A DNA stretch of 64,000 bases from an uncultured Spirochaetota bacterium (GTDB taxonomy: Bacteria > Spirochaetota > Spirochaetia > SZUA-6 > CAVTHK01), in NCBI GenBank assembly GCA_963734495.1, contig CAVTHK010000002.1:128001-192000 (forward strand), given 5' to 3'. Of the stretch, positions 1 through 64,000 are shown piece by piece. The notes below the pieces were generated by a model. That model had not been told where the DNA came from. It worked only from the letters and a program-made list of their open reading frames with translations, and did no database searches. The position numbers and the translations under genes are program-made. How positions within the stretch are numbered: position 1 is the stretch's first letter; every line of letters starts with the position of its first letter.

Positions 1-649
1 CTCGATGCAGCCTCACCCGGTGTTCCGGCCGCTGCGTCTCGTCTCGGACAGGGGCGACGGCGAAGCGGTGCAGCCGGCGGCCCGGCTGCTCGGGCTGCTG
101 CCGCTCGGCCTGGCGATCCCGATGCTCGCGCTCGGCCTCGCGCGCCCGCCCGAACCGCGGGTCCCGGCCCCCGCTCGCATCGCGGGCGCGCGCGCCTACA
201 CCTGGCCCGTCCTCGAGCGGCTGTGGACCGAGGGTGCGGCTTCGCCTCTGCCTGATCTGGCCGACTACGTGGTGCACGTCGCGTACCAGGAGGCGCTGCC
301 CTACGGCCGCCCCTACGGGTTCCCGGTGGGCGACGTCGTGCTCCCGACGTACGCGGCGGGCCTCGAGCCGGGCGGGGTGCGCGGCAACGACGAGCTGGTG
401 ATCCGATACGACGATTCCTGGCTGTCCCGCGCGCTGAGCGAGCCCGCCGCAGGGAGCGTGGAGCGACTGCTACTTGACCAGCGTTCTCCTGTTCGGGTTA
501 AATACACGGCGCTCGGAGCGGCGTCTCCGGGCCTTTTGTTGTGGAACGGCTTGATGATCGCGCTCTACGGAGCGCTCGTTCTTTTTCCCCTCGAGACGCG
601 GAGCGCCCCGCCGCTCCGGCGCGAGGGAGCGCCTGACCGTCCGGGATGA
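1..649 (+). CDS. Hypothetical membrane protein, probably 5'-truncated by the window edge
   Basis: ORF 5..649 with two hydrophobic segments (LLGLLPLGLAIPMLALGL; LLLWNGLMIALYGALVLF). Ends 24 nt before rnfC. No recognisable family motif. Confidence 0.55.
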   Translation, partial: SMQPHPVFRPLRLVSDRGDGEAVQPAARLLGLLPLGLAIPMLALGLARPPEPRVPAPARIAGARAYTWPVLERLWTEGAASPLPDLADYVVHVAYQEALPYGRPYGFPVGDVVLPTYAAGLEPGGVRGNDELVIRYDDSWLSRALSEPAAGSVERLLLDQRSPVRVKYTALGAASPGLLLWNGLMIALYGALVLFPLETRSAPPLRREGAPDRPG

Positions 650-673
650 AGTGACCAACTCAGGAGCCTGCCC

Positions 674-2023
674 ATGCCCGCCCGCGCCCTGACCCGCCCG
701 CACGGCCGCACGTTCCCCCGCGGGGGCATCCACCCCCCGGGCGCCAAGGACCTGACGAGCACCAGCGAGGTGCGCAACGCGCCCGTCCCTTCGGTGGCCG
801 TCGTCGCGATGAGCCAGCACATGGGAAAGCCGGCCGAATGCATCGTGGCCGTCGGCGACGTGGTCCGCGAGGAGCAGCTGATCGGCAGGGCGCAGGGGAT
901 GTTCTCGGCCAACGTGCATTCGCCGGTGCCGGGCAAGGTGACCGAGCTGAGGCAGATCTACCTTCCCAACGGCGTGCGCACGCAGGCCGTCGTGATCGAG
1001 CTCGAGGGCAAGTTCGACCGTTCGGGCAGGGGCAAGGCGCGCAAGGAGTGGTCGGGCGCGGCGCCGAAGGAGCTGCTCGAGACGATCGCGGAAAAGGGCA
1101 TCGTCGGGCTCGGCGGTGCGGCCTTCCCCACCCACGTCAAGTACTTCGTGCGCGAAGGCCTGCGCTGCGAGCTGTTCGTGGCCAACGGCGTCGAGTGCGA
1201 GCCGTACCTGACCGCCGACCACCGGCTGATGCTCGAGAAGACCGACGAGGTCCTCGAGGGCATTGCCATCGTGCGGCGCATCCTCAACCCGGACCGCGTC
1301 GTCATCGCCATCGAGGAGAACAAGTCCGACGCCATCGCGCGGATGCGGGAGCGGGTCGCGGCCGCCGGGCTCGACGTCGAGGTGGCGCCGCTGCGGGTCA
1401 AGTATCCGCAGGGCGATGAGAAGCAGCTGCTCAAGGCCCTCACGGGGCGCGAGGTCCCGTCAGGCGGGCTGCCCATCGACGTCGGCGCGGTCGTCTCGAA
1501 CGTCGGGACGCTCCACGCGGTCCAGGAGGCCGTTGTCTACGGCAAGCCGCTGATCGAGCGCTTCGTGACCGTGACGGGGTCGTGCCTCGTGAACCCGGGG
1601 ACCCTCAAGGTGCGGATCGGAACCCGCATCCGCGACCTGATCGAGGAATGCGGAGGGTTCACCGAGGTGCCGGCCAAGGTCGTGGCCGGAGGCCCCATGA
1701 TGGGTCTGGCGGTGGCCGACCTCGAGCTGCCGGTCACCAAGGGGGTTTCGGGGATCATCGCCGTGGCGCGCGGGGAGGTTTCGCCGGGCGCCGAGACGAG
1801 CTGCCTGAGCTGCGGCCGCTGCGTCACGCACTGCCCGTTCGGCCTGAACCCGACCCGGCTCTACAAGCTGATCGATCACCTGCAGTACCAGGCGGCGCTC
1901 TCCGAAGGGCTGATGGACTGCAAGGAATGCGGGGTGTGCTCGTACGTCTGCCCCGCCGGCATACCGCTCACGCAGGGGCTGAAGCTCGGGAAGCTCGTTT
2001 CCCGCAGGAAGAAGGCCGGATAG
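674..2023 (+). CDS. rnfC: Rnf electron transport complex subunit C
   Basis: GIVGLGGAAFPTHVK, NGVECEPYLTAD and KYPQGDEKQL motifs, two CxxCxxCxxxCP clusters; AGGAG RBS upstream. Confidence 0.96.
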   Translation: MPARALTRPHGRTFPRGGIHPPGAKDLTSTSEVRNAPVPSVAVVAMSQHMGKPAECIVAVGDVVREEQLIGRAQGMFSANVHSPVPGKVTELRQIYLPNGVRTQAVVIELEGKFDRSGRGKARKEWSGAAPKELLETIAEKGIVGLGGAAFPTHVKYFVREGLRCELFVANGVECEPYLTADHRLMLEKTDEVLEGIAIVRRILNPDRVVIAIEENKSDAIARMRERVAAAGLDVEVAPLRVKYPQGDEKQLLKALTGREVPSGGLPIDVGAVVSNVGTLHAVQEAVVYGKPLIERFVTVTGSCLVNPGTLKVRIGTRIRDLIEECGGFTEVPAKVVAGGPMMGLAVADLELPVTKGVSGIIAVARGEVSPGAETSCLSCGRCVTHCPFGLNPTRLYKLIDHLQYQAALSEGLMDCKECGVCSYVCPAGIPLTQGLKLGKLVSRRKKAG

Positions 2024-3019
2024 ATGGGGAACCCGCTGCTCGTCACCGCGGCTCCGCACGTGCACAGCGGCGACACGACGGCCCGCATGATGTGGACGGT
2101 CTCCGCGACGCTGGCCCCCGCGGCGCTCTGGGGCGTCGCTTTGTTCGGGGTGCAGGCCCTCTGGGTCCTGCTCGCCTCGATCGCGGCCGCGACGCTCACC
2201 GAGCTCGCCTTCAACCTCTGGCTCAGGCGGAGGACCCTCGCCGACGGCAGCGCGTTCCTCACCGGGCTGCTCGTGGGGATGAACATGCCGCCGGCGGTCC
2301 CCGGGTTCATCCCGGTGGTCGCCTCGGTCTTCGCCATCGCGGTCGTCAAACAGACGTTTGGCGGCCTCGGCAGGAACTGGATGAACCCGGCGCTCGCGGG
2401 CCGCGTCTTCGTGCTCTTCTCCTGGACGGCCGAGATGACCGCCTGGACGCCGCCGCGCGGCCCCGGCCTGCTGCGCCTGCTCGGCGCGTCGCCCGCCGAC
2501 GCCGTCAGCGGCGCCACGCCGCTCGCCGGAAGCCCCGCCGAATGGCTCGCCCACGGGACGTACTGGGACCTCTTTATCGGCAACGTCCCCGGGTGCATCG
2601 GCGAGGTGTCCAAGCTGCTGCTGCTCGCGGGCGCGGCGGTGCTCTTCGCGCGGCGGATCATCACCTGGGAAATCCCGGGGTCCTACCTGGCGGCGTTCTT
2701 CGCGCTGACGTGGGTGCTGGGCGGGCTTCCCGCCGGCGCGGGCTTCCTCAAGGGCGACGTGCTCTTCCAGGCGCTTTCGGGCGGCCTGGTGCTGGGCGCC
2801 TTCTTCATGGCGACCGACATGGTCACCTCGCCGCTCACGCGCTCGGGCCAGCTCTGGTACGGCGCCGGCGCCGGGGCGCTGACGTTTCTCATCCGGTTCT
2901 TCGGCGGGCTGCCCGAGGGCGTCTCCCTGGCCATCATCCTGATGAACATGGCGGTGCCGGTGATCAACCAGCTCACGCGACCGACGCCCTTCGGCAACGC
3001 GAGGGAGACACGCCCATGA
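2024..3019 (+). CDS. rnfD: Rnf complex subunit D
   Basis: KQTFGGLGRNWMNPA, FMN-attachment motif DAVSGATPL, GCIGEVS, FFMATDMVTSP; polytopic membrane protein. Confidence 0.96.
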   Translation: MGNPLLVTAAPHVHSGDTTARMMWTVSATLAPAALWGVALFGVQALWVLLASIAAATLTELAFNLWLRRRTLADGSAFLTGLLVGMNMPPAVPGFIPVVASVFAIAVVKQTFGGLGRNWMNPALAGRVFVLFSWTAEMTAWTPPRGPGLLRLLGASPADAVSGATPLAGSPAEWLAHGTYWDLFIGNVPGCIGEVSKLLLLAGAAVLFARRIITWEIPGSYLAAFFALTWVLGGLPAGAGFLKGDVLFQALSGGLVLGAFFMATDMVTSPLTRSGQLWYGAGAGALTFLIRFFGGLPEGVSLAIILMNMAVPVINQLTRPTPFGNARETRP

Positions 3020-3700
3020 GCGACCAGGCGCGCTCGCCCATGCAGATCGGGGTCCGGCTCTTCATGATCTGTACGGCCGCGGCCGTCGGCCTCGGGCTGG
3101 TCAACGAGATCACCGAGCCGAGGATCGCGGCGCAGCGCGTCGCGGACCGCCGGCAAGTGATCGTCTCGTTCCTCGACAAAGGCAAGGCGGGCGCGGCGGT
3201 CGCCGGGAGCGGCGGCGTGGAGGAGTACTACGCGGTCGCCGACGGTGACAAGGCGCTGGGCTACGTGCTCGCGCTCGTCGGGACCGGCTACGGCGGCGAG
3301 CTCAGGCTGCTCGCCTATTACGGCGTCGACGGCGCGATCCGCGTCGCAAGGCTCGTCGACGACCAGGAGACGCCGGGCCTCGGCAAGAAGGCGGAGACCG
3401 AGCAGTACATGGCGGTGTTTGCGGGCACGGGCGGCGAGCGGCCGGTCCCCGTGAGCAAGGCTATGCTGGCGGCGGGGCGGGCGCGGGGGCGCGGCGGGCG
3501 CGGCGGCGCCGGCAGCTCAAGCCGCCGGCTCGTGGGCGTCGATGAGCCGGGGCGGGCTGCGGGGCTGGTTGTTCGGCAGCTCCGGCGGCGCCGGCAGCCC
3601 GGCCGACGCGGTGACCGGCGCCACGATCACATTCAAGGGCGTGTCCGCGGCCCTGGCCGAAGGCTCCCGGTTCGTCAAGGCGCTCGGCGGGAGGAAGTGA
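3016..3700 (+). CDS. rnfG: Rnf complex subunit G (FMN-binding); one apparent sequencing frameshift near 3475-3540
   Basis: N-terminal TM, GTGYGG and ETPGLG in the first frame; ADAVTGATIT (FMN Thr) and stop TGA 3698-3700 in a shifted frame. ATGA overlap with rnfD. Confidence 0.88.
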
Positions 3701-4380
3701 TGTTTCGCGAGCTCACCAAGGGTCTCGTCAAGGAGAACCCCATCTTCATCATCATGCTCGGGCTCTGCCCGACGCTGGCGGTCTCCACGCAGGTCGTCAA
3801 CGGCCTCGGGATGGGGGCGGGGGTCATCTTCGTGCTCCTGGGGAGCAACATCCTGATCTCGGCGCTGCGGACCTACATCCCCGAGCAGGTCCGCATCCCG
3901 GCCTACATCGTCATCATCGCGGGCTTCGTCACCATCGTGGACCTCGCGATGCAGGCCTACGCCCCGGCGCTCTCGAAGGCTTTGGGCGTCTACGTGCAGC
4001 TCATCGTCGTCAACTGCATCATCCTCGGCAGGGCGGAGGCGTTCGCGAGCAAGGCCTCGGTCGGCGCCTCGGTGCTGGACGCGATCGGCATGGGCCTCGG
4101 GTTCACGGGCAGCCTGACGCTGATCGCCCTCATCCGCGAGGTGCTCGGCGCAGGGACGATCACCCTGTTCCCGATCCCCTCGCTCGGGTTCGAAGGCGTC
4201 GTGGAGGTCCCTGGCCTCCACACCTACCCGGTGAGGGTCATCGGGCTCGCGGCGGGCGCGCTGCTGCTCATGGGCTACCTCAAGGCGCTCTTCGGAGTCT
4301 TCGAGACGAAGGCCAGGGAGCGGAAGGCGCTCGCCGACGCTCGTGCGCGGGCCGCGGCCGCCGAGAGGAGCGTGGCATGA
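3700..4380 (+). CDS. rnfE: Rnf complex subunit E
   Basis: ENPIFIIMLGLCPTLAVS, LIVVNCIILGRAEAFA; TGATG coupling to rnfG. Confidence 0.95.
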   Translation: MFRELTKGLVKENPIFIIMLGLCPTLAVSTQVVNGLGMGAGVIFVLLGSNILISALRTYIPEQVRIPAYIVIIAGFVTIVDLAMQAYAPALSKALGVYVQLIVVNCIILGRAEAFASKASVGASVLDAIGMGLGFTGSLTLIALIREVLGAGTITLFPIPSLGFEGVVEVPGLHTYPVRVIGLAAGALLLMGYLKALFGVFETKARERKALADARARAAAAERSVA

Positions 4381-4968
4381 CCTACGTCGGCATCGTGATC
4401 ACGTTCGTCTTCGTCAGCAACTTCATCCTGGCGCAGTTCCTCGGGCTGTGCCCGTTCATCGGCGTCTCGAAGAAGATGGAGTCCGCCGTGGGCATGGGCT
4501 TCGCCGTCACGTTCGTGACGTCGCTCGCGGCCCTGGTCACCTGGGCCGTCTATCACTGGATCCTCGTGCCGCTCGACCTCGCCTTCCTGCAGACCGTCGC
4601 CTTCATCCTGGTGATCGCGGCCCTCGTCCAGTTCGTCGAGCTCGTGATCCAGAGGATCTCCCCGCCGCTCTACAAGGCGCTCGGGATCTACCTGCCGCTG
4701 ATCACGACCAACTGCGCGGTCCTCGGCATCGCGCTCATCGCGGTGCGCAGCTCCTACGGCGCGCTCGAGAGCTTCGTCGCCGGCGCGTCGGCGGGCATAG
4801 GCTTCCTCCTGGCGATCGTGCTCATGTCGGCGCTGCGGGAGAAGTTCGAGACCGAGTGGATCCCCAAGGCCGTTCCGCGGAGTGCCCATCGCTTTCGTGA
4901 CCGCCGGCCTCATGGCGCTCGCGTTCATGGCATTCGACAAGGCCCTGCTGAAGAACCTGATCGGATGA
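4377..4968 (+). CDS. rnfA: Rnf complex subunit A; one apparent frameshift near 4870
   Basis: NFILAQFLGLCPF, LGIYLPLITTNCAVLG. The C-terminus FRGVPIAFVTAGLMALAF...TGA(4966-4968) lies in a shifted frame. Confidence 0.93.
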
Positions 4969-4985
4969 TCCGGGGGGACCTGCAG

Positions 4986-5801
4986 ATGAACATTCTGCGG
5001 ATCGTGGCGTCGTTCGTGTCGGTCGCGGGCATGGGGCTGGCGTTCGGCGTCGGGCTGGCGATCGCGGCGCGCATCCTGGAGGTCAGAAAGGACCGCCGGC
5101 TCGCGGGCGTCGAGGCGGTGCTGCCCGGCCTCAACTGCGGCGCCTGCGGCTACGCGGGGTGCCCGGCCTATGCGGCGGCCCTGTCGCGGGAGGAGGAGGC
5201 GCGGCTCGACCTCTGCCTGCCCGGCGGCGCCGAGGTCGCCTCGAAGCTCGCCTCCCTCATGGGCAAGGAGACGACCTGGACGCGCGAAAAGATGGTGACG
5301 CAGGTCCACTGCCGGGGCGGGCGCGACACGGCGAAGGTCAAGTTCGAGTACCGCGGCGTGCAGGACTGCAACGCCCTGTACGCGCTCTACGGCGGGGACA
5401 AGGTCTGCACGTTCGGCTGCCTGGGCCTGGGGAGCTGCATCCGGGTCTGCCCGGTCGACGCGATCGACACCGACGCGAAGGGGCTGGTCTGGGTCGACAA
5501 GGACAAGTGCATCAGCTGCGGGAAATGCGTCGACATCTGCCCCACGCGGGTCATGCAGTGGGTCCCCTACACGGCCGACCTGATCGTGGCCTGCAGCTCG
5601 ACGGACGACCTGCGGACGGTGAAAAGCTACTGTTCCGTGGGCTGCATTGGGTGTAAGATCTGTGAGAAGAAGTCCCCCGAGGGGGGCTACAAGGTGGAGA
5701 ACTTCCTGTCGCGCATCGACTACAAGGCGGCCGGCGACAGGAAGGCGGGAGCGGAAGCGTGTCCGCCCAGGTGCATCGTTCCGAATGTCAACAACGTGTA
5801 G
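4986..5801 (+). CDS. rnfB: Rnf complex subunit B (polyferredoxin)
   Basis: N-terminal TM, LPGLNCGACGYAGC, GCLGLGSCIRVCP, CISCGKCVDICP, GCIGCKIC. Confidence 0.93.
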   Translation: MNILRIVASFVSVAGMGLAFGVGLAIAARILEVRKDRRLAGVEAVLPGLNCGACGYAGCPAYAAALSREEEARLDLCLPGGAEVASKLASLMGKETTWTREKMVTQVHCRGGRDTAKVKFEYRGVQDCNALYALYGGDKVCTFGCLGLGSCIRVCPVDAIDTDAKGLVWVDKDKCISCGKCVDICPTRVMQWVPYTADLIVACSSTDDLRTVKSYCSVGCIGCKICEKKSPEGGYKVENFLSRIDYKAAGDRKAGAEACPPRCIVPNVNNV

Positions 5802-5812
5802 CCAGTCGATAG

Positions 5813-7759
5813 ATGAAGAGAGTCCGGCTCGTATTCGGGACCCATAACGCGCTCGCCGTCGGCGACTACGACTTCGTCTTCGAGCGCGTCTACCAGAGAG
5901 CCTACAAACCGTTCCTGACGGTGCTCAACCGTTTCCCGGAATTCCCGGCCGTGCTGCATTACTCGGGGGTGCTGCTCGAGTGGTTCGAGAGGAACCACCC
6001 CGAAATCCTCATGCTGCTCGGCGACATGGTCAAGCGGCGCCAGGTGGAGCTGCTCACGGGAGGCTACTACGAGCCGCTGCTGCCCCTGATCCCGCAGGCC
6101 GACCGCCTGGGCCAGATCGAAAAGCTCACCACGTTCGTCCGCAGCCGCTTCGGGAGGAGGCCACGCGGCGGGTGGCTCGCCGAGCGGGTCTGGGACCCGT
6201 CGCTGGTGTCCGCCCTGACCAACGGCGGCATCGAGTACACGTTTCTCGGCGAGGGCCATTTCCGCGCCGCCGGGCTCGAGAGCGCGGAGCTGTGCTTCGC
6301 GTGCATGACCGAGGACCAGGGCCGATCCCTCGCCGTGTTCCCGCTCTCCGACGCGCTCGCGGCGCGCATGACCGCCGATTCCCCCGAAGAGGTCGTGGCC
6401 GCCATCGCGCGGCTGGCCGACGCCTCCGGCGAGCGCGTGGTCTCCCTCATCGAGGACGGCGAGCGGCTCGGCGACTGGGAGGGCAGCTACCAGACCTGCT
6501 ACGAGGAGCGGTGGCTCGAGCGCTTCTTCGAGGCGCTCGCGGCCCGGCGCGAGGTGATCGAGCCGGTGACCCCGTCGCAGCACCTCAAGGACGCGCTGCC
6601 GCGCCACAGGCTCTACTTCCCGGCCACCTCCTACGCGCAGCTGATGAGCTGGGACGGCAGGCGGCGCAGCGACTCGGGGCCGGTGTTCCGCCATTTTCTC
6701 TCCCGCTATCCCGAGAGCAACCTGCTCTATGCCCGCATGCTCTACACCCACCTCCTCGTGAGCCAGATCAGGGGCGACAAGACCCGCAAAAAGGTCGCCA
6801 GCGAGGAGATGTGGAAGGGTCAGTGCGCGAGCGTGTACTGGCACAGCCGCCACGGCGGCATCTATTCCAGCCACCTGCGCAAGCGGGCCTACCAGGCGTT
6901 CATCGACGCGGAGAAGCTCACCCGCGACAACGGTCTCTTCCTGCCCTCGATCAACTCCCTCGACTTCGATTTCGACGGGCACAAGGAGTTCCTGTTCCAC
7001 GGCGCCAACATCGATGCCTACGTGCACTCGACGGGCGGGGCCATCTTCGAGTTCGATTTCGTCCCCTCGAGCTGGAACTACGGCGCGGGCCTGTCGCGGC
7101 AGCGTGAGGAGTACCACCGCAGCGAGGACAAGACCTTCGATCCTTATCCGAGGCGGATCTTCGTGGATCACGTCTTCGGGCCCAGGACGACGCTCGAGAG
7201 CTTCCGCTCCATGAGCTATGCGCCGATCGCCGGTTTCGCCTCGGCGATCTACCAGCTCGAGGAGCTCGACCGGGAGAACCGGGAGCTCGCGCTCTCCCGC
7301 GAAGAGCCCGTGAACGATTCGTCGCTCAGGATCACGAAGCTCTTCCGGTTCAAGAAGTCCGGCGTCCAGCTGCGCTATACGCTGGCGAACCGCGGAGAAA
7401 AGGCGCTCCAGCTCTGGTTCGGGTCCGAGGTGAACCTGTCGTTCGCTTCGGGAATCGCGAAGACGCTGCGCATCAGCCGCGAAGGCGCGGACGACGGGGA
7501 CGAGGTGAGCCCCGAGGGCGCCTCCCTGTCCGCGACCAGCGGCATGGAGATGCGCGACCTGGTCAACAACGTGCTCCTCAAGCTGCGCGCCGACCGGCCG
7601 GCCGAGCTGTGGTGCTTCGCGGTGGAGAGCGTCCACCGCAACTGCCAGGCCTGGGAGCGGGAGTACCAGTCCACGTGCCTGCTGCCCCGGTGGGAGGTAG
7701 CCCTCGAGCCGGGAGCCTCCTGGAAGGTGGAGCTCTCCCTCACAGCCGCGCGGCTGTGA
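5813..7759 (+). CDS. GH57 family alpha-amylase/4-alpha-glucanotransferase-like protein
   Basis: LHYSGVLLEW, ELLTGGYYEPLLPLIP, GGWLAERVW (nucleophile Glu), EDGERLG; 648 aa with a C-terminal beta-rich domain. Confidence 0.88.
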   Translation: MKRVRLVFGTHNALAVGDYDFVFERVYQRAYKPFLTVLNRFPEFPAVLHYSGVLLEWFERNHPEILMLLGDMVKRRQVELLTGGYYEPLLPLIPQADRLGQIEKLTTFVRSRFGRRPRGGWLAERVWDPSLVSALTNGGIEYTFLGEGHFRAAGLESAELCFACMTEDQGRSLAVFPLSDALAARMTADSPEEVVAAIARLADASGERVVSLIEDGERLGDWEGSYQTCYEERWLERFFEALAARREVIEPVTPSQHLKDALPRHRLYFPATSYAQLMSWDGRRRSDSGPVFRHFLSRYPESNLLYARMLYTHLLVSQIRGDKTRKKVASEEMWKGQCASVYWHSRHGGIYSSHLRKRAYQAFIDAEKLTRDNGLFLPSINSLDFDFDGHKEFLFHGANIDAYVHSTGGAIFEFDFVPSSWNYGAGLSRQREEYHRSEDKTFDPYPRRIFVDHVFGPRTTLESFRSMSYAPIAGFASAIYQLEELDRENRELALSREEPVNDSSLRITKLFRFKKSGVQLRYTLANRGEKALQLWFGSEVNLSFASGIAKTLRISREGADDGDEVSPEGASLSATSGMEMRDLVNNVLLKLRADRPAELWCFAVESVHRNCQAWEREYQSTCLLPRWEVALEPGASWKVELSLTAARL

Positions 7760-7782
7760 CCTGCCCGCTCTCCGCGGGTGTG

Positions 7783-7814
7783 GGCGTCGCGCCCGCTCCG
7801 CGGGCGGCGACGCC
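7783..7814. terminator. GC-rich hairpin between the convergent GH57 and icd genes (possible bidirectional terminator)
   Basis: GGCGTCGC-GCCCGC-tcc-GCGGGC-g-GCGACGCC inverted repeat; no U-tract. Confidence 0.5.
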
Positions 7815-7815
7815 G

Positions 7816-9024
<1,209 letters not shown>

Positions 9025-9118
9025 TTCTTGGTCTCCTTGTTGCCGGAGCGCGGCGCGTCCGCCGGCGATCGGAAGCCCGGTTGGACGCGCAGCGCCAAAT
9101 ATGGTATGAACCCCGGGA

Positions 9119-10162
9119 ATGCGGCAAGCTTTGCACGGGGCCTTCGCCTCTGTCGGTCTCGCCGCGCTGGTCGGCCTGGCCGGCTGCCGGGACACGGGCT
9201 CCTACTACATGGTCGGCGGCGTGCAGGACCGGCGCGTGCTCCACTCGCTGTTCTCGCGGCTGGACCAGGCCGAGGGGCCTGCGAGCTTCACGCTGATCAA
9301 GACGATCTCCGACATCCTCTCGCGCACGGGGCATCTGCCGAGGCAGATCCTGTTCCTCACGCAGCACGTCGAGCTGCACCCCGACGACCCCTACAACTCC
9401 GTGTACCTCCTCATGGTCGCCAGGGCCTACGAGGACCTCAAGGCGGAGCCGTTCGCGGTACAGTACTACGACCGCATCCTCAAGAACTACCCCGATCTCA
9501 TCGTCAGCGGCGGCAGCGTCCACTACCTGTGCCTCACCCGGCTCCTCGACCTCGTGACCGACACCGAGAGGCGCATCGAGTACTACAAGGAGCTCATCGC
9601 CCGCTTCGGCGACCAGGTCGACGTCGGGAACACCTGGTACTACCTGGCGACCGCGTACGAGGAAGTCGGGGCCTGGGACCAGTCCATCCAGGCCTACAAG
9701 CGCTTCCTGCGCTTCCCGGACGCGCGGATCCCCGGGAAGCCGGACGTGCATGCGGAAATCACCCAGAAGGTCGCCTTCTACGACTCCAACAAGGACTGGA
9801 CCGTCCCCGACCTGCAGTTCCTGGTCTCCGAGGTCCGCGACGCCCTGGTGACGCAGAACCTCCGCAAGCTCACCCGGTACAAGGCGCGCAGCTTCTTCTC
9901 CAAGTACTGGGGCCAGCGCGATCTCATTGCGATCCAGGCGCAGGACTTCGACATTACCGAGTGGGTGAGGAGGTCGCGCGTCCAGGTCGCCCAGGAGCTG
10001 GAGCCGCAGTCCAATTCGCGGGAGGCGTACCTGAAGACGTGGAACTGGTTCTTCAGCGTATCCACCTGGTACCTCTATTTCCGCCGCGTCGACTTTCCGG
10101 CGGACCCCGAGATCGACGGCCGCTGGGAGTGGGCGGGCGTCTACTTCGGCGACGGCGGGTGA
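9119..10162 (+). CDS. Tetratricopeptide-repeat lipoprotein
   Basis: Lipobox LAGC after a hydrophobic stretch; TPR-like helices ([37 protein letters not shown]). Confidence 0.75.
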
Positions 10163-10205
10163 CGGGGGGGGCACGCGGGCCTCATCCCGCGCGGCGCGAG
10201 GTCCG

Positions 10206-11111
10206 ATGACTCTAGACGTGAGCCGCTTCCTGCTCGCGTGCGCGGCGCTCGCCGCGGCGCTGCCCCTGACACAGCCGTCCGCCGAAGGACACGCGGGCCG
10301 CACGAGCGGCCGTGTCGACTGGGCCGCGGGCCGCGTCGTGATCGAAAGCTCCGTCCCGATCGCGGGGTACGCCGACCCCCGTGCGCGGTTCGAGGCCGAA
10401 ACCGAGTCACGGGCCGGGTTGCCCGGGCTGTTTCTGAGCTATGCACCCGCGCTGGTGATCTCTTCGTGGGACACGCTGGGCACCGCGGCGGCCGCGGACC
10501 CGACCCTCACCGCGTCGCTCGCGGGGATCGCGGGAGACGGGAGGCTCGACGGCTCCAGCATGTCCGAAGACCTGGCCACGGCGCGGCTCGCCTGGAGCTT
10601 CCCCCTGTTCGGTCCGGGGGGAGTGGCTTCGCTGCTCGTGACCCACCAGGTCCCGTCCCCACTGCCGCGTGCGCTCGGCGACGTGGCGGCGGCGCGCTAC
10701 ACCGGCGTCGTCATCTATGCGGCCGACCCTCTGCCCTCGTACGGGACCTCGGCGCGGCGGCTGCCGCGGCCCGCCCTCTTCCCGCGCATCTTCGACGACG
10801 GGATGAGCCTCGTGCTGGACAAGGAGATGTGCGATCCGGCGAGCCTCCTGCGCTGGGGCATGGTCGCGTATGCCGGCGACCCGGCGGATCCCGGCTCCGC
10901 GGAACGCGTCGGGTCGAACCCGCTGCGGATCCTCGCGCGCGGCGTCTTCGGCCGCAACGACACCGACCTCCTGATCCCGCGCGAGAGCGCCCGCAGGCTG
11001 CTCGCGAGCGACGAAAACCGCCGGCTGCTGCAGGAGGGCCGCATCGTCGTCGTCTACCGCAGCGTCACGACCCCGCTGGAGCAGGCCGCCGCGGCCGCCC
11101 CGCGGCCCTGA
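10206..11111 (+). CDS. Conserved secreted hypothetical protein
   Basis: Signal peptide; well-formed C-terminal domain (YTGVVIYA...PALFPRIFD...WGMVAY...NPLRILARGVFG); coding-like codon usage. Confidence 0.65.
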   Translation: MTLDVSRFLLACAALAAALPLTQPSAEGHAGRTSGRVDWAAGRVVIESSVPIAGYADPRARFEAETESRAGLPGLFLSYAPALVISSWDTLGTAAAADPTLTASLAGIAGDGRLDGSSMSEDLATARLAWSFPLFGPGGVASLLVTHQVPSPLPRALGDVAAARYTGVVIYAADPLPSYGTSARRLPRPALFPRIFDDGMSLVLDKEMCDPASLLRWGMVAYAGDPADPGSAERVGSNPLRILARGVFGRNDTDLLIPRESARRLLASDENRRLLQEGRIVVVYRSVTTPLEQAAAAAPRP

Positions 11112-11154
11112 TGGCGGCGGGGCTCCGCGCCCGGCACCGGCTTCCCCCGAAAAG

Positions 11155-11183
11155 TTGACTAAGTCGGCCGCTACCGGGATACT
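11155..11183 (+). promoter_or_regulatory. Putative sigma70 promoter
   Basis: TTGACT-17 nt-GATACT just upstream of the ATG at 11196. Confidence 0.5.
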
Positions 11184-11195
11184 GCTGCCAAAGCC

Positions 11196-12486
11196 ATGCG
11201 CAGGTTCCGTTCCCGCCACCTGTTCCCGATCGCGGCCGCGATGTTCCTCGCGTCGTGCGGACCCCGCGCCGGATACGGCGTGCTGCTGTGGGCGCCGGGC
11301 ACCGCGTCTGCCGTGCCCCTCGGGTCCACCGGCTCGATCCTGCCCCTCGCCCGCGAGTCGAAGATCCAGAACGTCTACTGGGTGCGGCCTCCCAGGCAGC
11401 TGCGTCTGGCGGAGGTGCCGCTGTGGCGCATCCGCGCGTTCGGCTCGAGAAAACAAGCCGAGCGCTTCTCGCAGGACTACGCCCCCCTCGCATTCGTCTA
11501 TGCGTACTCGCTGCGGCGCGGCCTGCCCCTGCGCGATTCGCCCGGGCAGGACGCCAGGATCGTGTACAAGCTCGACGCCGACCAGGTGGTCAAGGTGGTG
11601 TGGCGCGCGGAGCGGCCCCAGAAGGCCGGCGCCTACACCAACCGCTGGTTCCGAGTCGTCACCGACGACGGCTCCGACGGCTACTGCTTCGGGCAGTACC
11701 TCAAGCTGTTCCAGACGCGCTCCGATCCGTACGAGGAGGCCGCCGCGATCCAGGCGCGCGACGAGAGCCTCGAGCGTATCCTCGCGGAGGGGTGGCGGCC
11801 CGAGTACTTCCGCGAGATGATCGACAAGAACCGGATAGACCTGCGCCGATTCCGCGACGACGTCGGGCTGTTCGCCGACCCGCAGGCGAGGCGCGTCCGC
11901 ATCCAGAAGGTCGCCGCGAGCTACCAGTTCGACTACCGGACCGTGCGCAAGATGAGCGCGACCACCTACCAGTTCGAGGGCAGCGACCTGCGGATCGAGC
12001 TCCTCGGCGAGGACCGGCTCGTCGCGAGCTACCCGACGCCGGAGCGTCTCGTGAGCGAAGTCTACGTCAACATCGAGCGAGGACGTCGGCGAGATCATCG
12101 AGAAGGAGCGCGCCCGCAGGCTGGAGATCTACAAGCCTTTCGCCGGCACGACGGTCAGCAGCAGCGCCTACGGGACGATCGCGTTCGCACCGGACATGAG
12201 CTTTACGTGGAAGGGCTACGAGCGGCTCGTCCCTTCTGTCGTGCCGGCCGGCGCGGGAGACCGCGGGCGGATCGACTTCCGCTACCACCTCGACCCCGAA
12301 TCGGCCCGCCGCTTCGACGGAGTGATGACCTTTCGGTTCGCCGCGCTCTCCGGGGACGGCGAGGTCAACTTCTTCTACAAGCGCGAGGGAGCAGCCATGC
12401 GGCTGGTCTTCGCGACGCCGAGGAGCGCCGATGACCTCCTGATGCGGGCCTCCGCGGCCAGCAGCTGGGTGCTCTTTTTCCAGTAA
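11196..12486 (+). CDS. SH3b-domain lipoprotein; one apparent frameshift near 12080
   Basis: Lipobox LASC. SH3b-like segment GLPLRDSP...IVYKL...WFRVVTDDGSDGYCFGQYL. Continues in the frame of ORF 12196..12486, whose TAA overlaps the ABC-F ATG. Confidence 0.7.
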
Positions 12487-14441
12487 TGCCGACCGTCAGC
12501 CTGACCGAGGTCTCGCACGCCTACGGGGCGCAGCTCGTCCTCGACCACGTGAGCCTGACACTGCGCGAGGGCGACCGCGTTGCGCTCGCCGGCGCCAACG
12601 GCAGCGGCAAGAGCACGTTGATGAAGGTCCTCGCCCGGCTGCTCGCGCCGGAAAGCGGCACCGTGATCTGGGAACGCGACGCGATGGTCTCCTATCTGCC
12701 GCAGTCCGGCATCAAGCTCTCCGGACGCAGCGTGCGGAGCGAGGCCGAGGAGGCCTTCGAGCGGTTCCACTCCCTCGAGGCGGAGCTGACCGCTCTGGAG
12801 GCGGCGCTCCATCGGGCCGGCTCCGGGGGCGAGGGCGATGCGGACCGGCTCGTGCGGCGGTACGCGCAGCTCGCCGAGCGCCGCTCGTCGGTGGGTTTCC
12901 TCGAGCCGCACGCGCGGGAGGAGGCGATGGAGCGGGTGCTCCGCGGCCTCGGCTTCGCCCGCGGGGATTTCGACCGACCGGTCGCGGAGCTCTCGAGCGG
13001 GTGGCAGATGCGCGTCGCGCTGGCGAAGACGCTGCTCGCGCAGCCCGACATCCTGCTGCTCGACGAGCCGACCAACTACCTGGACCTCGAGTCCCGGGAG
13101 TGGCTGCAGCAGTTCCTCTCCTCCTTTCGCGGCGGCCTTCTGATCGTGGCCCACGACCGCTTCTTCCTCGATCGCACGGTGTCGCGCGTCGCCGAGGTCT
13201 TTCTCGGCAGGCTCACCACCTACACCGGGAACTACACGCAGTACGAGGAGAGGCGGCAGGCCGAGCTGGGATACCTCATCGAGCGCTGGCGGCGGCAGCA
13301 GGAGGAGATCGCCCGGACGGAGATGTTCATCCGGCGGTTCCGCTACAACGCTTCCAAGGCCCGCATGGTGCAGAGCCGCATCAAGGCCCTGGAGAAGCTC
13401 GAGCGCATCGAGCTGCCCCCGAGCCTCAAGCGCGCGCACATCAGCTTTCCGCCTCCGCCGCACTCGGGGCGCGAGGTGCTCCGCGTCTCCGGCCTCGGCA
13501 AGAGCTACGGCGAGCTGCGGGTGCTCTCGGACCTCTCGCTCCTCGTGCACAGGGGGGAGAAGCTCGCGGTCGTCGGCGTCAACGGCGCCGGCAAGTCGAC
13601 GCTGCTGCGCCTGCTCGCGGGACGACTCGACCCGGACGCGGGCCAGGTCGTCCGCGGCAAGGACGTCGCGCCGGGCTTCTACTCGCAGGACGAGATCGAC
13701 ACGACGGAGACCGACGCGGTCATCGACGTCGTCGAGCGCATCGCCCCGACCGAAGTCGTGCCGAAGGTCCGCGAGCTGCTGGGGGCGTTCCTGTTCCGCG
13801 GGGACGAGGTGTACAAGCCGGCCTCCGTGCTGAGCGGCGGCGAGGCGAGCCGCCTCGCGCTGCTCAAGCTGCTCCTGCGGCCCGTCAATCTCCTGCTGCT
13901 GGACGAGCCCACCAATCACCTCGACCTGGCGACCAAGGACATCCTGCTCGACGCGCTGCGCACTTACCCCGGGACCGTGGTCTTCGTGTCCCACGACCGG
14001 GATTTCCTCGCCCAGCTCGCCACGCGCGTGCTGGAGCTCGAAGGCCACCGCGGGCGCGAGTTCCCGGGCGACTACGAGTACTACCGCAGCCGCAAAGCGG
14101 CCGAAGGCGACCAGGCCGACCCGCTGATCGCGCCCTCCGCACGCGCGGCCGCGAAGCCGGCGCCGGTCGAGGCGGCGTCCGCGCGCGACGAACGCGAGGA
14201 GTCCAAACGGCGGCGCACCGAGGAACGGCGCCTCCGCAAGGAAGAGGCCGAGGTCGTCGAGCGCCTGGAGACGCTGGAGCGGCAGCGGGCCTCGCTCGAG
14301 GAGATCCTCGGCCGCGAGGAGACCTGGCGCGACGGCGAGCGCATGAAGAAGATCAAAGTAAAGCTGGCCGAGAACCATGAGGAGCAGGCGAGGCTCGCCG
14401 GGCGCTGGCAGCAGATCGAGGAGCTGCTTGCCCACTCCTGA
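12486..14441 (+). CDS. ABC-F family ATP-binding protein (ribosome-associated)
   Basis: Two ABC domains (GANGSGKST / GVNGAGKST, LSSGW / LSGGE, LLLDEPTN twice), inter-domain linker, C-terminal coiled coil, no TM. Confidence 0.93.
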   Translation: MPTVSLTEVSHAYGAQLVLDHVSLTLREGDRVALAGANGSGKSTLMKVLARLLAPESGTVIWERDAMVSYLPQSGIKLSGRSVRSEAEEAFERFHSLEAELTALEAALHRAGSGGEGDADRLVRRYAQLAERRSSVGFLEPHAREEAMERVLRGLGFARGDFDRPVAELSSGWQMRVALAKTLLAQPDILLLDEPTNYLDLESREWLQQFLSSFRGGLLIVAHDRFFLDRTVSRVAEVFLGRLTTYTGNYTQYEERRQAELGYLIERWRRQQEEIARTEMFIRRFRYNASKARMVQSRIKALEKLERIELPPSLKRAHISFPPPPHSGREVLRVSGLGKSYGELRVLSDLSLLVHRGEKLAVVGVNGAGKSTLLRLLAGRLDPDAGQVVRGKDVAPGFYSQDEIDTTETDAVIDVVERIAPTEVVPKVRELLGAFLFRGDEVYKPASVLSGGEASRLALLKLLLRPVNLLLLDEPTNHLDLATKDILLDALRTYPGTVVFVSHDRDFLAQLATRVLELEGHRGREFPGDYEYYRSRKAAEGDQADPLIAPSARAAAKPAPVEAASARDEREESKRRRTEERRLRKEEAEVVERLETLERQRASLEEILGREETWRDGERMKKIKVKLAENHEEQARLAGRWQQIEELLAHS

Positions 14442-14493
14442 GTGGGGTGGCCGGGCTCGACGGCAACGGCTAAAAGGGCTGCGAGGAGGGGGC

Positions 14494-15834
14494 ATGGGAG
14501 TCTTCAAGACGTACGACATCCGCGGGATCTACGGCAGGGAGGTCGACAAGGACCTCGCGTATCGCGTCGGGCGGGCGTTCGCGCGGAAAGCGGGCCTCAG
14601 GTCGTGCATCGTGGCTCACGACGCGCGCACCTACTCGCCGGACCTCTGCGGAACGGCTGATCGACGGGCTGCGGTACGAGGGGACGGACGTCATGACGCT
14701 CGGGCTGACGAGCACCCCGCACCTGCACTACGCGCAGATCGCGGGCGGGTATCCCGGCGCGGTGATGGTGACAGCCTCGCACAACCCGCCCCGCTATCAC
14801 GGGTTCAAGCTCTTCGGCGGCCGATGGCGGGTCGGTGAGCTACGACACCGGGCTCGCCGAGCTGGAGGCGCTCGTGGGGCGGCTGCCGGAGTCCGGCGCC
14901 GCGGCCAGCGGGCCGGCTCGAGCAGTCGAAGGACGCCTCGGCCTACATCGAGTTCCTGGCGTCCGCGGCGGCGCCGCCGCGCGATCGAGGGAGCTCGCCC
15001 GCCTCAAGGTCGTCATCGACGCCTCCAACGGGTCCGCGGGGGCGGTGTTCCGCGGCGCTGGCCCACAGGCTCGGCCTGCACGCCGGCGTCATCAACGGCA
15101 CGCCCGACGGGTTCTTCCCGAACCACAGCCCCAATCCGCTCGAGGCGGCAAGCCGCGAGCAGATCGCCGGCGAGGTGCGTGACATGGGCGCCGACGTCGG
15201 GGCCGTCGTCGACGGCGACGGCGACCGGATCATCTTTGTCGACGAGACCGGACGGGCGATCGAGGGCTATTTCGTCTCGGCGCTCATCGCGGAGCGGCTG
15301 CTCGCGGCCGAGCCCGGGGGCGCGATCGTCTACGACCTGATCTCCTCGCGTGTCCTGCCCGAGCGCATCGCGGAGGCCGGCGGACGTCCGATCGTATCGC
15401 GCGTGGGCTACACCTTTATCCACAGGGCCATGGTCGCGGAGCGGGCCCTTTTCGGGGCGGAGACATCGGGCCACGTCTACTTCCGCACGGCAGGCGGTTT
15501 CATCACGGAGTCCGCCGCCTACGCGCTCGTCGTCGTGCTGGACCTGCTCGCCGCGGCCGGCAGGCCGCTCTCCGAGCTCGTGCGGCCGCTGCGGGAGCGC
15601 TACGCGCAGGCGCCCGAGATCAACGTCGAGGTCGAGGACCGCGAAGCCGCCATGAAGAAGGTGGAGGCCGCGCACGCGGCGGCCGTGACCGACCGGCTGG
15701 ACGGCATCAGCGTGAGCTACCCGGACTACTGGTTCAACGTGCGGCCGAGCAACACGGAGCCGATCCTGCGCGTGCGCCTGGAGGCCTGCAGCGCGGCCGT
15801 CGCAGAGGCGCGCTGCGCCGAGCTGCGGCCCTGA
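14494..15834 (+). CDS. Phosphomannomutase/phosphoglucomutase; several apparent frameshifts (about 14645, 14820-14835, 14930-15060)
   Basis: FKTYDIRG, TASHNP, DGDGDR, GAETSGH and VRPSNTEP motifs spread over successive frames; GGAGG RBS. Confidence 0.88.
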
Positions 15835-15918
15835 TCGGTGCGTAGGGGCGGGGCGGGCGGCCTCTCGCACCCCCGGCCCGCGCCGGCGTTACATTCGAGG
15901 CAGGAGATCTCGCACCGT

Positions 15919-16513
15919 ATGAAGCTCAAGTACAATTCTCCGGTGATCCTCACGTTCGCCCTGGCGAGCCGGCGCGGTGATGGCCATCGCGAGCCTCCTC
16001 GGGCCCGCGTTCGTAGACGCCTTCTTCCGCGTCCCCGGGCGGAACGAGGGGTTCCGGTTGCTCTCGCTCGGCGGCCTGCGGCTGGTCACGCACGTCCTCG
16101 GGCACGCGAGCTGGACCCACCTGCTGGGGAACTTCACCCTGATCCTCCTGATCGGACCGATGGCCGAGGAGAAATACGGCTCGGGGGCTCTTCTCCTCAT
16201 GATGTTCACCACGGCCCTCGTGACCGGGCTCCTGAACGTGCTGCTTCTCGACACGGGCCTCTACGGCGCGAGCGGCATCGCCTTCATGCTGATCCTGCTC
16301 ACGTCGATCACGAACATCCGGGCGGGCGAGATCCCGCTCACGTTCGTGCTCGTGATCCTGCTGTTCATGGTCAAGGAGGTGTTCGCCGCCTTCCAGACGG
16401 ACAACATCTCGGAGTTCGCGCACATCCTCGGCGGCATCTGCGGCGCCTTCTTCGGGTTCCTGCTCCACGCGGGCGAGCCCGCCCAGCGGATCGAGGGACA
16501 GCGAGTGACGTAG
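15919..16513 (+). CDS. Rhomboid family intramembrane serine protease; frameshift near 15965-15975
   Basis: [13 protein letters not shown] start with [22 protein letters not shown] catalytic Ser, AHILGG catalytic His. Confidence 0.85.
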
Positions 16514-16598
16514 TCGCCGCACCGGCGCGGGAGGCCGCGCTGGTCAGCCCCCGCCGCTTTCTGCTATGCTTTCGCACGCCCGAGGTAACGACGCGAAC

Positions 16599-17664
16599 AT
16601 GTTCGAACAGAAGATCAAGGACGCCACCGACAGGTACGAGGCCGTGCAGGCCGAGCTGGCCGCGCCCGACATCACCCGCAACCAGAAGCGCTACCGCGAG
16701 CTGATGCAGGAGGCGAGCGGGCTGCGCGATCTGGTCGAGGCCGGCGTCCGCATGGAGCGCGTCGAGCGCGACCTCGCGGCGGCCCGCGAGATGGTCGAGA
16801 CGGCAAAGGAGAGCGACCTGCGCGAGCTCGCCCGGGAGGAGGCCCGCAGCCTCGAGGCGGCCCGGATGGGGCTCGAGGAGCAGATCAAGCTCCTGCTCAT
16901 CCCCAGGGACCCCCTGGACCTGCGCAACATCATCATGGAGATCAGGGCCGGCACCGGCGGCGAGGAGGCGGCGCTGTTCGCCGCCGACCTCTACCGCATG
17001 TACCAGCGTTATGCGGAAAACCGCGGCTGGCGGACCGAGCTGATCAGCGCCAGCGAGACGGAGATCGGCGGCTTCAAGGAAGTCATCTTCTCCGTGGCCG
17101 GGAAAGGACGTCTACGCCGACCTGCGCTACGAGAGCGGGGTGCACCGCGTGCAGCGAGTGCCCGCCACCGAGGCTCGGGCCGGATCCACACCTCGGCGGT
17201 GACCGTGGCCGTGCTCCCCGAGGCCGAGGAGACCGACATCGGATCCGGCCGGAGGACCTCAAGATCGACGTGTTCCGCTCCGAGCGGTCCCGGCGGGCAG
17301 AGCGTGAACACCACGGACTCGGCGGTGCGCGTCACGCACCTGCCCTCGGGCGTCGTGGTCATCTGCCAGGACGAGAAGAGCCAGCTGAAGAACAAGAACA
17401 AGGCGCTGCGCGTGCTGCGCGCCCGGCTGCTACGAGGCCGAGGAGCGGCGCAAGCAGGCCGAGCGGGCCGAGGAGCGGCGCTCGCAGATCGGCAGCGGCG
17501 ACCGCTCGGAGCGCATCCGCACGTACAACTTTCCGCAGAACCGCGTGACCGACCACAGGATCAACCTGACCCTCTACCGCCTCGACTCCATCATCGAAGG
17601 CGACCTCGCCGAGGTCATCGAGGCGCTCAGGCTCAGCGCGAGGGAGCAGCTGCTCAAGGCATGA
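16599..17664 (+). CDS. prfA: Peptide chain release factor 1; several apparent frameshifts (about 17100-17280, 17430)
   Basis: [28 protein letters not shown] (PxT), [35 protein letters not shown]. Confidence 0.93.
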
Positions 17665-18495
17665 CGGTCCGCGAGGCCCTCCGAGAAGGACACCTCCGGC
17701 TCGCCGACCGCGGGATCGAGACTCCGCAGCTCGACGCCTCGCTGCTCCTCGCCGAGGCGCTCGGCGCGACGCGCGAGCAGGTGCTCGCGCGGCTTCCCGA
17801 GGCCGTCGCTCCCGCAGCGCTGGACCGCTACCGGGAGATGCTCGTGCGGCGCGCCGAGCGGGGTGCCCGTCTCCTACCTGCGCGGCCGCAAGGAGTTCTA
17901 CGGTCTCGCCTTCGCGGTCGGCCCCGCAGTGCTGGTCCCGAGGCCCGACACGGAGTTGCTGGTCGAGCGCGCCGTGGCTCTTGCGCCGCGGGGCGCGAGA
18001 GCGCACGACGCCTGCACCGGGAGCGGGTGCGTGGCCATCGCGCTCGCCCGCGAGCGGCCGGACCTGGACGTCAGCGCCTCCGACCTCTCCACGGCGGCAG
18101 GGGAGGTGTTCGCCGCCAACTGCCGGAGCCTCCTCGGACGCGAGCTGCGCTTCTTCGCATCGGACGTGCTCGCCGGCGCCGGCGGCCCTTACGATCTCAT
18201 CACGGCCAACCCGCCGTACCTCCGCGACGAAGAGGTGCGCGCGAGAAAAGCCGAAGGCTGGCCGGAGCCCGAGCTCGCCCTCGCCGGCGGGCGCGACGGC
18301 CTCGACGTCGCGCGCAGGCTCGTCGAGCAGGCGCCGGGCCGTCTGCGTGCCGGCGGCCGGCTGCTGATGGAAGCGGACCCCGGCCAGATGGCCGACCTCG
18401 CGCGCATCCTGGCTGATCGCGGCTTCGCGGAAGTGGAGCGCTCGCGCGACCTTGCCGGGCGCGAACGCGTGATCCACGCGAGGTGGCCGGGGTGA
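17661..18495 (+). CDS. prmC: Release factor glutamine methyltransferase; frameshift near 17860
   Basis: ATGA overlap with prf[31 protein letters not shown]. Confidence 0.92.
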
Positions 18496-20467
18496 AGCCG
18501 GCGCCCGTCGATCTCGCCGCCCTCCTCGAGCCCTACGGCCAAGCCGACCGCGCGCGCATCACGGCGGCCGCCGCGTGGGCGGCGGAGCTGCACGAGGGCC
18601 AGAAGCGCGTGAGCGGCGAGCCCTACATCATCCACCCGTTCCACGTGGCGTCGATCCTGGTGGACCTGCGGCTCGACGCCTCGGCCGTCGTCGCGGCCCT
18701 CCTCCACGACGTGCTCGAGGACACCAAGGCCACCCCCGACCTGGTGCGCGCCGCCTTCGGGGACGAGGTGGCGCTGCTCGTCGACGGCGTCACCAAGATC
18801 GCCCACGTCGGGCCGCAGGGCCGGCGCGTGCAGAGCGCGGAGACGATCCGCAAGATCTTCTTCGCCATGGTCAAGGACGTCCGCGTCATCCTCATCAAGC
18901 TCGCGGACAAGCTCCACAACATGCGCACGCTCCAGTACCTGGACAGCCAGCGCGCCCGCGAGACCGCGGAGGAGTGCCTCGAGATCTACGCGCCCCTCGC
19001 GGGGAGGATGGGCATCTTCTCGATCAAGGACGAGCTCGAGGACCTCGCGCTGAAGTCCATGAACCCGCGGGCCTTTGAGCAGATCAAGCGCTTCGTCTCC
19101 GAGCGCAAGGGCGAGCGGGACGAGGCCCTCGACCGCGTCACCCGCAAGGTCTACGAGGCGGCCGCGCGGGAGGGCCTCGAGGTCGAGGTCAAGACGCGGG
19201 CCAAGCACTTCTACTCGGTCTACCAGAAGATGAAGCGGCGCAACGTGCCGCTCGACGAGATCTACGACCTCCTCGGGATCCGCATCCTCTGTCCCACCCC
19301 CGTCGAATGCTACAGCCTGCTCGGGCTCGTCCACAGGCTCTGGCCGCCGATCGCGGGGCGCTTCAAGGACTACATCGCGATGCCCAAGGCGAACCGCTAC
19401 CAGAGCCTGCACACGGTGGTGATGGGCGCCGACGGCCGCCTGATGGAGTTCCAGATCCGCACCTACGAGATGGACGAGACCGCGGAGTACGGCGTCGCCG
19501 CGCACTGGCTGTACAAGCGCGAGGGCGGCGCCCGGCCGCAGGACCTCGGCATCATCAACAAGCTCCGCGCCTGGGATTCGACGGCGTCGCAGAACTTTCT
19601 CGAAGAGATCAAGGCGGAGCTGCTCAAGGACTCGATCTACGTCTTCACGCCGCGCGGCGACGTGGTGGAGCTCCCCGTGGGCGCGACCCCGATCGACTTC
19701 GCCTACTACATCCACACGGAGGTGGGCCACCACGTTCAGGGCGCCCGCGTCGACGGCCGGATCTGGCCGCTGAAAAAGCCGCTCAAGAGCACGCAGATGG
19801 TCGAGGTCATCACGGCGGCGAACGGGAGGCCGCACGAGTCCTGGCTCTCCCAGTGCGTGACCCACAGGGCGCGCTCCAAGATCCGCCAGTGGCTCAACCA
19901 GAACGACCCTACGATCGCCGCCGAGCGGGAGCCGCCCGCGCGGCAGGAGCCACCGGCTCCCGCCCCCCGCCGGCGCCCCCGGTCGCCGTGCCCGGAGGCC
20001 TCGAGGTGCTCGACCGCTCGCGGGTCGGCATACGCATCGGCGAGGAGCGCAACATCCTGATCAGCATGGCGGGCTGCTGCGCCCCGACGCCCGGCGACGC
20101 CATCATCGGCTACGTGTCGCGGGGGCGGGGGATCATCGTGCACAGGCGCGGCTGCCGCAACATCGCCTTCATCAAGGACTTCGACGCGCGCAGCATCGAG
20201 GTCGACTGGGAGACGACGTCGCGCCTGGCGACCCGCCGCTTCCGGGTGACCACCCGCGAGGCGCCCAACGTCTTCTCGGAGATCGAGGGTGCCATCCGCA
20301 AGTTCCATGGGCACCTGATCTCGGGAAAGCTCACCCGCAACGACCGGGGCACCTTGACGGGGTACTTCACCATAGAGATCGAGGACCAGGAGCAGTATCG
20401 GAAGGTGCTCAAGAGCCTGCGCACCATCCCGTCGATGGTCAACATTCAGCCGTTGTCGACGGAGTGA
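18483..20467 (+). CDS. rel: Bifunctional (p)ppGpp synthetase/hydrolase (long RSH); frameshift near 19965-19985
   Basis: HD hydrolase (GEPYIIHP, LLHDVLED), synthetase (RFKDYI, YQSLHT, EFQIRT), TGS (FTPRGD...TPIDFAY), then CC (AGCCAPTPGD) and ACT domains in a shifted frame. Confidence 0.94.
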
Positions 20468-20495
20468 GCCGCGGCCGGGCCGCTTCGTCGGGCCG

Positions 20496-22100
20496 TTATT
20501 CCCCGAGGGCGTGGTAGGGGATCTCGTCCAGCGCGGCTCGCGGAAAGACCGGCAGCGCAGGCGGCGCCTCGAACGCAACGGCGAGGTAGAGCGAGAACAG
20601 CTCCTCCCGTCCGAGGAACGCCCCCGAGCGATCGTGGCTCGAGAAGAACGACGCAAACAGGACGTTCTCAGCCTCGATCCGCTCGGTGCGAAGCCACACG
20701 CTTTCGAGGGCCGGCTCCTTGACCGGGGGGAAACCCGCGAGCAGGCCCCCCTCGCTCCCCTCGAACCACAGGAGGCTCCCCGAGAGGCAAAGCGGCGGGT
20801 CTCCGTCGGCGATGCGCACTTCGTAGGGCGCCTCGCCGCGCGAGAGGACGTGAACCACGACGCCGTCTCCCTGGGGGACCCGGGCAACGGCGATCTCGAG
20901 CGGACACACGCGCTCGAGGCCGCGCCTGCGGGGATGGCGCACCCTGCCGGTGACGAGCAGGAAAGGGAAGTCCTCGACGAAGAAGTACTCCAGGCTGAGC
21001 GCCGCGGTTTCGCCGGCGAGCCGGTGGAGGCTGCGCAGGCCCCGCACCTTGTCGGCCTCGAGGGCGAAGGCGTTGATGACCTCGTACGGACGCGGCTTGC
21101 GCAGGGGCCCCGCGTTCGACCGGGCGGCGACGAGAGGGGTCACGAGGCGGCCGTTCCAGGCGAGGCCCGTCAGCCGGCCGGCATCGAAATGCGCGCCGAG
21201 GGCGCCGTCCGACAGCGAAACGGCCCCCATCATGACGGCTGTGTTCTCCCGCCGGGCCGCGGGAAAGACGCCGACGGAGCGGGCGGGGCCCGCGACCGAG
21301 CGGAAACCCGCGAGCACCTGCAGCACGCTCGCCGTCTCTTCGATGGCCTGCCGGTGCGTGCGGAAGGCGCTCAGGCTCGAGGCCCGATCGCGCAGCGCCG
21401 GGTCGCTCCCCGGCGACGGCGCGAGCGGCCCGGGCTGCGCGACAGTCACCGGCTCGTCGAGCCGCAGGAACTTGAGCTCCGCGCGCGAGGCGAGCCTGTC
21501 CAGGACCGTGCGCAGCGCGCGCCCGCCCGCGGGGTCGACGGCGATGCCGAGCACGCCGTCGCCCACGCGTTCGACGAGCCGGCCGGGGCGCTCGGCCGCC
21601 AGCTCACCGACCGGGTGGTGGTACAGCACCTGAAGGCGGGCGCCTTCTATCCCCGTCTCGCTGGCCGGCGACCAGCAGCCTTCGGCCGGCACCACGATGC
21701 GCCGCAGGCCCTTGGTGGCGTAGAGCCTGAGCGCCTCGGGGCGCAGGAGATCCGCCGCGGCGGGGGCGAGAACGCCAGGCAGCGCGCGGTAGGCCTTCGC
21801 CGCGTCGCCGGGGGGCCGCTGGCCCCACTCGACCTCGCGGCGGAGCTCCTCGATCTGCAGCATCGGGTGCGGGGCGCCGGCGTAGCCGACGGAAACGACG
21901 ACGTCGAGCGGGCGCCGCGACGGCAGCTCGCCGATGAATGCGGCCCACGCGCCGGCATCGGGCCCGGCCAGAGGGCTCGATGGAATCGCCCAATGCGCTG
22001 GAGAAGAGGGGAGAGCCGGGATGAGGGATGCGAGCGACTGGACGGACGCCCGGCCATCGGCCCGCACCAGCAGGAAGATGCGTAACTCCTTTTTGCCCAT
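20496..22100 (-). CDS. Hypothetical protein with a degenerate GH57-like N-terminal region
   Basis: 534-aa ORF with its own consensus promoter. SVGYAGAPHPMLQIEELRREVEWG resembles the GH57 GGYYEPILPLIP..D...QI segment; beta-rich C-terminus. Confidence 0.65.
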   Translation of the reverse strand: MGKKELRIFLLVRADGRASVQSLASLIPALPSSPAHWAIPSSPLAGPDAGAWAAFIGELPSRRPLDVVVSVGYAGAPHPMLQIEELRREVEWGQRPPGDAAKAYRALPGVLAPAAADLLRPEALRLYATKGLRRIVVPAEGCWSPASETGIEGARLQVLYHHPVGELAAERPGRLVERVGDGVLGIAVDPAGGRALRTVLDRLASRAELKFLRLDEPVTVAQPGPLAPSPGSDPALRDRASSLSAFRTHRQAIEETASVLQVLAGFRSVAGPARSVGVFPAARRENTAVMMGAVSLSDGALGAHFDAGRLTGLAWNGRLVTPLVAARSNAGPLRKPRPYEVINAFALEADKVRGLRSLHRLAGETAALSLEYFFVEDFPFLLVTGRVRHPRRRGLERVCPLEIAVARVPQGDGVVVHVLSRGEAPYEVRIADGDPPLCLSGSLLWFEGSEGGLLAGFPPVKEPALESVWLRTERIEAENVLFASFFSSHDRSGAFLGREELFSLYLAVAFEAPPALPVFPRAALDEIPYHALGE

Positions 22101-22130
22101 CGCCGAAGCCGAATCGTGCCGAGTTGCGCG

Positions 22131-22159
22131 ACTCTAACACGCCACCCCGGGGGTGTCAA
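22131..22159 (-). promoter_or_regulatory. Sigma70 promoter for the 20496..22100 gene
   Basis: Minus strand TTGACA(22159-22154)-17 nt-TAGAGT(22136-22131). Confidence 0.7.
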
Positions 22160-22284
22160 ACATCGAACCTTTGCGGTCCTTGCGCGCCCTTGGCGGCCTG
22201 GCGGGCCCCGCGCGGGTTCCCTGAGGTGCGGCGGCGGGTCGACCGTAGAGACCGGTCCGTTTCAGGGTTTTTCGGGCCAGCCCC

Positions 22285-22313
22285 TTGATGCGTGTGTAAA
22301 GAATTGTTATTCT
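22285..22313 (+). promoter_or_regulatory. Sigma70 promoter for groEL
   Basis: TTGATG-17 nt-TATTCT with extended TG; AT-rich patch. Confidence 0.65.
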
Positions 22314-22350
22314 TGCCACAAAGCGCAAGGGCGCTTCACTCTACCCATAA

Positions 22351-24062
<1,712 letters not shown>

Positions 24063-24082
24063 CAGTCCGGGAGCGTTCACGC

Positions 24083-24116
24083 GGGGGGAGCTCCCACGAG
24101 GGGTTCCCCCCTTTTT
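24083..24116 (+). terminator. Rho-independent terminator after groEL
   Basis: GGGGGGAGCTCC-cacga-GGGGTTCCCCCC followed by TTTTT. Confidence 0.88.
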
Positions 24117-24129
24117 GCATGGGGGGGTC

Positions 24130-24444
24130 ATGAAGCGCGAAGACTTCATGTTCACCGTGGGTTTCGACGGCGCCACGGCGGTCGTCGACGGCGAGATGAG
24201 ACGGCGCTACGGCCGCTCGGCCATCGGGGATCTCCTGACGGCGGGGTACTATCGCGCGGCCGCCTGCGCCGCGATTTTCGACGACGACGAAGCGGCCGTG
24301 CGGCAGGTGATCGAGGCGTTCAACGGGGCATCGGGAGGGGCGCTGCGGTCGCGGGACGACGTGGTCCGGCTGTTCGGAGTGCCCATGCAGGTTCTGAAGG
24401 GCGCCTCGGGCGAGCCGCCGCCGATAAAAGTCCAGGTGATCTGA
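24130..24444 (+). CDS. Small hypothetical protein (104 aa)
   Basis: [21 protein letters not shown]...; coding-like codon usage; fills the groEL-yajC gap. Confidence 0.7.
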
Positions 24445-24520
24445 GGCGAAATCGCGGTGCAGGTCGCGGCCTGCCCGGCGAAGCCAGGGCGCTGCCCGGC
24501 GCGCCCGGCGCGAGCCAAGG

Positions 24521-24550
24521 TTGACCATGGGCGCGGCTGTGTGCTACGTT
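24521..24550 (+). promoter_or_regulatory. Putative sigma70 promoter for yajC-secD-secF-tkt
   Basis: TTGACC-18 nt-TACGTT with extended TG. Confidence 0.55.
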
Positions 24551-24588
24551 ACCCCGGCACTTTTTCCCACGCGAGAATGGAGGATTCC

Positions 24589-24981
24589 TTGTTCCAGTTC
24601 ATGCCCATTCTGCAGGACGGGGCGGGCGCGGGGCAACTCGTGAGCATGCTCATTCCTTTCGGACTGATCATCCTCGTCTTCTACTTCCTCATCATCCGCC
24701 CGCAGAACAAGAAGCAGAAAGAGACGCAGGCGATGCTCTCTTCGATCAAGAAGAACGATCGCGTCGTGACCATCGGCGGGATGCGGGGCACGGTCCAGGC
24801 CGTCAGGGACGACGCGATCGTGCTCAAGGTCGACGAAGACGTGAAGATCGAATTCAACAAGAGCGCGATCGCCTCGGTCATCCGGCCGCAGGCCTCGAAG
24901 AACGGCTCCAAGGAAGCCCCTTCCGACGAAGCCGGCGAAGCGAAGCAGAGCGAGCCCGAAGACAAGTCGAAGAGCAACTGC
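24589..24981 (+). CDS. yajC: Preprotein translocase subunit YajC; stop codon not seen, end approximate
   Basis: FYFLIIRPQNKKQKE, DRVVTIGGMRG, IEFNKSAI; GGAGG RBS before TTG 24589. The frame runs on past AACTGCCC at about 24980, where a TGA was probably lost. Confidence 0.88.
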
Positions 24982-25069
24982 CCGGGCGGGTCCGCCGTGC
25001 CTCCGGGCGGCGCGGCCAAGCCGTCTTCCTCGCGCCCCCGCCCGAGCAAGTCACGGAGTGAGAGCCCCA

Positions 25070-26819
25070 ATGAGCAAGCGATACCGATTCCTCCTCGTCC
25101 TGGCGATGGTGGCCGTCGCCGTGGGTTTCCTGACGCCCACCATCCGCTGGTACTGGTTCATCACGCCCGAGGACAAGCAGCTCGCCACCGGCAGCCGCTT
25201 CGAGATCCGGGAGTGGGCGCTGCGCCACGCGGCGGACAGGATCAAGGAGCTCAAGGCCGCCATCGCGAAGGACCCGGCGACCCCGATCCCCGAGGACATG
25301 CTCTTCCTCGCCGGCAAGATCAAGGAGCGGTACCGCGTCGAGCACAAGGCCGCCCCCAAGGTCTTTACGGTCAAGGACGTAGCCGACACCTACAAGGAAG
25401 CGGAGGTCATCGACGCGCTCACGACGCGCTTTCGCAGCGAGATCGAGGACGTGAAGGAGGTCCGCAACCGCATCATCACGCTCGGCCTCGACCTGCAGGG
25501 AGGCATGAGGGTGAGCCTCAAGGCCGACTTCCCGACCCTCGAGCAGGCCAAGGGCCACAGCCTGAGCGTCAAGGAGCGCGACGACGCCGTCAAAGGGGTG
25601 CTCGAAGTGCTCACCAACCGCATCGACCAGTTCGGCGTGAGCGAGCCGGTGATCCGCCGCGAAGGCGGGCCCACCAGCGACCGCATCCTCGTCGAGATGC
25701 CCGGCGCCGCCGACCCCGAGCGTATCCGGCGGGTCATCATCGGAAAGGGGCGGCTCGCCTTTCACATCGTCGACCAGGAGGCGCTCGCCAAGTTCATCCA
25801 GTTCCAGCAGGCGAACCCCCCGCCCTATCTCGACGTCGACGGGACGACGATCGCGGTCCCCGCGCTCAAGGCCCTTCTCGGCAACGACGTGATTCTGAGG
25901 AGGGTGGTGCAGAAGGACTCCTTCGGGATCGACCAGCCGGTCGGCTACGCGGTGCTGCAGGCCAAGCCCGGCCTCGACGGCGAGCGGGTCCAGGAGGCGT
26001 CGGTGCGGCAGGACCCGCTGACGAACCGTCCGGAGGTCATTTTCAGGCTCGACGGCCAGGGCGGCGACATCTTTTACAAGCTCACGAGCGACAACCGGGG
26101 CAAGGTCATGGCGGTGGTGCTCGACAACAACGTCAAGGCCCAGGCCACGATCCAGGACGCGATCAGGCAGGACGTGCGCGTCACCGGGTTCGGCACGGCC
26201 GAGGCGACGGACCTCGCGCTGGTGCTCAAGACGGGCGCGCTGCCGGTCCCCGTCAACATCAACAGCCAGGAGGCGGTGGGCGCCTCCCTCGGCGAGGATG
26301 CGATCCGCCAGGGGAGCACGCGCGGTCATCGTGGCGGTGGCGCTCGTCATGGGCTTCATGATCGTCTACTACAGGGGCCCGGGGATCGTCGCGAGCTTCG
26401 CCCTGGTCGTGAACATGTTTCTCATGGTGGCCGTGCTCTCGGTCTTCAACTTCACCCTGACGCTCCCCGGCATCGCGGGCTTCATCCTGAACCTGGGCAT
26501 GGGCGTCGACGCCAACGTGCTCATCTTCGAGCGCATGAAGGACGAGCAGCGGCTCGGCAAGTCGCGGGCGGCCTGCATCGAGAGCGGCTTCCACAAGGCG
26601 TTCTGGACCATCATGGACTCCCAGATCACGACGTTCATCGCGGCGATGTCGCTGGCGCAGTTCGGCAGCGGGCCCATCAAGGGCTTCGCGACCGTGCTCG
26701 CCGTCGGCATCATCACGACCCTGATCGCGGCACTGTTCGTGTCGCGCCTCGTCTTCGATTTCGTCACTGACGTGTTCAAGGCGACCAAGCTGAGGATCTC
26801 CTGGAGGCGCGCGCAATAA
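25070..26819 (+). CDS. secD: Protein translocase subunit SecD; frameshift near 26315
   Basis: LGLDLQGG, NRIDQFGVSEP, VGASLG, TLTLPGIAG, GMGVDANVLIFER, GSGPIKGFA. Confidence 0.95.
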
Positions 26820-28095
26820 TGAAGAACGTCATCCATTTCTCGCGCATCCGCAGATGGATGTACGCGCTGTCGTTGACGTGCATCATCGGCGGGTTCGCGG
26901 TCACCTACCTGCGCGGCGGGTTCAACCTCGAGCGTGGACTTCACGGGCGGAGTGAGCAAGGACTTCCAGGTGGTGCCGAGGGCGCTCACGCTGCGCTACG
27001 AAGGCCAGGGGCGGACGCTGGTGGAGCTGGCGACGGACTCGCTGACGCTGCGGGTGCAGAGGCCGGGCGCCGACGAGAAGAGGCTCGACTTCCCGCTGCG
27101 CAACTACCCCCACATCGCCGACCTGGCAGCGGCCCTGCGCATGATCGACGGCGTGCGCGTCGAGACGGCGCAGGGGGCCGAGACGCTGCCGTCGACGTCT
27201 GCTCATTCCGCTGAGCTTCCCGATCGACGTTTCGGCGCAGGGCGCCGCGCTCAACAGGACGCTCGCCGACACCGAGCAGGTCTACGCGACGATCGCGACC
27301 GTGCGCGAGTCGCTGGCCGAGCTCGGCGAGTTCGACCTTCAGACGATCGGCCGGCCCCGCGACCAGTCGTTCGTGATCAAGCTGGCCGCGGTGCGGGAAG
27401 AGGGCAGCGCCGACTATCTCGCGCGCGTCGACCGCGTCATCGCCGATAACCTCGGGCGCCGCTTCCCCGGCTCCGACGTCCTGCTGCGGCAGACCAGCTT
27501 CGTGGACGCCGCGTTCTCGGGAGAGCTCATCAGGGCCGCCTTCTGGAGCATCCTGGTGGCGCTCATCCTGATGATGATCTACTGCACCTTCCGGTTCAAG
27601 TTCGTCTACGCGGCCGCGGCGATGCTCGCGACCGTGCACGACCCGCTGCTCATGGTGGCCTACGTCGGCGCCTTCCACATCGAGTTCTCTTCGACCACGG
27701 TGGCGGCGCTGCTCACCATCCTCGGCTACTCGATCAACGACACGATCGTCGTCTTCGACCGCGTGCGCGAGAACTTCGGCCTGATGCCTCAGGCCGACCG
27801 CGCGCTCGTGATCGACACGAGCGTCACGCAGACCCTCAGCCGGACGATCATCACGAACCTGACGGCGCAGATCTCGGTGCTTACCATCTTCCTGATCGGC
27901 ACCGGAGTGATCCGCGACTTCGCCATCGTGATGACCGTCGGAATGGTCGTCGGCACCTACTCTTCGATCTACATCGCGGCGCCCGTGGTCCTCGAGTGGC
28001 AGAGACTGCTGGACAGGCGCCGCAAGGAGAGGGACTCCCGCGCGGGCGGCGGCCGGCAGCCGCAGCCGCACGCGGGCGAGACCGCGCGGGCGTAG
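26819..28095 (+). CDS. secF: Protein translocase subunit SecF; frameshifts near 26930 and 27210
   Basis: [49 protein letters not shown] coupling with secD. Confidence 0.93.
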
Positions 28096-28114
28096 TCGGG
28101 TCTGGAGGACAGAG

Positions 28115-30093
28115 GTGGACACCAAGGCTCTGGAGGCGGTAGCGCTTTCCATTCGATCGCTGTCGATGGACGCCGTGCAGGCGGCCAAGTCCGGGCACCC
28201 GGGCCTGCCCATGGGGATGGCGGAGCTCGGCGCGCTCTTGTACGGGGAGCTGCTGAGCCACGATCCCTCGGCGCCGCTGTGGCCGAACCGCGACCGTTTC
28301 GTGCTCTCCGCGGGGCACGGCTCGATGCTCCTGTACTCGCTGCTGCATCTGTCGGGCTACGACCTGCCGCTCGCCGAGATCAAGCGGTTCCGGCAGCTGG
28401 GCTCGCGCACCCCCGGGCACCCGGAGCGCGGCGTGGTGCCCGGCGTCGAGACCACGACCGGCCCGCTCGGCCAGGGCGTGGGCAACGGCGTGGGGATGGC
28501 GATCGCCGAGCGCATGCTCGCGGCGAGGTTCAACACGCCGAGGCACTCGATCGTCGATCACTACACCTACGTCCTCGCCGGCGACGGCTGCATGATGGAA
28601 GGGGTGAGCTCCGAGTCCGCCTCGCTCGCGGGACACCTCGGCCTCGGCAAGCTCATCGTCTTCTACGACTCGAACAGGATCACGATCGAAGGGTCGACCG
28701 AGCCTCGCGTTCACCGAGGACGTCGCCGCCCGGTTCAAGGCGTACAACTGGCACGTGCAGTCGGGCGACGCCTACGACCTGGAGGAGATCGCCCGGATGG
28801 TGCAGGCAGCCAGGGCGGATGCCGACAGGCCGAGCCTGATCGTGCTGCGGAGCACCATCGCGAAGGGATCGCCGCACAAGGCCGGGAGCGCGGAGGCGCA
28901 CGGGGCGCCGCTCGGCGAAGACGAGGTCAAGGCGACGCGCAAGGCGCTCGGCCTGGCCGAGGACGCCGCCTTCTACGTTGCGCCCGCCGCGGTCGAGTAC
29001 TTCGCCTCGCGCCGCAGGAGCTGGGAGAAGAGGCGGCGGGACTGGGAAAAGCTGTTCGCCGACTGGTCCGCCGCGAACCCTGAGCTGGCGGCGGAATGGG
29101 CGCTCTGGCACGCGGAGCCGCGGATCGACGTCAAGCGACCTGCCGGAGTTCGAGGCCGGCAGCAAGGCCGCGACCCGCAACGCGGGCGGAAAGGTGCTCA
29201 ACGCCCTCGCGAAGATCGTCCCGAACCTCATCGGCGGTTCCGCGGACCTCGAGCCCTCCAACAAGAGCGCCGTGAGCGGCGCGCCGGACTTCCGCAAGGG
29301 CGCGTGGGGCGGGCGCAACATGCACTTCGGCGTGCGCGAGCACGCCATGGGCGCGGTCGTGAACGGGATGGCCCTGCACGGCGGGCTGCGGCCCTACGGC
29401 GCGACCTTCCTGGTGTTCGCCGACTACATGAGGCCGTCGATCCGCCTCGCGGCGCTCATGAAGCTGCCGGTCATCTACGTCTTCACCCACGACTCGATCT
29501 ACGTCGGCGAGGACGGGCCGACCCACCAGCCGGTGGAGCAGCTCGCGAGCCTGCGCGCCATCCCGAACCTCGTGGTCCTGCGTCCCGCGGACGCCGAGGA
29601 GACCGCGATGGCCTGGAAGATGGCGCTGGAGCGCACGGACGGGCCGACCGCGCTCGCGCTCACGCGCCAGGACCTGGCCGTGCTGCCGAAGCCGGGCGCC
29701 GACTGGCGGTCGGCCATCACCCGCGGCGCGTACGTCGTGCGGGAATCGCAGGGAGCCCCTCGGGTCGTGATCGTGGCCACGGGAAGCGAGGTCGAGCTCG
29801 CGGTCAAGGCCGCGGAGAAGCTGGGCGACCGCGGCATCCGCGTCGTTTCCATGATCTCGCGCGATCTCTTCCTCAAGCAGGACGAAGGCTTCCGGCGGTC
29901 GCTGCTGCCCTCGGGCTCGAAGCGGCTCGTCATCGAAGCCGGAGTGAGCTTCGGCTGGGAGGGGATCGCGGGCGAGGGCGGCAGGATCCTCGCGATCGAT
30001 CGCTTCGGCGAGTCCGGCCCGGCCAAAGATGTCGGCCGAGCCTTCGGCTTTACCGAAGAGAACGTCATCGCCGAGATCGGCAAGCTGCGATAA
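28115..30093 (+). CDS. tkt: Transketolase; frameshifts near 28700 and 29135
   Basis: [33 protein letters not shown] (ThDP motif), [24 protein letters not shown]. Confidence 0.96.
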
Positions 30094-30207
30094 GGGGGCC
30101 GTGCGTCCGGCACCGCGTGCCGCGTGCGCGCCCTGATCCGTCCCTTTCCGGCTGCACTCCCGTTCCCCGTTCCACTGGGCACGCAGAGGTGCGCGGAGGC
30201 TGCGGCG

Positions 30208-30236
30208 TTGATGGCCCGCGGGGCTCATGTTAGGAT
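30208..30236 (+). promoter_or_regulatory. Putative sigma70 promoter of the murG operon
   Basis: TTGATG-17 nt-TAGGAT with extended TG. Confidence 0.6.
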
Positions 30237-30330
30237 GACCGGGCCGTGATCCCGTCAGGCGGACGCGCGGCGAGCACCGGGCGGGAGCATCCCGGGGCGG
30301 CGCGCGCCCGGCCCGCCGGAGGAGCAGCGC

Positions 30331-31413
30331 TTGGCAAGCAGGAGGATCGTGTTCACGGGAGGCGGGACGGCCGGCCACGTCTATCCGGCGCTCGCCGTCA
30401 TCGGAGAGCTGGGGCCGGATGTCGAGGTGAGCTGGATCGGCTCGCGTGCCGGTATGGAGCGCGGGCTCGTGACCCAGGCCGGCATCCGCTATCACGCGAT
30501 CCCGTCGGGCAAATGGCGGCGCTACGCGTCGCCGGCGAACGTGTTCGACATCTTCAGGGTCTTTGCCGGCGTGGCCGCGGCGGTCGCGGTCCTTCTGCGC
30601 GAGCGGCCGGCGCTGCTCTTCTCGAAAGGCGGCTACGTGACGGTGCCGCCCGTGGTCGCGGCCCGGATGCTCGGGATCCCGGTCATGACGCACGAGTCCG
30701 ACACCGACCCCGGCCTCGCGACGCGCATCAACGCGCGCTTCGCCGACGTCATCTTCACCTCCTTCGCCGAGACCGCCGCATGGTTCCCGCCCGCGCTCCG
30801 CGGCCGGGTGCAGCCCGCGGGGAACCCGGTCCGCGCCGCCTTCTTCCGGGGCGACGCGGTCCGGGCGAGGGCCGCGCTCGACGCGCCGCCGGACGTCCCG
30901 ATCGTGCTGGTGCTGGGCGGGAGCCTCGGGAGCGAGAGCGTCAATCGCCTGGTGCGGGGCGCGCTGCCGTCGCTCGCCGGCCGCTGCCTGGTCGTCCACC
31001 AGACGGGCGCCCGCGACTTCGCCCCCGCCGATCCGGCGCTCGCGGCGCGGTACCGGACGATCGCCTTTGTCCGGGAGGAGCTGCCCGACCTGATGGCGGC
31101 TGCGGCCCTCGTCGTCGCCCGTTCCGGGGCCAACACGCTCGCCGAGCTCGCCGCCAGCGGCGCCCCCGCCCTGCTCGTGCCGTTGGGCCTCTCCGGGAGC
31201 CGCGGCGATCAGATCCGCAACGCGGCCTATTTCGAGGCGAGGGGCGCGGCCGAAGTGTTCCGCGGGTCGGCGCCCGAGGACCTCGCCGGCGCGGTGCTCC
31301 GCCTGCTCGGCGACCCGGAGCGCCGGGCGGCGATGGCGCGCGCCATGCGCGGACTGGCCGCGCCGGACGCGGCGGCGCGCATCGCGGCCGTAATCCGCGA
31401 GCGCATTTCATGA
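30331..31413 (+). CDS. murG: Lipid II GlcNAc transferase MurG
   Basis: TGGGTAGHVYPALA, KGGYV, HESD, GNPVR, GGSLG, DQIRNA; TTG start with GGAGG RBS. Confidence 0.95.
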   Translation: MASRRIVFTGGGTAGHVYPALAVIGELGPDVEVSWIGSRAGMERGLVTQAGIRYHAIPSGKWRRYASPANVFDIFRVFAGVAAAVAVLLRERPALLFSKGGYVTVPPVVAARMLGIPVMTHESDTDPGLATRINARFADVIFTSFAETAAWFPPALRGRVQPAGNPVRAAFFRGDAVRARAALDAPPDVPIVLVLGGSLGSESVNRLVRGALPSLAGRCLVVHQTGARDFAPADPALAARYRTIAFVREELPDLMAAAALVVARSGANTLAELAASGAPALLVPLGLSGSRGDQIRNAAYFEARGAAEVFRGSAPEDLAGAVLRLLGDPERRAAMARAMRGLAAPDAAARIAAVIRERIS

Positions 31414-31895
31414 GCCTGTCCGCGCTCGACGCCGCCCTCGGCCTCGTGCTCGCCGCGCTGGCCGTGCGGGGCGTCATCCGCGGGTTCGTTGCAGAGGCGT
31501 TCGCCCTCGCTGCGGTCGCCCTCGGGACGCTCGGCGCGGTGCTCTTTGCAGGCTCTCTCTCCGTGGGAATCGAGAAGGTCCTCGGGCCTTCGATCTGGAG
31601 CGGGGTCCTCGCCGTTCTCTTCCTCTTCGTGGTGGTCTACCTCGTCGTGGCCCTGCTCGGCGCCGGCATGCGCGCAGGCGTGGAGAGCCTGTCGCTCGAG
31701 CAGCTCGACCGGGCGCTCGGGCTGCTGCTCGGAGCGCTCGAAGGTCTCTTGGTCGTCACGGGGCTCGTCGTTATACTAAAGGTGCAGCCGCTGTTCGATG
31801 CCCGCAGCCTCCTGCATGCGAGCTTCTTTGCCCGGACCCTGCTGCCGCTGCTCGGTGCCACGGCGGAATCATTCGGTTGGACGATCGGGGTCTGA
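31410..31895 (+). CDS. cvpA: CvpA (colicin V production) family membrane protein
   Basis: RGVIRGFVAE and LDRALGLLLGALEG; four TM segments; ATGA overlap with murG. Confidence 0.85.
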   Translation: MSLSALDAALGLVLAALAVRGVIRGFVAEAFALAAVALGTLGAVLFAGSLSVGIEKVLGPSIWSGVLAVLFLFVVVYLVVALLGAGMRAGVESLSLEQLDRALGLLLGALEGLLVVTGLVVILKVQPLFDARSLLHASFFARTLLPLLGATAESFGWTIGV

Positions 31896-33139
31896 TGTTC
31901 GATAACGTGATCGGTCATAGAGAAACAGTCGCGCTGCTCGCGGCCCAGCTCAACGGGGGGGCCTTCCCCAGGGCCGTGCTGTTCCACGGTCCCGCGTATT
32001 CCGGCAAGCTCTCGGCGGCGCTCGAAGCCGCACGCGCGCTCTGCTGCCTTCGCCGCGACGCGGAGTGGGGCTGCCCCTGCGCGTCCTGCGACCGGCACCG
32101 GTCGCTGACGCACCCGGACCTGCTCCTGCTCGGGCCGCGCTACTTCGACGTCGAGATGGCCGCGTCCGCAGACGCGTTCCGCCGCACGGGCGTGCAGGCG
32201 GCCCGCTACCTGTTCGTGCGGGCGGTGCGCAAGCTGCTGCGTCGCTTCGACCCCGTGCTGTGGGACGCGGAGAGCGCCGAGGGGCGCAAGGTCCTCGCGC
32301 AGGTGGCCGCCGCGGAAGAGGCGATCGACGCCCTGCCGGCCGAAGGGGCGCCTCCCGAGCGGCTGGAAAAGGCGGCGCGGACCGTGGTCGAGAGCGCCTC
32401 GAGGCTGCTCGACAACTTCCGTACGCCGAACATCCCGGTGCAGCAGATCCGCCGGCTCGCGCAGTGGGCGCATCTCGCGCCGTCGATCTCGCGCAAGGTG
32501 GCGATCATCGAAGGCGCCGAGGCGATCAACGACAGCTCGCGCAGCGCCCTGCTCAAGCTCCTCGAGGAGCCGCCCGAAGGGGTGACGCTGATCGTCACCG
32601 CCGTGCGCCGCGGGGCCATCATCCCGACGATCCTCTCGCGCCTGCGGCCGTACCACTTCGCGGAGCGGCCGCCCGGGGAGCAGGCCGACGTCCTGCGCCG
32701 GATCTTCCGCGAGGAGCCGGGCGAGTACCCCCTGCTCCGCGACTACTTTCTCGCCTGGAAAGCGCTGAACCCGAACCTCCTCCGAGCGCTCGCGGGGCGT
32801 TTCGTCGCCCTGCTCGCCGAGGGCGGCTCCGCCGACGGGGGCGTGCGCGGGCTGATCGACGAGCTCGCGCAGGGCGAGCCCGCCGCCGAGGGCGCGGGAT
32901 CGGAAGGAACCGCCCCGGCATCGAGGCGCCGGGGGCTCAGGCCCGAGGCGTTCCGGGTGTTCTGCGAGGAGCTGCTCGCGGATCTCCGCGGCAGGCTCGC
33001 CCACGAAAGGCCGGGGTTGCTCGTGCTCGAGCGGTGGACGGCGCTGGTGCGCGAGACCGCGGAGTTCGCGCGGCTGTACAACCCGGATCCCGCGCTGCAG
33101 CTCGAGAGCCTGTACTATCGCATGAGGGCGGCGTCGTGA
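31895..33139 (+). CDS. holB: DNA polymerase III delta' subunit-like protein
   Basis: MFDNVIGH, LFHGPAYSGK, C..C Zn motif, KVAIIEGAE, SALLKLLEEPP, PTILSR. Confidence 0.82.
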   Translation: MFDNVIGHRETVALLAAQLNGGAFPRAVLFHGPAYSGKLSAALEAARALCCLRRDAEWGCPCASCDRHRSLTHPDLLLLGPRYFDVEMAASADAFRRTGVQAARYLFVRAVRKLLRRFDPVLWDAESAEGRKVLAQVAAAEEAIDALPAEGAPPERLEKAARTVVESASRLLDNFRTPNIPVQQIRRLAQWAHLAPSISRKVAIIEGAEAINDSSRSALLKLLEEPPEGVTLIVTAVRRGAIIPTILSRLRPYHFAERPPGEQADVLRRIFREEPGEYPLLRDYFLAWKALNPNLLRALAGRFVALLAEGGSADGGVRGLIDELAQGEPAAEGAGSEGTAPASRRRGLRPEAFRVFCEELLADLRGRLAHERPGLLVLERWTALVRETAEFARLYNPDPALQLESLYYRMRAAS

Positions 33140-34298
33140 AGCGTTTCGTGCGCCGCGCCCTGGCCAAGCTCGAGAAGCTCGACCCCCAGAGCATCCGCTC
33201 CCTCATCGAGGCGGTCTCCACCGAGAACGAGCTCTTCGACATGGTGATGGATTCCATGGCGACCGGCATCGTGGTGCTCGACCAGGCGAGCCACGTGCTG
33301 CTCGCCAACAAGGCCTCCGAGCGCCTCGTGGCCATGGATCGGGCGGATCTGCTCGAGGGTCCGATCTGGGAGGCGGTGTCGGACCACGAGATCGCGGACT
33401 TCCTCAAGGATCGGCTGGAGAAGCAGGAGCGCGTCACCGAGCACGACTTCGCGCTGGAGGAGCCGGGCCCGCGCATCGTATCGATCTCGATCCTGCCGCT
33501 CGTGCAGAGCGGCGAGATCCACGGGAGCCTGCTGACCATCGAGGACGTCACCGAGCGGCGCGCCAACGAGGCGCGCCTGCGCCGCGCGGAGAGCCTCGCG
33601 GCGCTCACGACGCTCACCGCGGGCGTCGCCCACGAGATCAAGAACCCCCTCGCGTCCATCGGGATCCACCTGCAGCTCATGCAGAAGCAGCTCAAGAACA
33701 GGGAGGAGGTGCGGGCGGCGGACCTCAAGCAGTACCTCGACATCGTCGGCGAGGAAGTCGACCGGCTCAACATGATCGTCGTCGACTACCTGATGGCCGT
33801 GCGGCCGAGCGAGGGCCAGCTTGAGCCCGGCGACCTCAACGAGGTCATCCGCGACATCACCGCCTTCCTGCAGTTCGAGCTCAAGGGGGCGCGCGTCGAG
33901 CTCATCGAGGAGTTCTCGGAGATTCCGAAGGTCGAGCTCGACGAGAAGACCCTCAAGCAGGCCCTGCTCAACCTCATCAAGAACGCGATCGAAGCGATGC
34001 CCCGCGGCGGCACGCTCTGGATCGGGACCTCCCGGCAGCGCGACCGCGTGATGGTGAAGATCCGGGATACCGGCGTCGGGATACCCGAGGATCTCATGGG
34101 CAAGATCTTCGAGCCCTACTTCACCACCAAGGATTCCTCGTCCGGGCTCGGCCTCACCGTGGTGTACAAGATCATCAAGGAGCACCACGGGGAGGTGTCG
34201 GTGAGCTCGCGCGAAGGAGAGGGGACCACCTTCACGCTGACCTTCCCGGTGCCGCAGGGCAAGCGGCGCCTCATCGGTTATGAAGGGGAGGAGCAGGA

Positions 34299-34302
<4 letters not shown>
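33136..34302 (+). CDS. Cytoplasmic PAS-domain sensor histidine kinase (NtrB/Hk2-like)
   Basis: PAS segment, H-box AHEIKNPL, N-box NLIKNAIEA, DTGVG, FEPYFTTK, GLGL; no TM. Confidence 0.93.
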
Positions 34303-35699
<1,397 letters not shown>

Positions 35700-36934
35700 G
35701 GGCCGCGCCTATACGGCGGAGCGCTGGCGCTTGCCCGACGTCTCGCGGGGCTTGCCCGCTCCCTGGGGGTCTTGCCTGCCGGCTCCGCGCGGCGTCTGCG
35801 CGCCGGCGCGCGGCCCGCGGTCCGGCGGGCCTTGCCCGCGTTCAGCGAGTAGAAGCCGAGCATCGTCCCCGCCCAGACGACCAGCACGAGGTAGGTGTTG
35901 GCCTCTTCGGGCAGGATGACCGAGGTGATCGCCACCACGCTCAGGTAGAGGCTGAAGCCGTAGATCACGGCGAGGATGTGCCGCTCGCCCAGCCCGAGCG
36001 CCAGCAGCTTGTGGTGCAGGTGCTCCTTGTCCGGTGAGAACGGGTGGCGCCCCTGGCGCACGCGCCGGATGATGGCGGTCCCGGTGTCCATGATCGGGAT
36101 GATGAGCAGCGTAAACGGAATGATCAGGCTGCCCACCGTGGCCATCTTCGAGATGCCGAGCAGCGGAATCGTGGCCAGCGTGAAACCCAGGAAATAGGCG
36201 CCCGAGTCGCCCATGAAGATCCGCGCGGGCGGGAGGTTGTAGCGGAGAAATCCGGCGATGGCCCCCGCCAGCGACAGGGCGAGCAGCGCGGCCTCGAAGC
36301 GGCCCTGGATGAGGGCCACGACTCCCATCGTGAGCGACGCGAACAGGCTGATGCCGCCCGCGAGCCCGTCCATGCCGTCTATGAGATTGATCGCGTTCGC
36401 GATCCCGATGATCCAGAGGATCGTGACCGGGTAGGCGGCCAGACCGAGGGAGATCTTCCCGAGGTAGGGGAGGCTCACCGAGTTGATGAGAAAGCCCCCG
36501 CAGGTCACGATGCCCGCGGCGAGCACCTGGATCACGAGCTTGAGCGGCGCCCGCAGGGCGCGGAAATCGTCCGCGAGGCCCATGCCGTGGATCAGGGCCA
36601 TCCCGACGAGCATCGCGGCATAGTTGGGCTCGAGGATGCCCGGGCTGCCTCCCGGCTTCGCGATCAGGCGCACGATCGAGATCGCCACCGCCGCGACCAG
36701 GAACGAGACGAACATCCCGACGCCGCCGAGGCGCGGGACCAGGTTCGTGTGGATCTTGCGGTGGTTGGGCATGTCGTACCACCCGAACCTGTACGCAAGA
36801 CGCATGACCAGGGGCGTGAAGCAGAATACGTTGAGGAGCAACGCCACGATCCCTGCCGCGACGGAGCTTTGCCAGATGTTCATGGGGCCTGCTGCCGACT
36901 GTAGCACTGCGGGCGATCTGTCGCCACGCCCGGC

Positions 36935-36963
36935 AGGATACGCTCGACCGCGCCTGCTGTCAA
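36935..36963 (-). promoter_or_regulatory. Sigma70 promoter for the wecA-like gene
   Basis: Minus strand TTGACA(36963-36958)-17 nt-TATCCT(36940-36935). Confidence 0.72.
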
Positions 36964-36971
36964 CGCTCAGG

Positions 36972-37001
36972 TTGACCGCGGCGCGCGCGATCGGCTACGG
37001 T
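36972..37001 (+). promoter_or_regulatory. Sigma70 promoter for uxaB (leaderless configuration)
   Basis: TTGACC-18 nt-TACGGT, ending 6 nt before ATG 37008; no SD. Confidence 0.6.
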
Positions 37002-37007
37002 AGCCGC

Positions 37008-38459
37008 ATGCAGGCACTGAACCGCCGCGTGTCAGGCGCGCCGCAGCCGCTGCCCGTCAGGGTCGTGCAGTTCGGCGAGGGCAACTTTCTCCGCGCTTTT
37101 GCCGACTGGATGATCGATCTCATGAACGAGCGCCTCGCCTGCGGGTACGGAGTGGCGGTGGTGCAGCCGATCGAGCGCGGGAACGCCGCCGCGCTCGCTC
37201 GCCAGGATGGTCTGTACACGACCGTGCTCGCCGGGCTGCGGGACGGCGAGCCGTTCGAGGAGCGGCGCCTGATCGGCTGCGTGAGCCGCGTCCTCGATCC
37301 CTACGAGGACTTCGAGGGCTTCCTGCGCCTCGCGGAGGAGCCCGGTCTCAGGCTGTGTCTTTCGAACACGACCGAAGCGGGCATCGCGTTCGACGAGCGC
37401 GACAGACCCGAGGGAGCGCCGCGCGTCTCGTTCCCCGCCAAGGTCGCGCTGTTCCTGCACCGCCGGTATCGCGCCCTGGGCGGCGGGCCGGGCACGGGGC
37501 TGGTGTTCCTTCCGTGCGAGCTCATCGACCGCAACGGGTCCGCGCTGCGGGAGCACGTGCTGCGCTACGCGGAAGCCTGGCGGCTGCCGGCCGCGTTCCG
37601 GGAGTGGGTGGATTCGAAGAACGCGTTCTGCAACACCCTCGTCGACCGGATCGTCGCCGGGTACCCCGCCGACCGCGCGGACCGGATCGCCGCCGAGCTC
37701 GGCTATCGCGACGAGCTGCTGGTCCTGGGCGAGAGCTTCCATGTCTGGGTGATCGAAGGTCCGCCGTCCGTCCGTGACGCGTTTCCCGCGGACAAGGCCG
37801 GACTGAACGTCCTCTTCGTCGAGAGCATGGCGCCCTTCCGCGAGAAGAAGGTCCGCATCCTGAACGGCGTGCAGACCGCGATGACCCCGATCGCTTACCT
37901 GTGCGGCCTGGAGACCACCCGCGACGCCGTCACGCACCCGGTCGTGGGCGCGTACGTGCGGCGGCTCGTCGAGCGGGAGATCCTGCCCACCGTGCCGGAG
38001 TCGGCGGGCGACTGCGCCGCGTACGCCGAAGAGGTCATGGAGCGGCAGCGGAACCCCGCGATCAATCACAGGCTGGCGGCGATCTCCCTGAACTCGATGG
38101 CGAAGTGGCGCACGCGGGTGCTGCCGACCGTGCAGGACTTCCTCGCCCGCAACGGACGGCTGCCGGAGGCGGCGGTCTTCTCGCTCGCGGCGCTGATCGT
38201 CTTCTACAGGGGCGAGCGCGGCGGCGGGAAGATCGCGCTCGCCGACGATGCCTTCATTCTCGATCTGTTCCGCGATGGATGGGCGGCCGTGCGCTCAGGC
38301 AGCCTCGACGCGGCGGGGCTCGTCGGCCGCGTGCTCGGCCTCGAGCGGCTGTGGGGGCCCGACATGAACGCGGTCCCCGGTCTCGCCGCGCTGCTCCGCC
38401 GCCAGGTGGAGCGGATCCTGAGCGAGGGGATGGAGCGCGCCGCGGCCGCCGCGGGATGA
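37008..38459 (+). CDS. uxaB: Tagaturonate reductase (altronate oxidoreductase)
   Basis: QFGEGNFLRAFADW, SNTTEAGI, SFPAK, PCELIDRNG, NTLVDRIV, KVRILNG, ISLNSMAKWRTR. Confidence 0.93.
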   Translation: MQALNRRVSGAPQPLPVRVVQFGEGNFLRAFADWMIDLMNERLACGYGVAVVQPIERGNAAALARQDGLYTTVLAGLRDGEPFEERRLIGCVSRVLDPYEDFEGFLRLAEEPGLRLCLSNTTEAGIAFDERDRPEGAPRVSFPAKVALFLHRRYRALGGGPGTGLVFLPCELIDRNGSALREHVLRYAEAWRLPAAFREWVDSKNAFCNTLVDRIVAGYPADRADRIAAELGYRDELLVLGESFHVWVIEGPPSVRDAFPADKAGLNVLFVESMAPFREKKVRILNGVQTAMTPIAYLCGLETTRDAVTHPVVGAYVRRLVEREILPTVPESAGDCAAYAEEVMERQRNPAINHRLAAISLNSMAKWRTRVLPTVQDFLARNGRLPEAAVFSLAALIVFYRGERGGGKIALADDAFILDLFRDGWAAVRSGSLDAAGLVGRVLGLERLWGPDMNAVPGLAALLRRQVERILSEGMERAAAAAG

Positions 38460-38463
38460 GGAG

Positions 38464-38886
38464 CTACCGCTTTTCCTCGAACTCCTCGATCCGTCGGTAG
38501 GAGACGTTGATCTTCTTGGTGATCTCGGTGGCGAGGCGCAGCTGTTCCGCATTGGCGGCGTTGCGGTCCGGGTGATAGACCGCGAGCAGCCGGCGATAGG
38601 ACTTCTTCACCTGTTCCAGCGGGGCGCCGAACGGCACTTCCAGGTTGGTGTAGTCCTGCCTGAGCGCCTCGCGCGCGGGATCCCGCGGGGCCGCGGGCTC
38701 GGGCCGGACGCGCTCCTCGCCCTTGAGGTACGCGTCGAGCTCGTCCCAGGCGTCCCGCATGTCGGGGTCCGCGGCGCGACCGGGGCTCCCGCCGCCGGAG
38801 CTGCCGGAAGGGCGCGCCGAGCGGCGGCCCGTCTCGCTGATGATCGAGCGCACGAAGTCGCCGAGCCTGTCGAAGAACTTGTCCAC
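38464..38886 (-). CDS. Small protein with a C-terminal J-domain (DnaJ-like)
   Basis: LEVPFGAPLEQVKKSYRRLLAVYHPDR (HPD motif) ...INVSY. Confidence 0.85.
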   Translation of the reverse strand: MDKFFDRLGDFVRSIISETGRRSARPSGSSGGGSPGRAADPDMRDAWDELDAYLKGEERVRPEPAAPRDPAREALRQDYTNLEVPFGAPLEQVKKSYRRLLAVYHPDRNAANAEQLRLATEITKKINVSYRRIEEFEEKR

Positions 38887-38995
38887 CCGATCGAGAAGAT
38901 ACCCGATGTCGCGCGGCGGGGCAACGATGCGGGCCGGGCGACATCCCGGCGGGGCGACGACGCGGGTCAGCGGCCCGAGCCGATGAGGGCCGCGC

Positions 38996-39837
38996 TCAGC
39001 GCTGCGGCTCGACGTCCTCGACGTCGAAGGTGCCCGTGAACACGTAAGAGACAGGCCCGGTCACGAACAGGCCGCCCGTCCTCTCCTCCCACTCGACGTA
39101 GAGATCGCCGCCGCGGTTGTGGACGGCAGCCTCGCGGTCCGCGAGCCCGCCCAGCGCCGCGGCCACGAGGGACGCGGCCGAGGCCGCTGCCGAGCACGGC
39201 TCCTCGCGACCGGCTTCGTCGAGGGAGCGCACCTGCAGCTCCGTGCGGCTGAACACGCGCGCGAACCCGACCCTGACGGGGCCGTCGATCTCGACCGCCA
39301 GCCCGCGCGAGACTTCGGGCAGGTCGAACCCGTAGGTCGGCACGAAGACGGTCACGTGCGCCCCTTCGATGAACAGCGAAGCGCAGGTGTACGTCGCGTC
39401 GCCGACCTCGACGCTGCGGAACGGGTTGCCCGCCAGGCTCTCGCGGACCTCGGCGCGGGCGAGGTCCCCGGGAACGCCCAGGCCCATCATGATGCTCTGG
39501 CTGTCGATGAGATCGGCGGTAAAGGAGCGCTGGCCGACGATGATGTCCGCGCCCTCGCCTTCCAGCAGCCCGGCGTCGTAGGCGTAGCGCGCGAGGCAGC
39601 GCAGGGCATCCGACGGAAACGGGCTTGCCTCGCCGGATTTCCCGATGACCTCGGCTTTCGCGGTCGAGCGATGGGCCTCGAGCAGGACCACCGCCTCGGA
39701 GGCGCCGATGCCCAGCCGCGGTGCAGCAGCCGCTGCAGAGGGCCGGGAAAATGCTCCGGCAGCTCCTGGCGCGTGCCGTCGATGAGGATGACGTCCTTGC
39801 CGCAGCTCTGCAGCTTCAGGAACTCGATTGGGGTCAC
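38996..39837 (-). CDS. Diaminopimelate epimerase-like protein lacking catalytic motifs; one frameshift near 39718
   Basis: IEFLKLQSCGKDVILID, (R)LGIGASE, ALRCLARY, GGDLYVEW and VTGPVSYVFTG follow the DapF scaffold; GTGA overlap with lysC. Confidence 0.75.
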
Positions 39838-41177
39838 CTCGGCTCGAAGAATTCCTGGTGGAGCCGGCCGACGGCCTCCGCGGACCGGTCCCTCGGGACC
39901 ACCAGCGAGAGATTGGTGTCCGAAGAGCCCAGCGAGATCAGCCTGATCGGGATCTCCTTGAGGCTGGCGAACACCCGCGCGATGGTGGCTGAGTCCTTCC
40001 AGAGGTCCTGGCCGACGAGACAGATGATGCTCTTGTCCCGTTCCACCTGGACGCCGCCCAGGCTCTCCAGCTCGCGCGTGATCTGGGCGAGGGCGTGGTC
40101 GTCGTCGATGGTCACCGAGACCGACACCTCGGAGGTGGCGATCAGGTCCACCGACGTTTCGAAGCGCTCGAAGATCTCGAAGATGCGCTTGAGGAAGCCG
40201 TATGCGAGGAGCATCCGCCCGGAGCTGATGCTGATGACGGTGATGGGCTCTTTGGAAGCGACGGCCTTGGGGCCCTCCGCGTCGAGCGAGGCGACGATGC
40301 AGGTGCCCTGTGCCTCCGGCCGGCCGGTGTTGCGCACCCAGACCGGGATCGCGCTGGCGACCGCCGGCTGTATCGTCGACGGATGGATCACCTTGGCGCC
40401 GAAGTAGGCGAGCTCGGCGGCCTCCTGGAACGTGATCCGCGGGATCGTCGCCGCACGCACGATCACCCGCGGGTCGGCGGTCATGATGCCCGTGACGTCC
40501 GTCCAGATCTGGACCTCTTCGGCCCCGAGCGCCGCGCCGAGGATGGTCGCCGTAAAGTCCGAGCCGCCCCTGCCGAGCGTCGACGTGATGCCTTCGACCG
40601 TCGAGGCGATGAACCCCTGGCAGACCACGATCTTGCCCGCGGCCGGATGCACCTTTTCCCTGACCAGCCTGTTGGTGAGCTCCTCGATCGGGATCGCGTG
40701 GCCGAAGGAGCCGTCGGTCTTGACGAGCTCGCGCGTGTCGAGGAGCTCCGCGGTCAGTCCCCGCTCCCACGCGCGGTGAGCGATCAGCAGCGTCGACAGC
40801 CGCTCGCCGAACGAGAGGATCAGGTCGCGGCTGCGCGGCGTGATCTCCCGCAGGAGCGCGAGGCCCGTCACCATCGAGCCGAGCTCCTTGAGGTAGCCCT
40901 CGATCGTGTCGACGCAAGCCGCGAGGTTGTCGCCCGTCAGGAACGCGCGCGCGGTCTCGACGTGGTGCCTGCGGACCGAGGAGAGCGTGTCCTTGGCCTT
41001 GTTGCGGTTCCCGGTCGCGGCGTCCTCGGCCGCGGACAGCAGATCGTCCGTCGTGTCGCCCATGGCCGAAGCGACGAGGACCGGCGCCCGCTCGCCCTGC
41101 CTGACGGTGATGTCGATGGCCCGGTCGATCCACTCGGCGTTCCGGACCGAAGTCCCGCCGAACTTGAGGACGATCAT
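39834..41177 (-). CDS. lysC: Aspartate kinase (LysC, AKIII-like)
   Basis: MIVLKFGGTSV, SFGERLS, TLGRGGSDFTA, IWTDVTG, EAAELAYFGAKVIHP; two ACT domains. Confidence 0.95.
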   Translation of the reverse strand: MIVLKFGGTSVRNAEWIDRAIDITVRQGERAPVLVASAMGDTTDDLLSAAEDAATGNRNKAKDTLSSVRRHHVETARAFLTGDNLAACVDTIEGYLKELGSMVTGLALLREITPRSRDLILSFGERLSTLLIAHRAWERGLTAELLDTRELVKTDGSFGHAIPIEELTNRLVREKVHPAAGKIVVCQGFIASTVEGITSTLGRGGSDFTATILGAALGAEEVQIWTDVTGIMTADPRVIVRAATIPRITFQEAAELAYFGAKVIHPSTIQPAVASAIPVWVRNTGRPEAQGTCIVASLDAEGPKAVASKEPITVISISSGRMLLAYGFLKRIFEIFERFETSVDLIATSEVSVSVTIDDDHALAQITRELESLGGVQVERDKSIICLVGQDLWKDSATIARVFASLKEIPIRLISLGSSDTNLSLVVPRDRSAEAVGRLHQEFFEPR

Positions 41178-41287
41178 CGCGAAGGGCTCCCCCTTTGCAT
41201 CGGCTTCATCCCCGGCGCGCCGCGCTGCCGCCTGCCGCCGGGGGCGTCGATTCTCCCGGGTCGCCGGCACGGTGAGCGGGGCAGGCT

Positions 41288-41316
41288 CTCTTAACACATA
41301 GCGCAGGGGCTGTCAA
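41288..41316 (-). promoter_or_regulatory. Putative sigma70 promoter for lysC
   Basis: Minus strand TTGACA(41316-41311)-17 nt-TAAGAG. Confidence 0.45.
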
Positions 41317-41491
41317 TCAAAACGGGGAAAGTTAGGAAAGGTAGTTGAAGGGAACCGCGCCGCCTGCGTCGACCGAGCCGGCCGCGGCGTCCGCCTGGGC
41401 GGCGGGACAGCGCTCTACAGCGGCCGCGGTCCGCGCGGCCAGACGACCTGCAGGGGCGCGGGCGACGGACTGCCTAAGGTCCGACGGGCTC

Positions 41492-42736
41492 CTACAGCGT
41501 CCCGGCCAGCTCGTCGAGACACCGGTCGACCCAGGGCCACGCCTCGGCGTAGTACACGTCGAGGACCGGCAGCAGCTCGAACAACGCTTCGCGGGTCCGC
41601 TGCTCCAGGTAGAGCACCTGGCCGAGGTAGAAGCGGCCGCGGGCCTCGAGATCGGCGGTGCGCCGGACGGAGAGGAAGTCGCGGAGCTGCTTTTCGGCCG
41701 CGCCGTTTCCCAGCGGGGGCTCCTCTCGCCGTTCTGGAACACGTCGCGGACGATCGACTGCAGGATCGACTCTTCGCCGCCCCCGCTCACCGCCCGGTCG
41801 ACGTCCAGCACGACGGGCTTCATGGACGTCCGGCCGCGGCGGGGGCAGGCCGGCGAGCAGCGCGGCCACGGCCTCCTCGGCTTGCGGCCCGAGCGCCCTG
41901 CGTTCCGGCAGCGGCTGCGCGGGCCCGATCTGCTCGCCCGAGTACACGCCCCGCTCCACCGCGACGAACGGCAGGGGGCGCGACCGGGATTCCCGCGCGG
42001 CGGCGGCCGCGACGCCCGCCGCCGACAGCGGCACGGTCGCGGGCGCCGTGGTGGCGTTGCTCCCGGCGACGAATCGAACCTGGCCGATCTTGGCCAGTTC
42101 CTCGTCGGCGACCGCGTAGTAGAAGCCGATCCCGGCGGGCGGGGCATCCTGGTAGAAGGTGGTGCCAGGCTCGAGGATCATCGCCACGGCGGCCGAAAGA
42201 TCCGCAAGGGCCGCGATGGGCGCGGTGTTGCGATAGAGGACCAGGGTGCGGGAGGGGCGGTCGGTCGTGAAGCTCACGCGGATTCCGGCGGGCGATGCCT
42301 GAGCGCGGATGCCGTCGATGCGCGCGGCCACCTGCTCCGGGCTGCCGACGTCCTCGATGGCGCACGGGGTGACGGTCTTGTTGCGGAACGCGACAAAGAC
42401 GTCGTAACGCCTGCCGCTCGCGTCGCTGGCCAGCACGGCGTAGAAGTAGGCCCGGGTGTCGGCAGGGTGGTCGGCGTAGGAGCCGGTTCCGTAAGGCACC
42501 TCGGCCACCTTCTGCGCCTTCGCGAAAGTTTCCGCGGTGATCTCTTCGGTGGAGCGGTAGACCGCGAGGGGCCCGCGGACGTCCGGCGAATCCCGCCAGG
42601 TGAGCACGACGGCCGTCGACTGGGCCCGCGCGTGCAGGAGCGACACGAACGGGGCCGTGACGTCCTGGGCCCGGGCGCCGCCGAGCGGCAGGAGAAGCGC
42701 TGCGACCAGAGCAGGCAGAAAGCGGGCGAACCTCAT
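41492..42736 (-). CDS. Secreted hypothetical protein (two beta-sandwich-like repeats plus a C-terminal TPR-like helix pair); compensating frameshifts near 41830 and 41720
   Basis: Signal peptide (ARA-Q); repeated VYRS..I / LYRNT.PI...YAV motifs; ARGRFYLGQ. The intervening segment reads better in the alternate frame (MKPVVLDVDR...). Confidence 0.7.
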   Translation of the reverse strand: MRFARFLPALVAALLLPLGGARAQDVTAPFVSLLHARAQSTAVVLTWRDSPDVRGPLAVYRSTEEITAETFAKAQKVAEVPYGTGSYADHPADTRAYFYAVLASDASGRRYDVFVAFRNKTVTPCAIEDVGSPEQVAARIDGIRAQASPAGIRVSFTTDRPSRTLVLYRNTAPIAALADLSAAVAMILEPGTTFYQDAPPAGIGFYYAVADEELAKIGQVRFVAGSNATTAPATVPLSAAGVAAAAARESRSRPLPFVAVERGVYSGEQIGPAQPLPERRALGPQAEEAVAALLAGLPPPRPDVHEARRAGRRPGGERGRRRVDPAVDRPRRVPERREEPPLGNGAAEKQLRDFLSVRRTADLEARGRFYLGQVLYLEQRTREALFELLPVLDVYYAEAWPWVDRCLDELAGTL

Positions 42737-42800
42737 GTCACTATACTAGTCGGCGCCGCCCGCCGGTGTCCATAGCGCCGCAACGGGCCGCAGCGGCCGT

Positions 42801-42830
42801 TTGACAGCGCCCGCGGAAACCCAATAGACT
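42801..42830 (+). promoter_or_regulatory. Sigma70 promoter for the cas2-like/prfB operon (leaderless)
   Basis: TTGACA(42801-42806)-18 nt-TAGACT(42825-42830), 7 nt before ATG 42838. Confidence 0.72.
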
Positions 42831-42837
42831 CCTTTTG

Positions 42838-43110
42838 ATGTACGTGGCGGTGTGCGTCGAGCTCGCCGGGGAGGATTCCCGGCGCGCCGCGACGGAGCTG
42901 CTGGCACAGTACGGGTTCAAGCGCGTGCTCGGCGGGCTCTTCGAGTCGTACACCGTTTCCGACGAGCAGCTGGCGCGGCTGAAGCACGACCTGGACCGGA
43001 CGACCGACTCCTACGATCGGGTCCGCTTCTACCAGTATCCGCTCGCCGACGCGCTCGTGATCACGGATCTCGAGGCGAAGAAATGGCGCCGCAAGAAGAT
43101 CGTCTTCTAG
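42838..43110 (+). CDS. Stand-alone Cas2/VapD-like small protein (90 aa)
   Basis: YVAVCVEL...LLAQYGFKRVLGGLFE...LARLKHDL...DRVRFY matches the Cas2 pattern (hhhYDI...L..YG.RVQ.SVFE...L...L...D.h.hY). No cas1 or array nearby. Confidence 0.75.
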   Translation: MYVAVCVELAGEDSRRAATELLAQYGFKRVLGGLFESYTVSDEQLARLKHDLDRTTDSYDRVRFYQYPLADALVITDLEAKKWRRKKIVF

Positions 43111-43158
43111 GGCCGGCGCGGTCCGCCGCTGAATCCCTTGCCTGTGGAGGTTGCGCAG

Positions 43159-44272
43159 TTGCTCGAAGAGTTGCAGACCCGGATCAGGAGCCTGGGCGAC
43201 CAGATAGACGAAACCTGGAGGCATCTTTGACCCCGAAAAGATCCAGGGTGAGATACGCGAGCTCGAGAAGAAGACGGCCGAGGAGGACTTCTGGTCCAAC
43301 AGGGAACGGGCCAGCGAGATCCTCGGCACGCTCAAGGAGCGAAAGCGCCGCCTCGATCCGTGGGCCGCGCTGAGGCAGAAGTACTCCGACCTCGCCGAGC
43401 TGTACTCCCTCGCCCTCGACGAAGCCGACCAGTCGGTCGAAGCGGAGATCTCGCGGGGTCTCGATGAGCTCGAGGCGACCTACGGCCGGATCAGGGTCCT
43501 CGAGTTCCTGTCGGACGAGCACGACGAGGCATCGACGTTTCTCACCATCCACGCGGGCGCCGGCGGGACCGAGGCGTGCGACTGGGCGGGCATGCTCCTG
43601 CGCATGTACACGCGGTGGGCCGAGCGTCAGGGCTACGAGGTCGAGATCGAGGACGCCCTCGAAGCCGAGGCCGGCTTCAAGTCGGTGACGGTGCTGATCC
43701 AGGGCGATTACGCTCACGGCTATCTCAAGGGGGAGTCGGGAGTGCACAGGCTCGTGCGCATTTCCCCATTCGACGCCAACAAGAGGCGGCATACGACCTT
43801 CGCCTCCGTCTACTGCTCTCCCGAGCTGGAGGACGACGCGGCGATCGAGATCAAGCCCGAGGACGTGAGGGTCGACACGTTCCGGGCGAGCGGCGCTGGC
43901 GGGCAGAAGGTGAACAAGACGGAGTCCGCCGTCCGCATGACCCACATCCCCACGGGGATCGTGGTCCAGTGCCAGAACGAGCGCAGCCAGCACAAGAACC
44001 GCGCCATGGCGATGAAGATGCTCAAGAGCCGGCTGTACGAGTACGACCGCATGCAGAAAGACAAGGAACGGGACAAGATAGAGAGTGAGAAGAAGGACAT
44101 CTCGTGGGGCAATCAGATCCGTTCCTACGTGTTTCAGCCGTACACCATGGTCAAGGACCATCGCACGAAGCACGAGACCGGCAACGTGCAGGCCGTCATG
44201 GACGGCGGGATCGACGCGTTCATCGAGGAGTACCTGAAGCTTGCCTGGACCCTCAAGCAGAAGGCGAACTGA
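43159..44272 (+). CDS. prfB: Peptide chain release factor 2 with programmed +1 frameshift
   Basis: TTG start with GGAGG RBS; 23 codons to CTT-TGA-C; the +1 frame carries GAGGTEACDW, ISPF and GAGGQ. Confidence 0.97.
43217..43231 (+). promoter_or_regulatory. RF2 autoregulatory +1 frameshift cassette
   Basis: GGAGG-CAT-CTT-TGA-C: an internal SD 3 nt upstream of the slippery CTT TGA C. Confidence 0.95.
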
Positions 44273-45680
44273 AGCCGGCCTGCTCATCCTCCTCTTCGCC
44301 GCCGGGCTCGCCTCCGCGGCCGACGACCTGAGCGGCGATCTGCCCAAGGCGTGGAAGGTGGGCTTCGCCGCCTGGGGCGGCGCCGGGCTCGAGCCGCAGG
44401 ACGAGTACCTCAAGTTCAGCCTTGCGCTCGAGCTCCGCGATCGCCTGCTCGCCGCGCGGGAGCGCGATCTGGGGGCCCAGGAGCGCGAGGCGTTCGCCCG
44501 GCGGCTGGCGCGCTCCAAGGTCGAGGCACTCGAGGCGCAGCTGCGGGACACCAACCGCGCGCGCGACGACCTCGTCTTCAAGCAGCTCCCCGACAGCGAG
44601 CGCGACGCGGCGCTGGCGCCCCTCGACGCGAAGCAGAGCGAGCTGCTCGCCCGCATCGCGCTTTTTGAGCGCGACCTTCCCCATCTCGCCGTGCTTCCCC
44701 CCGCGATGCCTCTCGCCTACGAGCCCGCCGACCTGATCGATCCGCCCGCCTACTCGGCGGCGGAGGCCGCGCGCAAGGCGGGCGTGGACCTTCTCGTCTG
44801 GGGACGCCTCGAGCCCGTGCAGGGCTACCTGTACTGGCGGGTGGCCTGCTACAGCGTGCTGCTCGACCGCGAGCTGTTCGCCGCCGAGCAGGTCTCCGCG
44901 CCCGAGGCCGTCGCGGCCGCGGTCGAATCGGCGGTCGGCGGGCTCGCGGAGGCGCTGCTGGGGCGGCCCTGGTCGGCGCTGACCGTCGTCCCGCAGCCTG
45001 CGGACGCCGCGGTCCGCGTCGACGGCAACGCGCAGGGCGGCGGCACGGTGACGCTTCCCTTTCTCGACCCCGGGCCCCACCACGTCGAGGTCTCGTACGA
45101 AGGCTACCAGACCTACGACGAGACGGTGCTGCTGGAGCCTTCGGCCACGCGGCGGCTCGAGGCGGCGCTCACGGCGCTGCCCGCCCGCCCCTTCACGCTC
45201 GCGAGCACGCCGCCCGGGGCGCTCGTGTATCGCGATTCGCTGTACGTGGGGGTCACGCCGCTCGACCTGATGCTGCCGCCCGGCAGCATCGGGACGTATC
45301 GGCTCGTCACGGAGGGCTACTTCGACCTCTACGAGACGATCAAGGCGGACGACGTTTCTCGCATCGATGCGGTCCTCACGCGCAAGCTCGTGGACCCGAC
45401 CGAGTGGCAGGAGATCAAACGCAAGCGGTTCTACCACTCCCTCGGCGCCCTCGCGCTGTCGGTGCCGATCTCGGTCGTGAGCTACGCGGTCGCCCTCGAC
45501 GCCGCGGTCGCGCGGGAGAACACGATCGCGGGAACGCCGGAGTACGACAGGCTGACGCGGCGGGCGACCATCGGCTACGCGCTGTACCTCGGCGGCATCT
45601 TCGTCAGCGCCGTGCTGGGGATCAACATGGTTCGCGACCTGCGGGAGTACGTCCGCTACGCGGACAACCCCGAGTTCTAG
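44241..45680 (+). CDS. PEGA-domain membrane protein (true start uncertain, probably near 44270)
   Basis: Signal-like LLILLFAAGLASA, coiled coil, two PEGA-like repeats (PADAAVRVDG...PGPHHVEVSYEGY; STPPGALVYRD.LYVGVTPL), two C-terminal TM helices. Confidence 0.78.
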   Translation: MPGPSSRRRTEAGLLILLFAAGLASAADDLSGDLPKAWKVGFAAWGGAGLEPQDEYLKFSLALELRDRLLAARERDLGAQEREAFARRLARSKVEALEAQLRDTNRARDDLVFKQLPDSERDAALAPLDAKQSELLARIALFERDLPHLAVLPPAMPLAYEPADLIDPPAYSAAEAARKAGVDLLVWGRLEPVQGYLYWRVACYSVLLDRELFAAEQVSAPEAVAAAVESAVGGLAEALLGRPWSALTVVPQPADAAVRVDGNAQGGGTVTLPFLDPGPHHVEVSYEGYQTYDETVLLEPSATRRLEAALTALPARPFTLASTPPGALVYRDSLYVGVTPLDLMLPPGSIGTYRLVTEGYFDLYETIKADDVSRIDAVLTRKLVDPTEWQEIKRKRFYHSLGALALSVPISVVSYAVALDAAVARENTIAGTPEYDRLTRRATIGYALYLGGIFVSAVLGINMVRDLREYVRYADNPEF

Positions 45681-45736
45681 ACCGGCGCCGGTGCCGGGGC
45701 GGGGCGGCACGCCCGGCAGCCGATGAGGAGGAGCGT

Positions 45737-46612
45737 TTGTTCGAGAGGAAACCGCACGGCCTCGCGGCCCGCCTCGGCGCCCTGCTGGGCATCGGGAAGC
45801 GCGACGAGCAGTTCTTCGAGCAGCTCGAAGACGCGCTGATCGAGGCGGACCTCGGGGCCCAGGCGGCGCTGGAGATCGTGGATCGCCTGAGGAAGGACGG
45901 CGGCGGCGGCCCGCGCGACCTCGCCGGTCGCGTCAAGGAGATGCTGCTCGGCGATCTGCGGGCGATCGCGCCGGCACCCGACGGCCGGGGGCCCGGCCTC
46001 ATGCTCGTGCTCGGCGTCAACGGCGTCGGCAAGACCACCACCGTCGCGAAGCTCGCCGCCTTTTACAGGCGCGCGCACGGCATGCAGGACGTCCTGCTGT
46101 GCGCGGCCGACACCTTCCGCGCCGCCGCCATCGACCAGCTCAGGGTGCTCGGCGAGCGGCTCGAGCTGCGGGTGGTGAGCCAGCAGCCCGGCTCCGATCC
46201 GGGGGCCGTCATCTACGACGCCATCACCAGCGCCCGGGCCCGCTCGACGCCGCTGATCGTGGCCGACACCGCGGGCCGCATGCACAGCAGGGTCGATCTC
46301 GTGCGCGAGCTCGAGAAGATCGACCGGGTCGTTCGCAGCCGGCTGGGCGGGGGCTGGTATCACAAATCGCTCGTCATCGACGCGACCACGGGCCAGAACG
46401 CCCTGCAGCAGGCCGAGGTGTTCCACCAGGCCATCGGCATCGACTCCGTGATCGTCGCCAAGAGCGACTCGACGGCCAAGGGGGGGATCGTCGTGCCCAT
46501 CTCGCGCTCCCTTCACCTTCCTTTCTCCTTCGTGGGGGTCGGGGAACGGCTCGAGGACCTGGTGCCGTTCGACGCCGGGGCCTATCTCGACGCGCTGCTG
46601 GGGCTCGCGTGA
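45737..46612 (+). CDS. ftsY: Signal recognition particle receptor FtsY (short NG-only type)
   Basis: [60 protein letters not shown] with TTG start. Confidence 0.95.
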
Positions 46613-47640
46613 AAGCCCCCGCCGTCGCATCCCTCTGCTGCCTCCTCGCGCTGGCGGCCGCGACCGGCGGCCGCGCGGATGCCGGGGGGGAGGACTATCT
46701 CTCGAACGCAATCGGGATGCGGCTCGGCCCGGCCACCGACGCGGCCGGGTACGTGCTCCAGGTGCACTCCGCCGATGGCACGGAGGAGGATCGGCTCCTC
46801 GACCAGGGCGCGGAGGTCCGCCGGACGGTCCGCGTGCGCAACGCCGCGGACGGAAGCACGACGGAAACGGTGTACGAGCAGGGCGCCGTCACCGCGACCC
46901 GGTCCTATGACGCCGGCGGGAGGCTCGTCGAAGAGAAGACCGCCGAAGGCGCGAGGCTCTTCCACTACCGCGGCGGCGAGCTGGAGAGCATGGAGGTGTC
47001 GGGCTCGGACGGGAAGCCGCTGTACCGCGAGCGCTACGCCTACACCTCGCGCGGCCGGCTGCGCGAGGCCGAGCGCGCCTACGCCGACGGCAGCCGCTCG
47101 GTCTCCTCCTTCCTGTTCGCCGAGGGCCGCCTGATGTCCGAGCGGCTGGCGGCGGACGAGCGCATCCTCACGGTGCGGTTCGACGGATCGGGGCGGCTGG
47201 CCGCGGAATCGGAGGCGCAGGGCGACACGCTCGTCTGGGAGAGGACGCGCCGCTACGACGCGGCGAGCGGCGCTCTGGCCGAGACCGTCGAACGGCGCAA
47301 GGACTACACCGTGCGCAGGCTCTACGGCGCCGGGGAACGACTCGCGCAGGAGGAGAGGACCGGCTCCGGCGCGTACCGCAGCTCCTACAGCTACGACTCC
47401 GAGGGACGGCAGGTCCGCCTGCGGCGCATCGGGAGCATCGGCACGGAGGAGTGGCAGACCGCGTACGACGACAAGGGCAACGTCGCGCGCGAGACCTACC
47501 TGGTCCGGGGCCTCGTCCAGCGGGTGCGCGTGCACACCGGCGAGCGCGAGTGGTACGACGACCTGTACCATGACGGCAAGCCCGTGCTCCGCGTGACGTA
47601 TCGCAACGACGCGAAAATCGGCGAGGAGCGTCTCGAGTGA
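46609..47640 (+). CDS. Secreted hypothetical protein with YD/RHS-like beta-hairpin repeats
   Basis: Signal peptide; repeats such as SYDAGGRL, AYTSRGRL, RFDGSGRL, RYDAASG, SYDSEGRQ, AYDDKGNV; GTGA overlaps on both sides. Confidence 0.75.
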   Translation: MKAPAVASLCCLLALAAATGGRADAGGEDYLSNAIGMRLGPATDAAGYVLQVHSADGTEEDRLLDQGAEVRRTVRVRNAADGSTTETVYEQGAVTATRSYDAGGRLVEEKTAEGARLFHYRGGELESMEVSGSDGKPLYRERYAYTSRGRLREAERAYADGSRSVSSFLFAEGRLMSERLAADERILTVRFDGSGRLAAESEAQGDTLVWERTRRYDAASGALAETVERRKDYTVRRLYGAGERLAQEERTGSGAYRSSYSYDSEGRQVRLRRIGSIGTEEWQTAYDDKGNVARETYLVRGLVQRVRVHTGEREWYDDLYHDGKPVLRVTYRNDAKIGEERLE

Positions 47641-48908
47641 ACCCCGCGCTCGCGTGGAGGGTAGCCTGGCGCTATTTCCGCTCGCGCGGGCGCATCGGGT
47701 CGCCCTTCTTTTCGGTGGCGGGCATCGCCGCCGGCATCATGACCCTGACCGCCGTTCTCGCGGTGATGAACGGGTTCCAGCTGAGCTTCATCGAGCCGAT
47801 CCTCGAAGTGCGCAGCTACCACCTGCAGGTGCGCGATGCCCCTGCCGGGGCGGCCCGCACCCTGCGCGGCCTGCCGGATGTCGTCGCGGTGAGCCCTTTT
47901 GTAGACATCCAGGCGATCGCCGGCGGGGACTTCCCGTGCATGCTCCGCGCCGTGGACCCCGACCCCGCCGACGGCGGCTTCGCGGCCGCGTTCGCTTCGG
48001 GATACGACCGGCCCGCGAGCGGCATGGCCGCCGGGACCGTGATCCTCGGCTCGCAGCTCGCCGCGAGGCTCGGCGCAGCGCCCGGCGACACGGTCTCCTT
48101 TTTCGCCTTTGCCGCGGGAGGGAGGTCCGACGTGGTGCCCCGCGAGCTCGATCTCAAGGTCGCGGGCGTGTTCAAGACGGGGTACTACGATCTCGATCTC
48201 AACTGGGCCTTCACGCCTCTCGCGACCGCGGACCTGATATCCGACACGCGCGGCGGGTCCCCTGCGCTGGGCCTGAAGATCCGGCGGCCCGCCCGCGAAG
48301 CCGCGGTCGGCCGCGAGATCGAAAGGGCCCTCGGGCCGGGCGTCAAGGTGTCGGGCTGGCGCGAGGTCAACCGGCTCTTCTTTACCGCGCTCAAGACCGA
48401 GAAGGCGATGATGATCCTTCTCGTCGGGCTGGTCTTCGTGGTGGTCGCGGTCAACATCTTCCACTCGCTGCGGCGGGCGGTTCACGAGCGCGAAGAGGAG
48501 ATCGCAACGATGCGGGCCGTCGGGGCGACCGGCAAGAGCATGCGGGCGGTCTTCGTGATCGAGGGGCTGCTCATCGGCGCGGCGGGCGCCCTGATCGGCA
48601 ACATCCTCGGGCTCCTGGTCTCCTACAACGTCAACGAGCTGTTCCGGGCTGCGGAGTTCCTGGTGAACCAGGTCGCGGTGCCGGTGGCCGAAGCGGTGGC
48701 GCGGCCCCTGTTCCCGGGCCTCGCGCCCGCCGAGCTTGCAATCTTCTCGCCGCGGGTCTTCTACATCGACCAGGTCCCCGCGCGCGTGCTTCCCGCGGAG
48801 GCCCTGCTCGGCAGCAGCCTGGCGATCGCGTGCGCGCTCGTCGCGGCGCTGGGCGCGTCGCGCAGCGTGGCCGAGGTCCAGCCTCAAGAGGTCCTGAGGA
48901 GAGTCTGA
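47637..48908 (+). CDS. LolC/LolE-family ABC transporter permease
   Basis: VAWRYF, VLAVMNGF, EIATMRAVGA, FVIEG; MacB-type periplasmic domain with FtsX-type TMs. Confidence 0.9.
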   Translation: MNPALAWRVAWRYFRSRGRIGSPFFSVAGIAAGIMTLTAVLAVMNGFQLSFIEPILEVRSYHLQVRDAPAGAARTLRGLPDVVAVSPFVDIQAIAGGDFPCMLRAVDPDPADGGFAAAFASGYDRPASGMAAGTVILGSQLAARLGAAPGDTVSFFAFAAGGRSDVVPRELDLKVAGVFKTGYYDLDLNWAFTPLATADLISDTRGGSPALGLKIRRPAREAAVGREIERALGPGVKVSGWREVNRLFFTALKTEKAMMILLVGLVFVVVAVNIFHSLRRAVHEREEEIATMRAVGATGKSMRAVFVIEGLLIGAAGALIGNILGLLVSYNVNELFRAAEFLVNQVAVPVAEAVARPLFPGLAPAELAIFSPRVFYIDQVPARVLPAEALLGSSLAIACALVAALGASRSVAEVQPQEVLRRV

Positions 48909-49582
48909 TGGCGCTGCTCTCGCTGCGGTCGCTGGCCAAGAGCTTCACCAGCGGAAACGAAGAGGTCAGGGTGCTCACCGGCGTCGACCTGGAGGTCGAG
49001 CAGGGCACGTCCGTCGTCATCACGGGAGAAAGCGGGAGCGGCAAGACCACGCTCCTCAACCTCGTGGCGGGCCTCGACGCGCCGACGGGCGGGCGGGTCC
49101 TCGTCGACGGCGTCGAGATCACGTCTCTCGACGAGACCGCCCTCGCGGCCTTTCGAGGCCGCACGCTGGGCTTCATTTTTCAATTCCATTACCTGCTCCG
49201 CGATTTCACCGCGCTCGAGAACGTCCTGATGCCTGCCTGGATCTCGGGCCTGCCCCGGGCGGCGGCGCTGGCAAAGGCGCAAGCGCTCCTCGCCGACGTC
49301 GGCCTCGGGGGCAAGCTCCACCAGTACCCGTCGGAGCTGTCGGGCGGCGAGCGGCAGCGGGTGGCCGTGGCCCGCGCTCTCGTCAACGACCCGCGGCTGG
49401 TCGTCGCGGACGAGCCGACGGGAAACCTGGACGAGCGCAACTCGGCGACGGTGCGCGACCTCCTCTTCGACCTCGTGCGCCGCTACGGCAAGACGCTGCT
49501 CGCGGCGACGCACGACCTGCGCCTGGCGGAGCGGGGCGATCGTACGCTGCGCCTCGCGCACGGAGTGCTGGGCGCCGCATGA
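48908..49582 (+). CDS. lolD: Lipoprotein-releasing ABC transporter ATPase
   Basis: [35 protein letters not shown]. Confidence 0.9.
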
Positions 49583-50889
49583 AGCCCGCCCACGCGCCGC
49601 TCGCGGGAGTTCTGGCGTGGCGCGCCCTCGTGCCGCGGAGGAGCGGCCGCGGGCTCGCGGGCGCCGTCGTCGGCATGGGGCTGAGCCTCGTGCCTCTGCT
49701 CCTGGTGCTCGTCGTCTCCAACGGCATGATCGAGGGCATCACGCGCCGCCTCATCGAAGCGGGCACCTACCACCTGCAGGTGGCGCTGCCCGCCACGCTG
49801 CCGGATGAGGACGTGGCGGGGCTCGTCGAGCGTATTCGCCGCGTGCCGCTCGTTCGGCTCGCCTTCGCGGAGACCGACGGGCTCGGGCTGGTCTACTCGC
49901 CCAAGGGGCGCCTCGGCCTCCAGATCCGCGCGGTCCCCCGCGGCCTCTACGAATCGGACGCGGGACTGCGGGCGACGCTGCGCGTCGACGCGGGGAGCTT
50001 CGACCTGGCGCCGGGGACGGTGGTGCTCAGCCGTTCGGTGGCGGAGGAGCTCGGCGTCGGCGTGGGCGACGAGGTCAGGCTGCTCACGGCCCGGCCGATC
50101 CGCGGCCGCTTTCTCCCGCGAATCACGCGGTTCACCGTGGGCGGCCTGTTCAGCTCCGGCTACCAGGAGCTGGATCGCGGCTGGATCTACGTCAGCCGGG
50201 AGGACGGGCGGCGGATCCTCCCCGCGGACGCGGGCCGGCTCGTTCTGGCGGTCAAGGTCAGCGACCTGGCCCGCCTCGACGAGGTCTCCCGCGCGATCGA
50301 GCGCATCGTCGCGGACGAGGGGCTGCCGGCGCGCGTGGCCGGATGGTACGAGCTCGAGGAGAACCAGTACCGCTCCTTCCAGACGACGCGGGCGCTGCTC
50401 GTGTTCATCATGGCGCTCATCGTCGTGGTCGCCGCGGTCAACGTCTCCTCCGCGATGGCGATGATCGTGCTCGAGAAGCGGCCGGAGATCGCGATCCTCA
50501 AGAGCATGGGCGCGCGGCCGGGAATGGTGGCCGGGTCGTTCCTCGCGGCCGGGTTCCTCGCCGGCGTGCTCGGGGCGCTCGCGGGCGTGCCGCTCGGGCT
50601 GCTCGTGGCGGTCAACGTGAACGCGATCGTGCGGGGCCTCGAGAGCGCGTTCAACCTGGCGCTCGCCGCCGCGCACGCGGTCGGCGCCCTCTTCGGCGCC
50701 CCGGGCGCCTACCAGCCGTTCCTGCTGATGAACCCCGCCTTCTACCTCGAGTCGATCCCGGTGCGCATCAATTTCCTGGAGACCGCGGCGTCCGGCGCCC
50801 TGGCCGTCCTCGTGTCGACGCTCGCGTCGTACGTGCCTGCCCGCCGAGCAGCGGCCATCCGGCCGCTCGACGTTTTGCGCCGCAGTTGA
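49579..50889 (+). CDS. Second LolC/LolE-family permease
   Basis: LVVSNGM, VAAVNVSS, EIAILKSMGA, YVPARRAA. Confidence 0.9.
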   Translation: MKPAHAPLAGVLAWRALVPRRSGRGLAGAVVGMGLSLVPLLLVLVVSNGMIEGITRRLIEAGTYHLQVALPATLPDEDVAGLVERIRRVPLVRLAFAETDGLGLVYSPKGRLGLQIRAVPRGLYESDAGLRATLRVDAGSFDLAPGTVVLSRSVAEELGVGVGDEVRLLTARPIRGRFLPRITRFTVGGLFSSGYQELDRGWIYVSREDGRRILPADAGRLVLAVKVSDLARLDEVSRAIERIVADEGLPARVAGWYELEENQYRSFQTTRALLVFIMALIVVVAAVNVSSAMAMIVLEKRPEIAILKSMGARPGMVAGSFLAAGFLAGVLGALAGVPLGLLVAVNVNAIVRGLESAFNLALAAAHAVGALFGAPGAYQPFLLMNPAFYLESIPVRINFLETAASGALAVLVSTLASYVPARRAAAIRPLDVLRRS

Positions 50890-50937
50890 GGGCCCCGGAT
50901 CGCTCCGCCGGATGGCTTGCGGTTTTCCCGTCTTTTC

Positions 50938-50966
50938 TTGACAACACCGGGGGCAGAAGGTACCCT
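50938..50966 (+). promoter_or_regulatory. Sigma70 promoter for mcsA-mcsB-clpC
   Basis: TTGACA-17 nt-TACCCT; GGGAGG RBS downstream. Confidence 0.7.
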
Positions 50967-50984
50967 TTAGGCGGGAGGGTCCCT

Positions 50985-51476
50985 TTGCTCTGCGATATCT
51001 GCGGCACGGAAGAGGCCAGCATCAATATCAGACAGGTCACGGAAGGGGAGTCCGTCGAGCTCGCTCTGTGCGCCAAGTGCGCGGCGGTGAGAGGGATCAG
51101 CGCGGGCGAGGGACCGGCCTTCTCCGTGTCGGATCTCCTTACGGGACTGATCGATGTCAAGAAGCGCGTCCCCGCGAAGAGGAGGGTCTGTCCGCGGTGC
51201 GGGCAGACGCTGGAGAACCTCAAGAAGCGGTCCCGCGTCGGCTGCACGGAATGCTACGCGGTCTTCGGCAAGGAGATCCGAGGCGTCCTCGGCAGCCTCC
51301 ACGGGAAGGCGCAGCACAGGGGCAAGCTGCCGCGCCGCCTCGCGGCGTACAAGACGCTCCTGATCGACGTGGAGTCTCTCAAGCGGCGGCTCAAGACTGC
51401 GGTGCGGGCGGAGAACTACGAGGAGGCGGCCCGCATCCGTGACCGGATCGCCGAGCTCAAGGGGAAAGATGACTGA
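50985..51476 (+). CDS. mcsA: Protein-arginine kinase activator McsA
   Basis: TTG start; four CxxC motifs (CDIC, CAKC, CPRC, CTEC), HRGKLP, UVR motif ENYEEAARIRD. Confidence 0.9.
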   Translation: MLCDICGTEEASINIRQVTEGESVELALCAKCAAVRGISAGEGPAFSVSDLLTGLIDVKKRVPAKRRVCPRCGQTLENLKKRSRVGCTECYAVFGKEIRGVLGSLHGKAQHRGKLPRRLAAYKTLLIDVESLKRRLKTAVRAENYEEAARIRDRIAELKGKDD

Positions 51477-52532
51477 CGCGCTCGCACGGCCATGGTTCAC
51501 GCGCATCGGGGAGGAGGGCGACGTCGTCGTCTCGAGCCGCGTCCGCATCGCGCGCAATCTGTCCGAGCACCGCTTCCCGGGGTTCATGAGCGGTGAGGAA
51601 GAGCTCGAAGTGCAGCGCGCGATCGTCGAGGCCTTCCGCAGATTGCCCGCCGCAGGCGATTTCGCGATATTATTCCTCGACGATTTGAAGCCGCTGGACC
51701 GGCGGGTCCTCCTGGAGCGCAACATCATCACTCAGGAGTTCTCGCTGGCGCGCGGAAAGGCCATCGCCGTGGGGCGGGATTCCTGCGTGACGGCGATGAT
51801 CAACGAGGAGGACCATCTCCGGATCTCGTGCATCCGCGAAGGGTTGGCGCTCGGGGAGGCGTTCGGCGAGGTGGACAAGCTGGACAGTCTGCTCGAAGAG
51901 AGCCTGAGCTACGCGATCTCCATGGAGTGGGGGTACCTGAACCCGAGCCTGGAGAATGTGGGGACGGGGATGAGAGCCTCGCTCATGCTGCACCTTCCGG
52001 CGCTGGTCATGACCGGCCTGATCGACAAGGCGATGAAGGCCATCAACGAAGTCGGGCTGGCCGTCAAGGGCTTCTTCAGCGACGGCGAAGCGTCGCTCGG
52101 CGACATGTACCAGATCGCGAACCACGCGACACTCGGCCTCGGCGAGAAGGAGATCGTCGACAACCTGGTGAGCATCGTGACGCCGCTGGTGCAGTACGAG
52201 CGGAAGGCCAGGGCGGAGTTGCGGGAGAGGCAGCGGGTGGACCTGGAGGACCGGGTGTGCCGTGCGCTGGGGATCCTGTCGCACTGCCGCTCGATATCCT
52301 CCCGCGAGGCGATGGATCACCTTTCGAGCCTGCGGCTGGGGGCCAGCCTGGGGCTGACCGAGGGTCTGTCGCTGGAAACGGTGACCGCGCTGTTCTTTCT
52401 TTCGCAGAAGCATCACGTGCAGCAGCTGCTCGAGGACGGCGAGGAGGCGAGCAGCTCAAAGGCGATCGACTACGCGAGGGCCAAGGCCATACGCGAGGCG
52501 ATCGCGAGCCGGGAAGTTCCGGGAGGCTTTGG

Positions 52533-52548
<16 letters not shown>
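51469..52548 (+). CDS. mcsB: Protein-arginine kinase McsB
   Basis: SSRVRIARN, MINEEDHLRI, NVGTGMRASLMLHLPAL, YQIAN..TLG. Confidence 0.93.
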
Positions 52549-55042
<2,494 letters not shown>

Positions 55043-55077
55043 TCGCCGAGAGCCACGCTTGCCGTGTCCGGCGCGGG

Positions 55078-56266
55078 CTATGCCGGGTCGGGCACGGTCG
55101 CCTTGAAGAGCAGTCCTTCGCCCTCGAGGGCGTAGGCCGGCACGCATGCCGGCACGACGAACGATTCGCCGGCGCGCAGTGAGAGCGCGTCGGCGCCGGC
55201 ATCGACGCGACAAGCGCCCTCGGTCAGCACCCAGACCTCGATCGCCGTCCTCCGCCCGGGGCTCCAGCGGCCCCGCAGCTCGAGGCGGCTGAGCCGGAAC
55301 TCCGCCGCCGGCGTCGCGTACACCTGCTCCGTTCCGTCGCCGGGCGCGGGGGCGACCAGGCGCGGCGGCGCGGGCCGGAAATCGACGACCCTCAGGAGCT
55401 CGTCGCGGTCGACGCGCTTGCGCGTGAGCCCGCCCCGGAGCACGTTGTCGGAGTTGGCCATCAGCTCGATGCCGACGCCTTGCAGGTACGCGTGGAGGAT
55501 GCCCGCCTCCTGGTAGAGCGCCTGCCCCGGCGCGAGCTCGACCAGGTTCAGCAGCAGGACGTTGATCGCGCCGAAGTCGCCCGGATACGCCTCGAGCGCT
55601 CGCGTCACCCAGCGCGCCTCAGGGAGGTCGTCTTGCCGTTCACGCGCCGCCGCGGCCAGCTTCGACACGATCCTGTCCTTTTCCGGCTGCGGCAGCGCGA
55701 GCAGCGCGCCGTAGGCGCGGGCGAGGGCCCGCGCGTCGCGCGGAGGCGGCGCGCCCACCGTCTCGGCCGCCGTCAGCCCGAAGGCCGCCAGCAGGCCCGC
55801 GGCTTCGCCGGGATCGCGGAAGCCCGAGAGGGCATGGAAGCACGTGAGCGCGCAGATGACTTCGGGCTTGTGATTGTCATCGACGAAGCTGCGCTCGCCG
55901 GGCGGGACGTGCCTCGCGTTCTCGGCGGCGAAGCCGCGCCGCGCCTGCTCCAGGCTGGGGTGGGCCTGGATCGAGAGCGGCTCGGCCGCAGCGAGGATTT
56001 TGAAAAGGAAGGGAAGCGCGCCGCGAAAACGCCGCGACACCGCCGGCCCGAGCATGGCCTCGGGCTCCCTCCGCGATGAGCTCGGCCAGCGAGCGCTCGC
56101 CTTGAGGCGAAAGCACCGCCGACGGCGCCTTGGGGTGCGCCCCCATCCAGAGCTCGGCCTCCGGCCGCTCCGAAGGCGTCGGCCGCCCGAGCATGGCGGA
56201 CAGCGCCGTGCGCGAGCCCCACTCGTACTCCTGGATGGTGTTGCGCAGCTTTGCGATGCCGGTCAC
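55078..56266 (-). CDS. manA: Mannose-6-phosphate isomerase, class I; frameshift near 56065
   Basis: QEYEWGS, AELWMGAHP, LPFLFKIL...LSIQAHP, DDNHKPE, HAYLQG, ELMANSDNVLRGGLT. Confidence 0.93.
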
Positions 56267-56295
56267 TCGCGCCGCCTGAAGGCCCCGCCGTCGCC

Positions 56296-57441
56296 TTACC
56301 GTTTGCTCGAGATCACGCCGCGGTACTTCTCCGCGTCGGCGCGGAACGCGACGATGCGGCCGGGCCCTTCGGCCCGCGCCTTTTCCAGCGCGCGCTCCGC
56401 CTCGGTCAGAAGCGTCTTGCCGCTCACGAGGCGGCCGTTGCGCGAGCTCAGGCCCGAGCACAGCGACACGCCCGCGGGCAGGCCGCGGCGGAATCGCTGG
56501 ACGCTCTCGATCCCGCCGTCGATGTCCTGGTCCGGCAGCAGCAGCGCGAAGCTTCCGGGACCGTGCTCGAACGTCAGGTCCTGGAACCGGAACGCCCTGC
56601 GGACGGCGGCAGCCGCCTCGGCGTAGACGTCGCGCGGGCCCGACGGGTCGAAATCGTCGAGAGCCATGACCACCAGCACGAGATCCTGGTCGAAGGACGC
56701 GGCCCGCTCGAGCTCGAACTTGAGCCGCTGATCGAGGTGCTCTTTCCAGCCGAGGCCCGTCGTCGGCGAGAAGAGCTCGGGCGTCCCGTCGCTCCCGCCC
56801 GCGCCTTCGGGCTCCGGGGAGCGCGAAGGCGCAGCCGCGCGCTCGTCGGACCGCGCCGGCCGCGCGGCTCCCCCGGGAGACGCGGCGAAGCTTGGCGCGA
56901 TCAGAAGGACGATGCAGGTCAGCACGAAGAAGCAGAAGAGGATGACGAAGGTCTCCTTGAGGATCGGGAACGCGTCCTGGCGTCCCACGACCACGTAGAG
57001 CCCGTCGATGGAGAGGTCGGTCCCGTAGCCCGGGGCGTAGGGCAGCCGGTACAGTCGGGTGCCCCACGGGAGCTCGGCGTACGACGGGCTGCCGGTCCAT
57101 GCGGCGGTGCCCGGATCGGGCATCAGCGCGCGGTCGCGGAGGAACGCGTAGCGCACGCCGTCCTTGCGCGAGTAGACGACCGCGGCGAGCAGCCGGGGCC
57201 TCTTGCCGACCTCGGCCCTCATCGCTGTCCGGAACTCCGGAGCGCCGAAGTCGCCGGCCGCGAGGTAACGCGAGGCGGACGCTCTCGCCAGATCGTCGAA
57301 ATCCGACCTGGTTTCGGTCGCGTTGGCGCCCCATGTCATGGACACCCTGAAGGCCAGGAAGCCCGCCAGAGCGAGAAAGAAGAAGATGCAGAACACGAGA
57401 TGGGCGTTTATAATCTTTGACGAGGTTCGCCTCGCGTCCAT
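56296..57441 (-). CDS. Membrane protein with a degenerate GGDEF domain
   Basis: Two TMs flanking a periplasmic region; SPTTGL...ELERA...LDDF...FRFQDLTFEHGPGSFALLLP...SGLSS...EAERALEKA...G.GR. Confidence 0.82.
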   Translation of the reverse strand: MDARRTSSKIINAHLVFCIFFFLALAGFLAFRVSMTWGANATETRSDFDDLARASASRYLAAGDFGAPEFRTAMRAEVGKRPRLLAAVVYSRKDGVRYAFLRDRALMPDPGTAAWTGSPSYAELPWGTRLYRLPYAPGYGTDLSIDGLYVVVGRQDAFPILKETFVILFCFFVLTCIVLLIAPSFAASPGGAARPARSDERAAAPSRSPEPEGAGGSDGTPELFSPTTGLGWKEHLDQRLKFELERAASFDQDLVLVVMALDDFDPSGPRDVYAEAAAAVRRAFRFQDLTFEHGPGSFALLLPDQDIDGGIESVQRFRRGLPAGVSLCSGLSSRNGRLVSGKTLLTEAERALEKARAEGPGRIVAFRADAEKYRGVISSKR

Positions 57442-57486
57442 ATGCGCCTATTATAGGCATGCGCGAGGATTTTAGAAGCCCCGGTC

Positions 57487-58317
57487 ATGAAGATTCGCAG
57501 GCGTTGTCTGCCCCACGGCTGGTACCCTTCGTCGCCCGACGCGATCCGCGAGCGTCTCCGCGGCTTTCTCGCTGAGCGCCCTCCGGCCGAGCCGCGCGCG
57601 GCGGCGGTCGTCGCGCCTCACGCGGGGTGGGAGTTCTCCGGCGCGCTCGCCGCGTCGGCGGCCGCGAGCCTGCGCCGCGACGCCGGCTGCGTCGTGGTCG
57701 TGGGCGGCCATCTCGGAGTGCGCGACGCGGTCCGCGCCGCATTCGAGGACGCCTTCGAGACGCCGCTCGGGGCCGTCGGCGCCGACGTCGAGCTGCTGGA
57801 AGCGGTCCGGCAGCGGATCGACGTGGTCGAGGATCGCGCGGCGGACAACACGGTTGAAGTGCAGCTGCCGCTCCTCGCGGCGCTCTTCCCCGCCGCCAGG
57901 GTCGTCGCCTTCCGCGCGCCGCCCTCGGGTCGCGCGCGCGAGCTCGGCTTGGCGGTCCGTGACGCGGCCGTCGCCCTCGGGCGCGACGTGGTCGTCCTCG
58001 GCTCGACCGACCTGACGCACTACGGCCCCTCCTACGATTTCGCGCCGCGCGGCGCGGGCGATGCGGCGGCGCGCTGGGTGACGGACGTCAACGACCGCCG
58101 CTTCATCGAAGCGCTGCTCGCGCTCGACGGCGACGAGGCGATCCGCCGCGCGCTCGGAGAGCGTTCGGCCTGCTCCCCGGGCGCGGCCGCCGCGGCCGTC
58201 GCGTTCGCGCGGGCTTCCGGCGCGACCGCCGCCCGGCTGCTGCACTACGGCACCAGCCTGGACGTGATGGAAGCGCCTTCCTTTGTCGGCTACGCCGCCG
58301 TGCTGTTCGGCGCCTGA
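57487..58317 (+). CDS. MEMO1-family protein (AmmeMemoRadiSam protein B-like)
   Basis: GWYP, APHAGW.FSG, ETPLG, DNTVEVQLP, STDLTHYG, SACS, SFVGYA. Confidence 0.88.
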   Translation: MKIRRRCLPHGWYPSSPDAIRERLRGFLAERPPAEPRAAAVVAPHAGWEFSGALAASAAASLRRDAGCVVVVGGHLGVRDAVRAAFEDAFETPLGAVGADVELLEAVRQRIDVVEDRAADNTVEVQLPLLAALFPAARVVAFRAPPSGRARELGLAVRDAAVALGRDVVVLGSTDLTHYGPSYDFAPRGAGDAAARWVTDVNDRRFIEALLALDGDEAIRRALGERSACSPGAAAAAVAFARASGATAARLLHYGTSLDVMEAPSFVGYAAVLFGA

Positions 58318-58363
58318 CGGTTGCTTGCGGGCGCCTTTCCGCGTTAGGCTCCTTCATCGTCCC

Positions 58364-60046
58364 ATGATTCGAAGTCGCCTTTCGGCAACCCTGGCATTCA
58401 TCCTCCTCGCCGCCGTTTCTCAGGCTGACCCGACGCCCCGTTTCACGGACCCGGATCCGCCGGATCGCCTCGTCGAACGTCTGCTCGCGGCGATGAGCCC
58501 GGAGGAGAAGCTCGGCCAGGTCTTCTTCGTCGGCTACCAGGGGACGACGCCTTCGGACGCTGTAAAGCGCTGGGTCAGCGAGCGCCACGTGGGCGGCGTC
58601 AAGCTGTTCACGCGCAACGTGTCCACTCTCTCCGAGCTCGCGCGCAGCGTGCGCGAGATGCAGCAGGCGGCTCTTTCGAGCCGGCTCGGCATCCCGATCC
58701 TCGTCGCGACGGACCAGGAAGGCGGCTGGGTGCAGCACATCCGCTCGGGGACCGCCGACTCGCCCGGGAACATGGCGCTCGCCGCGGCCGGCATGCCGCG
58801 CGACGCGTACCTCACCGGGTACTACGTTGGTGAGGAGCTGCGCGCTCTCGGGATCAACATGAACTTCGCGCCGACGGTCGACGTCTATTCCAACCCGTCG
58901 GACACCGTCATCGGGCCGCGCGCGTTCTCCTCCGATCCGGTCGAGACGGCGCTGTTCGCCGTGGCCTACTTCCGCGGGATGGAGGCCACGGGCGTGATCG
59001 CGACGGCCAAGCACTTCCCGGGACACGGCGCCGCGGACCGGGACTCCCACGGCTTTCTCCCGATCGTGCGGGTGCCCTGGCAGACCCTCTGGGACAGGGA
59101 CCTCGTCCCATACCGGATGCTCATTCGCGAAGGGCTGCCCGCGGTGATGAGCGGGCACCTCGCTTTCCCGGAGATTCAAGGTGAAGTGATCCCGACGACT
59201 TTGTCGCCCTTCTTCCTGAACGACGTGCTGCGGCGGCGGCTCGGGTTCGACGGGGTCATCGTCACGGACGACCTGGAGATGCACGGCGCGTCGCCGGACG
59301 GCATCGGCGTGGTGCAGGTCAGCCGCCTCGCCCTTGAGGCCGGCAACGACATGGTCCTGCTGTCGCACACCGCCGAGCTTCAGGACCAGGCGTGGGACGT
59401 TTTCCGCGGGCTGTACGCCCGCGACGACACCTTCCGCATGCGGGTGGAGGAGGCGGCGCGCCGCGTGCTCCTCCTCAAGCTGCGCCGCCTCAAGGGCGGG
59501 TTCCCGCTCCTGCCCGACGTCGATCGCGCGGCCGCGGCTGCGAGCGACCGCGCCTCGTCGGGGTTCTTCTTCTCCTCCGCGACGCGCGCGGTCACCGCGG
59601 TCAGGGGGAGCGATCTCCCGTACAGGCCCCGCGGCGGCGAGAAGGTCCTGCTCATGGGGCAGATACCCGATTTCTTCGACGAAGGGAGAAAGCGCTATCC
59701 TCAGGCCGCGGAGCATCGGTTCTCGTACGTGCCCTGGGAGTGGGCGCGCGAGGAGGACTTGAGCGAGGCGCCTCGGGCCGCGGCCGGCTACGACACGGTC
59801 GTCTTCTGCCTCGCCAACATGAACAGCCTCGAGGTGCTCGAGCGCATGCGCTCGTACCGGGGCAGGCTCATCGTCATCTCCGCCCTCTCGCCGATCTACC
59901 TCGACCGCGTCCCCTGGGTCTCGACCGCGCTCGCCGTCTACGGAATCGGCGCCGATTCTTTCCGCGCGGGGTTCGCGGCGCTCGCCGGCGACTTCGCGCC
60001 CAAAGGCGAGCTGCCCGTCGAGCTGCCGAGCCTGATGGGGGAATAG
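58364..60046 (+). CDS. GH3 beta-N-acetylhexosaminidase (NagZ-like, two-domain, exported)
   Basis: Signal peptide; TDQEGG, NFAPTVD, KHFPGHG...DSH, IVTDDL; own promoter TTGCTT-18-TAGGCT. Confidence 0.9.
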   Translation: MIRSRLSATLAFILLAAVSQADPTPRFTDPDPPDRLVERLLAAMSPEEKLGQVFFVGYQGTTPSDAVKRWVSERHVGGVKLFTRNVSTLSELARSVREMQQAALSSRLGIPILVATDQEGGWVQHIRSGTADSPGNMALAAAGMPRDAYLTGYYVGEELRALGINMNFAPTVDVYSNPSDTVIGPRAFSSDPVETALFAVAYFRGMEATGVIATAKHFPGHGAADRDSHGFLPIVRVPWQTLWDRDLVPYRMLIREGLPAVMSGHLAFPEIQGEVIPTTLSPFFLNDVLRRRLGFDGVIVTDDLEMHGASPDGIGVVQVSRLALEAGNDMVLLSHTAELQDQAWDVFRGLYARDDTFRMRVEEAARRVLLLKLRRLKGGFPLLPDVDRAAAAASDRASSGFFFSSATRAVTAVRGSDLPYRPRGGEKVLLMGQIPDFFDEGRKRYPQAAEHRFSYVPWEWAREEDLSEAPRAAAGYDTVVFCLANMNSLEVLERMRSYRGRLIVISALSPIYLDRVPWVSTALAVYGIGADSFRAGFAALAGDFAPKGELPVELPSLMGE

Positions 60047-60056
60047 TCCCCCACGG

Positions 60057-60085
60057 TTGACACCTCCCGACCGCCGTGGTATATC
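60057..60085 (+). promoter_or_regulatory. Sigma70 promoter of tRNA-Pro
   Basis: TTGACA-17 nt-TATATC with extended TG. Confidence 0.75.
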
Positions 60086-60097
60086 GCAACCGTTCGT

Positions 60098-60171
60098 CGG
60101 GCTGTAGCGCAGTTGGTTAGCGTACTTGCTTGGGGTGCAAGGGGTCGGCGGTTCGAATCCGCCCAGCCCGA
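60098..60171 (+). tRNA. tRNA-Pro (anticodon GGG); CCA not encoded
   Basis: Acceptor CGGGCTG/CAGCCCG, D-arm AGTTGGTTA, anticodon stem CTTGC-TTGGGGT-GCAAG, T-arm GGCGG-TTCGAAT-CCGCC, discriminator A. Confidence 0.97.
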
Positions 60172-60511
60172 TTACCAACCCGTTTTCGTGCACGTGGTTC
60201 CCGAACACCAGCTCTGAGAGTCGGCGCCGGAGGGGGCGCCTCGAAGCCGTCTCGCTGAGAGGCGGTTTCGGTCAATAATGCCTTCTACCTCGTCGAGCGC
60301 TGCGTGGCGGTCCTCAGGCGCAACGGCAAAGACCGTCGCCGCGAGTCGACGAGCCACATCCTCCCGGGAGCGAAGCTTACGCGGCGTTGCATGGCGCCAT
60401 GAGCAGCGCGCATTTCCAGCGGGAGTGCTGGCGTGTGTTGAAGTCGGCTTACGGGTTCCCTGCTTCGGCCGTCCAATTCCACTTGCCAGAAGCGGCCTCG
60501 GCAAGAAGGCG

Positions 60512-60541
60512 TTGAATTGGATCGGCGGACTGCCCTATGCT
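60512..60541 (+). promoter_or_regulatory. Putative sigma70 promoter for the dioxygenase gene
   Basis: TTGAAT-18 nt-TATGCT. Confidence 0.5.
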
Positions 60542-60569
60542 TTGAGGCGTCACAAAGAAGGACCCAGTT

Positions 60570-61376
60570 ATGAAGAACAGGAGCTCCGGAAAGCAGGCTC
60601 AGATCGTCTACTTCTCGCACGGCGGGGGCCCCCTGCCGATTCTGGGAGATCCCGGCCACAAGGCGATGGTGGATTTCATGCGGGAGCTGCCCTCGCAGCT
60701 CAGGAGACCCGATGCGATCCTGGTCATCAGCGCCCACTGGGAAGAGAGCCTGCCGACTCTTCTGGGAGCGGGCAACCCTGACCTGTTCTATGACTACTAC
60801 GGGTTTCCGGCCGAATCCTACGAGATCACCTACCCGGCGCCAGGCAGCCCCGAGCTGGCAGCGAGGGTTGTCGACCTTCTGAGCAAGGCACACATCGCCT
60901 CGCGCATCGACGCGGAGCGCGGCTATGATCACGGTCTGTTCATCCCGTTGAAGCTGATGTACCCCGAGGCGGGCATTCCCTCCCTGCAGATTTCGCTCGT
61001 GCAGGGTCTGGACCCCGCAGTGCATGTCGCCCTCGGCGCGGCGCTGCGCGGCCTCATGAACGAGAACATCCTGGTCATCGGGTCGGGCTTCTCGTTTCAC
61101 AACATGAGGGCGTTTTCCTGGGAGGGCGCGGAGAAGGCCGATTCTCAGAACGACGCGTTCCAGGAATGGCTGATCGACGTCTGCACCGGGCCCCGCGCGC
61201 GGTGCGAGCAGCGCCTGATCGAATGGGAAAAGGCACCTTCGGCACGCTACTGCCACCCCCGCGAAGAGCACCTCCTTCCGCTGCACGTCTGCGTCGGCAT
61301 GGCGGAGACGCTTCCCCGGGTGGTGTTCGACGACACCATCCTGGGAAAGCGTGCACTGGCTTTCCTTTGGGAGTGA
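60570..61376 (+). CDS. DODA/YgiD-type class III extradiol dioxygenase (LigB family)
   Basis: SHGGGP, ISAHWE, YDYYGFP, RGYDHG..IPL.LMYP, IGSGFSFHN, HPREEHLLPL. Confidence 0.93.
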   Translation: MKNRSSGKQAQIVYFSHGGGPLPILGDPGHKAMVDFMRELPSQLRRPDAILVISAHWEESLPTLLGAGNPDLFYDYYGFPAESYEITYPAPGSPELAARVVDLLSKAHIASRIDAERGYDHGLFIPLKLMYPEAGIPSLQISLVQGLDPAVHVALGAALRGLMNENILVIGSGFSFHNMRAFSWEGAEKADSQNDAFQEWLIDVCTGPRARCEQRLIEWEKAPSARYCHPREEHLLPLHVCVGMAETLPRVVFDDTILGKRALAFLWE

Positions 61377-61446
61377 CACACGCGCCCGTCGCCCACACAT
61401 TCCCCTGAGTGTGCCTTCCCCTTGGCCGTTGGCTCGACGAACGATA

Positions 61447-61475
61447 TTGACGGAATGCAGGAAAAGACCTACGTT
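61447..61475 (+). promoter_or_regulatory. Putative sigma70 promoter for the 5-FCL gene
   Basis: TTGACG-17 nt-TACGTT. Confidence 0.5.
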
Positions 61476-61500
61476 TGTGGCGCATCAGGCAGGCGGTCGG

Positions 61501-62133
61501 ATGCGGCGGCAGGACCCGAAGGTGCTTGGGGTGCATGGGGTCGACCCGATATCCAAAGAGCGGCTGCGAGCGCTCGCGCTGGGCGAGTCGCGCCGCCGCT
61601 CCGCTGAGCTGCGCGAGAGCGCCTCGGCGCGCATCCTCGAGGCCGTCCTTTCGGCAGGCTGGTTTTCGCGGGCCGAAGTCGTGCTGTGCTACGTTGCGCT
61701 CCCGACCGAAGTGCGTACGGCGGGGCTCATCGAGGCCGCGCGCGGCCCGGGCCGCGCGGTGGGCCTGCCCCGCGTTGTCGACGGCGGCCTGCGCTTCCAC
61801 GCGGCTCCCGAGTCCGCGGCCGAGTACGTGCGCGGGACCGCGGGTGTCCTCGAGCCTCCGGAGAGCTCGCCGCCGCTCGAGCCCCGGCCGGGGCAGGAGA
61901 CGCTGGTCATCGTTCCGGGGCTTCTCTTCGACGCCGAGGGCTACAGGCTCGGCCGGGGCGGGGGCCACTACGACCGCTTGATCGCCCTGGCCCGCCGCGC
62001 CTGGACGGCCACGTTCGTGGGCCTGTGCTTCGACGAGCAGTTCGTGGAGCGGGTCCCGCGCGACCCGTGGGACGAGCCGGTGGACGCGGTCGTGACCGAG
62101 CGGCGAGGCGTCGTCGACTGCCGCGCGCCTTGA
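61501..62133 (+). CDS. 5-formyltetrahydrofolate cyclo-ligase (start uncertain)
   Basis: KERLR, EVRT, LPRV, GVLEP, IVPGLLFD.EGYRLGRGGGHYDR, VPRDPWD.PVD.VVTE. Confidence 0.9.
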   Translation: MRRQDPKVLGVHGVDPISKERLRALALGESRRRSAELRESASARILEAVLSAGWFSRAEVVLCYVALPTEVRTAGLIEAARGPGRAVGLPRVVDGGLRFHAAPESAAEYVRGTAGVLEPPESSPPLEPRPGQETLVIVPGLLFDAEGYRLGRGGGHYDRLIALARRAWTATFVGLCFDEQFVERVPRDPWDEPVDAVVTERRGVVDCRAP

Positions 62134-62190
62134 TACGGGTTTCGCGCGCGTATTACATTCGGGACGGAGAGTCGGGAGGACGCAAGAGAC

Positions 62191-62781
62191 ATGGCGCTTA
62201 TAAAGTCCGCGGTGGAGATAGCCCTCGAGAAGACCGAGGCGGTCAAGATCGACAAGGAAGCCCTCGAGGCCGATCGCGTGCGCAAAGAGGGCAAGATGTT
62301 CGCATCGAAATTCCTCGGAGAGCCTGACTTCAATCTCAAGGAGGGCCTCGCGGGCAAGGACGCGAAGACCACCCGCTGGCTGCGGGAGGGGGTCACCGAA
62401 GCGCTGCTCGCAAACCTCGTGCTGCCGCAGGACTCGGTCGCGGCCCGGAGAGTGCGGAGGATCGCCGACGGGTTTGCGGCGATCGGCAGGAGCGACCGGC
62501 GGCTGCAGCAGATCTTCTCGCAGCTCGAGGGCTTCTTCAAGGAGTACGCCGAGGAGCGCGAACGGGTCCGCGAGATGGTGAACAAGCAGTACGAACCGGT
62601 CCGAAAGCAGAAGGAAGCGGAGCTGGCGCAGCGCATGGGGCAGCAGGTCCGCATCGACCCGGCGAGCGACCCCGACTACGTCAACGCCCTGCGGCGCGCC
62701 ATGGGCACCGTCGAGGACAGGTACGGCGCGGTGCTGACCAAGGTCAGGGGCGAGGTCACGGCGCTCGTCGCCGACCGCTGA
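62191..62781 (+). CDS. Conserved helical hypothetical protein
   Basis: MALIKSAVEIALEKT...; GGAGG RBS, own promoter TTGATA-18-TACATT, strong coding bias. Confidence 0.78.
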   Translation: MALIKSAVEIALEKTEAVKIDKEALEADRVRKEGKMFASKFLGEPDFNLKEGLAGKDAKTTRWLREGVTEALLANLVLPQDSVAARRVRRIADGFAAIGRSDRRLQQIFSQLEGFFKEYAEERERVREMVNKQYEPVRKQKEAELAQRMGQQVRIDPASDPDYVNALRRAMGTVEDRYGAVLTKVRGEVTALVADR

Positions 62782-62796
62782 TCCGCCGTCTTCCGC

Positions 62797-64000
62797 CTAC
62801 CGAGCGAGCATCTGCCTGAGCGTCGACGCGATGTCGTTTTCGGCGACGTCGTCCCGGCTCTCGCGGGTCCTGATGTCCTTGATCGACACGACGCCTTTCG
62901 CCTTCTCGTCGCCCCCGCAGATGATCGCGTAGAGGATCCCCTTCTTCTCGGCGAACTGGAACTGGCGGGGCAGCTTGGCCTTTTCCGGGTAGACCTCGGC
63001 TGACAGCCCTTCGCGGCGCAGCTGCGTGGCGATCGCGTGGTAGTGCGCGTCGAGGTCGTCGTCGATGCAGAGGACCAGCGCGTGCACGGTGCTTGCTCCC
63101 GCCTTGGCGGCGCCGAGCTCGGACAGCGCCGCCTGCAGCCTGTCGAGCCCGATCGAGGCGCCCACTCCGGGCATGCGGTCGCTCGCGAACAGCGACGTGA
63201 GGTCGTTGTACCTCCCGCCCGAGCAGACCGACCCGATCTGGGGGAGATCGGCGAGGAAGGTCTCGAACACGATACCCGTGTAGTAGTCCAGGCCCCTGGT
63301 GATCGACGGGTCGAGATGGTACGACCCGAGAACGCCGAGGCTCCGGAGCGAATCGCGGATACGGGCGAGGCGCGCGAGGCTGGGATCCTCGTCGCCGACC
63401 GCCGCGGACATCGCCGCCAGGGTCTCATCGAAGGTCGCCCGGGGCGTCACGAAGCGGAGGATCGACTCGACCGCATCGGCAGGGGCAAGGGAGGCGAGCT
63501 GGGACGCGACCGCTTCGCCGCCGATCTTCGCCATCTTGTCGATCACCCTGAGGATCTCCACCGAGCGTTCGGCCACGCCGAGCCTTTCGAGCAGGCTCGT
63601 GAGGGCCCCGCGGTGCGCGACGTGGATGCGGAACCGCTCGATGCCGAGGCTGCGCATGCTCGCGCCCATGAGCAGCAGGATCTCCAGGTCCGCCGACGCT
63701 GAGTCGACGCCGACGGTGTCGAAGTCGCACTGGTAGAACTCGCGGTAGCGGCCGCGCTGCGTGTTCTCCCCGCGCCAGACCTTGGCGATGTGGTACCGCT
63801 TGAAAGGCAGGGGGATCTCGTGCCTGTGGGCCGAAACGAAACGCGCAAAGGGGACCGTCAGGTCGTAGCGCATGGCGACGTCCCGCCGGCCGTGATCCAG
63901 AAACCGGTAAACCTGCTTGTCGGTCTCGCCGCCGCCCTTGCCGAGCAGGATCTCGGCGTATTCCAGAACGGGAGTGTCGATGGGAAGAAAGCCGAAGCTC
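62797..64000 (-). CDS. hisS: Histidine--tRNA ligase (5' end outside window)
   Basis: PIDTP.LE, MRYDLTVP, QRGRYREFYQCDFD, RGLDYYTG, SGGRYNDL, GASIGLDRL, anticodon-binding domain. Confidence 0.96.
   Translation of the reverse strand, partial: SFGFLPIDTPVLEYAEILLGKGGGETDKQVYRFLDHGRRDVAMRYDLTVPFARFVSAHRHEIPLPFKRYHIAKVWRGENTQRGRYREFYQCDFDTVGVDSASADLEILLLMGASMRSLGIERFRIHVAHRGALTSLLERLGVAERSVEILRVIDKMAKIGGEAVASQLASLAPADAVESILRFVTPRATFDETLAAMSAAVGDEDPSLARLARIRDSLRSLGVLGSYHLDPSITRGLDYYTGIVFETFLADLPQIGSVCSGGRYNDLTSLFASDRMPGVGASIGLDRLQAALSELGAAKAGASTVHALVLCIDDDLDAHYHAIATQLRREGLSAEVYPEKAKLPRQFQFAEKKGILYAIICGGDEKAKGVVSIKDIRTRESRDDVAENDIASTLRQMLAR

Follow-up and report, generated by a model that had tools for sequence, protein, structure and literature searches.

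Cas2 acts as a scaffold of CRISPR spacer integration. Canonical Cas2 proteins (PF09827; 4qr0, 1zpw, 4es2, 4mak) comprise about 90 amino acids, have a strand 1 that terminates in an acidic residue and carry an 'FE' and a 'D-S-x-x-R-x-Y'-like motif, all of which we also found in a protein family of spirochaetes. In contrast to the canonical proteins, the spirochaete family has no cas1, other cas gene or array nearby, forms a separate clade, has invariant motifs peculiar to it (Y-Q-Y/F-P and K-K-W-R) and is vertically inherited and slowly evolving within a housekeeping cluster with prfB, the gene for release factor 2 (RF2). VapD toxins (Haemophilus influenzae VapXD, 6zn8 and 6zi1; Helicobacter pylori VapD) have the same fold and may likewise occur independently of CRISPR, yet they are usually paired with an antitoxin or patchily distributed, whereas the spirochaete gene is partnerless and vertically inherited. 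BPSL1038 of Burkholderia pseudomallei is a Cas2/VapD-like nuclease from a genome without CRISPR, conserved in its lineage without a CRISPR role and retaining the Cas2-equivalent Asp (PMC10491678). It belongs to another family, absent from the sequence matches of ours, with a D11(X20)SST motif, and is reported to be an endonuclease cleaving dsDNA without need of a divalent ion, with no mention of a link to prfB. The cas2 gene of Legionella pneumophila, reported to be required for infection of amoebae (PMC3604779), likewise has a role beyond immunity, but it sits in a II-B CRISPR-Cas locus, which the spirochaete gene does not. Finally, the Cas2 of Leptospira interrogans, also a spirochaete protein, derives from a type I-C locus without an array (PMC9510766); its structure (7f84) matches the fold of our protein (Z 8.8), but the gene is still part of a cas operon.

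The gene studied here lies in a 64-kb stretch of DNA from an uncultured Spirochaetota bacterium, the whole of which is referred to as the window. The features of the locus are listed in Table 1.

Table 1. Features of the cas2-like/prfB locus, with positions in the window.
Feature	Position	Strand	Description
Divergent upstream gene	41492..42772	-	414 aa at 41492-42736, no Pfam match, plus own promoter
Sigma-70-type promoter	42801..42830	+	TTGACA 42801-42806, 18-nt spacer, TAGACT 42825-42830; 10/12 match
cas2-like gene	42838..43110	+	90 aa plus stop; residues 1-68 Cas2 core, 69-90 family-specific beta-hairpin with conserved K-K-W-R
cas2-like/prfB spacer	43111..43158	+	48 nt; prfB Shine-Dalgarno GGAGG 43146-43150; no terminator- or promoter-like site
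prfB frame 0	43159..43231	+	TTG start, 22 codons, +1 programmed frameshift site CTT TGA C 43225-43231, internal GGAGG before it
prfB +1 frame	43229..44272	+	347 aa plus stop; PCRF PF03462 182.6 bits, RF-1 PF00472 155.8 bits
PEGA-domain protein	44241..45680	+	479 aa; PF08308 67.7 bits; downstream cluster member
ftsY (SRP receptor)	45404..46612	+	PF00448 208 bits; open frame as listed, true start probably further downstream

Re-translation of the open reading frame gave the same 90-aa protein that a preliminary description of this DNA had quoted and read as Cas2/VapD-like, and this reading was borne out: the protein exceeded the cut-off of Pfam PF09827 CRISPR_Cas2 (33 bits, cut-off 23.8, E 7.1e-8, residues 1-66) and was modelled with a Cas2 fold. 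The PADLOC models scored 32.5 bits for Cas2 and 29.8 bits, over the full length, for Cas2_IIIa, and 13 of 20 orthologues matched PF09827 at E <= 0.01. The NCBIfam equivalog TIGR01573 was not reached (14.9 bits, cut-off 24.5). A PF09827 scan of the whole genome at E <= 1 did not list the frame despite its 33 bits when scored alone, which we put down to the initial filter of the search program. Profile alignment to solved Cas2 chains placed position 8 of the family on the Asp of the Cas2 'YD' and its 'FE(S)' on the Cas2 'FE', in agreement with the motifs given in the preliminary description ('VE' at the 'YD' position, and 'FE'); residue 8 of the window protein is E. The GC3 value of the gene (0.92) falls within the range of five neighbouring genes (0.87-0.94). 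An Rfam search of 42500-43500 returned nothing at E <= 1. The gene product is a Cas2-superfamily protein, with neither cas1 nor an array.

The AlphaFold model of the protein had a pLDDT of 92.8 and a pTM of 0.81. Foldseek against the PDB placed Cas2 chains at ranks 1-12 and VapD at rank 13, with TM of 0.5-0.7 and E-values of 1.5e-3 at best and weaker for the rest, and VIA-align against solved Cas2 structures gave Z 9-11 with 66-84 residues aligned, the first 36 rows being all Cas2 or Cas2-3. Hence both parts of the Foldseek and HMM check named beforehand, the ferredoxin-like Cas2 fold and the PF09827 match, came out positive. Position 8 is acidic in all 39 family members compared (D in 31, E in 8), and E36, L45, K49, D60, R63, Y65, Q66, P68 and W83 are invariant among them. 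In the model, the basic K-K-W-R segment forms a turn within a confident beta-hairpin and not a free tail. Some family members carry Ala/Pro/Lys-rich basic tails. Longer, fused forms amounted to two matches among 8000 candidates scored, both being the usual 90-aa core plus a basic tail and an upstream extension that had been miscalled. The acidic position 8 together with invariant E36, D60, R63 and W83 suggests a metal-dependent nucleic-acid enzyme; a nuclease activity we infer solely from such conserved residues. The protein may form a dimer, like other free Cas2/VapD proteins, and bind metal via the acidic residue ending strand 1. The dimer would bind or cut nucleic acid, most likely RNA, a proposal consistent with the conserved residues (position 8 always acidic; E36, D60 and R63 without variation) and with the basic character of the K-K-W-R hairpin and of the tails. 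When a complex of RF2 (post-frameshift residues, 18-row alignment) and two Cas2-like chains was predicted, it scored 0.01 against a mark of 0.32, a result that counts neither for nor against binding.

Single-copy orthologues were identified in 32 of 41 related genomes, and a phylum-wide search found matches in 42 of 301 genomes. Two large families of that search, neither tied to Leptospira by name, had no genome with a match (0 of 45 and 0 of 38), and it is on this basis that we place the Cas2 of L. interrogans outside the present family. Orthologues occur in cultured Treponema, among them Treponema denticola (strain ATCC 35405, protein AAS12560.1), T. succinifaciens and T. socranskii, and 67 matches at E <= 1e-3 were obtained among 1.84 billion representative sequences. 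Phylogenetic analysis, from which one Treponema-type row (L106) was left out, split 39 family rows from 11 canonical Cas2 rows (support 100/98), and the prfB-linked rows formed one clade (96/86) sister to the clade of another spirochaete class (98/94). The family is therefore narrow, confined to Spirochaetota and cleanly apart from canonical Cas2. Pairwise distances of the Cas2-like protein track those of RF2 (Mantel r 0.78, a value that none of 2000 permutations attained) and the mean p-distances are 0.44 and 0.34, respectively, showing that the single-copy gene is vertically inherited and evolves about as slowly as RF2. One family lacks the gene altogether (0 of 6 genomes in a single-protein search and 0 of 5 in a profile search), and no remnant of it was found upstream of prfB in four loci of this family.

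In 92 of 94 loci, the cas2-like gene is followed by the RF2 gene in the same orientation, and the remaining two are cut short yet still contain CTTTGA; this hexamer was present 3' of the cas2-like gene in all of the first 20 loci. The same arrangement, with prfB as the next gene in the same orientation, was seen in all 11 Treponema-type loci and, more generally, in every locus of class Spirochaetia with enough sequence. The intervening spacer has a median length of 24 nt (85 unique loci), measuring <=50 nt in 64 and only 1-20 nt in 35 of these loci. Among 52 loci of at least 8 kb, prfB was found downstream in 52, ftsY in 49 and the gene for the PEGA protein in 45. Thus, in class Spirochaetia, the cas2-like gene is the first gene of a conserved cluster with, in this order, prfB, the PEGA protein gene and ftsY, which upholds the view of the preliminary description that it heads the prfB cluster together with the downstream genes. 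In contrast, prfB was found within about 2.5 kb of the orthologue in none of nine loci of a second, AT-rich spirochaete class, where the genes have Shine-Dalgarno sites and varied neighbours (methyltransferase, DUF3047 and GGDEF proteins, OmpA, PepF). A survey of cas2-like and prfB linkage independent of cas1 had been suggested; linkage holds for all Spirochaetia loci with enough sequence but does not extend to the second class. Furthermore, the divergent upstream gene is kept in place and divergent in 44 of the 52 loci; since it, too, is conserved, part of the prfB linkage may be plain gene order.

Upstream of the cas2-like gene, the TTGACA-18-TAGACT promoter was re-found at 42801-42830. Between its -10 hexamer and the ATG lie 7 nt, a Shine-Dalgarno site is missing, and it is the sole promoter-like site on the + strand within 42600-44400; on both strands of this segment, two such sites were observed versus 0.1 expected from shuffles. 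No terminator-like site was detected in 42600-44400. The 48-nt gap to prfB without a terminator was likewise confirmed, given the TTG at 43159 as prfB start; the orthologue in one locus (L003) begins at the corresponding ATG. Owing to the short spacers and to the lack of a terminator or second promoter between the two genes in the window, we propose that they would be carried on one transcript. Of the words sampled, fractions of 0.08 and 0.05 were present in two soil metatranscriptome runs, in which only short contigs of relatives fitted. A 246-nt contig of run X2 spans 42933-43110 with six differences, being a contig of an RNA library and not proof of transcription, start or operon, and no contig from the two soil runs bridged the cas2-like/prfB junction.

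The promoter pattern of class Spirochaetia is TTGACA-17/18-TAnnnT, ending 5-12 nt upstream of the ATG. Among 75 unique orthologous loci, the layout matched in at least 9 of 12 positions in 67, the distance from the end of the -10 box to the start was 5-9 nt in 64 and 10-12 nt in 11, and a motif resembling a Shine-Dalgarno site preceded the start in six. With the -10 box so near the ATG, the mRNA of the cas2-like gene should be leaderless or nearly so. Within its own genome, an ATG of a long open reading frame lies 5-9 nt downstream of 80 of 633 promoter-like sites, and the divergent gene has a leaderless-type promoter as well (TGGACA-18-TAGTAT, 42772-42743, - strand), ending 6 nt before its ATG. 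Hence, of the proposal of a leaderless head gene, the predicted geometry stands, conserved in 67 of 75 loci, but it is no special feature, as this type of start is ordinary in the genome.

No Cas1 scored above the cut-off in the 5.38-Mb assembly, which is 83% complete. The window contains three short tandem repeats only and no CRISPR array, and all seven candidates of a genome-wide repeat finder were plain tandem repeats, none of them an array. The claim that the gene has neither cas1 nor array thus holds for the window and for the 83% complete assembly. Cas1 is also absent from 26 of the 32 related carrier genomes and present in the other six. The gene is a real one and encodes a domesticated Cas2 paralogue working outside CRISPR immunity; the lack of Cas1 and of an array and the vertical descent endorse the earlier view of a non-immune homologue. 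That it is instead a working adaptation Cas2 serving a cas1 elsewhere, as the passing of the Pfam Cas2 cut-off and the six carriers with Cas1 might indicate, is hardly credible with neither Cas1 nor an array found in the 83% complete genome, 26 carriers without Cas1, a family clade separate from canonical Cas2 and a score below the cut-off of the TIGR01573 equivalog model. GC-rich DNA yields numerous long spurious open frames, and the possibility that 42838-43110 is one of these was considered; it is practically nil and was refuted by conservation of the frame, as full-length orthologues with 34-90% identity occur at more than 100 loci, including those of AT-rich genomes, with start, stop and motifs conserved.

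For the function of the gene, we lean slightly towards a CRISPR-independent Cas2 paralogue that would be co-transcribed with prfB and bind or cut nucleic acid. Its substrate could, speculatively, lie within translation termination or ribosome quality control; a role in termination we infer from gene order only. In the furthest version of this reading, the Cas2 fold would have been recruited early in spirochaetes into the translation core, as an RNase or RNA-binding partner of RF2 in termination or stalled-ribosome rescue, made from a leaderless cistron that opens the prfB operon, and this we regard as unlikely. The specific tie to RF2 was weakened by three observations: the family lacking the gene keeps the frameshift, the second class is unlinked and leaderless-type starts are common. 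A greater, though still clearly minor, likelihood is given to the same Cas2 paralogue having merely inherited its position next to prfB, and acting on a target outside translation, such as DNA (in repair or in the nucleoid), or as a regulator. The unlinked orthologues at 9 of 9 loci of the second class point in this direction, and so do the unchanged prfB frameshift after loss of the gene in one family, the divergent upstream gene likewise kept in place (44/52), and the fact that some solved Cas2 relatives and, as reported, BPSL1038 are DNases. Outside operons, however, gene order seldom outlasts such divergence as is seen here: the prfB link persists in all Spirochaetia loci with enough sequence though the orthologues are only 40-57% identical, and 35 of the 85 loci have spacers as short as 1-20 nt, both of which argue against this reading. 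Modulation of the RF2 frameshift, also put forward in the preliminary description, is unlikely as a required role, because four genomes of the family without the gene keep CTTTGA in prfB.

RF2 is recruited by ArfA and BrfA, two small proteins of restricted lineages. By analogy, the Cas2-like protein might be an RF2 cofactor or an alternative ribosome-rescue factor that brings RF2 to stalled ribosomes via its basic K-K-W-R; it is small, its conserved basic motif includes an invariant Trp, and its gene adjoins prfB. We consider this improbable, since the model puts that motif inside a confident hairpin instead of a free tail, the frame contains no terminator-like site that would give a non-stop mRNA, another small frame with an RF-1 domain that could be ArfB-like is already present in the genome, and the orthologues of the other class are unlinked to prfB. 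More doubtful still is that the protein acts as a VapD-like toxin within a toxin-antitoxin or addiction module. The kinship of Cas2 with VapD (PMC8987985) and the shared fold (H. influenzae VapD, Z 7.8-8.6) speak for such a toxin, but a conserved small partner frame is absent, the neighbours being prfB and the divergent gene of 414 aa, signs of a mobile element were not seen around it, and the gene is single-copy, of vertical descent and slowly evolving.

Among the matches listed, literature searches on Cas2 with prfB/RF2, Treponema or spirochetes, which covered the text of the papers, yielded no description of the family. Searches on Cas2-like, orphan, solo or standalone Cas2 retrieved nothing on spirochaete prfB, no mention of the accessions of family members was found in the literature, and the main text of a paper on spirochaete signature proteins (PMC3726837) contains neither 'Cas2' nor 'CRISPR'. 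Why most Cas2 proteins retain their nuclease site is considered an open question (PMC8987985). The spirochaete family keeps this site with no CRISPR partner, under constraint near that of RF2 and in cultivable Treponema, and might thus provide a clean system to study the Cas2 active site alone. If the link to RF2 is functional, the gene would point to a so far unrecognised translation-termination factor in a phylum to which oral and gut Treponema belong, and, should the translation reading be true, its product would be the first relative of Cas2 to serve translation as a housekeeping protein. Moreover, orthologues are named 'CRISPR-associated protein Cas2' or 'hypothetical protein' in databases, and correction of the former label is warranted, as it could inflate the counts of orphan cas genes in spirochaetes.

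The protein quoted in the preliminary description is the product of an unbroken open frame (Table) that is full-length relative to all orthologues and resembles its neighbour genes in codon composition (GC3 of 0.92). It is a Cas2 homologue: residues 1-66 match the Pfam Cas2 profile PF09827 with 33 bits (E 7.1e-8), above the curated cut-off of 23.8 bits, and the PADLOC Cas2 models match with 32.5 bits (general) and 29.8 bits (type III-A, full length). The NCBIfam equivalog TIGR01573 was not reached (14.9 bits, cut-off 24.5 bits), and a PF09827 scan over the whole genome left the ORF unreported, which we ascribe to the first-look filter of the scan. An AlphaFold model with 20 orthologues as input (pLDDT 92.8, pTM 0.81) orders strands and helices as E-H-E-E-H-E, followed by two more strands. 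Foldseek against the PDB recovered the expected Cas2/VapD fold, ranks 1-12 being Cas2 chains, rank 13 VapD and the other rows listed Cas2 or VapD, with TM 0.5-0.7, identity of at most 30% and E-values only 1.5e-3 and weaker. VIA-align gave Z 9-11 to Cas2, exclusively Cas2 or Cas2-3 in the first 36 rows, and Z 7.8-8.6 to VapD, with unrelated ferredoxin-like folds below. By sequence the family profile reaches solved Cas2 chains weakly (E 0.01-0.03); in the profile alignment, family position 8 sits under the strand-1 Asp of Cas2 and is D or E in 39/39 family members. Invariant residues are E36, L45, K49, D60, R63, Y65, Q66, P68 and W83, with D57 and K82 almost invariant; this conserved set covers the counterparts of the acidic motif and of the "FE" / "D-S-x-x-R-x-Y" motifs in Cas2. 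The protein combines an acidic core with a basic C-terminal hairpin, and some members (P0037, P0042, P0196, P0197) carry basic Ala/Pro/Lys-rich C-terminal tails reaching 30-45 residues past the core.

The absence of cas1 and arrays noted for the 64 kb was borne out, and the whole 5.38-Mb assembly (83% complete) also lacks a Cas1 match above cut-off (best 12.1 bits). The window contains no CRISPR array, just three short tandem repeats, and all seven candidates returned by a crude array finder on the genome turned out to be simple tandem repeats whose units are almost identical. Membership of the protein in a CRISPR adaptation module was not found. Among 41 related genomes, Cas1 is absent from 26 of the 32 that carry the cas2-like gene and present in 8 of the 9 non-carriers, counts from related genomes from which no statistics were drawn. 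The array search also revealed a 48-nt tandem repeat in two arrays of the assembly, at C1:335607-335810 and C1:382388-382560, with 5 and 4 near-identical units. On evidence that is comparative throughout, we showed that the cas2-like protein is a strongly constrained, CRISPR-independent member of the Cas2 superfamily. The residue pattern fits an enzyme of the Cas2/VapD type that binds metal and nucleic acid better than it fits a passive scaffold.

The family is conserved, narrow and vertically inherited. Among 5.8 billion proteins 29 relatives were found, several of which carry the JGI name "CRISPR-associated protein Cas2". When 1.84 billion representatives were searched exhaustively with HMMER, just 67 matched at E <= 1e-3, and the matches scoring less than about 40 bits are ordinary Cas2 with YDI and RVQKSVFE motifs. 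Exactly one copy is present in 32/41 related genomes, one family having none (0/6); in the phylum survey 42/301 genomes match at E <= 0.01, 39 of them at E <= 1e-23, with no match in several large families (0/45, 0/38, 0/17). Named genome records yielded 74 loci from Spirochaetales, Spirochaetaceae, Marispirochaeta, Rectinemataceae, Breznakiellaceae and Treponemataceae, all labelled Spirochaetota save one labelled only "bacterium". Exact look-ups identified orthologues in Treponema denticola (AAS12560.1, "CRISPR-associated protein Cas2" in UniRef, "hypothetical protein" at NCBI), T. succinifaciens (AEB14996.1) and T. socranskii. In the tree, the split between 39 family rows and 11 canonical Cas2 rows has support 100/98. 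Pairwise distances of the cas2-like protein and RF2 from the same 18 loci are correlated (Mantel r 0.78, reached in 0/2000 permutations), the former being slightly more divergent (mean p-distance 0.44 vs 0.34). In Treponema-type genomes with a prfB-linked copy, the family profile also hits second sequences weakly, at E 3e-4 to 1e-3 and over positions 1-67 only; these are probably ordinary Cas2 belonging to CRISPR loci.

The promoter and spacing reported upstream of the gene are present, and this is the sole plus-strand promoter-like site within 42600-44400, an interval in which no terminator-like sites were found. The prfB gene most likely starts at a TTG codon, at a position where prfB of locus L003 starts with ATG, and this start gives the 48-nt spacer originally reported. 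RF2 lies downstream on the same strand in 20/20 loci first analysed and in 92/94 overall (these 20 plus 74, some duplicates); the remaining two end 221 and 395 nt past the cas2-like ORF, yet contain CTTTGA. Among 20 further loci of the phylum survey, prfB is downstream in 11/11 of Treponema type. From the cas2-like stop to the chosen prfB start the median distance is 24 nt (<=20 nt in 35/85 and <=50 nt in 64/85 unique loci), and neighbours in 52 loci of at least 8 kb comprise prfB (52), ftsY (49), a PEGA-domain protein (45) and, divergently upstream, the 414-aa gene (44). The open frame that follows ftsY, at 46099-47640 (+), matches an RHS repeat with 31.2 bits and is not conserved, occurring in 1/52 related loci.

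A leaderless or near-leaderless mRNA is a conserved prediction for the cas2-like gene, since among 75 unique loci (left after removal of duplicates and of three loci whose aligned first codon is not a start codon) a -35/-10 pair scoring at least 9/12 lies upstream in 67, and an SD-like word occurs in only 6. The start codon follows the end of the -10 box at 5-9 nt in 64 of the 75 and at 10-12 nt in 11. This layout is not special to the gene: the divergent 414-aa gene shows it too, its -10 box ending 6 nt before its ATG. Leaderless-type starts look common across the assembly, where 80/633 promoter-like sites are followed at 5-9 nt by the ATG of a frame with at least 120 codons, a sharp peak (16 per nt, maximal at 6-7 nt, vs 1-6 per nt elsewhere). 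Another spirochaete, Borrelia burgdorferi, has documented leaderless mRNAs, with 85 whose leaders are <10 nt (PMC5314773).

The proposed linkage to prfB holds for class Spirochaetia but not for nine loci of an AT-rich spirochaete class (records such as "Spirochaetes bacterium GWF1_31_7"), whose clear orthologues (HMM E ~1e-24 to 1e-27, K-W-K-R motif) show no prfB in the 2.5 kb retrieved to each side, or in the shorter flanks of three loci that run into contig ends. There the genes bear GGAG-type ribosome-binding sites, and their neighbours vary (methyltransferase, DUF3047, 7TM-GGDEF proteins, OmpA, oligopeptidase F). The nine rows form the sister clade (98/94) of a single prfB-linked clade (96/86), so the linkage arose, or was kept, a single time, in class Spirochaetia. 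These nine loci speak against a specific tie to RF2, as does a family that lacks the gene: at 4/4 loci examined its prfB retains CTTTGA in the correct frame, none with a cas2-like remnant upstream, and the cas2-like family profile found no match in five of its genomes (four single contigs). A fifth non-carrier genome showed no RF2 at all, probably through an assembly gap. Only the operon hints at RNA as the substrate and at a connection with termination or ribosome rescue.

VapD toxins are known free or repurposed Cas2-like proteins; unlike them, the present family is phylum-wide, vertically inherited and located in a housekeeping cluster. The same difference separates it from Burkholderia BPSL1038, a DNase of Cas2 fold whose genome is CRISPR-free (PMC10491678), from the cas2 of Legionella, which plays a part in the infection of amoebae (PMC3604779), and from Leptospira Cas2, which belongs to an I-C locus without array (PMC9510766). 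In the open literature, supplements aside, we found neither this family nor any Cas2-prfB link described.

Features in the window and in other contigs and genomes (G000, own assembly; G192, G225, G235 and G280, other genomes)
Feature	Position	Strand	Remark
Promoter TTGACA-18-TAGACT	42801-42830	+	-10 box ends 7 nt upstream of cas2-like ATG
cas2-like ORF	42838-43110	+	90 codons
prfB start TTG (most likely)	43159	+	8 nt downstream of GGAGG
prfB classical +1 frameshift site CTT TGA C	43225-43231	+	
Divergent 414-aa gene and its promoter-like site	41492-42772	-	no Pfam match
prfA (RF1), then prmC-like frame	16566-17560	+	several frame breaks
Intact prfA copy	G000:C14 around 13860-14189		17-kb contig
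Weak second match	G225:C1:82051-82260		
Weak second match	G235:C1:1737755-1737952		
Weak second match	G280:C1:2784325-2784522		
Weak second match	G192:C16:47940-48137		

The assembly also encodes RF1, and it may contain indel errors. The frame breaks of the prfA copy in the window, which is 97-99% identical to the intact one on the small contig, reflect either such errors, strain variants or a decayed duplicate. Another RF-1 domain (54.7 bits) was matched at G000:C9:229901-230266 (locus L127), inside an open frame of 171 aa that may encode an ArfB-like peptidyl-tRNA hydrolase.
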